NCBI RefSeq assembly: GCF_009914755.1
Contig: NC_060938.1
Source of the DNA: the human T2T-CHM13v2.0 reference genome, Homo sapiens
DNA length: 64,000 nt
Reading direction: 5' to 3' (one strand)
Part shown: piece after piece, positions 1-64,000 of the stretch
Layout of the letters: each line of letters opens with the position of its first letter
How positions within the stretch are numbered: position 1 is the stretch's first letter
Translations under genes and position numbers: made by a program
The notes under the pieces: model-generated
What the model saw: the letters and a program-made list of their open reading frames with translations, nothing else
Databases searched by the model: none
What the model was told of the DNA's origin: nothing

Positions 1-675
1 GTTTGTTATAATTTCTGTTTTTTTACATTTGCTGAGGAGTGCTTTACTTCCAACTATGTGGCCAATCTTGGAATAAGTGTGATGTGGTGCTGAGAAGAAT
101 GTATATTCTGTTGATTTGGGGTGGAGAGTTCTGTGGATGTCTATTAGGTCCACTTGGTGCAGAGCTGAGTTCAATTCCTGGATATCCTTGTTAACTTTCT
201 GTCTTGTTGATCCGTCTAATGTTGACAGTGGGGTGTTAAAGTCTCCCATTATTATTGTGTGGGAGTCTAAGTCTCTTTGTAGATCTCTAAGGACTTGCTT
301 TATGAATCTGGGTGCTCCTGTATTGGGTGCATATATATTTAAGATAGTTAGCTCTTCTTGTTGAATTGATTCCTTTACCATTATGTAGTGGCCTTCTTTG
401 TATCTTTTGATCTTTGTTGGTTTAAAGTCTGTTTTATCAGAGACTAGGATTGCAACCCCTGCCTTTTTTTGTTTTCCATTTGCTTGGCAGATCTTCCTCC
501 ATCCCTTTAGTTTGATCCTATGTGTGTGTCTGCACGTGAGATGGCTCTCCTGAATACAGCACACTGTTGGGTCTTGACTCTTTATCCAATTTGCCAGTCT
601 GTGTCTTTTAATTGGAGCATTTAGCCCATTTACATTTAAGGTTAATATTGTTATGTGTGAATTTGATCCTGTCAT
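1..675 (-). pseudogene. L1 ORF2 N-terminus (APE endonuclease domain), open frame to the window edge, D205G
   Basis: Manual translation from ATG at 675: MTGSNSHITILTLNVNGLNAPIKRH...CCIQE...NIYAPN...MGDFNTPL...YSKIGH...EIITN, 225 codons without a stop. Confidence 0.9.
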
Positions 676-738
676 TATGATGTTAGCTGGTTACTTTGCT
701 CATTAGTTGATGCAGTTTCTTTCTACCATCGATGGTCT

Positions 739-1754
739 TTACAATTTGGCATGTTTTTGCAGTGGCTGGTACCAGTTGTTTCTTTCCATGTTTAGTGCTT
801 CCTTCAGGAGCTCTTGTAGGGCAGGCCTGGTGGTGACAAAATCTCTCAGCATTTGCTTGTCTGTAAAGGATTTTATTTCTCCTTCGCTTATGAAGCTTAG
901 TTTGGCTGAATATTAAATTCTGGGTTGAAAACTCTTTTCTTTAAGAATGTTGAATGTTGGCCCCCACTCTCTTCTGGCTTGTAGAGTTTCTGCCCAGAGA
1001 TCTGCTGTTAGTCTGATGGGCTTCCTTCTGTGGGTAACCTGACCTTTCTCTTTGGCTGCCCTTAATATTTTTTCCTTCATTTCAACTTTGGTGAATCTGA
1101 CAATTATGTGTCTTGGAGTTGCTCTTCTCGAGGAGTACCTTTTTGGTGTTCTCTGTATTTCCTGAATTTGAATGTTGGCCTGCCTTGCTAGATTGGGGAA
1201 GTTCTCCTGGATAATATCCTGCCGAGTGTTTTCCAACTTGGTTCCATTCTCCCTATCACTTTCAGGTACACCAATCAGACGTAGATTTGGTCTTTTCACA
1301 CAGTCCCATATTTCTTGGAGGCTTTGTTCATTTCTTTTTACTCTTTTTTCTCCAAACTTCTCTTCTCGCTTCATTTCACTCATTTGATCTTCAATCACTG
1401 ATACCCTTTCTTCCAGTTGATCGAATCAGCTACTGAAGCTTGTGCATTCATCACATAGTTCTCGTGCCATGGTTTTCAGCTCATCAGGTCATTTAAGGAC
1501 TTCTCTACACTGGTTATTCTAGTTAACCATTCATCTAATCTTTTTTCAAGGTTTTTAGCTTCTTTGCATTGGGTTCGAACTTCCTCCTTTAGCTCGGAGA
1601 AGTTTGATCGTCTGAAGCCTTCTTCTCTCAACTCGTCAAAGTCGTTCTCCATCCAGCTTTGTTCCATTGCTGGCGAGGAGCCGCGTTCCTTTGGAGGGGG
1701 AAAGGAGCTCTGATTTTTAGAATTTTCAGCTTTTCTGCTCTGTTTTTTCCCCAT
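739..1754 (-). pseudogene. L1 ORF1, disrupted (frameshift and stop)
   Basis: Split into ORF-track fragments 1476..1754 and 913..1398. Native TAA at 739-741; 1016 nt versus 1017 for intact ORF1. Confidence 0.9.
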
Positions 1755-2329
1755 CTTTGTGGTTTTATCTACCTTTGGCCTTTAATGATGGTGACGTACA
1801 GATGGGGTTTTGGTGTGGATGTCCTTTCTGTTTGTTAGTTTTCCTTCTAACAGTCAGGACCCTCAGCTGCAGGTCTGTTGGAGTTTGCTGGAGGTCCACT
1901 CCAGACCATGTTTGCCTGGGTATCAGCAGCGGAGGCTGCAGAATAGCAGATATTGCTGAACAGCAAATGTTGCTGCCTGATCATTCCTCTGGAAGCTTCA
2001 TCTCAGAGGGGTACCCGGCCGTGTGAGGTGTCAGTCTGCCCCTACTGGGAGGTGACTCCCAGTTAGGCTACTCGGGGGTCAGGGACCCACTTGAGGAGGC
2101 AGTCTGTCCATTCTCAGATCACAAACTCCTTGCTGGGAGAACCACTACTCTCTTCAAAGCTGTCAGACAGGGACATTTAAGTCTGCAGAGGTTTCTGCTG
2201 CCCTTTGTTTGGCTATGCCCTGCCCCCAGAGGTGGAGTCTACAGAGGCAGGCAGGCTTCCTTGAGCTGCGGTGGGCTCCACCCAGGTCGAGATTCTGGGC
2301 CACTTTGTTTACCTACTCAAGCCTCAGCA

Positions 2330-2512
2330 ATGGCGGGCGCCCCTCCCCCAGCCTTGCTGCTGCCTTGCAGTTCGATCTCAGACTGCTGTGCTAGCAATAA
2401 ACGAGGCTCCGTGGGCGTGGGACCCTCCAAGCCAGGCATGGGATATAATCTCCTGGTGTGCCATTTGCTAAGACTATTGGAAAAGTGCAGTATTAGGACG
2501 GGAGTGACATGA
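2330..2512 (+). pseudogene. L1 antisense ORF0, prematurely terminated (60 aa)
   Basis: MAGAPPPALLLPCSSISDCCASN... matches primate L1 ORF0. TGA at 2510-2512 sits where the consensus has CGA. Confidence 0.8.
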
Positions 2513-2774
2513 TTTTCCAGGTGCCATCTGTCACCCCTTCTCTTGGCTAGGAAAGGGAATTCCCTGACCCTTTGCACTTCCTGGGTGAAGCGATGCTTTG
2601 CCCTGCTTCGGCTCACACTTGGTGGGCTGCACCCACTGTCCTGCCTCCACTGTCTGACGAGCCCCAGTGAGATGAACCCAGTACCTCACTTGGAAATGCA
2701 GAAATCACCCATCTTCTGCGTCACTCATGCTGGGAGCTGTAGACTGGAGCTGTTCCTATTTGGCCATCCTCTAA

Positions 2775-5700
2775 TGGACCGTGATATTTTGATATACATA
2801 TACAATGCATACTGATCAAATTAGAGTAATTAGTACACCTCAAACGTTTATCATTTCTTTGTGTTGGGAACATTCAAATTCTTTTCTTCTAGCAATTGGA
2901 AAATATACAATAAATCATTATTAACTATAGTCACCCTGTAGTGCTATAAAACATTAGAATGTATTCCTCCTAATTAGAATTTTGTATCCATTAACCAAGG
3001 TCTTTCTATCCCTCAATCCTCATGTCCTTCCCAGCATCTGGTAACCACTATTCTACTCTCTGCTTCTATGAGATCAATGTTTTTAGCTACCACATGAGTG
3101 AGAACATGTGCTATTTGTCATTTTATGTCTGGCTTACTTCACTTAACATAATGTCCTCCAAGCTGATCTATGTTGCTGTGAATGACAGATTTCATTCTTT
3201 TTTATGGCTGAATAGTATTCCATTCTGTATACATACCACATTTTCATTATTCATTCATCGCTTGATGGACTTTTAGGCTTATTCCACATCTTGGCTATTG
3301 TAAATAGTGTAGCAATAAACATGGGAGTGCAGATAGTTCCTCAAAATACAGATTTTCTTTCCTTTGTATACATGTCCAGTAGTGGGATTGCTGGTTCATA
3401 TGGCAGTTCTATTTTCAGTTTTTTGAGAAACCTCCATATTGTTCTCCATAATGGCTGTACTAATTTACATTCCCACCAATAGCGTATGAGTTTCCTTTTT
3501 TCCACATCCTCACAGGCATTTTTTATTTTTTGTAATTTGATAATAGCCATTCTACCTGGGGTAAGATTATATCTCAATGTGGTTCTGATTGGGATTTCCC
3601 TGATGATTAGTGGTGTTGAACAGTTTTTTTATATATCTTTTGGCCATTTGTATGCCTTCTTTTGAGAAATGTCTATTTGGGTCTATAGCCCATTTTAAAA
3701 ATCAAATCATTTGGTTTTTTGGTGTTGGGTTGTTTGAGTTCCTTATATTTTCTGATTATTAATCTTCCATGGGATGGAGAGTTTGCAAATATTTTCTCCC
3801 ATTCTGTGGGTTGTCTCTTTGCTTTATTGGTTCTTTTGCTGTGCAGTAACTTTTTAGCTTGATGTAATCCCATTTGTCTATTTTTACTTTTTTTCCCTGT
3901 GCTTTTGAGGTCTTATACAAAAAAATTTTTGCCCAGACCAATGTCCTGTAGTGTTTTACCATTGTTTTCTTTTAGTAGTTTTATAGTTTCAAGTCTTACA
4001 TTTTAGTCTTCAATCTATTGGGAGTTGTTTTTTTATATAGTGAGAGAAGGATCTAGTTTCACTCTTTTGCATATAGATATCCAGTTTTCCCAGCACCACT
4101 TATTAAAGAGACTGACCTTTCCTCAATGTATGTTCTTGGAAACTTTATTGAAAAGGAGCTGGCTGGAAGTGTGTGGATTTATTTCTGGGTCCTCTATTCT
4201 GTTCCATTGGCCTGTGTATCTGTTTTTATGCCAGTACTATGCTATTTTTGTTACTATAGCTTTGTAGTATAATATAATTTGAAATAGGATAACGTGATGC
4301 CTCCGCTTTGTTCTTTGTGTTCAAAATTGCTTTAGCTATTAGAGGTCTTTTGTGTTTACATACAAATTTTAGGATTGGTTTTTCTATTTCTGTGAAGAAT
4401 GTCATTGGTGTTTCTGTGGTGATTGCACAGAATTTGTAGATCCCTGTGGGTAGTTCAGACACTTCAACAATATTAATTCTTCCAATCAATGACCATGAAA
4501 TATCTTTCCATTATTTTGTATGTGTCCTCTTCAATTTCTTTTATTAGTGCCTCATAGTTTTTCTTGCAGATATTTTTCACTTCTTTGGTTAAATTTATTT
4601 CTAGGTATTTTTACAGCTGTTGTAAATGAGATTGTTTTCTTGATTTATTTTGCAAATTGATCACTGTTAGCATATCGAAATGCTACTGATTTTTGTATCC
4701 TACAAATTTACTGGATTTATTTATTCATTCTAAGGATTTTTTTATGGATTCTTTAGGTTTTTCTAAATATAAGATCATTTTGTGTCCAAACAAGGATTAT
4801 TTGACTTCCTCTTTCCTGATTTGGAAACCCATTGTTTCTTTCTCTTGCGTAATTGTGCTGGCTAGCACTTCCAGTGGGCATCCTTATCTTGTTCCAGGTC
4901 TTAGCGGAAAGGCTTTTCATTTTTCCCCATTCAGTATGATGTTAGCTGTAGGTCTGTCATATATGGCCTTTATTGTGCTGAGGTATATTCCTTCTCTATC
5001 CAATTTGTTGAGAGTTTTTGTCATAAAAAAATGTTGAATTGTATCAAATGCTTTTAAAGCATCTATTGAAATGATCATATGTTTTTTGTCCTTGATTATG
5101 TTGATGTGGTGAATCACATTTATTAATTTGCATATGTTAAGCCATCCTTGCATCTCTGGGATGAATCCCACCTGATTATGGTGAATGATCTTTTTTTCCT
5201 TCAACTTTTATTTTAATTTCCAAGGTACATGTGAAGGATGTGCAGTTTTGTTACATAGGTAAATGTATGCCACAGTGGTTTGCTACACATATCAACCCAT
5301 CACCTAGGTATTAAGCCCAGCATGCATTAGCTACTCTTCCTGATGCTCTCCCTCCCCAACCCTGACAGGACTCAGTGTGCATTGTTCTCTCCACTGTGTC
5401 CATGTGTTCTCATCATTCAGCTCCCACATAAGTGAGAACATATGGCATTTGGTTTTCTGTTCCTGTGTTAGTTAGCTGAGGATAATGGCTTCCCACACAT
5501 GTTCCTGCAAAGGACATGATCTCATTCTTTTTTATGGCTGCATAGTATTCCATGGTGTATATGTACATTTACTTTATCCAGTGTATTGTTGATGGGCATT
5601 TGGGTTGATTCCATGTCTCTGCTATTGTGAATAATGTTACAATGAACATACATGTGCACGTATCTTCATAATAGAATGATTTATATTCCTTTGGGTATAT

Positions 5701-7790
5701 ACCCAGTAATGGTATTGCTGGGTCAAATGATATTTCTGTTTCTAGATCTTTGAGGAATCACCACACTGTCTTCCACAATGGTTGAACTAATTTACTTTTC
5801 CACCAACAGTGTAAAAGTGTTCCTTTTTCTCTGCAAACTTGCCAGCATCTGTTGTTTCTTGACATTTTAATGTTTGCTGAAGCCGATCTGCTAGTATTTT
5901 GTTGAAGATTTTTGTATCTATGTTTGTCAGGGATATTGGCCTGTTGTTTTCTTTTTTTGTTTGTTTTTGGTTTTTGTTTGTTTGTGTGTGTGTGTGTTTC
6001 CCTATCTAGTTTTGGTATAAGGGTGTCCTCCCAAGCCGAGTTTAGAAGTTTTCCCTCCTCTTCCATTTTTTGAAATAGTTTGAGTAGAACTGATATCAGT
6101 TCTTTTAGTAAGCGGTAGAATTCAACAGTGAAGACATCAGATCCTGGGTTTTTCTTTGATAAGTGACTTTTTTATCACTGCTTTGATATCACTACTCCTT
6201 ACTGGTCTGTTCGGGTTTTCTATTTCTTCATGGCTCAATCTTAGTAGGTTGTATGTGCTAAGGAACATATCCATTTCTTCTGTGTTTTCCAATTTATTGG
6301 TGTACAGTTGTACATAGGAGTCTCTACTGATCCTTTTTACTTCTGCAGTGTCCATTGTAATGTTCCCTTTTTCATCTCTCATTTTATTTGTTTGAATCTT
6401 CTCTTTTTTCTTAGTCTAGCTAAAGGTTTGTCAATTATCTTTTTCAAAAACCAACTTTTCATTGTTTATCTTTTATATTGTTTTTACTGTCTATTTATTT
6501 CTGCTCTGATCTTATTTCTTTTCCTTCTACTAATTTTGGGTTTGATTTCTGTTTTTCTAGTTCCCTAAGGTGCATCATAAGGTTGAAGTCTTTCTATTTT
6601 TTGATGGAGGAATTTATATCTATAAATTTCCCTCTTAGTACTGCTTTTGTTGTATTCCACATGATTCTCATATGTTGTGTTTCCATTTTCATTTGTCTCA
6701 GGATAGTTTTTTAATTTTCTTCTTAATTTCTTCGTTGGCCCATTAGTCATTTGGGAACATGTTTAATTTCTGTGTATCTGTACCGTTTCCAAAGTTCCTC
6801 TTGTTATTGATTTCTAGTTTTATTCCACTGTGATCAGAAAAGATACTGAGTATGATTTCTACTTTTGTAATTTGTTGAAACTTGTTTTGTGGTCTAAGAT
6901 ATGGTTTAGCCTGTGGAATGTTTCATTTTCTAATATGAAGAATGTGTATTCTGCAGCAGTTGGATGAAATGCTTTTTAGATGTCTATTAGGTTCATTTGA
7001 ACTAGAGTATAGTTTAACTCCAATATTTGTTGATTTTCTGCCTGGATTATCTGTCTATTGCCAAAAGTGAAGTGTTGAAGTCTCCTACTATTATTGTTTT
7101 GCAGTCTATCCCTCCCTTTAGATCTATTAATATTTGCTTTATATAGTTGGATGTTCTGGTGTTGTGTGTATATATATTCACCATTGTTATGTTCTCTTGC
7201 TGAATTGACCCATTTGTTGTTATATAATGAACTCTATGTCTCTTTTTACAGTTTTTGATTTAAAGTCTACTTTATCTGATATAAGTATAGCAATTATCTG
7301 CTCTTTTTTATTTTCATTTGCACGGAGTATCTTTTTCCATCCCTTCATTTTCTGTCTGTGTGTGTCCTTATATGTGAAATCTGTTTCTTGTAGGCAGAAT
7401 ATAGTTGGGTCTTGCTTTTTAATCTGTTCAGCCATTCTACATCTTTTAGTTATAGGGTGTGATCTATTTACACTCAATATTATTGATAGGTATGGACTTA
7501 TTACTGCTATTTTGTTACTTGTTTTCTATGTGTTTTGTAACTCCTTTCTTCTTTTCTTACTGTCTTCCTTTGTGGTTACATGATTTTTCTCCCATAGTAT
7601 GTTTGAATCCATTGCTTTTTATTCTTGTTATATCTATCATAGGTTTTTGCTTTGCACTTACCTTGAGGCTTACCAAAAAAAAATCCTGTAGTTACAACAA
7701 GTTATTTAAAACTGATATAAACTTAAATTTGATCACAATAAAAGGAAAAGAACAAACAAACAAACAAAAATCATGTACACATTAACTCCC
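2775..7790 (-). mobile_element. Old L1MA-type LINE-1 (3'UTR through ORF2 to inter-ORF region), interrupted by a younger L1PA 3' fragment
   Basis: L1MA-type 3'UTR at about 2780-3300. Degenerate ORF2 peptides: [37 protein letters not shown]. Confidence 0.9.
5191..5870 (-). mobile_element. 5'-truncated L1PA (about PA10-13) 3' end nested in the L1MA
   Basis: Poly-T followed by an L1PA 3'UTR (ggtacatgtg...cccatcacctaggtattaagcccagcatgcattag). Host ORF2 resumes at about 5866. Confidence 0.85.
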
Positions 7791-8852
7791 TGTACATGTT
7801 AACATTGTTATTCCCCACCTCATTTGTGACCTTGGAATAAATTTGCAGACCTGGGAAACGGAAATCATGTTTGGTGACTAAAAAGTACTACATTTATATT
7901 GATTCTAATTTTGATGAATAAACAACTCTGAAGAGTTCTGATTCAACTAGAAACACAGCAGCATTTTATTTCTGAATCTTTTCATCACAAAGAGCAGCAA
8001 AGAAAGTAAAAAATAAACCTACAAAGTAAGAGAAAGAAATCATAAAACTTCACATTGCAAATAATTGGTACCAAAGATGCAGTGGAATGGGAAGTGAGGA
8101 ACAGGGAGAACAGAGAAGGCCTAATGGGAAATGACCTCAGAAACAGCCAGCAAATATAGTACATTTTTTAAAAGCTGGGGTAGCTTTGGAAGGTTAGGAT
8201 TCTATCTCTTGTTGGTTATGGTCTTAATGAACCCAAGGCCAGTAAGAGAAATACATAAAAATGAGATCACACAGGAGGGCCAAATGTCAAGTCTTTTGCC
8301 ACAACATCAGAAGAGGAAGCCCTTGAGCTAAGAAGCCTACAAATCTATCCTGGCCTCACCCCTCCATAGTAATCTCTTGTTAAACATCACTAAAATATGA
8401 GTAACAAAAAAGAAATGTGCCCTACATTCTCATAAAGATACTACAGAGAAAATTTTAAAAATGAAAAAGAACAATATAGCCTTCTTAAAGACAATGAAAA
8501 CACCAGAAAAATCATTGACAGAAGGCAGATAAAAAGTGCAACCTAATATTCCAACTGAGAATTTTAAACCTTTATGCATCAATTGAAACTATAAGGATAA
8601 ATATCAAAACATAGAGAAGAGATGGCTACACAAGAAGACATGACAGTAGATAACAGGAGGGCATGAAACAAGAACTGACGGAACGTATGAAAGAAACAGA
8701 AGAAAAATACAAAGCCAGGTCCAAAATGACGACTAATCTATAGGAAATACTAAGAATAATAGATACCATAGAAAACCACAGTAAGGATACAGAAAACAGA
8801 AATAAAATCCAACAAAATGCAAAATAAAATAGAAATAGGAAGGAAAAGGCCC

Positions 8853-9006
8853 ATACATATATATAATTTAAAAATTATACAGAAAAAAAGGACTGAAAGG
8901 AATATATGTATATTCCTTCTATATATGTATATGTATTCTTATACTTTTTCTTAACCTTATATATATATATACATACATACACACACGTACACACACACAC
9001 ATATAT
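8853..9006. repeat. (TA)n/(CA)n microsatellites
   Basis: Direct inspection. Confidence 0.85.
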
Positions 9007-9512
9007 GGTTGTATACACAAGTATAAATAGTTGCTGATGATAAAAACCAACTCATGGAACTTAATAAGCACTCAAGCTATTTCAACAAAAAAACCTTTCC
9101 TGAAATTAAATAAAGACAGAAAAGAAGAAACTAAGGAAAGAAAGAGGAGCATGGAGGGAAGAGAGGAGGGAATGAAGCAAGCAGACTGAGTTGAATCTGC
9201 ATATAGAAAAAATATAGATTTATTGAATATCAGGGAAAACCAACCCAGAATGGCCAACCCTGAGACTATCCTAGTAAAATTATTCGAACTTCAAAATAAG
9301 AAAAAGAATTCTTTGGGCAACCAGGTAAAAATAACAAGTCACTAATAGGAGAAAGAAATCAGGTTAGTTGAGGTTTATTGACAACAACACTCAACAAAGG
9401 CCACAGAAAACATGACAGCAACACCTACAAGATACTCATGAGAAAAGGGTATAAGACAAGGATTTTATATCCAGCTCAACTCCTCTTAAAGTTTAAAGGC
9501 TACAGACAACTA

Positions 9513-10148
9513 CAGTCAGTTATTATTTGTGATAGTTATATTCTACAAAGTCTTTGCAGATACTGAATTAGCATATACTGAATAATTGATCCTAGGGGAA
9601 ATCTAGGGTTAGGTTCCTGCAAGCCAATGGTCATAACATTTTCATCAATTGATCGATATATAGCCTTGTTTTATGTGGGCTTCTGTTTAAAGATGCCTTA
9701 TTTAATATATATTGTTGATGCATTATCATTTAACTCAATCAACAGCACTATAATTTATGCCTAAACAAAGCTTATCTAAAACATCTATTTTCTCCAGAAG
9801 GCACATTATAGCCTTCTTGCCACTAGGAATACTCAACAGCACTTCAGCACTATCTTGAGGGCCATCTTAAAAGTGAAATCACCAACAAAAGCACAAAAAT
9901 GCAAAAAACATAGCAACAAATTGGCCATTCAGAGGACAGTTGTCCACAGTATGAGAGCTGAAAAAAGAAGACAGGTCTCAGCTGAGAATGTACACATTAA
10001 GCAGGTTGGGAAACTCAAATTTTTTACCACTCTGCGCACATCCTTAAGGTGATCCCAAAAGTACAGATTTACGGAATACAAATGAATTTTAGCAAGTCAG
10101 AAAATTCTAACATTTATGTTGGAATCCACGAACAATGGAGATTGACTA
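9513..10148 (+). mobile_element. MER82-like TcMar-Tigger DNA transposon
   Basis: TA|CAGTCA...TTGACTA|TA termini with TA target duplication. Internal cctaggggaaat..agggttaggttcctg is typical of MER82. Confidence 0.8.
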
Positions 10149-10823
10149 TAGTTTTGAAAATTCAAGAGTTTGGGAAATACTGTTCACATGAAAGTTTCAT
10201 TAAGAAACCTCTTGAGTACAAACTAGCAAACCAAAGATAAATTGGATCAATTAAAATTAGACGGTGAATTGAGGAGCTGGGGAAAAGAACAGAAAGTAAT
10301 ATTATCATTGCTCATGTGAGAATAATTATTGTTTTAAATAAGAGGGGAATGAGAGTATAAGGTAAAGGTAATCTTTGGATTAAAAATTAAAACTTCCTAA
10401 ATATCAAAGGGAAATGACTGCAATTGAAAAAGTCAGAAAAAAAAAGTTTTGTATAGTATACATTTTTTAAACTTGTATATAGAAACACAGAAAACATAAC
10501 ACAAAATGACAGAACTAAGACCAAACATACATTTCTATCAATGTATGTATATAAGCTTAAGTAATCTATTAAAAGGAAAAGATCTCCTGATAAGATCACA
10601 AAACAGAATTCAATGCTATACTTTATACAAAAGACATGTCTAAACTACGTAATTTTAAAAGCTTAAATACATTTTTAAAAAAAGAAAAACACAAAGTAAA
10701 ATAATAGGAGTTGTGATCATAATATTAAACAAGGTAGAATTCAGGCCAACCATCAAAAGAGACCAAAAAATGGCACTATATTGCTAAGGGTACGATTCAC
10801 AATGAAAACAAAACAGCTATAAA

Positions 10824-11344
10824 TGTTTGATGCCCATATTTAGAGTTTATTGATACTTTTGTAAGAAGAGAGATCATACTTCATAGGGAACTACAGAATG
10901 TCTCAGTAAGTTAGGCAGGGCTTGTTATAGGATTGGGGTCTGTTATAGGGTTCAAGGACCTGTGGTTTTGCTGTTAATCAGGTGATGTCAGAAAGTGGCA
11001 ACAATTCTATAACCAGGTATCTTAGTGATATTTATCTACAAATCAGGAAGACCAAGAACAGCTGAAGCTATCATTGGTAACAAAGCAACAGTTGTTCATG
11101 TTAGCTGGGAGAGGGGGATGCGTGGTCATTTTTCTGATTTGCACAGTGTTCTTATTTTTGTCTTTGTTCACACATGATTATGGAGTGGTCTTGTTTTGTC
11201 CAACTCCATTGTTGTCACAGGGCACCTCTGTCTCATGTTGATATTGTAAAATTGTGTAAGTTCAACAGCAGAACATCATGGGCTAGCTGTAAGAGTCATG
11301 CCAGGTACCAATTGACACCTATTGGGGGCTGCTCCTTTTTCTCA
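10824..11344 (-). mobile_element. Solo ERV1 LTR (MER67-like)
   Basis: About 520-bp block interrupting L1 sequence. The minus strand starts TGAGAAAAAGGAGCAGCCCC; TTTATT lies near the other end. Confidence 0.6.
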
Positions 11345-11654
11345 ATATTTATACACAAAAAAAAACAGAGTAGCAATTTTCATGAACCAGAACTTACAGA
11401 AAAAGGATATGTTGAGATACTAATAACAGGAGATATAGACTTACCTCTCTTGGTCTAAGATAGATCAATTTGAACTAAAAATAATGACATAAACTACCTA
11501 AAGAACATAATCTACAATGCAGAGCTGAGTGACATATACCAAGATTTTATCTGAAAATAGAGAATACAACTTACCTTCAAGTGTACATGGAACACTCATG
11601 AAAATTGAATACATATTAGTTCACAAAGAAAACCTTAATAAATTCCTTAAAAGA

Positions 11655-12011
<357 letters not shown>

Positions 12012-13529
12012 TTAATTACAAATTCAAAAAATAAAAACTCCTGATCTTTTAAGTCAAATGGAAAATGTAAAGAAAGCCTATAAATTTTCTAGAAAACACT
12101 ATTAATGAAAACAGTAAGTATCAGACCCTATAGAATAAAACAAAAGCAATACTCAGAAGAAAATTCTTAAAATACTTATATCATTAAAACATAAAAATAA
12201 TTAAGACATGCATCTCAAAATTTTTTAAAAGAATAACAAAATAAGTCAAAAATAAGGTAAATAAAGGAATTAAGAAAGACAAAGGCAGAAATGAATGAAT
12301 TTGAACAGAATACAATAATAATATTTATTAAGAGATACTATATACAAGCACTGTACTAAGCCCTGGCAATAAAGAGATGCAAGACAGAATTAATACATAA
12401 ATAAATAAATGAAAGGGTAAACAGTTCCTTACTTTAGACAGTTTTCCTAATTAAATTCCCCTTCATAGATATGTTTTACAAATATCTATGATACTGATAC
12501 TACATACTTGATATGTTTTACAAATATCTATGATATTGATACTACAGTACATCAGTATGTACTGATACTACATAATTGAACACTTTCACAGTCATGAAAG
12601 GAATTCTTTTTGATTGTCACTATAAAAGACTTCTGAGATAACTTTAAACTTAAATATAAACTTCCTAGACAAAATCACAGGCTCTAATTTTATAAATCTC
12701 TTTTCTTCTCATGTCAACAGTTAAAATCTGTGGAACATAAACATTTGTCTAAAAACAGAAAATCAGCTACTGTTTGTGGGAAAAATAAGTTTATAGTTCC
12801 CAATAATTTAATGTGAGAAAGATAGGCAGGCAGACAGAGATAAGAAGGATAGAGTTTAAGAAAAGTCATAACTCTTCTAATCATGCTTTATTTTTCCATT
12901 GTCTGAAAGATCGTGAGTCAGCTATACAAATTTTTTGAGCAAGAGAAAAAATATAAGGATTTGAGGAAGCCCTGGAAATGAACCCAATAATCATGAAGAC
13001 AAAACATTTCCCTCCTACTGGGTTTTTCCCATCAGTCTCTAAACATCCCTAAAAATGTACTCAAAATGACTCATCACTTTCTGTGTGAGGAGGGCTGTGA
13101 GCCTCACCAGCAGTACCATGCGGACCATGTGTAGGGCAGATAGTGCCAAGGGCCCAGAAACACTGTATCCTACATGGTTTCCAGGTTGGTTCCAGAATCA
13201 ACTGTCTGAATCGAACTCAATGATAAAGGAGACACCTGCAGAAGGAACTGAGACAGGAGCTGATCTTCTAGGTGGATCTTCAGGAGTGAAAGGAAGGAGG
13301 AACACACTGAGCAATTCCTGAGGTTTTCTAGACACCACCCTCGTGCTCAAGCATGCCTGAGGTGGGCGGGCTGAAAGCAGTGAAAGCAGAAAGATCCTTC
13401 ATTCCTATCCAGTGCTTCCAGAAGAGGGACTCTGATTCTTTTGGAGAAGTAGTATATGGCAGATGTCAAAAGTAACCCACCTACTTATGCAGAGTCTCTG
13501 GAGGCATGCTGCCTTAGGGTCCAGAGATG

Positions 13530-13557
13530 ACAGATAGATAGACAGATAGATAGATAG

Positions 13558-13603
<46 letters not shown>

Positions 13604-13630
13604 CAGATAAACAGACAGATAGACAGACAG
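13530..13630. repeat. Compound (GATA)n/(GACA)n tetranucleotide STR
   Basis: About 11 uninterrupted GATA units flanked by GACA/GATA variants. Confidence 0.95.
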
Positions 13631-13789
13631 GTTTCTCCACCCCCTGCACTGAACTTCTTCCTCTAACTAATGCCCTCTTTTCCACTTTCACCAGCATCTA
13701 TCTTAGCTGTCTCCATGATTCTAATTTCTGTTCATTTTTCAGCCTGGTATGTGCTAGCCTCTGCCCCCATCGTTCTTTTTTCCCCAGCC

Positions 13790-14322
13790 ACATGGAGGTA
13801 TAATTGACAAATTAAAAACGCATATATTTGTATGCACCTTAGAGTGTACAACATGATGTTTTGATGTACATATACATTGTGAAATGATGATTACTACAAT
13901 CAACCTAATTAACATATCCATCACCCCACATAGTTACCTTTTATATGTGTGTGGTGAGTATATTAAAATCTAAGTGTTAGATGTCTGGCAAATTTCAAGT
14001 ATAAAATACATTATTATTAACTATAGTCACCTTGCCATACCATAGTTCTCCAGAACTCATTCATCTTATAACTGCATGTTTGTACCACTTGACCAACATC
14101 TCCTTATTCTCCCCACCCCCTGAACACAGGTAACTACCCTTCTACTCTCTGTTTCTACAAGCTCAACTTCTTTAGATTCCACGTATACGTGAGATCTTGC
14201 AGTATTTGTCTTTCTATGCCTGGTTTATTTCAACCTTAAGCAGAACATCCTTCAGGTTCGTCTATGTTGTCACAAATGGCAAGATTTTCATCTTTTTTAA
14301 GACTAGGTAATATTCATACACA

Positions 14323-14356
<34 letters not shown>

Positions 14357-14412
14357 GTATATATAACATTTTGTCCATTCTTTGGTCAACAGACACATGG
14401 GTTGTTTCTGTA
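13790..14412 (-). mobile_element. L1MA (about MA8-9) 3' end with internal (CA)n
   Basis: gaggtataattgacaaat...tacaacatgatgttttga..cattgtgaaatgat is a typical L1MA 3' terminus. Confidence 0.85.
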
Positions 14413-15425
<1,013 letters not shown>

Positions 15426-15439
15426 AAATTGCTTCTACC

Positions 15440-17140
15440 GAGCTCACTCATGACCCTTTAATTACTAAAGCCAGTAAAGGCTTGTGGCTTCTTCGGCAGA
15501 CCTTCTGCTAGCCTTGACACTGTCCACTGTCCTTGTTTGTGAAACTCCTCCCTCGGCTTGTGAAGCCCACTCTCTCTGAGTGTTCTCCTTCTCTCCAGTA
15601 GCATCTTCTTAGCCTTTTAAGCTGGCTCCTCCTGATCTGCTTGCCCTTGGAATGGTGGCATCCCCCAGGAACTTATCTTTGGCTTCTTCTCACCTCACAA
15701 TTTTCCTGGGCCCTTACCTACTCCAGTGACTCCAACTATCAATATGTTGATTTCCAAATTTACATCTGCATGGCTTCTCATGCCTGGTTTCTTATTAATC
15801 CCATCAGTTCCACCTCCTATTAAAAGACAGAGGAATGTGGTAGTTAAAACCATGGACTCTGGAGATAGAATGCCTGGGCCGTGGGGCCTTAGGGAAGTCA
15901 CCTAAGCTCTCTCTGTGCCTCAGTTTTCTCATCTGTAAAATGGAAGGGGGAGAGTAATAATAGTACCTACTTCATAGAATTGTTGTTCAGATTGAGTTAA
16001 TGTATATAAAGTACCTAGAACAGGACCTGAAACATAATAAGCGCAATGTATTTGCTAATTTTTTAAAGTTCGGCATCGCTGTTTAGTATCTCCTGTAAGC
16101 ATCTCAAGTTAATTTCCTAAATCTATCTTCAATATATTCATTTAACATACTCATTTTCTCTCCACCTCTAGTGCTCATACCTTAACCAATTCCAACTATT
16201 TGGTATTGCAAATGTCAGGCCATACTTACCACTCAAGCTTTATTTCTGGCCATTTTTCCCATACCCATCAACCCTACCCTTTGACTACACAACAGAAACT
16301 GAGATCCAGTTCATGCCTCTTTAACCATGTCATGCTCTTGATTCAGAGCCCTTATCTTCTCTTCTGGCTTACTCTGCCTGGAAGCTTCTGCCTCTTTCAT
16401 TCCTCTCTACCTGGAACACCTAATCATCACTTTCACGCAGAACGACTTGGACATAGTTGTACAGCCTATGCACTGAAGAACTTTAGGGTACTCTATTCAC
16501 ATCTTAGTCTATGTGGCCAGAATTTCTTGAACTTGTGTAGTGTGTACACAGTCATACACGATGGTCCTGGACCACCCTGCCTTATCCAGAAAACTTTTGC
16601 TTATAAGTCTCTGCTTAGAGATCCCTTCCTTCAGGACATTCTTCTGGCCTCTTGATCAAATCAAAGCCTGTTTTCTGCTATACCTGTTTTCTGCCCACCT
16701 TTGGCACCTCATGCTGTTAATAGTAGCCCTTTTCACAAAATGTTGCAACATATGTTTTCTTATGTAGCCCCTACTAGACTCTTGGTGGTTCAGCGTGTCC
16801 AAACCAAACTCCATAACTTCTCTTCACCCCAACTTTGACCACTCATTCACTCTTTATCACCCAAACTTCCTTTCTTTTATATTCTCTATTTATACAGAAC
16901 CATCTGTTCATCATATTTTCAACCAACCCCTTGACAAATTTCTTATCTTCCAGCCATAATTAGTAAACACCCATAGGATTTTTATATCTATTTCCATGAG
17001 AGCACATTCCACCTCAGTTATATCATAATTTTTGTTTATGTGCTAATCTCTCCATAGGCCATGGACTTAATAAAGGCACAGGGTCACCTCCCTATCACCA
17101 GTACCTAACACGCTGCTTGAAACTATGTTGTTTGAACTTA
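15440..17140 (+). mobile_element. Degenerate L2 fragments (around the MIR)
   Basis: C/T-rich L2-like motifs (ttccaaatttacatct, tccaaaccaaactc, cagtacctaacac). Confidence 0.5.
15832..16060 (+). mobile_element. MIR
   Basis: Core ctctgtgcctcagttttctcatctgtaaaatgg. Confidence 0.85.
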
Positions 17141-17679
17141 ACATCTTTAAATATGTAATAAATAAATATAACAAAATAATTTGTAGGATTTAGAATAAAC
17201 TATAAATCTGTATAAACCATTTGTTAGGACTTCACTAATTCACTCATATGCCTTGAGACCTTGGTTTTTTTCTTTTTAATATATTTCATTTATTTATAAT
17301 ACTGGTTTTTATTCAGAAAAAATACTGAAATGTGAATTTTGTAATAACTAAATTAACATATTTCCTCATATAAGTAAAAATAATTTTAGTATATACTCAC
17401 ATATGTTACTACTCGCTAAATCTATTTCAATGCTGAACATTTAGCTGGTATAAAATTAATACTGGCAATTATGGCATGAAAAGAACATTGCCTTGGAGAA
17501 CACTGTAAGTAGTAAAGCAATTCCAAAAATTACGAACTTAAAATTAGAATTCTAAAAACTGTTATTTTAAGTAAATTCCCATGATTCTTCTGATAACAAA
17601 ACATTCTTACTTATAAATGTAAAAACATATTTCCGTTTAACAATAAATTCTCCCATCCCGAGAAAAGAAAAAAAAAAAT

Positions 17680-17865
17680 ACTGTGTTTGAGTCTGGTCTC
17701 TGACCCTTACTGATCTTGTGGCCTTGGACAAGTCAATCCTACAAAGCCTCAAGTTACTCATACGTAAACAAAAAAGAAAGCAATTATAATATGATCTTAC
17801 CGAGTAAAATATCAATATTAAATGTAACATGGTATGTGAAAGTGATTTCTAAACTGAAAAGTGCT
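17680..17865 (+). mobile_element. MIR
   Basis: tgtggccttggacaagtca...gcctcaagttactcat core. Confidence 0.65.
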
Positions 17866-18163
17866 GGGTATTATCTATTATCTCTGTTAATATGATTCCC
17901 ATCACATAAACCACTTTCCAAAGAATAATTCGGTCCCTGAATGAATTTGGTTCTCACATATCTCTTTATCACCACAGCTGACTCTGGAAGATAAAAGTCA
18001 CATTATCTTGAAAGTGGAGAAGAAAATAGAGTGTGCATAAATAAAATATACATTTATATTAGTATTTAAGTGTACATTGCATTTGTGTTAGGTATTTTAA
18101 AGATTTTTAGGAAACAAAGTCATAAGCTTTAAGTCTCATCCTCAGCTACCAAATAGTATAGAA

Positions 18164-18845
18164 CAAGGTCAGCAAACTTTTTCTGTAAAGTGCCCAATAG
18201 TGAATATTTCAGTTCTGTGAGCCATATGGTCTCTGCCACAACTACTCAACTCAGCTGTTGTGCAAAAAACAGCTATAAACAACATGCAAATGAATGAGTA
18301 TGGCTGAGTTCCAATAAAACTTTATGTATACACACTAAATTTTGGATTTTATATAGTATTCACATGTGTTTTAGTCTGGTCAGGCTGCTGTAACAAAATA
18401 CCTTAGACAAGGTAATTTACAAACAACAGGAATGTATTGCTCACAGTTCTGAAGGCTAGAAAGTCCAAGATAAAGGTGCTGGCAGACTGAGTGTGTGGTG
18501 GGGGCCCATTCTCACAGATGGCACCTTCTATGTCCTTGCATGGCAAAAGGGTCAAGCAAGCTTTCTCAAGCTTCGTTTATAATGGTGCTAAATTCTATTC
18601 ATGAGGTCTGTGCCCTTATGATCTAATCACCTCCTAACGACTCCACCTCTTAATATTATCACACTGGGGATGAAGATTTAACATATGAATTTTAGAAGAA
18701 CACAAATATTCAGACCACAGCAACATGCCATAAAATATTATTCTTCTTTTGATTTGTTTCTGCCATTTAAACATGTAGAAATCATTAGTGCATGGGCTAT
18801 GTAAAAACAGGCAGCAGGCCAGATTTGGCCTGTGAGCCAGCCCCC
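18164..18845 (+). mobile_element. MER58B-like hAT-Charlie element, split by an MLT1A LTR
   Basis: ggtcagcaaactttttctgtaaag...gttccaataaaacttta...ggccagatttggcctgtgagcca. Confidence 0.8.
18367..18722 (-). mobile_element. MLT1A/MST-type MaLR solo LTR
   Basis: TG...CA ends; perfect 5-bp TSD ACATG. Confidence 0.9.
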
Positions 18846-19274
18846 CATATAAAGATAACACTCCACATTGGACATTTAGATGTTTTTCTGGTAGAAGAGT
18901 AATTCAAGTTAATTCATTTAACTATAGTAAATTAGCCAGGGTTGGTAGCTTTTCAAAATTAGAATAAATTTCAGATTATATTACAAGTAAAATTCTTGAT
19001 TCCTTCTTGGAGCATTGTTGGGAGATATTTGGAGGTGGCTATTCTAAGGAAAATCATCATCTACATCAATTCAAGATCCACAAAAATGGTACTTGTGCAT
19101 ATGCTATACCACATCATCTGCCTTCAAGTGGCTTATCATGGAACCTGGAATGGCTTATACATTTTGAGTGTTTATTACAAATTTGCATCTGAAGAATTCT
19201 TGCACGTGGTCGTGTATTCTATTTCTCAGGCAATGTAGTAAGAGTGTAGTTTGAAAAGTCACTCAAACCAGGTT

Positions 19275-19636
19275 TGCTATGCTCCGAATGTTTGTGTCAC
19301 CCTAAAATTCATGTGTTGAACCATAATCACCAATGTAATGGTATTACGAGGTGGGGCCTTTGGGAGGTGATTAAGCTTTAGGGCAGAGCCCTCATGAATG
19401 GGATTAGTGCCCTTATAAAAAAGGGCCCAGAGAGCTGCCTTGCCCCTTCCCCAATGTGAGGACACAGCAAGAAGGTGCCATCTATGAAACAGGAAGCAGT
19501 TTATCGCCAGACCCCAAATCTGCCTGCACCTTGATCTTTAATTTCCCAGATTCTAGAACTGGAAAACACATTTCTGTTATTTAAAAGCTACCCAGATTTT
19601 GGTATTTTGTTATAGCAGCCCAAACAAACTAAGACA
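19275..19636 (+). mobile_element. MLT1A0-type MaLR solo LTR (within a MIR)
   Basis: tgctatg..gaatgtttgtgtc...ggtggggcctttgggaggtgatta...actaagaca. Confidence 0.9.
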
Positions 19637-19677
19637 GGGGTTAAATCTCAGCTTTCCTGCTCAATAACTATGTGATT

Positions 19678-19973
19678 TCCCAGCACTTTGGGAGGCTGAG
19701 GTGGGTGGATCACAAGGTCAGGAGTTCAAGACCACCCTCGCCAAGATGGTGAAACTCCCTCTCTACTAAAAATAGAAAAAAAAAAATTAGCCAGTCATGG
19801 TGGTGGGTGCCTGTAATCCCAGCTACTCAGAATGCTGAGGCAGGGAATTGCTTGAACCTGGGAGACGCAGGTTGCAGTAAGCCAAGATCATGCCACTGCA
19901 CTCTAGCCTGGGTGATAGAGCGAGACTCCATCTCAAAAAAAAAAAACCACACAAAAAAAAAAAACAAAAAAAA
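19678..19973 (+). mobile_element. AluS, slightly 5'-truncated
   Basis: Dimeric Alu with A-tail; degenerate TSD aact(a)tgtgattt / aactctgattt. Confidence 0.92.
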
Positions 19974-20255
19974 ACTCTGATTTAAAGGGAGCTTGTCAAA
20001 TCCTTTAATTCCTCATTTGTAAAATAAGAAAAAGAATAAGAATATTTGCATGGTTTTTGGAAAGTGAAAGGAGGTCACATAGGTAAAGCGCTCAGGGCAA
20101 CACATGGTTCCTCTCCCTCATTCTAGTTACAATTTCAAAAATATGTTTCAAAACCCATGTTACTCTAAAGCAAGGCAAATTTCCATCTTTTACTTCTTAT
20201 TTTTTTCTGCATTCAATATAATCATATGAGGAACCAGTAATGATTCTAAAATTCT

Positions 20256-20552
20256 TGCTCACACCTGTAATCCCAGCACTTTGGGAGGCTGGTGGGCAGA
20301 TTGCTTTAGCTCGTGTATCCAAGACCAGCCTGGGCAACATGGTGAGACCCCATCTCTACTAAAAATGCAAAAAAAATAGCCGGCTGTGGTGGTGCACACC
20401 TGTGGTCTCAGCTACTCGGGAGGCTGAAGTAGGAGGATTGCTTAAGTGAGGTGTGCTGGGGAGGGGGCGGAGGTTGCAGTGAGCCAAGATCATGCCACTG
20501 CACTCCAACCTTGGTGACATAGCAAGATCCTGTCTCAAAAAAATAAATAAAT
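20256..20552 (+). mobile_element. AluJ-like
   Basis: Dimeric Alu; TSD TAAAATTCTT. Confidence 0.9.
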
Positions 20553-21927
20553 AAAATTCTTATCACGTATTAGTATTCATGATCACATCTATCTGCATTT
20601 AAAATGCCTTGTAACAAGGAAGCTAAGCACTCATTTTATTGAAACATTCTAGATATGTCTGTTTTCTAATGCAAAGACATTCACAAGAACATCTAAGCAT
20701 TAACCTCAGTGTTCAAAGTGTCAAAAAGATTTTGAAATCATGAATATTTTTATGTAAAATACTGATTTAATGTTTCTCAGAAAAATTCAAGTCTAAGGGT
20801 GGCATCAGCAGAATAGCAGTTCTCAGGATTCACCCACCACCCCACTTCCCTACGCCTCCACTGAGAGATCAACTAGCAACTATGCACAGATAAGAACACC
20901 TTGGTGAAAATCCTGAAACATAGAAATAAGCCTAAGTCACCTGCATGTTCCATAGAAGTGAGTAAAAATCCACATTGAAAGGGTAGGAGAAATGGTGTAT
21001 CTCCCTTCCCCAAGTCACCACAGTGCCATACAGAGAGGATTCCCCAGGGCCTACAGTGGGAAAAGACAACCTGGGTGGTGGACATCCAGCTTCCCTAGGA
21101 TTCAGAGATGCTTCCCTGAAAGCCCACTCTCTTCTCACCTCACAGTAACGGTAGGGAAAAACTGCACAGCTAGACTACGTGGGGTCAGGTAGAAACAAAG
21201 CAAGAGTTGCAAAGCCCACAGAGACCAGTGCACAAATTTTGGCGAAAGTTCAGTGTACCTCCCAGCAGTGGTGCTAGATCAGAGATACCAGATTCCCCAC
21301 CCCACCCCCCACCCCCACAAAGCTGGACTGGTCACTCCCAGAAGAGGTGGGAAATGCTACCTGCTTTGAATCCGTAGATAGCTAGCTGCCAGGCCCAGCC
21401 TCAGACTTGGCCAGAGTATCCCCCCTCACCCAGGAAGGGAGAAGACCCCCTGACAGTGAATTTCAACAAAAAAAGTAAGGACTAGTTCTGCCATACCCAG
21501 GAGTTTAATCAGCATTCCTTGCTGCCACAGAACACAACCCCAGATCCCTCCCAGGGAGGGAGACAAATCTCAACAGTACCTTTCTACTGAGTATAGCAGT
21601 TGGTCCATTCATCCTGATATACTTAACCTCAGGAACCCTCCTGCAACCCTGTCCAACTGCTGAACTGAAATAGTAGTACCTTCTGGCCACAGAATACACC
21701 CTGTGGCCCAGCTTGATCAGAGGCAATTGAAATGCCTATCCAGTAGCTCAGCCTGATTGCAGAGGTCAGCCAGTGGTCTTGCCAGATAGCAGAGCCCAGC
21801 TAGCTGCCCCACCCAAATTCAGAGCAAAAGCAGCAGCCCAGCCATCTAGAGAACCTAAAAGCAAGCTCTGCCTTTCCAGGGTCATTACCAGCTGACTCAC
21901 CTAGAAGCATGGGCTAGATTAAATAGT

Positions 21928-22128
21928 CATTCATTCAGGAAGCACTCATGAAGAGCCTACCAGGTGCCGGCCCTGGCCTGGGGCTGGGCTTAGAGCCGGG
22001 GCAGGATGGCCTGGCATCTGCTCCGTGGAGCTCACAGCCCAGCCTAGGCTGGCAACTCCAGTCTGCCCCAGTTTCCAGTTCTGTCCATTCCCCTTGCAGC
22101 TCAGCATGGATGAAGCTTTGAAATCCAG
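21928..22128 (+). other. 5'-transduced foreign sequence carried by the SVA (contains an antisense L2-like fragment)
   Basis: Lies between the left TSD (AAATAGT 21921-21927) and the SVA hexamer. About 60% GC by manual count; not L1M, not MAST2. Confidence 0.8.
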
Positions 22129-24193
22129 CTCTCCCTCTCCCTCTCCCTCTCCCTCTCCCTCTCCCTCTCCCTCTCCCTCTCCCGTCTCCCCACGGTCTCC
22201 CTCTCCCTCTGTTTCCACGGTCTCCCTCTTATGCCGAGCCGAAGCTGGACTGTACTGCTGCCATCTCGGCTCACTGCAACCTCCCTGCCTGATTCTCCTG
22301 CCTCAGCCTGCCGAGTGCCTGCGATTGCAGGGGCGCGCTGCCACGCCTGACTGGTTTTCGTATTTTTTTTGGTGGAGACGGGGTTTCGTTGTGTTGGCCT
22401 GGCCGGTCTCCAGCTCCTAACCGCGAGTGATCCACCAGCCTCGGCCTCCCGAGGTGCCGGGATTGCAGACGGAGTCTCGTTCACTCAGTGCTCAATGGTG
22501 CCCCGGCTGGAGTGCAGTGGCGTGATCTCAGCTCGCTACAACCTCCACCTCCCAGCCGCCTGCCTTGGCCTCCCAAAGTGCCGAGATTGCATCCTCTGCC
22601 CGGCCGCCACCCCGTCTGGGAAGTGAGGAGCGTCTCTGCCTGGCCGCCCATCGTCTGGGATGTGAGGAGCCCCTCTGCCTGGCTGCCCAGTCTGGGAAGT
22701 GAGGAGTGTCTCCGTCCGGCCACCATCCCATCTAGGAAGTGAGGAGCGCCTCTTTCCAGCCGCCATCCCATCTAGGAAGTGAAGAGCGTCTCTGCCCGGC
22801 CGCCCATCATCTGAGATGTGGGGAGCGCCTCTGCCCCGCAGCCCCGTCTGGGATGTGAGGAGCATCTCTGCCCGGCCGCGACCCCGTCTGGGAGGTGAGG
22901 AGCGTCTCTGCCCGGCCACCCCGTCTGAGAAGTGAGGAGACCCTCTGCCTGGCAACCGCCCCGTCTGAGAAGTGAGGAGCCCCTCCGCCCAGCAGCTGCC
23001 CCGTCTGAGAAGTGAGGAGCCTCTCCGCCCGGCGGCCACCCCGTCTGGGAAGTGAGGAGCGTCTCCGCCCGGCAGCCACCCCATCCGGGAGGGAGGTGGG
23101 GGGTCAGCCCCCCGCCCGGCCAGCCACCCCGTCCGGGAGGGAGGTGGGGGGGTCAGCCCCCCGCCTGGCCAGCCGCCCCATCCGGGAGGTGAGGGGCGCC
23201 TCTGCCCAGCGGCCCCTACTGGGAAGTGAGGAGCCCCTCTGCCCGGCCAGCTGCCCCGTCCGGGAGGGAGGTGGGGGGTCAGCCCCCCGCCCGGCCAGCC
23301 GCCCCGTCCGGGAGGGAGGTGGGGGGGGTCAGCCCCCCGCCCGGCCAGCCGCCCCATCCGGGAGGTGAGGGGCGCCTCTGCCCAGCCGCCCCTACTGGGA
23401 AGTGAGGAGCCCCTCTGCCCAGCCAGCCGCCCCGTCCGGGAGGGAGGTGGGGGGTCAGCCCCCACCCGGCCAGCCGCCCCGTCCGGGAGGGAGGTGGGGG
23501 GTCAGCCCCCCGCCCGGCCAGCCGCCCCGTCCGGGAGGGAGGTGGGGGGGTCAGCCCCCCGCCCGGCCAGCCGCCCCGTCTCCGGGAGGTGAGGGGCGCC
23601 TCTGCCCGGCCGCCCCTACTGGGAAGTGAGGAGCCCCTCTGCCCAGCCACCACCCCGTCTGGGAGGTGTGCCCAACAGCTCATTGAGAACGGGCCAGGAT
23701 GACAATCGCGGCTTTGTGGAATAGAAAGGGGGGAAAGGTGGGGAAAAGATTGAGAAATCGGATGGTTGCCGTGTCTGTGTAGAAAGAAGTAGACATGGGA
23801 GACTTTTCATTTTGTTCTATACTAAGAAAAATTCTTCTGCCTTGGGATCCTGTTGATCTGTGACCTTACCCCCAACCCTGTGCTCTCTGAAACATGTGCT
23901 GTGTCCACTCAGGGTTAAATGGATTAAGGGCGGTGCAAGATGTGCTTTGTTAAACAGATGCTTGAAGGCAGCATGCTCGTTAAGAGTTGTCACCACTCCC
24001 TAATCTCAAGTACCCAGGGACACAAACACTGCGGAAGGCCTTCCGCAGGGTCCTCTGCCTAGGAAAACCAGAGACCTTTGTTCACTTGTTTATCTGCTGA
24101 CCTTCCCTCCACTATTGTCCTATGACCCTGCCAAATCCCCCTGTGTGAGAAACACCCAAGAATGATCAATAAAAAATAAAAATAAACAAAAAA
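22129..24193 (+). mobile_element. Full-length SVA (SVA_F-like, possibly D/F): (CCCTCT)n, Alu-like, VNTR, SINE-R, poly-A
   Basis: All canonical domains present. F-like residues: ggccggtctcc, gtgtgcccaac, gggccaggatgac, ggctttgtgg. Right TSD AAATAGT at 24194-24200. Confidence 0.97.
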
Positions 24194-25614
24194 AAATAGT
24201 GAAGGTCTATTCCTGGTAAGGGACACCTATAAAAGCCAGAAAAGGTAGCTGTCTCTGCAAATGCACAGACACCAATGCAAGAATGCAAGAATTACAAAGA
24301 CTCAGGAAATCATGATACCTCCAACAGAAACTAACAAATCTTCAACAATAGACCCTAAAGAAAAGGAGATCTATGACACGTCAGAAAAAGAATTCAGAAT
24401 GATCCTCTTTAAAAAAAGAAAAAGAAGAAGAAGAAGAATTTCAAGAATATACAAATTAAAAATTAAATGAAACTTGGAAAATAATACACAAACAAAACAA
24501 GGAGTTCGACAAAGAAATAAACATTTTTTTAAACCAAAGAGAAATCCTAGAGATGAAGAATACAATAACTGAAATTAAAAATTCAATAGAAAGCTTCAAC
24601 ATCCAGCTCAATCAAGCTAAAGAAAACATCAGTGAGCTTCCAAACAGAACATTTGAAATTACCCAATCAGAGGAGCAAAAAGAGAAAGAAATAAAGAAAG
24701 CCGGCAGGAATTGTGGGACACCATTTAGAGACCTTATTTATGTGTAATAGTAATATAAGAAGAAGAAAGAGAAAAAGAGCCAGGAAATATATTAAAAGGA
24801 ATAATGGATGAAAACTTCCCTAATCTGAGGAAGGAAGCCAGCATCCAGGTACAAGAAGTTAAAAGGTCTCTGATCAAATTCAACTCAAAGAGGAGTTCAC
24901 CAAAACACATAATAATTAAACTACCAAAAATCAAAGACAAAGAAAAAATTCTGAGAGCCTCAAGAGATAAGAAATACATCACGTACAAAGGAGTCACAAT
25001 ATGACTATCTGTGGACTTCTCAGCACAAAACCTGCAGGCCAAGAAAGAGTGGGATGATAGAGTCAATGTGCTGAATGTGCTGAAGGAAAATAATCACAAA
25101 CCAAGAATACTTCATCCAGAAAAGCTGCTTTTCATAAATGAGGCATAAATAAAAACTTTCCCAGATAAACAAAAGTTAAGGAGGTTCATCCTCCACTAGG
25201 CATGCATTACAAGAATTGATATTAAAAAAAAGTTCTTTAAACTTTAAACAAAAAACTGCTAATTAATAACATAAAACTTACAAAAGCAAAAAACTCAATG
25301 ATATAAATAATACAGAGCAATATTCAGAATGCTCTAGGACTGTAATGGTGGTATGTCAAGTAATTTTATCCTTAGTAGGAGGGTTAAAGAATGAAACTAT
25401 TCATAACAACTACAGCTAAAATGAATTGGAAAGGGATACATACTACAAAATGATAATATACATTTACATAAAAATATAAATTCAGACATCAAAAATATAA
25501 AATAGGAAAAAGTCAAAGCATGGAGTTGTATGCAATCAAAGTTTCATTGTTATCAGCTTCAAATAGACTGTTATGAGTGTAAGATGTTCTACATAAGCCT
25601 CATGGTAACCAAAA

Positions 25615-25616
<2 letters not shown>

Positions 25617-25652
<36 letters not shown>
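25617..25652. repeat. (CA)n microsatellite
   Basis: About 18 CA units. Confidence 0.95.
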
Positions 25653-25654
<2 letters not shown>

Positions 25655-28600
25655 GATACAAAAAATACTACTACAGAAAACCATCGAACCACAAAGCAAG
25701 ACAACAACAGAGGAAAAAAGAAACAAAGATCTAAAAACAACCAGAAAACAATCTTTTAAATGGCAGTAGTAAGTCTTTACCTGGCAATAATTATCTTTAA
25801 TGTAAATAGATTAAATTCTCCAAAAAAAATTGTAGAGTGAATGAATGAATTTTAAAAAACAAGACCCAACTATATGCTTCCTACAATAAACTCACCTTTT
25901 GTATGCTTTTAAGGACACACATAAACTAAAAGTGAAGGGATGGAAAAAGACTTTTCATCCAAATAGAAACCAAAAGAAAGCAGGGATAACAATACTTACA
26001 TCAGACAAAACAGACTTAAGTCAAAAACTGTAAAAGGAGAAAAAGGAAGACATTATAAAGAATTGCTTCATCAAGAGGATATAGCAGAGGTAAATATATA
26101 TGCAACCAAAGTGGAGCACCTACATATCTAAAGCAAATATTAAAAGATTTGAATGGAGAGATAGATTACAATACAATAATAGTAGGAGACTTTAATACAC
26201 CACTTTCAATAATGAGCAGACCACCCAAACAGAAAATTAATAGGGAACCACTGGACTTGAAGAACACTTTGGACCAAATGGACCTAACAGGCATACACAA
26301 AAGTTCCATCTAGCATGGATAAAATACACATTTTCCTCAAGTGCACATGGAACATTCTCCAGGATAGATCATATATTAGCCCACAAGAAAAGTCTTGGCA
26401 AATTTAAGATGATTAAAATTATATCAAGTACCTTTCCAAGCACAATGATATGAAACTAGAAATCAATAAGTGGAGGAATTTAGGAAACTGTATTAATATA
26501 TGGATATTAAGCAACATGCTCCTGAACAACCAATAAATCAATTTTAAAAATTTGAAGGGAAATTTAAAAATATCTTGAGACAAATGAAAATGGAAACACA
26601 ACACACTAAAATTTACAGGATGCAGCAAAAGCAGTTCCAAGAGGGAAGTTTATAGCAATAAACTCCTACATCAAAAAGCAGAAAGACCACAAATAAACCA
26701 CTTAATGTTATGCCTCAGGAAAATTTAAAAAAACTAAGCCCAACATCAGCATATGAAAAGAAATATTAACAATTAGAGCACAAATAAGTAAAATAGAGAC
26801 TAGAAAAGCAATGAAGGTCAATGAAACAAAAGGTCAATGAAACTGAGAGTTGGTTTGTGAAAAAATAAGCAAAAGCAACAAATAAGGTAGAATAACCAAG
26901 AAAAAGCACTCAAGTAAAGTCAGAAATGAAAGAAGAGACATTACAACCAACAAAACAGAAAAACAAAGGATCATCAGAGACTAATGTGAACAACTATATG
27001 CCAAAAAATTGGATAACCTAGAAGAAATGGATAAATTCCTAAACACACACAACTTACCAAGACTGAATCACAAAGAAATAGAAAATCTGAACAGACCAAT
27101 AACAAGTAAGGAGATTGAATCAGTAATAAAAAGTTTCCCATCAAAGAAAAACCCAAAATCTGATGGTTTCACTGCTTAACTCTACCAAACATTTAAAGAC
27201 AAATTAATGTCAACCCTTCTCAAACTCTTCCAAAAAATTAGAGGAGAGAACCCTTTCAAACGCATTCTGCAAGGCCAGCATTACCCTTATACCAAAGCCA
27301 GACAAGGACATCACAAGAAAATGAAACTACAGGCCAATATCATTGATTAACATAAATGTAAAACTCCTCAACATAATAATACCAAATCAAACTCAACAAC
27401 ACATTAAAAGGATCATCCACCATGATGAAATTGAATTTATGCCTGGGATGCAAAGAGGTTTCAACATGTGCAAATCAATAAACATGTACATCACGTTAAC
27501 AGAGTAAGGAACAAAAGTCATATGATCACCTAATTAGATGCAGAAAAAGCATTGACAAATTCAACATCCTTTCATGATTAAAAAAATTCAATACATTAGA
27601 TATAAAAGAAATGTACTTCAACATGATAAAGCCCATATATAATAAGCCCATACCTAACATTATACTCAACAGTGAAAAATTGGAACCCTTTCCTACAAGA
27701 TCCAAAAGAAGGCAAGGATGCCCATTCTTGACACTTCTATTCAACACAGTATTGGAAGTTCTTGCCAGAACAATAAGGCAAGAAAAAGAAACGAAAGACA
27801 TCCAAATAGGAGAGGAAGAAATGAAACTGTCACTATATGCTGACAACATGATCTTATATATAGAAAACCATAAAGAGTCCACCAACACACTGTTAAAAAT
27901 GATAAACAAATTCAGTAAAGATGCAGGATTTTTAAAAAATCAACATTCAAAAATCAGTAGTGTTGCACTACACTAACAACAAACTTTCCAAAAAAGAAAT
28001 CAAGAGAATAATCCCATTTATGATTGATATTAAAATAAAATACATTACTTAGAAATAAATTTAACCAAGGAGGTGAAAGACCTGTACACTGAAAACTATA
28101 AAACATTAATGAAGGAAATTGAAAAAGACACAAATAAATGGAAATATATCCCATGTTTCTGGATAAGAAGACTTAATATTGTTAAAATGTCCATACTACC
28201 CAAAGAAATATACAGTCAGTGCAATCCCTATCAAAATTCCAATGTAATTTTTATAAATACATTAAAAGTACTCCTAAAATTTATATGGAACCACAAAAAT
28301 ATTGAATAGTCAAGTCAATAACAAGCAAAAAGAACAAAGCTAGAAGCATCACGCTACCTATTTCAAATTATACTACACAGCAATAGTACTAAAACACCAT
28401 GGTGCTGGCATAAAAATAGACACATGGATCAATGGAACAGAAGAGAGAGCCCAGAAATGAACCCAAACATCTGCAATCAATTGATTTTGGACACATATAC
28501 AATGGGAAAAGGACATCCTCTTCAATAGTGTTGAGAAAACTGGATATCCATATGCAAAAGAATGAACTGAGACCCTTATTTCACAATATATACAAAAATC

Positions 28601-29989
28601 AACTCAACTCTTAACCATAAGACCAGAAACTTTAAAATTACTAGAAGAAAACGTAGCAGGGAAAACTACATGACATTGGTCTGAACAATGATTTTGACAA
28701 CCTGTGGATTCAGAGAAAATATTTACAAACCATACATCCGATAAAGGATTAATTTCAAAAATATATAAGGAACTCAAACAACTCTATAGAAAGAAAATAA
28801 TAGTAATCCAATTAAGAAATGGGCAAGAGTTCTGAATAAACATTTCTCAAAAGAAAACATATGAATGGCTAACAAATTAATGAAAAAATGCTCAATATCA
28901 CTAATTATTAGGGAGATGCAAATTAAAACCACAATGAGATAGCATCTCATGCTTGTTAGAATTGGCTATTATCAAAAAGACAAAAAATAAGTGTTGGCAA
29001 AGAAGTGGAGAAAAGAGAACACTTTTATACTGTTGGTGGGAATGTGAATTAATACAACCATTATGGAAAATGGTATGGAGCTTTCTCAATGAACTGAAAA
29101 TAGATCCACCATATGATCCAGCAATCCCACTTCTAGATTATTTAGCTGAAGGTTTGAAATAATTAATTGTGTCAAAGAAATGTCTGAACTTCCGTGTTCA
29201 CTGCAGCACTATTCACAATAGCCAAATTAAACAATCAACCTAAATACCCATCAACAGACAAAGAAAGAAAATGTGGTACATATACACAATGAAAAAAGAA
29301 GAAATTATATCATTTGCGACAACATGGACGGTATTGGAGAATATTATGATACGAGAAATAAGCCAGAAAGACAAATAGACATGTTCTCACTTAATATGGG
29401 GAGCCTAAAACAACTGAGCTCATAGAAGCAGAGAGTAGAATGGTGGTTAACAGAGAGGCTGGAGGACATAGGAGGAATGGGGAGACAATAGTCAAAGGGT
29501 ACAAAGCCTGAGTTAGATAAAAGGAATACGTTCGATTTTTTTGGACCTAATGCACAGCACGGGGAATATAACTAATAATTGAGTACCATACATTTCAATA
29601 TCACTAAGAGAATAAATTTTAAATGTTCTCATCACAAAAAATATTAAATGTTTGAGGTGATGGATATATTAATTTGCTTGATTTAATCATTACATATTGT
29701 ATTCATAAATCATCACTTTGTACCCTATAAACATATATAACCATAATTTGACAGCATATAATTTAAAATTTTTAAATATGTCTACTTTGTTTTCTTTTCA
29801 GTTGTACAGGTTTTTTACACTGTGAATCTTTCCATTCTACTTGATATCAAATGAAAAATCTGCTGAGAATTCTCAAAACTGGAAAAAGCTGAGATAAAAT
29901 ATCTCAATATAGAAGGGACAATGATACATACGTATCAAGGCCAATCAGTTAGAAGTGCACAGCTATTTTTCATGTACTCTTCAGATCAT

Positions 29990-30150
29990 TGTTTTGGCAG
30001 ACAGCAGGTTCTGGAGTCAGACTGCCTGTGCTCAAATCCCAGCTCTTCAACTAGTAGGTTTAATAACCCTAGGCAAGTTTAGTAACCTCTGTGCCTCAGT
30101 TCCCTCAGGAAAGGATAGTATTATCTCAGAGGAAGGTCAGTTGTAAGAAT
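29990..30150 (+). mobile_element. MIR (3' part resumes at about 31007)
   Basis: ctggagtcagactgcctg...ggcaagtt..aacctctgtgcctcagtt. Confidence 0.8.
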
Positions 30151-30159
30151 TACATAGTA

Positions 30160-30652
30160 TGTCTGAATTTGGGTTCTCCTGAAAGAAGACCCTGAGATGG
30201 GTCTTAGGATCAGGTAGCTTGTTGGGGAGGTGAAAGAGTGGAGGGAGGAGTTGGAAGAGTGAGTCAGGGAGGGAGAAATGCCATGCCAGCTAAGGATGAA
30301 CTGGTGGGCTGGTTATCATGCTGAGCACTTGCAGCTCAATCCTCCAGGGGAATTTCTGAGGAACCTTATAGAATGGTCCTCAAAACTGTCTCTCTTAAGG
30401 ATGAGAAGCTGATGCGTTTATACACTAACTTCCAATCTGCGTTTGTTGAGGTTCACTCCTGGGAGCTTTAACTTCTCTGCACAAACTGGCTGGCTTGTTC
30501 ACTGACTGGGCAACCTTCCCCAGCTTCAGAAGAAGCCGTGAGGCAGGAAAGCTAAGGCATATACTTGAGAGGGAATGATGGCCTCAAACACAGAGATTCC
30601 CACTGCAGCCGCACTAAAACCAAGCTGATCTATGCACTGCGGCTTGGGGTTC
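30160..30652 (-). mobile_element. ERVL LTR (LTR33/LTR16-like)
   Basis: tgtc..gggttctcc..agaagaccctgaga..gtagcttgttggggaggtga start motif. Confidence 0.55.
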
Positions 30653-30669
30653 AGAAATTATCTGGTGTG

Positions 30670-31058
<389 letters not shown>

Positions 31059-31239
31059 CTAATTAGTAGTAGTAGTAGTATCAGAATCAACGCTGAAATG
31101 TAAGGAAGGTAAACACCATTCACCTTTTGGATCCTGAAGACTAAATAATGTTGACACATACCCAGATAGAAGATTCAGGCAATAGTGCAAGTCACAGAAG
31201 AGCATAAAATAATGAGCTCAACTAGGATTCCACAGGGTT

Positions 31240-31630
31240 CTAGGTGCCCACAGGATATTGTGGTGGAGAGATCTAACAAATAGAGGGGAATTTTTGTCTG
31301 GAACTCAAGGGAGAATGAGTGAGAGCTGGAGGTGGAGACTTGGGAACCATCAGTATCTGCATTAAAGTTCAAATATTGATGTGTGATCCTAGAAGAAGGA
31401 AAATTCATTGAAGAAAATAAGAGGGCTAAGACCAGAGCCTCAGGCAACAGTGGTATCTAAGGGAACATGAAAGGAGAGTGATGCTGGAAAGCAAACTCGG
31501 TAGAATAATCCTGCCAGGGAAGTAGGAGGCAAGCAGGAGAGGGTGGTGTCATGAAAACCAGAGCAGAGAGAAAGAGGAAAGTTTCCAGAAGGAGAGTGTG
31601 TAAAGCAGTGTCAAATGCTGCAGAGACTAA
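31240..31630 (-). mobile_element. L2
   Basis: gagctggaggtggagacttgggaaccatcag...agtgtcaaatgctgcagaga. Confidence 0.7.
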
Positions 31631-32195
31631 CATGAAAACAACTAAAAAACTTAATTACATGCTTTCTTTAGGATGTATTTGTTTTTAATGGAATATGATT
31701 TTAGTTTGGAAAAGTAGAAACAATAAGAGTAATGAATAGAAACTGAAGCACAGGAAAATCTATTAAATTCAATTCAATGTGATACGCTTTTTGAGCACCT
31801 ATAGTGTAGACACAGATTATCCAAAAATCATGCAAAACTAATAATTAAAAATTCTTTAATCCTCCTCATCTGTTTCTCTTCTTGAAAAGTGGGTTTTATG
31901 GTATGAAAATTTCATATTATGGAATTGGCCGCAAGCTTTAACTCTATTTGTGTGCATTACTTGATCAGCAAGCATTCCTAACTGCTTTTTCTCCACTAGA
32001 ATGCAAGGCATGTCATCTCAACAAAGGAAGCTATGCAAGCCAACCTAATTGTTAATACACCCACTGGCTTTTCCAAACATATGCTTAAACGTCGTCTTCA
32101 TTCTGTGATTTGATAGCCTAGTATTGGAAAACAAGAAACCTCACTTGTTTCATTGCCATAATAACCAATTGTCTTTTAGCTTTATGACGAGGCAT

Positions 32196-32214
32196 TGGCC
32201 ACTAGGTGGAGAAA
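32196..32214 (+). promoter_or_regulatory. Candidate CTCF site
   Basis: TGGCCACTAGGTGGAGA closely matches the CTCF core, in apparently unique DNA. Confidence 0.5.
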
Positions 32215-34469
32215 GATACCCAGTGACCCCCTAGGCAAAGACATGAACTGGATTTTTACCTCCCCGGATTCACTTAGTAACTCTCTAGACAGTAGGTTGA
32301 ATTCAGTTGCGAACAAAAGAAATCTCTATGAATGGTAATGGCAAGTATTCCAGGCACTTAGGGGTCATTACTCTTTTCCCTGGAATCTATGCTTTCACTA
32401 TCCAAGAATGAGTCCCTGCCCTTCTGATCAAGATAACCCTCAGAATTTGAATTAATGAGTCTTATTGTTCTGTCTCTCAGCCTTGAGCCTCTGCACAGCC
32501 CCAGGGAACACAGCACTAGCTACATGTGTGAAATAGAAAGAATTATTCTCCTCCATCCCCTCTCCAGCCATGGTGCCACCCTGAGATACCACCTTTGCCC
32601 TTAAAACACGTAAACCATACCATCCAGAAATCATTACATTTTTACTGGAAACTTCAGAAGGACAAAAGGTCTTCAGGACCTAAAGGAATAAAACTGTTAA
32701 GGGTTAAGTTTTAGAACCGCAACTGGCAGACTCATAAGCCATCCTAGGACCTGCCTTGATCTAGAATTATAGTAAATGTCCCATTATCTTTGAATAACTA
32801 ATGTGAATGATATTTTATAAAGAAGTCTGTCTCTCTAGCCAAAAGACATTTTTGTTCAAACAAATTAAAGAATTTAATTGCTTATAAAACTTTTTCTACA
32901 TGCTTTATTTCTCAAACTTTTAAAATCAGAGCATAATCTTGTTTTTTTTCTTTCTAATCTTTTCCTCTGATTACACATCTCTCCTATTTTTAATGCATTA
33001 ATCACTTTTACAAAAGACCTTAAAAATAGACGTTTAACTATTTCTCCAAATAGTTATACACTTATTATTTTCTCATCCCTTATTTAAACAGTTAGGCATG
33101 TCCAAATATGTGAGTTATTTGCTGAAAAATATTTTCCTACTTTCCAATTGATCAGTGCCGGCAGAGAGGAAAAATAAGAACAGACATAATTGTTTCACAG
33201 ACTTCATTATCTTCTTGCCCAAGAATATTCCAGCATCTGTCTTTTTAAACCTTGCATTATAAAAATTAAAAGAAAAAAGTGGAATAATGAATGCACAGAG
33301 AGGTGAATAATAAAAGCTAAAAAGGAAACTCAGTGGAATTGAATGAAGTAAGGACTACACGGAAAATATCTGATGAGGTCTCAAGGCTGCATCTGAAGAC
33401 CTTATTGGTTTTTACCCCAGACTCGTTCCTTTCTAACCATTGGTCTTTTCAGAATTGATTCCTTACTCTCCTTTCATCTCCAGCTGCTGCTTTCCCTGAT
33501 GTTTTGGATCTCGTAAAGATGCCAGTAGTTCTAAAGGTAACCATTAACTTTAATTATTTTATGGAGAAATTGCTATGATTAACTTAGTTGATACAAACAT
33601 TTTGAGATCAAACCTTTTACTCAGCTAGATTACTTCAACCTTCAAGAAACCATGCCCCATGCACATGTGCAAACTCCATGCATATATAGAATCACAAAAA
33701 TTTAGAGTGGAGACCTCAGGCAGGATCTAACCCCGGTCCCCTCATTGAATGCCAGGACATGAAAGCCTGGCACTGAGAAGCACCTTCCTCCATATCTCAT
33801 AATGATGGGTGATGAATTTCACCCATGAAACAGTGCTCCTCATTCCTGATCCAGTGCTGATCCCAAGTTAAGATCTTCCTGATGTACAGAGGAGTTCAGC
33901 CTCAACTGAGTGTCCTTGTTACACTGATGGAGAACAGCAGAAGCTCTATGATTTCTACCACCAGAAATAAACAGATTAGTGGTCTGTACAGCTTGGATTT
34001 CTCTGACAGTCTGGTCTTCCTACATGAGGGGCTAGCAGAGCCATTAGCTCAAGCTTCAAACATAGACTTTTCACCTTAAACTCCAAATGATATTAAACAT
34101 TTAGTTACAGAAAGACAAAAATGGGACTGAAGGACATTCTCCACATAACTTGAAACTTGGGTCCCTCCCAACTTTCAACCCTGGAACTTTCAACCCTGGA
34201 TGACCACCCTGTAGGGCACCAGGATCTTATGAATAACACAATTGTGTTACATGATGCATCGCATGTGAGCGCTTATGTTAACATCATTGATTTGTTCAAT
34301 GCAATTACGTAAACTATATAGATGCTTTGGTATTTCACTTTTTCATATACCAGAAGACTTAGAAATGAAAGGGATCTGACTTTTTTGGAGAAGCTCTGCT
34401 AAGAGAAGTACGACCAGGTCATTTGTGGGAAAATAGGCAATTCATCTAATAAAAACAGAGGCACCACTC

Positions 34470-34725
34470 ACAAATACTTTTGCTCTGCTAGACATTCTAT
34501 TTGGAGCTTTGTAATACCATACCATGAAATAATACATGATTCTATGCAATCTTCACAATACCCTATGACCTAGGAACTATTATCACACCCAATTCACAGA
34601 TGAGGAAACTGGGGCTTAGGTTAAGTGCTCAAGCACATACAATTAGTAAGCAGTTAAGCCAGGACTAGAAAGAACCCACTAGTGGCTGACACCAAAGCCA
34701 CATTCCAGCCATGCTGGATCACCTC
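34470..34725 (-). mobile_element. MIR
   Basis: cacagatgaggaaactggggcttag. Confidence 0.8.
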
Positions 34726-36474
34726 CCAAGGTGGGTTAAAATTTTTACGAAGCAATCCTAATGCTTCAAGAAAATCATCAGGAGGTCTTCACCTCCCACT
34801 TAAGGACCTGTCAATCACATATTAAGTTCTTCCCCTCAGCTGGTACTGCCCATAACTTAATAACATAGAGGACATGAAATGCTACAGCTTGTCCTAGAGA
34901 GGTATTTGTGGGAGGGTCTACATTATACTGAAAGCTGAATGTCAGTGGCATGAGGACTAACTGCTGTTTGACTTACCTGTGATCCTACATCCTTTCCCCA
35001 GGCTTTGTTTCTCACTCACTTCTGACAGTAGCCATTTCTGGTCCTTGTTTGCATTATAATCTATTGAATGGTGCAGTTAGGTTGCTCCTCAGTTTTTCTG
35101 CCCACTTCAAAATAATAACCAAATCCTGTTTCTGTTTCTTTCTCCATAAACTCTAAAGAACAACATTTTTGTCCAATATTCTCTCAGGGCCCATGATAGG
35201 CCAAACCATCTCAAAGCCTAAGGTTATGTGAGTTGCTCACCCAGGACTGGGACCAGGTAAAGTCAGAAGGATGGGAGAGTTTGTCTTCAGTGCCTCTCTT
35301 CACTTGCTCTCCACACAACTGTCTTCTGTTCTGCTCTTCCTGGACCTCTTATGCCTGCATACTGCCCTGGATTCCTGTAGTTAGCTTGGTAATGATATTA
35401 CTAATGGCCATATGTATTTGTGTCTGTCTGGTCACGGTTCCTTACTCCTCCAGAAGACACCTGGAGGAAGTAAAGCCATTGGTAGAATTTCAGAAACTGC
35501 ACACCTGGTTGGAAGGCAGTTTCAGGAAAGAGTGGCTGCTATGACAGGTAATTGATTATTTGCTCACAGAAGTAGGCACTTCCTAAAACTAATTGTTACA
35601 TCTCAGACCATGCATGGCCAAGTGTGTACCTTCTTCCTTGCATCAAGATGAGGAAGCCTAGGAAAGACAGAGCCACCCAATGGAGAGGCCTCAAGAAGAA
35701 GTTCAGCCCAAGAGGCAGAATCCAGTGTCTGCAGGGTTCAAGGCTATAGAGAAAGGAAGTGGTCCAGGCAAGCTGTCAACATCAGGAGCATAACACAAAT
35801 TGGCAGGTGGGTGGAACAAGAAGGAGGAGATTCACCCTAAAGCAGTCACATTCAGAGATGCGTAGAGAAAAGAACCACTGGGGAGACAGGGCTCAGCAGC
35901 CAGGCTGGGGGGAAGGAGCACTGCGTGAATCTCTGGCATGCCGAGGGCCAGACTAGCACAGGTCCCTGACTCTAAAGGGACCAAGATACCAGGCAGGTAG
36001 CAGAGATGTTAATTTGACTCAGGAAATAAGACAAGAATCTATCTCCTGAGTATAAGTGCAAGGCCTACATCCCAGGGTAAAACCTCCCTCATCATAATGG
36101 AGATACAAGTTCAAGGCTAGACTTGGTGCTCTGGCCCCTAGACAGAGTCCTGCAAACTCACTGGATTGTAGTCAGGGTAGATCCATCCTTAAGATGTGGA
36201 GACAACTGGCCCAGCAGCTGAAAGAGCAGTGACTCCAGGTTGGAGGTACGAGATGGGGTTAGGGAGGGTCCATGTAACACTTTATGCTAACTAGGAAAAG
36301 GCATCCCAAGCAGACTGTGGTAAACCTGTGGACACAGTGCTTGGCAAGTGCACCACATTTTTGTGTTATTTGGTAAGATGCCTCTCCCAGTTGGACCTAG
36401 GCCTGCACAGGCACAGCCTGATGTGTGGGAAGCAGACTAGATTCTGGCCTCCTCCTTCTTCCTCAGTCAGGCAC

Positions 36475-37039
36475 TGCGATGGTAATGTTAGGTGTCAGCT
36501 TGACTGGATTGAGTCACCTAGATGGCTGGTGAAGCATTGTTTCTGGGTGTGTCTGTAAGGGTGTTTCAGGAAGAGATTGCCATGTGAGTCAGTGGGCTGA
36601 CAGAGGAAGACCTGCCCTCAACGCGGCCAGCACCATCCAGTAAGCTACAGGCCCATTTGGGACAAAACTGGCAGGAAAAGGAGGATTTACCTTCCCTACT
36701 GTCTCTCTCCCCTACAGAGCAGGACCTTTTTCTCCTCCTTCCTTTGGACATCAGACTCCAGGTTCTTCAGCTTGCAGACTCTGGGACTTGCCCCAGCAGC
36801 CTCCCAAGGGGGCTCTTGGGCCTGAGGCCTGCACTGTCAGCTTCCCTGGTTCTAAGGCTTTGGACAGAAACTGAGCCACACTACCAGCTTGGAGCCATGC
36901 TATCGCTTCTAAGATTCTCCAGCCTGCACTTGGCCTATTGTGGGACTTCGTCTCTGTGACTCCGTGAGCCAATTCCTCCTAATAAATCTCCTTCCGTTTA
37001 TCCTACTGATTGTATCTCTGGAGAACACTGAGTAATGCA
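36475..37039 (+). mobile_element. MLT2B-type ERVL solo LTR
   Basis: tg.gatggt.aat...gtcagcttgactggattgag...ctctggagaacactgagtaatgca; TSD GGCAC/GGTAC. Confidence 0.9.
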
Positions 37040-38579
37040 GGTACCCTTGGGCAGTAAACAACCTGTCAAACAATACCCAGCAGACTTGGAAGGCACAGTG
37101 ACTTCACAGAGAGAAGATTGTACTGGAAAGGCCTAGAATTGAGGGCAATGGAAGGGTTTTCTTTCTCCCCTCTAATGTATAACCAAGCTTCCTACTCAAA
37201 CCCTATGTGATAAAAAAGGAGAATCAAGCGGAACCTGCATCAGTATCTAATCAACAGACTTTTTTCCCTCCTAGAAAGGGCATTTAAATATCAATTCAAG
37301 CTAAGAAAACTGAGAAACTCCAGAATAAATGCTTTGGCAAAAACATTTGTATTCCACAACTTTCTTTTCATAGTCAAGTTATGTTCCTTCTTTGTTTTTT
37401 TCCAGGCCTTCCTAGCAGAGTTTTTGCTGTCTCTGACCAAGCTGAAGGTAAGTTGGACAGATGCACCATTCAGAGGCCAAGTTCCACACAGCAGTTTTTT
37501 TTTCTAGAAGTAACATCTGGCTCTATGGCTTTTTCCCCCTTGGAGACTCAGCGGCTGTGGACGTGGCAGGCTGCTTGGCTTGCTTCACAGCTGTGGGGCC
37601 ACGTCCCAAGTTCCTCTGGCATGAGCTGCAGCTGTGCAACATCTGACTTCATCCTTCCACAACCCCCTGCACCCCTTGCCCTTTTACTTGAGGCAGACCC
37701 CCAAGAAGTCCAGGCAAAACTCTGGAAAACATGGGATGGTGTCAGCACTCTGGTCTCTGGCCCTTGGTAGCCATTAGAAGTAAAACCACACCTTGTAGGG
37801 ACCAGTGTTCTGTCACCATGTTGATGGTTTGAGGAAGAGATTAAACTCTTTGGTCAGGAAAGACCTGGGGGAAAATATGAGTTTCTATTCACAAAGGAGA
37901 TGAAAAGAAAAATCTTTTTGGAGAGTGGGGCCTTTTCTGTCAGTGAGACCTGAAGATTAAAAATGAAGAGAAGAGCCTATAAAGATACTTATGAAAGAAT
38001 GGAGAGCAACCGTCCCTAAGGATCCAGAAATACCTGTGAATTGGAAGGATTTCAGTTCTGGTAATTCTTTGAAAACAACGCTTTCATTTTCTAAGTGATA
38101 CATCCTCATTAAAGAAAATATAGAAAGAGAAAGAAAAATATATGTACCTAGAGAGAATCACACTTCTTCCACCCAAACTCAGACCATTTGGGGCATTGCC
38201 TTCTTTCCCTTTTATTCTTGTTTATAGAATTCTGGGGAATTGAGCTTACCCCTAATCATACATGATATATGTTTATATATGTACAATATTAAATTATACA
38301 AGTTTTGCCATGTAATTAATGTTCTTTGTAACAACTTTTAAGGGTGGCATAATTGAACAGTTATGGCAATTTTCTAGATCTATTATAATTCTGTTTTAAT
38401 AGACACTAAAGAGACATTTTAAAGAAGCAAACAAAATCAGTAAGAAGAAAACCTGGATTTAGGCAATAAGAAGAAAGAAAAAGTAAACTCCAAGGTTTAT
38501 TTATATAGCCCAGAGATTAGCAGGATGGTGATATCAATAGCAGAAATATTGAAGCAAGAAAGAGCTTGAGAGGTTGCCT

Positions 38580-38750
38580 AGTTCCTGGCTACTCAAAGTG
38601 TAGCCCATGAACCACCAACATCAGCATCATCAGGGAGCTTGTTAGAGGTGCAGAATCTTATCCTCCACCTCAGACCTACTGAATCAGCATCAGCATCTTA
38701 AAAGGGCCTTCAGATAGTTGATATGCCCAACAAAGATCAAGAATCACTGG
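38580..38750. mobile_element. MER5A-like hAT-Charlie
   Basis: ctcaaagtg...catcagcatca..gggagcttgttaga..gcagaatct..cagacctactgaatcag. Confidence 0.8.
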
Positions 38751-38879
38751 CTCAATACAATCCCTTCCCCCAACCAGAGATGTAAAGTCTGGCTGCAGTC
38801 ACACAGCTAAATAGTGGAGATCTGGTCTTTGGTTCTATTAAACCAAAATCTATTTTATTCAACCTCTAGTAATAATAAT

Positions 38880-39080
38880 ACAAAATAATATTTATCAATA
38901 ACTAAGTGTCAGGAATGATTCTAATTGCTTTATATTTAATGCTTACAACAACCATGTTAGCATCCCTTTTTATGATCAAAAAACTGAGTTTCAAGTAACT
39001 TGCCCAAGGTCCCATATTAACTGGCAGAACTGAGATTGAACCCCGGGTATCTGTCTTCACAGTTTATACTCCTAACCACC
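38880..39080 (-). mobile_element. MIR
   Basis: aaactgag..aagtaacttgcccaaggtc. Confidence 0.75.
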
Positions 39081-39089
39081 AAAGTAAAC

Positions 39090-39151
39090 TGGATGATGGA
39101 TGGATGGATGGATGGATGGATGGATGGATGGATGGATGAATGGGTGGGTGG
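39090..39151. repeat. (GGAT)n microsatellite
   Basis: Direct inspection. Confidence 0.95.
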
Positions 39152-39874
39152 ACAATGGGCCACTTTGCTGTACTTTAGCCTAGCTAAACTGACAAGCATA
39201 CATTTAAGTATGTTAGGGATATACTTAAGTATGTATGGGACAGTATGCATAGCTATATGAATTTGAAACAAAGAAGTCTAGTTCCAAAGCCCTCACCTGC
39301 TCTTAAACAGTCACTACACCAAAACTGCAAAAGAAAACAGTATGCTAGGGTTATCCTTAATGGCTGAAAATCACTATAGGACAATGTAAGGAGTTTTACA
39401 TCTCCAACAAATTGGCTATATGTTAGGCTTCCCTCTATCGGACTACTATTTTTTGTTTACCTATGAGTATCTTCTCCCAATTCATTCATTCATTTCAATC
39501 TTTATCATACCTATTTGTTCATTATTAGTTATTATGTGGCTGCTCAAGAGGTTGTGATGATCAAAGCAGACAGTCCCTACCCTCATACGATTTGCTAAAG
39601 GGAAATACAAAGATTAAATAAATAATTGCACAAATATACATTTAACTTCAAGCTGTGCTGTGAAGGAAAACTACATAGCTGAGAAAAGACAGCAGGGGGT
39701 GGTAACCTTGCCTTGAAGTCAGTCTCACTCTTCTCTACCCATCCCTGCAGTTTCACACATAGTTGACCTTCTTCTGTCATTGTTTATTCACCTAAATTTC
39801 AAACTCATTTTGCAAATATTCACATTCTTCCAAAATTACATCATTCCCTAACTCCTCCCATCAAATTCAGCATC

Positions 39875-40367
39875 TGTACTAGTTTCCTACTGCTGCTGTA
39901 ACAAATTACCACAAGTTTAGTGGCTTAAAACAAATTTATTAGCTCACAATTCTGGAGATAAGAAGTCCAAACGGACATTCCTGGGCTAAAATCAAGGTAT
40001 CAGCAGGGCTAGTTTCCTTTTGGAGGCTCTAGGGGAGAACAGGCTTCCTCGGCTTTTCCAGCTTCTAGAGGCTGCCCCCATTCTTTGGCTTGTAGCCTCC
40101 TTCTACTGGCAATTTCATTACTTTGATCTCTACTTCTGTCATCACAGCTCCTTCTGTGACTCTGATTCTCAAGCCTCTCTCTTTCGCTTATAAGGACTCC
40201 TTTGATTACATTGATTCCACCTGGATAATCCAGAATAATACTCTCTATCTCAAGATACTTAATGTAATCACAGCTTCCAAGTCACTTTTGACATGCATAG
40301 TAACACATTCACAGGTCCAGAAGATTAGCATGTGGCCATCTTTGGGGCCATTATTCTGCCTATCACA
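39875..40367 (-). mobile_element. MLT1C-like MaLR solo LTR
   Basis: tgtactagtttcct..gctgctgtaacaaattaccaca...ggggccattattctgcctatcaca. Confidence 0.85.
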
Positions 40368-41399
40368 GTATGTTCCTTCTTTCTCCCGTGCCCTGTTCCT
40401 AGGCTCTGTCTCAATATATTCCCTTCATCCTATTACCCACTGTGTCCTTCTCATTCTTTCCCCTCATAATAAAACCATATAATGGTTCCAGTAACACGTC
40501 AGCCAAACAGGAAGAAGGAAGCATAATGGGTCAATCCCTGAGCCATGACTTTTCCACTGAAGCATAACCACTCCTTTTTGTTTTGTTTTTTCAAACAAAG
40601 CTATTGTCTTGGATCTGATTTTCTAAAAATCAAAACATCACGTTTCCTGGTTCAGAATGTGCCTACAAAACAATAGGAGGCTATCATTTTTTCCAGGTAA
40701 CTTTTATAAAGGAAAAAGTTACATTGAAACAGTTCATTATATTGATATAGACAATGAGAAGGTCAATTAGGAAGTATATATCCAAAGCACATTCAATTCC
40801 AAAATCTATCCTAAAAAAAGTAATTAGGGATAGGCACAAAGATGCACAAATGTTAATGATGAAGAGTAGAGAACAACCTAAATGTTCAAGATTACAGAAT
40901 CAATTCATGAATTATTACATATCCTGTGCAGAGGGCCACTATATAGCCTTTAAAATGATATCATGGTACATATTAAGTGACATGAAATAGAGTAGCGACC
41001 TCAATTTTCAGAACAATACAACATGGTTGATTAATATATATTACACCCAGTTATATTACTAAGATTATACCCAGTTATAAACAACCACAGGGAGTTTTAT
41101 TTCTTCTTCTTTTGGCTATGGTTTTCTAATTACCCCACTGTCATTTACATTACTAAGCCATAAAAAAGCAAAGTAGGATTTACTGATGAAAACACGTGAA
41201 TATTTAAAATTTTTTAATCATAGCAATAGTAACTAGAATGCATTTAGTTCTTAGGAGTTTGAAAACCATATTCTCATGCAAACTTTGCATCCCCATAAAG
41301 TAATCTGGACACTAACAAGGAATATTTATACTCAAAACAATCGGTGAGAATCCACACAGCTTAAGTAGCAGAAACAAGATCACCCTTCTCCCGTTGCCT

Positions 41400-41840
41400 G
41401 CGATGCTCTTGTCTCAGAGACCGACTGAAGCTTTTTCAATGTGCCACACTTATTGTCAATGTAGGGCCGGTACATTGGCTCTTCCCTGTGCCTGGAAAAC
41501 TCTTCCCACAGATCTTCACAGAGCTGGCTCCTTCTTATTACATAAGACTCAACTCAAATGTCATCTTCTCAAAGAAGTCTTTCCTCACCATCTGGTCGAA
41601 AATGTTTCTCCTACCCCTTCTCCTAGTCACAGTTTTCTTCATGACGCACATCTGAAATTATCCTATTTATTACATTGTTTGCTCATGTATCCCTTGCTTC
41701 TCCCGCCACCCACCCATCACCACTACCACCTTTACCCTCCTAAAATGTAAAGCACATGAAAGCAAGGCTATTTTTTGCCCTGTTTAATTCCTAGAACATG
41801 TCTCACATACAGGAGGCACTCAATACATTTTTGTTATATA
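41400..41840 (+). mobile_element. L2 3' end
   Basis: ccctgtgcctggaaaactcttccc...ctcaaatgtcatcttctc...ggcactcaatacattt. Confidence 0.75.
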
Positions 41841-41949
41841 ATTATCAGTACAGGTTAACTCTGAAGAAACTTTATCTGTTGCATTATAGAACACTGATTA
41901 TAAAAGGGTTTTTAAAAATATTTTGTAACATTCAATTCCTTATCATGTA

Positions 41950-42480
41950 CTTTTTTCTTTTTTAATTGAATTATGACTTACATTAAATGCACAGATCTTA
42001 AATGTATAGTTTCATAAATTTTGACAATTACAAACCCACTTAACCCACATCCCAATCAAGATACAGAGCATTTCAGTTGCTCCAGAAAGTTTACTTTGCC
42101 CCTCCTATTCCTCTCCACAGAGGCAAAAATTATTCTGATTTCTAGCACCTAGAATAGTTCTCCCTGCTCTTAAACTTCATATAAAAGAAATAATACAATG
42201 GTATGCTTTTACGGGCGGGGAGGCTGGCTACTTTCCCTCAACATTATACTTCTAAGATTTACCCATATTGTTACATTTAGTCATAATTATTTATTCTCAT
42301 TGTTGTGTAGTGTTCCCTTGTATAAATATTTTTCTATTATTTTTCTATTTTTCTGTGGATGTATATGTGGTTTATTCTCAGGCTTTTGGGGCTATTACAA
42401 ATAAAGCTGATATGAGCATTCTTAAACAAGTCTTTTGTGACATATATTTTCATTCTCTTGGGTAAATACCCAGGAGTAGA
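41950..42480 (-). mobile_element. Old L1M 3' end
   Basis: taaatgcacagatcttaaatgtatag...tctcttgggtaaatacccaggagtagaat. Confidence 0.75.
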
Positions 42481-42722
42481 ATTTGTTTTAAACCAATCTG
42501 CCTGCTCAATGTAGCCACACAAGTATGCTTAGGCAACAGGAGAACCACCTACCCAATCCACAGAATCAGAACAAATTACTGCATTTTGAATTGGTTATTA
42601 TGCAGCAATGAAAACTAAAAAGGTATTTAATCTCATGTTCTCTGGAACAAGATTGCCTGGTTTTGAATGTCAGCTCTTTCACTTACCAGCTACTTGACCA
42701 TAGGCAAGGTATTCAGCCTCTC

Positions 42723-43160
42723 TGCGGAGTCAGATGTCCAACCCTTATTCCTCATCCACGATTTTCACTGGGTACGTGACTATCCAGCTAGATTACATTT
42801 CCCAGCCTCTCTCACACTTATTAACCACATGACTAAAGAATGTGAGCTGAATCAATGTGTGCCATTTCTTAGTCTGGACTTTAAGATATTGGGCATGGGC
42901 TTCTTCATACCCACTTCCCTTTCTAAAAGACTGAGACATAGATAGGCTCACAATCTACTTTTAATCATGCAAAGACAAAGACAATGTCCTAGAAAATGAT
43001 GGAGAAACAAGATGTAAGAGACATTGTTTCTTTATGACTACATGGAGTAGAGCTGCCCAACAGTGTAGGCTCCCCAGACTACCAGAAGCTTCTCTACTCT
43101 TTAAGCCACAGTATTTTTCTGTTTCTTTGTTACAGTACCTTTCCTTTTATCCTAATATAC
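42723..43160 (+). mobile_element. Old MLT1 (I-L group) LTR
   Basis: agctagattacatttcccagcct...gtttctttgttacag..cctaatata. Confidence 0.65.
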
Positions 43161-44784
43161 TCCCTATGCTTTACTTTAAAATAATGCTTGAGGTCAATTT
43201 GAAATTGGTTGATGTTCTCTTCATGAAGTGGAAATAATAGGAGCATTATAAAGTTATTAGAGTCTGTCAATACTCCCATACAGGAAACATGTCTTTTTAT
43301 AATTGAATACAATAAGATAGTCTACCAATGTACAAGAAAATTTCTTATAATTCAGTATATACCACAATATAGTCAAGGCTTTAAAAAGTTTCTCTCATTT
43401 TGACTTTAATAGAAAAGTATTCTAAGAGCAGTACTCAAAGTATTCAACCCACTATTGGGCTAAGATTAGTTGTTCATGTTAGCAATGTATATTTTTGAAG
43501 TATCCAATCTCAATGCTTGACCAAATGAGATGAAGTCCTTGTTTTAATTTGGTTTTTCACAACTTCTAATTTCCTAAGATTAAATGAGGCAAATTGATTT
43601 TTTCTTTGCCAGATTTGATATACTATTGAAGAGCATAAAGACCTACTTTCTATTTCGTGGTCTATTCCTTTACCTTGATGGTCAATCATGAAGACAACAT
43701 GATTGAGTGAAATAAATTTCTCCTTACTGCTTTTAAAGCAATGGTGCTCATTTGAGTATTGGACAACTAGAAACATAGGAAAAAGTAGACAAATTTTATG
43801 GGAAGGGATTAAGCACAAATACCTTATTTAAATATTCATGCTTAAAAAAGAATTCTCTCTGAAATCTCTCATATTTAGAGTAGTTCTTATACAGCAGGAA
43901 TTTTGCTAAACTTGTTGCAAGCTTTGAGCAGATGTGAAACAAAGCAAAATGTGACCCAATGTTACCAGAGTCTGAAAAATTCACAGAACTGTGCTATTTT
44001 ACAATAGTCTGCCAAAATTCATATTGAATGACTCATTAGAAGTTTATAAAATAAAAATAGATAAAATATGCATAAAGCCTTACACACAGTATACATAAAG
44101 CCTTATTGCTTTTTCATGTTTTCATAGCTGTTACAGAATTTGTTTTAAAATTGATGCTAACGTGCCTGAGTGAATAACCATTTAATTCAAGAATAAAATG
44201 AAAACAAGCTTAGTTGTACATTTCTTCATGTATCTATACATATGAGTAGATTCTTGATGTGTTAAGGCCTGTTTCAGCAGTCTAAGATTAATCAGTATGG
44301 GAAATAAAAGACAAGGAACAAAAGCCAATACTCAATTCCAAGATATTAGGAATATTAGAATCCCTGTGAGGGGAGAAGTCAATGGTAATTTATGTAAAAT
44401 AATTTGGAGATACGTTGAATAATAATCAGGCAAACTCTCTTTAGAATGAGGTTACAAGGGACAGTAGGGCTGGTACAAAGACAATATATTTTCTTCTGTC
44501 TACAAGAATGGGCTGGAACCTCATCAGGAATATGAACTGGTACCATCACCCTTCCAATTTAGACCTATGGTTTGATTGAGATATGTAAACAAATACATAC
44601 TAGAAGTTAAACAAATTAACACTAGTCACCCCACCAAATTCAGTTCGCTTGCACCTAGATTCCTAATGCATATTTCTACTAGAAGTCTGGCAATTAGCAA
44701 ACCAGGTTTTGAGTTGTAGATGTTGCTTTTAAGGGAAAGGTTTTATCTTCAACTTTAACTCTTTCAGATTACTTAATATTTATA

Positions 44785-45481
44785 AAGGAACTAATTATGA
44801 CTTTACAGTGAGGAAATCTGGCAAATACTACCTCAAATGAGTGACCAAAGTTAACATCACCAATAGGCGAACTGACATATTTGCCTCTTGACATTGTATA
44901 CTGAAAACATAGAACCCTAACTTTTTTTAGTATGACTACCCAAAATTAATAGCCTGAATCTAATCGTGTTATGCATCAGGAGGGAACATCAGATAAAATA
45001 AAGGACTTTTTACAAAACACTGGTCTATACTCCTCAAAAATGACAATGTCTTGAAAGACAAGGGTAGAGAAACTATCCAAATTAAAGGAGGTTTGAGGAG
45101 ACATTAGGACTAAACGCCATGCATGATCCCAGGTTAGATACTCTACTAGGGAGTAAATTGCTATGAAAAACTTTAAATATGGATTGCATTTCATGAAAGG
45201 GTATCATTAAAATGTTATGTTTCCTGAATTTGATAATTACACTATGACTATATAAAAGAATGTCTCCATACTTAGGAAGTACATGCTTTAAGTAAAATAC
45301 AGGCTTAAGCCAAGGAACGCAATGACTGCAACCTATTCACAAAAGGTTCAGGAAATATTACATAGATATAAAGAGGGAAAGTATGATACAGCAAATATGA
45401 TAAAATATTAATAATTAGTGAATCTGGATAAAGAATTTATAGGAGTTCTTTATGCTACTCTTCCAACTCTTCTTTAAATTT
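44785..45481 (+). mobile_element. L1MC-type 3' end
   Basis: actttacagtgaggaaatctggcaaa..gtgaccaaagttaacatcacca...gaatctggataaag. Confidence 0.75.
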
Positions 45482-45994
45482 TTTTTTAGATTTTAATTCC
45501 AGTAAATATTTTATTAGAATTGTTCTTCTGTTTAATAATTTCAACTTCTATTTTAGATTCAGGGGGTACATGTGCAGGTTTATTACATGAGTATATTGTG
45601 GGGTGTGGAGGTTTGGGTAGAATGAACCCATCATCTAGGTAGTAAGCATAGTACCCAATAGTTAGTTTTTCAACTCTTGCCCCCTCCTACCCTCCCCCAC
45701 AGTAGTCCCCAGTGTCTATTGTTGCCGTCTTTATGTGATGAGTACCCAATGTTTACCTCCCACTTCTAGGTGGGAACATGTGGTATTTCATTTTCTGTTC
45801 TTGCATTAATTTGCTTAGGATAACAGCCTCCAGTTGCATCTGTGTTGCAGCAGCGGACATGACAAAAAGACACATGCACACATATGTTCATCACAGCATT
45901 ATTCACAATCGCAAAGACAGAATCAACACAGGTGCTCATCAATAGTGTATTGCATAAAGAAGATGTGGTACATGTACACTATGGAATACTACAG
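45482..45994 (-). mobile_element. L1PA15/16-type insertion with 3' transduction and 5' inversion
   Basis: 14-bp TSD TCTTCTTTAAATTT (45468-45481; 45995-46008). L1 3'UTR on - at 45531-45861; inverted L1 piece on + at 45862-45994. Confidence 0.85.
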
Positions 45995-46813
45995 TCTTCT
46001 TTAAATTTAAAGTTAAATTTAAAAGCATTTAAACTTAACTCTAAACACATGAGGTTATTAAAACTTGAAAGATAAGAAAAGTCATCATTGCTTTCAACAC
46101 ACATTATCTTGGTAAATAATGTTGGTGAGTTCCAGAACTTAAAAAAAATGATGTTTATCTCTTGGTAACCTAATAACACAGATAATTAGAGCTATTCATT
46201 AAACAGCTAGTTTTAACTATTCCTACACATGTTTGAAATGGACATTTTTCAGAGTGCTTTTCTTTCACAGTAGTTCCATTGGAAATATCTGAGGAGTGAG
46301 AATGTTTTCAGTGGACATTGTCAACCACTTAACATCCAGAAAGCTAAACTTTGAATATCATAAACGTTTATTATAAGGTGCACTCTAAATCCAAAGAACC
46401 ATGGCTCCCCTACAAATTCATTCCCTCTGTATTACTGGGCGCCTGTTATGTGTCTGGAACTAAGTCATTTGCAGGCCGTCTTAAACCACATCCATCATTT
46501 CCAGTAAACTAGCAGTTCCCAGACAGGTGTCTCTAGGTCAGGCCTCTGTCCAGAGCTGCAGAGTCACATGGGCCACAGCCTACTGTGCAGCTTCACTTAG
46601 ATGTCTCACAGGCATCTTCACCTGTACCTGCCAAACTAAACTCTCATCTTCCCCTTCAAATCTGCATATCCTTCCATCTTCTATTTCAACAAACATTGAA
46701 TCTTTTTAGTTGATGCAGGGAGAAACATGGGGGTCACCTTTGCATCCTCCATCTTCCTCTTATTCACATTCAATGAGTTCAAGTCCTACTGATCCTATCC
46801 TCTCTAAATATAG

Positions 46814-47434
<621 letters not shown>

Positions 47435-47489
47435 ATAAATATATCTTTAATCCATCTATTTTTCTCATTTCCATCTAAGAGAGGAAAGT

Positions 47490-47660
47490 AAGCTTAGTGG
47501 TGAAAAATATGAATTCTGGAATCAGATTACTTGAATTGAAATCCAAGCTGCAATCTCCTAACTGTGTGACCTTGAACAAGTTACTATGCCTCGCTGTGCA
47601 TTAGTGTCTTCATCTGTAAAACTGGGCCCGTTAATGGTATCCATATTATAGGATTCTTAT
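47490..47660 (+). mobile_element. MIR
   Basis: ctgtgtgaccttgaacaagttact...catctgtaaaa. Confidence 0.8.
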
Positions 47661-48768
47661 TGTGAGTACTCAATAAGTGTTCAATATCACTGTCTCCTTT
47701 GCCACCACTCCAGTCCAACCATTATCTCTCAACTAGACCAGCCTTGTATTGATCTCTCTAATTCTGCATTTGTGCCTCTCTAACCTACATGACAACTAGA
47801 GGATCTTTACAAAACACTGCTGGAAGCATGCAATTCCCCTGCTTAATGCCTTTCAGTGGCTTCCCTTTATCCTTGAATAAAATCCAAACTTTTTTTCAAA
47901 TACCATATGTCCTTGCATGACCTAGCCTAGTGTTTCTCCAACTTTTGACAGCTGAAGACCACATGATGGGTATTCAGTTGACACAGTGCTACTAATTTCA
48001 GGTTAAAAAAAAAAAAACAACCAAAGGCTTATCCTAATATGAAGTAATAAACTGTCACTTAAAAGTAAAAATGATAATGGTTATATATAAGTAAGAAGAA
48101 TATTGTTTATAATTTTCACCAAGGCATCCAGCTCCACATAAACTTAGTTTAGTTTACATCTATGCATAGACGGTTTATTTTCTTATATTTATTTCTAATA
48201 AACTGTAAAATCATAAATAACAATTATGGGCCATCAGCAATGACAATCTAGGGTGAATCTGTCAGAGAGTTCATAACTGAATTAAGCAGAGGACCCAAAA
48301 AGTATAGGTGATTTCTCACTGAAGATCACTTTCAAAGCTCTGTCAGATGCTAAGAAAGGAGTAAATCACACAAAACAGAAATGTTAGTGATTTGAACCAA
48401 TTCCCAATCCAGTCTGATAACATTCAATCCTGGCAGCATTTCTTCTGGTTCTATGGTAGCATTTACATATGGTTTTCGACTAACCCGCAATAATAGACAA
48501 TCAATTTGTCTGGGACCTAGCACATCATCATGTGCTAGGAAAACAAAACTCGTAGCAACAGAGCCCTTTTCATTGTAGGGCAGTCTTTGCAAAATGATAT
48601 GCTGTCATTTTACCTTCAACATTAAAAATCACCATACACCAACTTTCAAACAATCAATCAGGTTGTTTGAGATTCTGAGATGACTAAGATATACCACTTG
48701 AGCAAACCACTTAAAAATGTATTTCAATGATATAACACTGTCATTATCAGATCATCATGAAGAAATGT

Positions 48769-49073
<305 letters not shown>

Positions 49074-49359
49074 GGAAAATATGTTTAAATTATTTCCTCA
49101 TTGCAAAAACTTGTATTTATTATGTTTATGGTTTATTTCTTATCTCCTCCCCTGGAATGTATGCTCCACAAAGGCATTGTGCTTTTTATCTGACTTGTTC
49201 ACCACAATGTCATCAGAACCTAGTAGCTGCTCAGTGAATATCTGTTACAGAAATCAATAGATCTATGGTAAATGACTCTGGCCATTTTCCCAAACCTGTA
49301 CCATAGATTTTAAAATCGTATAAAAATTGATTAGTAACAATGGTTTTTATTGAAGATCA

Positions 49360-49575
49360 AGTGTGATATGGTCTTAAAGATTCAGACTTAGACTTGAATT
49401 CCTGCTCCATCACTTAACTTAATCACTTTGTGACTTTGAGCCTGAGCCTCCATTTCCATTTCAAAACAATGGAAATCATGACACCTACCTCTGTAATTAT
49501 TGAAAGAATTGAATTTGATAAGTGTGCACAATTTCTCAGCACAATGACTAACACATACTAGTTATTCGTTAAATG
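49360..49575 (+). mobile_element. MIR
   Basis: tgtgacttt..ctgagcctccatttcc..acacctacctc. Confidence 0.65.
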
Positions 49576-51085
49576 TTAGTAAGCTCCATTTCCCTTTTCT
49601 CTTTCCTTTTTGATTACAGTCAGAGTTACTTCCTCTGTCTGACAAAGGCTGAGCAGGGCTGGCAAAGGATTTTATTTTGCATGTCAGTCAGTATGTGTTC
49701 ACTGCCTGGAACACTAGGTGAAGAAGAATTTGGCAGCCATGTCCAGATTCAGCAAATCAGCCCCATGATATCCACCCTGGCATTGGAGGGGAGAATGACA
49801 GCACCCGAGCAGAATCTACCATCCTGGATTTATAGACTCACCCAACTGCCTCATAAAAGAACCCTCTACTCCTCAAAATACTCATTTGATTTTTCAAGCA
49901 TAACCATGAGAGGAGCTCTGTTACACAAGCATCAATTATAGAATTATTTCACAGGTTAAGGAAGGTTTAAGGAAAGACGGTGGAAAATCTATATTTCTAC
50001 AAAGGCTTGTCAAACCAATTGAGCTGTCACTTCATTTTATGAAGTCTGCTGCTTTCAGTATATGCAGGCCTGGGTTTAAGACCATGGAGGTTTAGCTAAT
50101 CAGGCTTCACAAATCCTATGTCCTCAACAGGATTTTGAAAACCCACATTTACTAGAAGGAAGCTTCTCCCAGTGACATAAAGAAAATGTCAACATTTCTG
50201 TAAAAGATCTTCAGTCCAGAATAATTTAGGATTAAGTATTGTATTGATCCCAGTGGTGTAAAAAATACTAAGAATAAGTGCATGAGACAGATGTTAACTG
50301 AAGAAAAAAGTTTTAGAAATGGTTATAATTACTCTCCTAAGTATTCATCAAGTGGACTAGGGCCTGTAACTGTATCTCTTATGTCCTCATAGTGTAGAGA
50401 ATGTGATAGCTTAATTTTTTAAGTATGTATTATGTCCAAAATATATTTCGGAGGAAGGAAGAGACTGAAAATGATACTTAGTTCTTTTCTTTTAGTTGTA
50501 ACAAAGGCAGTTAACTTGTCTAATAATAAGCTTTTGTACCCAAAGTAGAAGGAAATACACATTTCCCATTTGCACCAAATTTACCTACCAAAAAATAAAT
50601 ATATCAATCAATAAATAAAAACAAAACAAAAGATTAGTTGGCTTCTGTTCTATATTAAATCAAGAAATCTGTAGCTACAGATATAGTCATTATATCCAAG
50701 CAATGAAGTTTCACACTTACTCACAGTCCCAATACTGTTTTGATTACGCAAAAGGTAGCCATGAAAATGGGGGAGAAGATATTAAGCAGTCATCCTTGAT
50801 TAAGAAATAGTTGCAATCAGCTGCAGAGATGACACAGTAAGAAGTACATTGTGTTGTCAACACCTTCAGTAAGAACTAAGGCATGTCAATAGTAACCTAA
50901 AGTACAAAGTGGAAACTGATACAGCAAAAAACCTGCAGGAGACATGGATTGTAGAACATATCACTAAACACCGCTACATGTTATGGTTCCTAAATAAACA
51001 GCCAAAGATTAAAACCAGAGGGTGAAAATTCAGCACAGAACCACCCATTGCTTGTGACCCACCATCTATTCTTAATATAGCCAAG

Positions 51086-53359
51086 TGATATGGTTTGGCT
51101 GTCTCCCAACCCAAGTCTCATCCTGAATTATAGTTCCCATAATCCCCACATGTCATGGGAGGGGCCAGGTGGAAGGTAGTTGAATCATTGGGGTGGTTAC
51201 TGTCATGCTATACCCATGATAGTAAGTGAGCTCTCACAAAATTTGATGGTTTTATAAGGGTCTTTCCCCCTTTTTTCAGGGTACTTCTTGCTGCCACCAT
51301 GTGAAGAAAGATGTATTTGCTTTCCTTTCCACCATGACTGTAAGTTTCCTGAAGCCTCCCCAGCCATGCTGAACTGTGAGTCAATTAAACCTCTTTATAA
51401 ATTACCCAGTCTTGGCTATGTCTTTATTAGCAGCATGAGAATGGACTAATACAGTAAATTGGTACCAGGTAGTGGGGTGCTGCTATAAAGATATCTGAAA
51501 ATGTGGAAGTGACTTTGGAACTGGGTAACAGGCAGAGGTTGGAACAGTTTGGAGGGCTCAGAAGAAGACAGGAAAATGTGGGAAAGTTTGGAACTTCCTA
51601 GAGATTTGTTGAATGGCTTTGACCAAAATGCTGATAGTGATATGGACAATGAAGTCCAGGCTGAGGTGGTCTCGGATGGAGATGAGAAACTTGTTGGGAA
51701 CTGGAGTAAAGGTCACTCTTGCTATGCAAAGTAACTGTCAGCATTTTGCCCCTGCCCTAGAGATCCATGAAACTTTAAACTTGAGAGAAAGATTTAGGGT
51801 ATCTGGTAAAAGAAATGTCTAAGCAGCAAAGCATTCGAGAGGTGACAGAGCATAAAAGTTTGGAAAATTTGCAGGCTGACAATGCCGTAGAAAAGAAAAA
51901 CCCATTTTCTGGGAGAAATTCAAGCCAGCTGCAGAAATTTGCATAAGTAACGAGGAGCCAAAGACACCAAGACACCAAGACAACAGGGAAAATATCTCCA
52001 GGGCATGTCAGAGACCTTCATGGCAGCCCTTCCCAATACAGGCCTGAAGGCCTAGGAGGGAAAATGGTTTCATGGCCTGGGCCCAGGGCACCCCTTGCTG
52101 TGTGCAGCCTCAGGACTTGGTGCCCTGCATCACAGCCACTCTAGCTGTGGCTAAAAGGGGCCAATGTACAGCTCAGGCCATTGCTTCAGAGGGTGCAAGC
52201 CCCAAGCCTTGGCAGCTTCCATGTGGTGTTGGCCTGTATGTGTGCAGAAGTCAAGAATTAAGGTTTGGGAACCTCCACCTAGATTTCAGCAGATGTATGG
52301 TAATACCTGGATGTCCAGGCATAAGTTTGCTGCAGGGGCAGAGCCCTTATGGAGAACCTCTGCTAGGGCGGTGCAGACAGGAAATGTGGGGTCAGAGCGC
52401 CCACACAGAGTCCCCACTGGGGCACTGCCTAGTGGAGCTTTGAGAAGAGGCCCACTGTCCTTCAGACCCCCGAATGGTAGACCCACTGACAGCTTGCACC
52501 ATGAGCTTAGAGAAGCCGCAGACACTCAATGCCAGTCCATGAAAGCAGCCAGGAGTGAGGTTATACCCTGCAAAGTCACAGGGATGGAGCTGCCCAAGGC
52601 TGGTGGGAGCCCACATCCTGCATCAGCGTGACCTGGATGTGAGACATGGAATCAAAGGACATCATTTTCGTGCTTTATGATTTGACTGCCCTGCTGGATT
52701 TCAGACTTGCATGGGGCTGGTAGCCCCTCTGTTTTGGCCAATTTCTCCCATTTGGAATGGGTATATTTACCCAATGCCTGTACCCCCATTGTATCTAGGA
52801 AGTAACTGACTTGCTTTTGATTTTACAGGCTCATAGGTGGAAGGGACTTGCCTTGTCTCAGATGAGACTTTGGACTTGGACTTTTGGGTTAATGCTGGAA
52901 TGAGTTAAGATTTTGGGGGACTGTTGGGAAGGCATGATTGTGTTTTGAAATGTGAGGATATGAGATTTGGGAGGGGCCAGGGGCAGAATGATATGGTTTG
53001 GTTGTGTCCCCATCCAAATCTTATCTCGAATTGTAGTTCCCATAATCCCCACGTGTCATGGGAAGGACCCAGTGGGAGGTAATTAAATCATGGGGGTGGT
53101 TACCCCCATGCTGTTCTTATGATAGTGAGTTCTCACAAGAACTTATGGTTTTTAAAGAGGCTTTTCCCCCTTTGGTCAGCAATTTTCCTTTCTGCTGCCA
53201 TGTGAAGAAGGATGTGTTTGCTTCCCCTTCCACCATGATTGTAAGTATCCTGAGGCCTCCCCAGCCAGGCTGAACTGTGAGTCAATTAAATCTCTTTCCT
53301 CTATAAATGATCCAGTTTCAGGTATGTATTTATTAACAGCATGAGAAGGGACCAATACA
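51086..53359 (+). mobile_element. Complete THE1 (THE1C/D-like) MaLR provirus: LTR 51086-51453, internal 51454-52988, LTR 52989-53359
   Basis: Two TGATATGG...AATACA LTRs, a purine tract before the 3' LTR and a perfect TSD CCAAG. Confidence 0.96.
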
Positions 53360-53384
53360 CCAAGTAAATAATATGGATTCTATA

Positions 53385-53570
53385 GCCAGAGGGCCTGTGT
53401 GAATCCTGGCTCTGCCACTTCCTAGCTGTATGAATTTAATATCTCTGTGTCTTGGTTACCTCATCTGTAAAATGACACGTTAATTATACCTATCTCATAG
53501 AGTTTTGGTAAGGATTAAATATGTTAATATACGCTAACACGTAGTACTAGAATGTTGGCCATTATTATCA
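53385..53570 (+). mobile_element. MIR
   Basis: gaatcctggctctgccacttcctagctgt...ctcatctgtaaaatg. Confidence 0.85.
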
Positions 53571-53671
53571 TGATCATCATTATCACTACTACTACTATTA
53601 TTATTTTTCACTCTCCTCCTAACGTCAATATCTGGAGTCTCCTCTCTCACCCACATCCCTCATTTTTAGCA

Positions 53672-53792
53672 TAGGGGAGATATGCTGATGGGTTTCAGTC
53701 AATCAGGCCCCACCTTGGGTGCTCTTTCTGTGGTTCAGTGGGCACTACAGGTGGGGCCTGATTGACTGAAACCCATCAACACATCTCCCCTA
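53672..53792. repeat. Near-perfect inverted repeat (44-bp arms, 33-nt spacer)
   Basis: 53672-53715 is the reverse complement of 53749-53792 with 2 mismatches. Confidence 0.95.
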
Positions 53793-54292
53793 ACCCAAAC
53801 AAGGCAGAGAGAAACCTAGCACTTGTGCAGGAAATGCAGAGATGCTCATTCTCCTCCTTACAGGGCTGGGTTGCTGAAGATGGGAAGCTTACCACCATTG
53901 TGTGAGGAGTGACTGGTATGCCAAAGGCCCACTTGTAGAGCTTGAGGATGGAGCCAACCCAGAAGTGAGAGCCAAGAAAAAATCCTAGTGGCAAAACTGA
54001 ATCCTAGATAAGCCAAACTCAAAAGCCAGCTTCCCTGGAATGTTCATTTACAGGACTGTAAATCACTGCTATGGTCTGAATGTTATGTCTCCACAAAATT
54101 CATATGTTGTAACCTTATCACCAGTGCAACTGTATTAAGTGGTGGGGACATTTGAAGGTGATTAAGTCATGAGAGCATCCCCGTGAAGTCATATCCTTAT
54201 GAATGGGTTAAGTGCCCTTATAAAGATGTCTAAGGGAGCTTGTTCATTCCTTCTGCCATGTGAAGGCATTGTCTAATAAAAACAGGCACTCA

Positions 54293-54785
<493 letters not shown>

Positions 54786-55314
54786 TGTCTCCCAGTTCAC
54801 CTCACTCTGAATCTGCTGGCATCATGTTCTTGGATTTCCCAGCATCCAGGTGAGCAATAAATTTCTATTGTTTGTAAATCGCTCCATCTAAGGCATTTCG
54901 TTATAGCAGCCCAAATGTACTACATCAATCTCTTTTAGCTTAAGCTAGTTGGGGTCCCATTTTGTTCCTTAAATCTATTATGTATTCATAACTATGTTTT
55001 ATGAGATGTGGGATTATTATATTTTTAATTTAAAAGACAAAAAGTCATTATTTGATACAGATCTCTCAAAAGTCTACACAAGTGAGGCCTTAAGTGACTT
55101 GGATCTAGGTCTTAATCATGTAAATATAAAATAGTAGATTTGAAGAGAAAATCAATTCAAATTATAATCACATGTGCCCAGAACATTCCTCCAGCCTTTC
55201 ATAGTTTTGATAAGCAAACATCGAGTTGTTAAGCAAATCATCTCTATATGCATTGTGTCAAATAGCACATGACCAAACACAGTTCCCAGGACTTCTCCAT
55301 TTTTCTTTCATATA

Positions 55315-56000
55315 TCAGTCAGGACTCTTTCAAGTGCACGTAATGAATATCTAACCTAAATGAATTTAAACCAAAAAAGGAATGAATTGCCTCATTCAAA
55401 AGGGAAATCCAAGTCCCAGGGCTCAAATTGTGTGATCAGGTATATTTTTTCTCTGTCTTTCAGCTGTTTTTCTGTGGTGTAGCAGTAAAAAGCATGAGCT
55501 CTAGCAGTAGGCTGCCAGATTTCGAATCCTGGGTCCAGAACTTGTTAGCTGTTTTACACTAACCTTATCAATTGACTTCACTTTGCTTTCAGTTTTTTTA
55601 ATTATAAAAATGAGAATAATAATAATGTTTACAACCTACGTTTTGGATAAAATGAGTTCAAAAATATAAACTCTTTTATTATCATCATTATCAGCATCAG
55701 GCAATCTCTTTCTACCTGGTGGCAAAGATGGCCCCGACAACAGCTTATGTGATCCTTAGTGCGAGGAATTCCAGGGGGCAAGAGCACCTCTTTCCAGAGA
55801 GCTTCAGGAAGAGCTCCGGCAACAATTCGCATTTGCCAAACCTGAATTACATGTCCACCCCTGGATCACAGAGTGGGGTCAGCCCCCGCTGAGCAATTTG
55901 GACTAAAGGTAGAAGAGAGGGGTTCCTCAAAGGGAAATTGGAGTGCTATCACCAAAAAAGGAAAGAGATCATAGACACAAACAACTATGTTCACTACAGA
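55315..56000 (-). mobile_element. Old MLT1 LTR split by a MIR (about 55475-55670)
   Basis: tcagtcaggactctttc...ggtggcaaagatggcccc...gggaaattggagtgctatcacca. Confidence 0.6.
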
Positions 56001-58199
56001 GCCAACTACACCCTGATTAGTAAAATGGTAAATAATAGTTGTTGCTGTTTTACACAGTGAACAATAGTATTCACGAGAAGGACACAGCCTGTAAGCCATG
56101 TTTTAAGAAAATTTTCTTTATTATTTGGGAAGTTAGATTTGATAATTGTAGAAGTCCTCTCCAGATTCAATGAAATTAAGGTTTAGAAAGATCTTGAGAC
56201 ATAATAAAAAAAAAAAGAAAATACAACAGAAATAAGCCTTTGGGTATGTACAGAGTGGGCAGGTATTACTGTGACGGCTCCTCATTCAAGATAACAAACA
56301 AACGGCAGTACTCGATCTTTGCTGTCATTGGAATTAGCCATGAATGCTTTATGGATATGGATAGCTTTGAAGGAAGGATCATCTTCCCCTTGATATGGAA
56401 GGGTGACCTAAAGACTGGATCAGAGGGCATATGTGAAATTTACAAAGGCCAAATCATTTTAACCATATTGCCTATTTTCCCATTAAAGTCAGTAAAAATG
56501 ATATTTTATCATATAAAATTAAAGTGAAAAGAAGTTACCTTTCCACTTCCAGAGTAGAAAAAAGAGATACACATTTCATGAAATCAGTTATAATTTTTCA
56601 AATTTTCTGAAAAGTGAGGAAAGATACAAAATAATCTCCATATATAATATGGTCAAAACCAATAGAAGCAAATTAAAAGTCACTATTTAACCTTGTTGAA
56701 GTGCCACAGTGCTTTTTGTAAATCAGTACAGTCATGAAGTGGAAAACAATAAAAGGAGATTTCATAAAATGTGTGCCTGGAAAATAAACACTTTGCAAGA
56801 ATTTTGCATGTTAATAATAAGGTAGGAGTCTTTTCTGGGGCACTTAACCTGAAGGCCATGTGTGGCACCATCCACCTTCTGTCCATGGCTACTGGGGTTA
56901 TAAACATGGAAGAACTTAATTCCCTTTTTGCTTTTGTCCTGGGGGTTTTCATAGATTTGTTTGAAGGTGTTTTTCACCGCCCCCCTCCTCCCCAGCCAAA
57001 GACTGTTTCTTCCACTTATCCCATTGAGGGTTGGTCCCTAAATCTTTCCTCCCAGCCTCTATCAAATCTGAGATTTGAGCTGTGGTCTCATTCAAGCCCT
57101 AGTAGCTTTCATGACTCTCTTTTTTCTGATACAGATGATTTCTAGATACAAAGTAATTAGCAAATGAACTGTTAATGAAATCTGAGCAGACATATTCAGT
57201 CCACAGAATAGAATTACATTTCTTTCCACATTTAGTGCTTCACCAACAAGGGGTTGGTCAGCAACCAGCAGGCTCTCAGGGAAACTTGTATTTGTGTAAT
57301 CCAGTCCAGTAACCAAAATGCCTCCTTGAATACAACAGAGCACAATGTCCCCAGCTACTGTTGAGGGGCCTTCAAGTCCTCCATCTATATATTAATTTTT
57401 TATGACATTGATGCTACCAGAGCATCATAAGTAGAAGGCACATTTTTAGTTGTTTTCTTAGCAGAAGTGGAAAATTTCCACCAATCTGTCTTACTCTCCC
57501 AAGAGATCCTTCATACAAAAAAGGAAAAGAGGTTGTGACTTGGCCCCAATCCACGGAAGTTCAGCCTGTAGCACAGACATGATGCTTGCCCAACCAGACG
57601 ATGACCAACCCTATGACTTTAGCCTTTTTGGACCCATATCACTAACTAGAGGAAGTCATCACCAAAGATCTTTGTCTGACTATAAGATGGCTATTTCTGC
57701 AAGCTATTCCCTGCTCTGTGGCCTTGGTGGAGGAACAACCCAGACTACCTCAACACTAAACTCTTCTCCCTTCTAAAGCACACCCCTCCAATCGGAAGAA
57801 CAGGAATCAATAGGAAAGTTCTTTCTAAACTGTTACCTCGCTTCAGATTTTCTGCATTAACGGAACTTAAAAGTCTCTAATTTCCTGGTTCCCATAGAAA
57901 GAGACAAAAAAGGTCAGATAAACCACAGGACTCTCTTCCTCAGAGACAGGGCTTTGTATTCAGAGTTAAGGGATGCAATAATGAAATGCAGAAAAAACAC
58001 ACACACACCTTTATTATTAGTGGCCAAATCAGCCTCTTCTTTCCTAGGAAGGAAAAAGATGTCCCATCTGCCTGTGGCTTGCAAGTCACCTACATCTCTC
58101 AGAATTAAGAGATTTGGGGAAAAAAACAGAAGTCTTCCAAGTAAGAAAAAGAAAGCCATTTCTGGAATTATAAAAAGATCATGTCCAAGAAAATGTAAC

Positions 58200-58260
58200 T
58201 GATGTGATATGATGTGATGTGATGTGATATGATGTGTGATATATGGCATGATATGACATG
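58200..58260. repeat. Degenerate (TGATG/TGATA)n pentanucleotide repeat
   Basis: Direct inspection. Confidence 0.85.
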
Positions 58261-60160
58261 GACAATAGCCAGAGGCTGGGTGCAGGTGGCCTCACAGAAG
58301 AAAAATGCAGATACATGAGCATCCCTGACAGCAATGACTCACTCCCCTTGGGGAGGGGTGGTTCCAGTCCAGACTAGTCCTAGGATGGCCTGTCCAGTTT
58401 TAGCAGTGCCCCTACTGATCTTGAGGTTTAGGTCAGTGGGAGATTTAGGTCAGAACCCCTAGAACTACATAGCCCCTCCTGATTCATAACCATCACCAGT
58501 AAAGGCCAGACTCTCACATTAGTCCCAGAAAGGGCTTTCTCTGGAGTGGAAACTCATGACGAGGCAGGGCATCCTGGAATTATCAGAATCACAGCACATC
58601 TCATGTTCCTAAGACTGAAGTCAAAACAATATCCTCCATAGAGGCTAATCCAGAATCAGAGTATCTGATCTCATTGCATTACTTCCCTATGTAACTTCTA
58701 GCTTCAAGCACAAAAAAAAAAAAAAAAAAAAAAGAGGGGAGTGAAGACTTGGCTCTCTTACTAAGGTCATAATAAAACTGAAAGAAATAAGAACAGTCAG
58801 AATTTTACACAAAAATGCCCTGTTGGCATTTGGGGAAATTTGTGTGAAGCCAAATCTCAGAGGACAAGAAAGAGCTAAGGAATTAAGGTCTCTTGGAAAA
58901 AGCAGAAAATATCACCCAAAAAGATTTCACCACATTCTGGTAAGTTTGTGTAAACTTGGTGCTTGAAGTAAACCAAATAATTAATGGCTACACAACCACC
59001 ACTCAATCATTTTCATGGCCCAAGATCCAAAAGCACAGGCATCTGGTAAAGAATATTTTAGCAAATGGTCTTCATGCCACTTCTAAATGCATACCTGTCA
59101 ACCTTTGGAATTGATGGACATTATTGACCATGCTACCTGGGCAAGCAATCAGAATTCTGTGGACTCATGGACCTATAAAAACAATGATGAATTGTCTTTA
59201 TTTTTTTTCAAGATTCTGTTATTCTGGTTCAGATCCAATTTTTAATATTTAAAAAGATTTAGTTTCACATGGACAACATGATCCACATAATCACCAGGCT
59301 GAGATGTTAAGAATTTTAACTTTTTTGCCACTTTTAATAGGATGTCTCAAAATCTTTTCTCCATAAATATTCATTTTGGTGTGGGTGTAGTAAATAGTGA
59401 TAAACCATGTTTGTTTTGAGAAATATAGCCAACATTCTCAATGGTCATAACCCATCTTTGCATATAACCCAATCTGGCAGATGTACCAATCCTTTCAGTT
59501 AGAGGTAAAGGATCTATAACTAGATACTTCAAGTCTCCCAGATGTCTTAATTCACAGTTCACATAGAAATCAGAATGGATTTAAATGTCTGTGTCTGATG
59601 GCATAAGATTTAGGCTATAAGTAGATATAGCAAAATTTCACCTCAATCCAATTTCTCAATTTTTTCCTAGACCAAGTACTCACTGGGCTGGGGCATGTTG
59701 TAGTGTTGGGATAAAAGCTTTTAGTTGACCAGGGTAGACGGGCATGTTTTATAACTCCATGAATGGAGTACCATGCCACATTCACTGCCCAATCTCAGGG
59801 ACAAAGTCAAAGGAAGAACCTTCTCAACATTCTGCCAAATACATATCATCACTGTGCTCATTAGGCTCAGCGTGATTGTGCTCATCTTCAGGATGAAGTC
59901 TTGTCACTGCCAATCACTCTTTTATCTGCACAGATTTGTTTGGCTGCCACCTTCATACTCAAGCCTCTTTTCTAGAAGCAAAATATAAGTTTTCACATAG
60001 TAATTTTGTTATCACATATTCTAGGTGTTCAAGGTAGGCTAAATGAGAATAAAATTATATAAATCACATGAAGTCGTAGGTGTCTTCAAATGCTTCAGAA
60101 TGGCACTAAACATAAACAATTCAACTTCCATATTGCAAATAAAACCTCAGCTAAATGATC

Positions 60161-60563
60161 TGTGGTTGCCACACAGGCTGTTCACCAATATTTGGTCCTC
60201 TCCTTTCTGATACATGGTAGGATTATACTTCTGACCCCCCTGTTGAACCCAGCATGTCATTTGCTTTGACCAACAAATATAAGCACAAGTGTCACTTCCA
60301 GGAGGAAGCCTTAAGAGTCAATAGGATGTCTCAAAATTTTTTCTCCATAAATATTCAATTTGGCACGGGGGTAGTACCTCTTCGTCATATTCATTTCTTC
60401 CTCTACCATGATGATCATCAATATTCTCAATATGACTGCTCTATCGGCCTAGATCCCTGAATAAAGATGATAACAATATACAATAGAGATACAATGTGAG
60501 CAATAAATATACTCATTTAGCTTCAGGGATTGTTTCTTACTGCAACAGAACCTGACTGATACA
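60161..60563 (+). mobile_element. MLT1I/J-like LTR containing a 57-bp templated insertion
   Basis: catggtaggattatactt...ttgctttgaccaa...gtgtcacttcc..ggaagccttaagag...gttactgca..cctgactgataca. Confidence 0.75.
60320..60376 (+). repeat. Dispersed direct duplicate of 59336-59392
   Basis: 51/57 identical by manual alignment. Confidence 0.92.
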
Positions 60564-61389
60564 CCATAACTTGACTGAAACACCATCCCTTTATAGGAAA
60601 GAAAGGCTTGGACACTAAGCACTGTGATAAATGTTACTATAATCCAAAACAGAAGAAACTAGAGACTATACCTATTATATGGCAGCATATAGATGATATG
60701 TGGGTATATCTATTACAGACTTTTCTCCCATCTCACCCCTCATCAAAAAAAAAAAATTCTCAAACATTTGGATAATCTGAACTCTTCAAAATCAATGTTC
60801 AAAAAATGAAAGTGAAAAAAACAGAGTTCCGTCATTTTGACCCATTTGTCAAAAATCATTTGCAGAGTTCCACTTCTTTTCTAAGACCAAGCACATTAAT
60901 CAAATACAGAGCTTCAAAGGGACTTCATTTTGAGTGACCAAACAGACAAATAAATTAGCTGCCCATGGCTCCTTTGTAATTGAAGAGGACCCGTCTGACC
61001 CAAGGGGAGAAGACTAAATCAAAAAGCAAAACATCCAAGTAAAAACAGCATCGAGGGCCTTAAACAAACCAAAAAGCCATCCTATACCCTCTCCTGTCCA
61101 AGGGTGTTAAGTATGAGCCAAGCACATGTGTGTTTATCTACTAATAAGAGAATGCAAACATCCCACATGTGATTGATTTCTTATGTGCTACCATCATAAA
61201 AAAAGTTTGTGTCTGGAATACATATTCCAGACATGTGGCAGTTTATAAACCTGATCATACATATTATACCTACAACTTACAAAACTTTTTCTCTTTGAAA
61301 TGATGTGACTCTGGAAGGTTTTCTTCTTTATTTCTGGGAAGAATCGCTTAAAGTTTCTCATTTAAGTAAAGAACTGCTCGTTTTTAGTT

Positions 61390-61800
61390 TGCAGAGCTTT
61401 TAACTAGTGACTCAGTGAAGAGTGATGTCATATGTTATCCCAGGACTGCCGGTGTGGTTCTCTCTGCTCGCTCTAACCATTCCCCCTGCTTCTGTGGCAG
61501 GCAGTAATCCCCGCTTTCCATCCTCTAGTCAGCTTCCTCCCAGCCAGCCACAAGCGAACAGGCTCGCAAGCAGCGGATGAAACAGGAAGTCTGACAGCTT
61601 GAGTCTGCAGTGGGACCCCTAGTGTTTTCCCACTCCATGTCCTGGCATCGTTCCCCAGAAGTACAAACACACACACACAGAGCTCCCATTGTTGCAGCCT
61701 TCCTCAGCCCACTGATCCTAATATGGAATTCAGCAGGAAACCCATGATTTCCTGACACTCGGCAAGCTGGAGGAAGCAAAGGGAAAAAAACTCCATTAAA
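61390..61800 (+). promoter_or_regulatory. RHOJ: RHOJ proximal promoter region (non-CpG-island; ETS, FOX:ETS, AP-1 and SOX motifs)
   Basis: AAACAGGAAGT at 61580-61590, further GGAA cores, TGACTCA at about 61408 and CATTGT at about 61688, directly upstream of exon 1. The TSS cannot be determined from sequence. Confidence 0.6.
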
Positions 61801-62049
61801 AAGCCCAGCTTTCCTCCATGTTAGATGTGACTTGGAAAATGAGAAAGATTTAGCAAAATTCCACCGTATCTTTTGCCAGGCTAGAGACAGGGAGAGCAGA
61901 GTAAAACCCTCAGGCTGCTGAAATTTCTAGGCTGTTAGGAAGCCCCTCGAATTCTGTGAAAATGAGGGTTTCTTAACTCACACTGAGAGCGGAAAGGGGC
62001 AGACCCTTTTCATAACTCCCTCAAGTGTGTGTTACCTTTCTTTACCAGC

Positions 62050-62124
62050 ATGGTAAGCAACAGGACATATCCCAGCCTCGGACATGTCTGTATGATCCAA
62101 GGTACCCAAAGTCAGACAGAGTAA
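62050..62124 (+). other. uORF (24 aa, strong Kozak agcATGG) in the presumed RHOJ 5'UTR
   Basis: ATG GTA AGC AAC ... ACA GAG TAA. Confidence 0.55.
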
Positions 62125-62221
62125 ACTCAAGCCTGGCACTGGCTTTCTGCCGCTTCATGTGCTTTGGAAAAAGCAGGAGAAGCAATAGCAGCAGGAGTCC
62201 CCAGCAGCTGGAGCCGCAAGA

Positions 62222-62399
62222 ATGAACTGCAAAGAGGGAACTGACAGCAGCTGCGGCTGCAGGGGCAACGACGAGAAGAAGATGTTGAAGTGTGTGGTGG
62301 TGGGGGACGGTGCCGTGGGGAAAACCTGCCTGCTGATGAGCTACGCCAACGACGCCTTCCCAGAGGAATACGTGCCCACTGTGTTTGACCACTATGCAG
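62222..62399 (+). CDS. RHOJ: Rho-related GTP-binding protein RhoJ (TCL), first coding exon (59 codons + 1 nt)
   Basis: [59 protein letters not shown] contains the P-loop GDGAVGKT and effector loop YVPTVFD. Ends at the canonical donor CAG|GTAAGA (intron from 62400). Confidence 0.98.
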
Positions 62400-64000
62400 G
62401 TAAGAAAAAGTGGGAAACTCTCTGCATCCAGACAAACGATGCAGGGGGCGAGACCCTAAGTTCAGAGGGGCCTGGCTCATTTCTAATGTCAGTATTGGGT
62501 GCGGGCCTGGCAGTAACCAGGGAGCTTAGCGTAGCATACAACCCAGGACTTGACTGTTGGTAGAACAATTTGTGCATCAATGTGTATGGTAACACTTTTC
62601 CCCCTTAAAACGAATGGTAACGCCAGGAAAATACTCTGACGTGCCCTCTAGATTTGGGGGCCAGAGCTTTTACTCAACATTTGCCTCAACATTCATTAAA
62701 GTTTTACTGTGAACATTTTTAAATGCAGTGGAATTGCATCACAATTCTTTTCTGCCAAAAAAAAAGAATCACCACTAGACACACAAATGGTGAAAGGATT
62801 GTTCTTGCCGCTCTTTGCGTATTCACCTCATGCCATTTATAAATGAAAATGCTAAGATTAATAAAACACTCATTTTTTCTATAACAATTGGTGCTATAAT
62901 ACTATAGTTTTGTTTTCCTGAGGTTGTAGATTGGGGGAGAGTTTTTAAAAGGTTTTAAATATCTATTAGGCAATCTGTATCTTAAAAGAAAAATATTTAA
63001 TTAACATGTTTTTAAAAGGAAAAATACAAATAAAATCTGAATCACTTTAAAGTATGTCCTGAGAGGACAAAATGCACATAAAATATTTTAAAGCATGGCA
63101 GTTAAGACATTGTAGTCACAACTTACAGGGGACCTTTTGTTTTGCGAGTGTTCTAAAGTTTGTAGGTGTACTTGTCTGGGTGATAGCATTATCTAAATTC
63201 TTCCATTTTGATTCTTTCTTTTTCTGTTAATTTCCAAAACAAATTTTATTAAGTTTATCAAAAGCAAGTTAATGAAATTCTTCAAGCTTATGGTAGCCTA
63301 CATTTTATAACTTTTTTATCATAGTGATCTTTATCAGAGATCTGAGACCTTGTGAATGGAAAATTTCTCCTCCTTCATTTTGGCTTTGGGTCAGGTTCAA
63401 CAAAGGGGAAATGGCCCACAGGAAACCAGCATGAGTGTCTGCTTGGCAATGTGGCCATTTGAAATCCTCCTTCTATAGAAAGTAGCTTCTTTTCCAGAAC
63501 TAAGCCATCACCTAAGTCACTGCTTCCCCCTACACTTACATGATGTATGAAAATGTTACACAGCAGACAGGGAGAGAACCACAGTGAATACAGTATCCAT
63601 TTCCCAGCAGGTTTTTCTATATTTGTAGAAATTAAGAGCAAATTTTAATGCTGGCTCACTTAAGCCTTTCTGAAAATATAATGACTATGCCCAGAGAAGA
63701 ACATTTTAATGAGAACAGAATAAAGAGAAGAACAGGTTGACTTTCATCTTGAGAAAAAAACTAATTATAAAATTTGGGGGTCTGCGCCTTGAGAAAGTTC
63801 CTCAGATTCTTCTCCTGAAACCATCTTAGCAAAAGTTATTTACTCTACACCTTCTTTCTGCCAAGAAAGGGAAAGTGGCTACCTTATTTCAAAAACTTTT
63901 AAATCAAAGGTGGAACTGAAAACCTAAAGGGAGAGGCTTCAAATGCCTATGAAACTTATGTATCCAAATCCCCATGTATTCAGGAAGCCAGTTACAGTAT
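62400..64000 (+). other. RHOJ: RHOJ intron 1 (start)
   Basis: Follows the GT donor. No continuation of GTPase coding sequence in the window. Confidence 0.9.

What the first reader, a model, noticed from the sequence alone, without database searches (positions are those of the whole stretch)
21921..24200. SVA_F-like element carrying a ~200-bp non-MAST2 5' transduction
Seen: the 7-bp TSD AAATAGT (L1-EN-type site GATT|AAAT) brackets both the SVA and 201 bp upstream of the CCCTCT hexamer. Removing everything between the TSD copies restores a continuous L1M 5'UTR (gggctagattaaatagt|gaaggtctattcc). The extra piece is about 60% GC, contains an antisense L2-like relic and ends ..CTTTGAAATCCAG, which could be the source element's own insertion site. 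Known: 5'-transducing SVA groups exist (e.g. MAST2/SVA_F1), but this sequence is not MAST2 and it abuts an intact hexamer, which fits read-in from an upstream start rather than splicing. Inference: it tags a source SVA locus driven by an external promoter and may define a sibling group.
Basis: partly seen in the sequence, partly recalled or inferred. Interest (0 to 1): 0.8.

Follow-up and report, generated by a model that had tools for sequence, protein, structure and literature searches.

The report
SVA copy carrying chr6 leader
This is an ordinary human-specific SVA retrotransposon copy that carried 201 bases of chromosome 6 DNA along at its front end; it is one of nine such copies in this genome and is already listed in a 2018 catalogue.

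Summary
Window 21928-24193 is one L1-mediated insertion: a 201-bp non-SVA leader, a full SVA and an A-tail, bracketed by AAATAGT. It sits in an old L1 whose paralogues run straight across the site.

The leader is single-copy DNA from chr6:36,759,546-36,759,746 (minus strand, T2T). Nine SVAs in this assembly share the identical junction ..GAAATCCAG|CTCTCC. They have different 5' ends, and eight of the nine have their own TSD. This is a true 5'-transduction group, made by read-in rather than splicing.

- The element is not SVA_F-like. It keeps the 11 bp whose loss is the SVA_F hallmark, and Damert 2018 lists it as hs_SVA_D5b.
- The chr6 locus has no SVA at the junction in CHM13, so the source copy is missing.
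- It is not new. Damert 2018 (Additional file 2) lists hg19 chr14:63633039-63633539 as absent in chimpanzee and gorilla, with the remark "5'TD from chr6", together with four siblings and the chr17 (TOM1L2) to chr3 to chr4 (IQCF2) chain that I re-derived.

Three further members (chr17, chr6:74.84 Mb, chr2) carry no such remark there. Interest is low.

The parts
21921..21927 (.). 5' copy of the target-site duplication AAATAGT, preceded by GATT (TT|AAAT endonuclease-type site)
   Evidence: A single copy is present in uninterrupted L1 paralogues.
21928..22128 (+). 201-bp 5'-transduced leader, copied from chr6:36,759,546-36,759,746 (minus strand, T2T); 59.7% GC
   Evidence: It is 98.5% identical to the chr6 locus and 97.5-99% identical to the sibling copies.
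22129..22229 (+). SVA (CCCTCT)n hexamer region, with the CCCGTCTCCCCACGGTCTCC and GTTTCCACGG interruptions shared by the group
22230..22593 (+). SVA Alu-like region. It retains CGTATTTTTTT (22359-22369), so it lacks the SVA_F hallmark deletion. It carries the group-specific GGCCTGGCCGG variant.
22594..23666 (+). SVA VNTR (units of about 37-50 bp)
23667..24173 (+). SINE-R region ending in AATAAA (24168-24173). It has a private 4-bp duplication not found elsewhere in the genome.
24174..24193 (+). interrupted A-rich tail
24194..24200 (.). 3' copy of the target-site duplication AAATAGT
24201..25148 (+). host element: an old L1 in the same orientation, interrupted by the insertion about 560 bp upstream of its ORF1 RBD-like domain. 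The left part continues upstream of 21927.

Best explanation
Window 21928-24193 is a single L1-mediated (target-primed reverse transcription) insertion of an SVA_D-lineage RNA (hs_SVA_D5b in Damert 2018). Its transcription started not inside the SVA but in chromosome-6 DNA lying directly upstream of a source copy. The resulting cDNA carries a 201-bp chr6 leader, then hexamer, Alu-like region, VNTR, SINE-R and poly(A), and it is flanked by a 7-bp duplication.

Shown: the leader lies inside the TSD. It is single-copy chr6 sequence. Nine SVAs share the identical leader/hexamer junction, with different 5' ends and, for eight of them, their own TSD. The group also shares private SVA-internal variants. 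Descent was serial: an unseen chr6 source, then chr17, then chr3:51.89 Mb, then chr4.

Inferred: the founder SVA sat right after ..GAAATCCAG at chr6:36.76 Mb and is absent from CHM13, either lost or never fixed. The clustered 5' ends (-12 to 0) reflect start sites in or just upstream of the leader. The window copy is a terminal leaf with no detectable offspring in this genome.
For: Anatomy and empty-site test.

Genome search with the 201 bp: 9 places were found.
- Self.
- 6 full-length sibling SVA copies at 98-99% identity.
- The chr6:36.76 Mb locus at 99% identity.
- 1 partial copy on chrX.

Flanks: 8 of the 9 places are followed by the hexamer at the same base. Only chr6:36,759,546-746 continues as non-SVA DNA.

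Junction 26-mer: 9 exact hits and 0 in the reversed control. This adds a chr4 copy that keeps only 17 bp of leader.

5' ends relative to the window copy: -38, -12/-9, -9, -8, -2, 0, +65 and +184. Untemplated G is present at three of them.

TSDs were identified for 8 of 9 copies.

A group-specific Alu-like 32-mer has 6 exact genome hits, all in the group.

Serial descent:
- The chr3:51.89 copy carries the chr17 copy's TSD, 118 bp of chr17 flank, and a 110-bp exon from 59 kb upstream. That exon ends CTCG|GTAAGG and is joined at a ..TTTGCAG acceptor.
- The chr4 copy carries DNA downstream of the chr3 copy, joined at GT..AG.

Print: PMC6139936 Additional file 2 lists hg19 chr14:63633039-63633539 as hs_SVA_D5b, absent in panTro4 and gorGor5, "5'TD from chr6".
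Against: - No sense-oriented SVA lies at the chr6 junction in this assembly, so the read-in step at the founder locus is inferred, not seen.
- The TSD of the window copy is only 7 bp.
- One sibling (chr3:46.51 Mb) has no identifiable TSD.
- A three-site SINE-R haplotype (GCC versus TGT) conflicts with the chr3 to chr4 parentage shown by the 3' transduction. This needs gene conversion or a chimeric template.
- Ape and other human haplotypes could not be examined here. Absence in apes rests on the paper's table.
Confidence: 0.95

Rival explanations
1. The founder junction was made by reverse-transcriptase template switching. Reverse transcription reached the 5' end of a canonical SVA RNA and jumped onto an unrelated chr6 transcript. 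This made a chimeric insertion elsewhere, for example the chr6:74.84 Mb copy with the longest leader of 239 bp. That insertion then acted as master. No SVA ever sat at chr6:36.76 Mb. The window copy would still be an ordinary offspring.
For: The chr6 progenitor locus has no SVA at the junction. No sibling has a leader longer than the 239 bp of the chr6:74.84 copy. Template switching is named as one route to SVA transductions in PMC12593883 (sections read).
Against: The leader ends 9 bp after CTTT|GAAA, a plausible L1-endonuclease site. That is what a source element's own 5' TSD would look like, and TSDs beginning GAAA occur in 4 of the 55 catalogued source elements. The chr6:74.84 copy shares two private Alu-like variants only with the chr2 copy, so it is not the parent of the rest as it stands. 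PMC12593883 (passages) notes that source SVAs are often absent because they were lost or are rare.
Confidence: 0.15
2. The leader was acquired by splicing of an upstream exon into the SVA (exon trapping), as in MAST2/SVA_F1.
For: Exon trapping does occur in this same lineage, one step later. The chr3:51.89 copy carries a spliced TOM1L2 first exon (named).
Against: At the chr6 locus the piece is followed by AGAGG, not GT. The piece is colinear with genomic DNA for up to 239 bp, with 5' ends scattered through it. The hexamer is intact from its first unit.
Confidence: 0.02
3. The 201 bp was already at chr14 (or arrived separately) and the SVA merely landed next to it; or the copies are segmental duplications.
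For: None found.
Against: L1 paralogues are continuous across the site with one AAATAGT. Nine loci on eight chromosomes share the junction to the base, but they have unrelated flanks, and eight of them have their own TSD and A-tail.
Confidence: 0.01

Closest known systems
hs_SVA_D5b elements marked "5'TD from chr6" (Damert 2018, Mob DNA 9:30, PMC6139936, Additional file 2, sheet 'homo')
   Same: It is this element. hg19 chr14:63633039-63633539 (SINE-R) and chr14:63,631,596-63,631,958 (Alu-like) are listed as absent in panTro4 and gorGor5, "5'TD from chr6". The siblings on chrX, chr12, chr3:46.5 and chr3:51.9 carry the same remark. The table also names the TOM1L2 5'TD, the chr3 to chr4 parentage and the IQCF2 3'TD.
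   Different: The table gives no chr6 coordinates, leader lengths, TSDs or source status. Three copies that I find with the same junction (chr17:17.86, chr6:74.84 and chr2:198.18 Mb, T2T) are not among the 5 rows carrying a 'TD from' remark. The chr17 copy is filed as hs_SVA_DR without comment. I did not look up the rows of the other two.
SVA_F1 (MAST2 5'-transduction group)
   Same: A group of SVAs sharing foreign 5' sequence propagated from a master copy. Such groups can add further 5' and 3' transductions serially.
   Different: In SVA_F1 a spliced MAST2 exon replaces the hexamer and most of the Alu-like region, and the body is SVA_F (PMC6139936 and PMC3287187, passages). Here the leader is unspliced chr6 DNA in front of an intact hexamer, the body is SVA_D-type, and the group is small: 9 copies against the 84 cited there.
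Polymorphic SVA 5'-transduction groups and source catalogue (PMC12593883, Tables S4, S6, S8)
   Same: Same mechanism and same logic of tracing sources by transduced tags. That paper also reports concatenated transductions and sources missing from references.
   Different: This group is not among them. The junction string has 0 hits among the table's non-reference SVA sequences (543 insertions in that study); cells were cut at 400 characters. No chr6p21 or chr17p11 source appears among the 24 rows listed in Table S6 or the 55 sources. This suggests the group is no longer active.

Membership tests
SVA retrotransposon (canonical, full length) | (CCCTCT)n hexamer, Alu-like region, VNTR, SINE-R, AATAAA plus A-tail, flanking TSD | tested here: met
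L1-mediated (TPRT) insertion | TSD, 3' A-tail, endonuclease-type target TT|AAAA-like, exact restoration of the empty site | tested here: met
   GATT|AAATAGT and a 7-bp TSD. Paralogue continuity is exact in 4 of 11 and compatible in 6 of 11.
SVA 5'-transduction group | Non-SVA sequence between the 5' TSD and the SVA 5' end, shared by two or more insertions, traceable to one unique locus | tested here: met
   Nine copies have an identical junction. The unique progenitor is at chr6:36,759,546-36,759,784 (minus strand).
SVA 5'-transduction group | A source SVA present immediately downstream of the transduced sequence at the progenitor locus | tested here: not met
   CHM13 has unique DNA after ..GAAATCCAG. 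Other haplotypes cannot be tested with these tools.
SVA_F | [quoted passage not shown] | tested here: not met
   CGTATTTTTTT is present at 22359-22369. Of the first 20 of 147 supplement matches shown that retain this stretch, 15 are labelled E, 5 D and none F.
SVA_F1 (MAST2) | MAST2 exon 1 sequence replacing the hexamer and part of the Alu-like region | tested here: not met
   The leader maps to chr6 with no chr1 match. The hexamer and Alu-like region are intact.
hs_SVA_D5b (Damert 2018) | Listed by coordinate in the author's table; diagnostic SINE-R substitutions | tested here: inconclusive
   The listing by coordinate was found. I had no list of the diagnostic positions. The window copy has the GCC state at three linked SINE-R sites, and 'GCC' is a remark used for hs_SVA_D5 rows in that table. 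I did not verify that the two are the same sites.
Human-specific insertion | Absent at the orthologous site in chimpanzee and gorilla | not testable with these tools
   No ape genome is held. The table in PMC6139936 says absent in panTro4 and gorGor5. Divergence from the group majority is 10 of 1072 for this copy and 94 of 9246 for the group, which is compatible with a few million years.

The most novel reading that the evidence does not exclude
The chr6 leader may not be a passive tag. It may be the founding feature of the whole human-specific hs_SVA_D5b lineage, acting as a portable start-site module. Five of the eight distinct 5' ends fall within 13 bases (-12 to 0) over TCATTC initiator-like motifs, and several carry cap-type untemplated G. 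The leader is also present in copies with the ancestral SINE-R haplotype (chr17, chr6:74.84, chr2), which the published table does not flag. The transduction would then predate the D5b substitutions, and its source allele at chr6:36.76 Mb has since been lost.
Probability: 0.15. Interest if true: 0.3.

Novelty: already known. Interest (0 to 1): 0.15.

Why it matters
It matters little beyond bookkeeping. It shows that a tool-free reading can correctly recognise a 5' transduction from TSD logic alone.

The re-analysis on a complete genome adds details to a published one-line remark:
- the exact chr6 origin;
- leader lengths and TSDs;
- three members not flagged in print;
- an empty source site in CHM13;
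- base-level junctions of a four-step chain (chr6, then chr17/TOM1L2 exon trap, then chr3, then chr4 with IQCF2 3' transduction).

The chain is a compact teaching example of how SVAs shuffle exons. The SVA also overlaps a RefSeq 'enhancer' feature (23524-24185) about 38 kb upstream of RHOJ, as many SVAs do.

Tried and rejected
- **Damert 2009 (PMC2775593 and DOI), Hancks 2009 (PMC2775590) and a 2010 SVA review (PMC2945828).** None is held. I could not see whether the group is already in the 2009 catalogues. By recall they scanned the whole reference, so it probably is.
- **Paper searches.** Searches for SVA with C6orf89/PI16/MTCH1/6p21.2, SVA with TOM1L2 and T2T-CHM13 SVA transductions gave nothing specific. 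PMC10681720, PMC5640379, PMC3287187, PMC9132208 and PMC12350158 (passages only) do not mention this group.
- **Naming the gene at the chr6 progenitor locus.** A Pfam scan of the 57 longest of 212 stop-to-stop ORFs of at least 60 aa in 29 kb found nothing above cut-off. A CAP-domain scan meant to place PI16 found only chr12 genes. The gene context and the 'external promoter' therefore remain unidentified.
- **Antisense SVA 1.86 kb upstream of the leader at the chr6 locus, considered as the source.** Rejected. Its orientation is wrong for read-through or splicing, no single inversion gives the leader(+)|SVA(+) junction, and it lacks the group's internal variants.
- **Two non-group SVAs (chr5, chr20) that share one group variant.** They lack the other variants.
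- **TSD of the chr3:46.51 copy.** Not found within 4.2 kb.
- **A tree of the group.** Not built. CpG homoplasy and the GCC/TGT conflict make 1 kb of sequence uninformative.
Full report
**1. Observation**

Reading the window shows AAATAGT at 21921-21927 and again at 24194-24200. The first copy is preceded by GATT, giving TT|AAAT, the usual L1-endonuclease type of target. The SVA hexamer array starts at 22129, and TRF reports arrays at 22129-22229 and a VNTR at 22594-23666. The SINE-R ends in AATAAA at 24168-24173, followed by an interrupted A-tail. Between the 5' TSD and the hexamer lie 201 bases (21928-22128), 59.7% GC, ending ..CTTTGAAATCCAG.

I tested the claim that removing everything between the TSD copies restores a continuous L1 without typing any joined sequence.
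- The 200 bases left of the insertion match at least 40 dispersed copies at 74-88% identity.
- I examined the 11 best paralogues.
  - Four have the left-flank homologue, with one AAATAGT, followed at the next base by the homologue of window 24201 onward.
  - Six are compatible within a few bases.
  - One lacks the right flank.
- Pfam finds L1 ORF1 RBD-like and dsRBD-like domains at 24759-25148 on the + strand.

The host is therefore an old L1 in the same orientation, hit about 560 bp upstream of its ORF1 RNA-binding domain. Only the 'L2-like relic' remark could not be tested.

**2. What the 201 bp is**

A search of the window's own assembly (T2T-CHM13) with the piece returned nine places:
- the window itself;
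- six other full-length copies at 98-99% identity that are followed by an SVA;
- a copy at chr6:36,759,546-36,759,746 (minus strand, 99% identity) that is not followed by an SVA;
- one partial copy on chrX.

Reading the flanks showed that eight of the nine are followed, at exactly the same base, by an SVA hexamer. The chr6:36.76 Mb copy continues as unrelated unique DNA (..GAAATCCAG|AGAGGAAGATC..). This is the progenitor locus.

A search with the 26-base junction found nine exact hits and none with the reversed control. It added a chr4 copy that keeps only the last 17 bases of the leader.

The leaders begin at different points relative to the window copy:

| Copy (T2T, Mb) | 5' end |
|---|---|
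| chr6:74.84 | -38 |
| chr3:46.51 | -12/-9 |
| chr12 | -9 |
| chr17 | -8 |
| chr2 | -2 |
| chr14 (window) | 0 |
| chrX | +65 |
| chr4 | +184 |

Three of these ends carry untemplated G.

Eight of the nine copies have their own TSD and A-tail. The chr3:46.51 copy has none that I could find.

The group also shares SVA-internal variants. A 32-mer spanning GGCCTGGCCGG has six exact hits in the genome, all in the group. Two outside SVAs that share another variant lack the rest.

This is a monophyletic 5'-transduction group.

**3. Mechanism**

The leader is colinear with chr6 genomic DNA for up to 239 bases. It has no GT donor after its last base at the progenitor locus, and it sits in front of an intact hexamer. 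Splicing of the MAST2 type is therefore excluded.

The best reading is transcription that started upstream of an SVA inserted right after ..GAAATCCAG. The leader's last nine bases follow CTTT|GAAA, a plausible endonuclease site. TSDs beginning GAAA occur in 4 of 55 catalogued sources.

In CHM13 the site is empty. The founder is therefore either lost or rare. PMC12593883 reports this as common (passages). Alternatively, the founder junction arose by template switching. I give the template-switch rival about 0.15. It concerns only the founder, not the window copy.

An SVA does lie 1.86 kb from the leader at the chr6 locus. It is in the opposite orientation and lacks the group's variants, so I treat it as a coincidence in an SVA-rich region.

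**4. The lineage moved on**

- **chr17 copy.**
  - Its TSD is AAAAGAATTTCCA.
  - It lies on the minus strand between an exon at chr17:17,918,940-17,919,049 and VHS-domain exons at 17.854 and 17.840 Mb.
- **chr3:51.89 copy.**
  - Its TSD is AGAAGTTTAAGAAGACCTA.
  - In order, it carries an untemplated G, that upstream exon, 118 bases of chr17 intron including the chr17 TSD, the chr6 leader, and the SVA.
  - The exon translates MEFLLGNPFSTPVGQCL and ends CTCG|GTAAGG at its own locus. The intron piece begins behind a ..TTTGCAG acceptor.
- **chr4 copy.**
  - Its TSD is AAAGAGAATTT.
  - It carries, behind its A-tail, 35 bases of the chr3 copy's 3' flank joined at GT..AG to a 157-base block.
  - A further 1.75-kb block follows, ending 16 bases after an AATAAA.
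  - The second junction has no GT-AG and skips 2.3 kb. I did not resolve why.

**5. Subfamily and age**

The Alu-like region keeps CGTATTTTTTT at 22359-22369. PMC6139936 (main-text passages) calls the loss of these 11 bp the SVA_F hallmark, so 'SVA_F-like' is wrong. In the first 20 of 147 supplement matches of PMC12593883 that retain this stretch, 15 are labelled E, 5 D and none F. The D rows match the window best.

Over 1,072 aligned non-VNTR positions the window copy differs from the group majority at 10 positions, 4 of them CpG transitions. The group mean is 94 of 9,246 positions (1.02%; 0.74% without CpG transitions). That fits a few million years.

A private 4-bp duplication in the window's SINE-R occurs nowhere else in the genome, so this copy left no detectable offspring.

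**6. What is in print**

The 2009 catalogues of 5'-transducing SVA groups are not held. However, the supplement of Damert 2018 (PMC6139936, Additional file 2, sheet 'homo'; rows seen) lists hs_SVA_D5b chr14:63633039-63633539 (hg19) as absent in panTro4, absent in gorGor5, "5'TD from chr6".

The same remark stands for chrX:51023330, chr12:100687323 and chr3:46536675. For chr3:51893171 the remark is [quoted passage not shown]. The chr4 row reads "3'TD IQCF2 (testis restricted)".

The finding, its sibling group and the chain that I re-derived are therefore already known. The gene names TOM1L2 and IQCF2 come from that table.

Only five rows carry a 'TD from' remark, and none of them is the chr17, chr6:74.84 or chr2:198.18 Mb copy. 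The chr17 copy is filed as hs_SVA_DR without comment. I did not look up the rows of the other two copies.

The group does not appear among polymorphic non-reference SVAs. There are 0 junction hits among that table's sequences (543 insertions in that study; cells cut at 400 characters). There is no matching transduction group or source. The group appears to be extinct as a source lineage.

**7. Verdict**

The subfamily is wrong and the source is missing in this assembly. The finding is ordinary and already catalogued, so interest is low.

Noticed in passing
L012 (chr6:36,755,000-36,764,000, T2T); in the leader's orientation, positions about 925-2390 of the reverse complement: A short SVA lies in the opposite orientation only about 1.86 kb upstream of the progenitor copy of the leader. 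It lacks the group's internal variants, and no simple inversion links it to the group. This proximity is unexpected by chance for a family of a few thousand copies.
   Followed up: partly
L015 (chr3:46,507,000-46,516,000): This sibling SVA interrupts an Alu after ..ACAAAAAATTG. The DNA after its A-tail is not the rest of the Alu, and no TSD or second A-run occurs within 4.2 kb. Possible causes are a target-site deletion, a long 3' transduction or a rearrangement.
   Followed up: partly
SINE-R start of the nine copies (window 23690-23712 and counterparts): Three linked sites split the group. The GCC state is in chr14, chr12, chr3:46.5, chrX and chr4. The TGT state is in chr17, chr6:74.84, chr3:51.9 and chr2. 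The chr4 copy has GCC although its parent locus chr3:51.9 has TGT. This suggests gene conversion or a chimeric template.
   Followed up: partly
L039 (chr4:112,894,300-112,902,300) versus chr3:51,888,200-51,917,200: In the chr4 copy's 3' transduction the first junction is canonical GT..AG. The second junction (..GTGGATGG|CACCTGCAG..) has no GT-AG and skips 2.3 kb of the chr3 locus. Possible causes are a later insertion at chr3, a deletion at chr4, or a non-canonical junction.
   Followed up: no
5' ends of the chr2, chrX, chr4 and chr3:51.89 copies (L014, L017, L039, L013): One or two untemplated G residues sit between the TSD and the first templated base. This is the signature usually ascribed to reverse transcription of the RNA cap. 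These copies are therefore probably full-length cDNAs of transcripts with different start sites, not truncations.
   Followed up: partly
window 23524-24185: The RefSeq 'enhancer' feature in the hub's table lies wholly inside the SVA (end of the VNTR plus SINE-R), about 38 kb upstream of the RHOJ start at 61795.
   Followed up: no
window 24759-25148: The host L1 still gives clear ORF1 RBD-like (E 1.9e-20) and dsRBD-like (E 9e-9) Pfam matches in two adjoining open stretches. This fits the hub's lncRNA description 'LINE-1 ORF1 protein-like'.
   Followed up: partly
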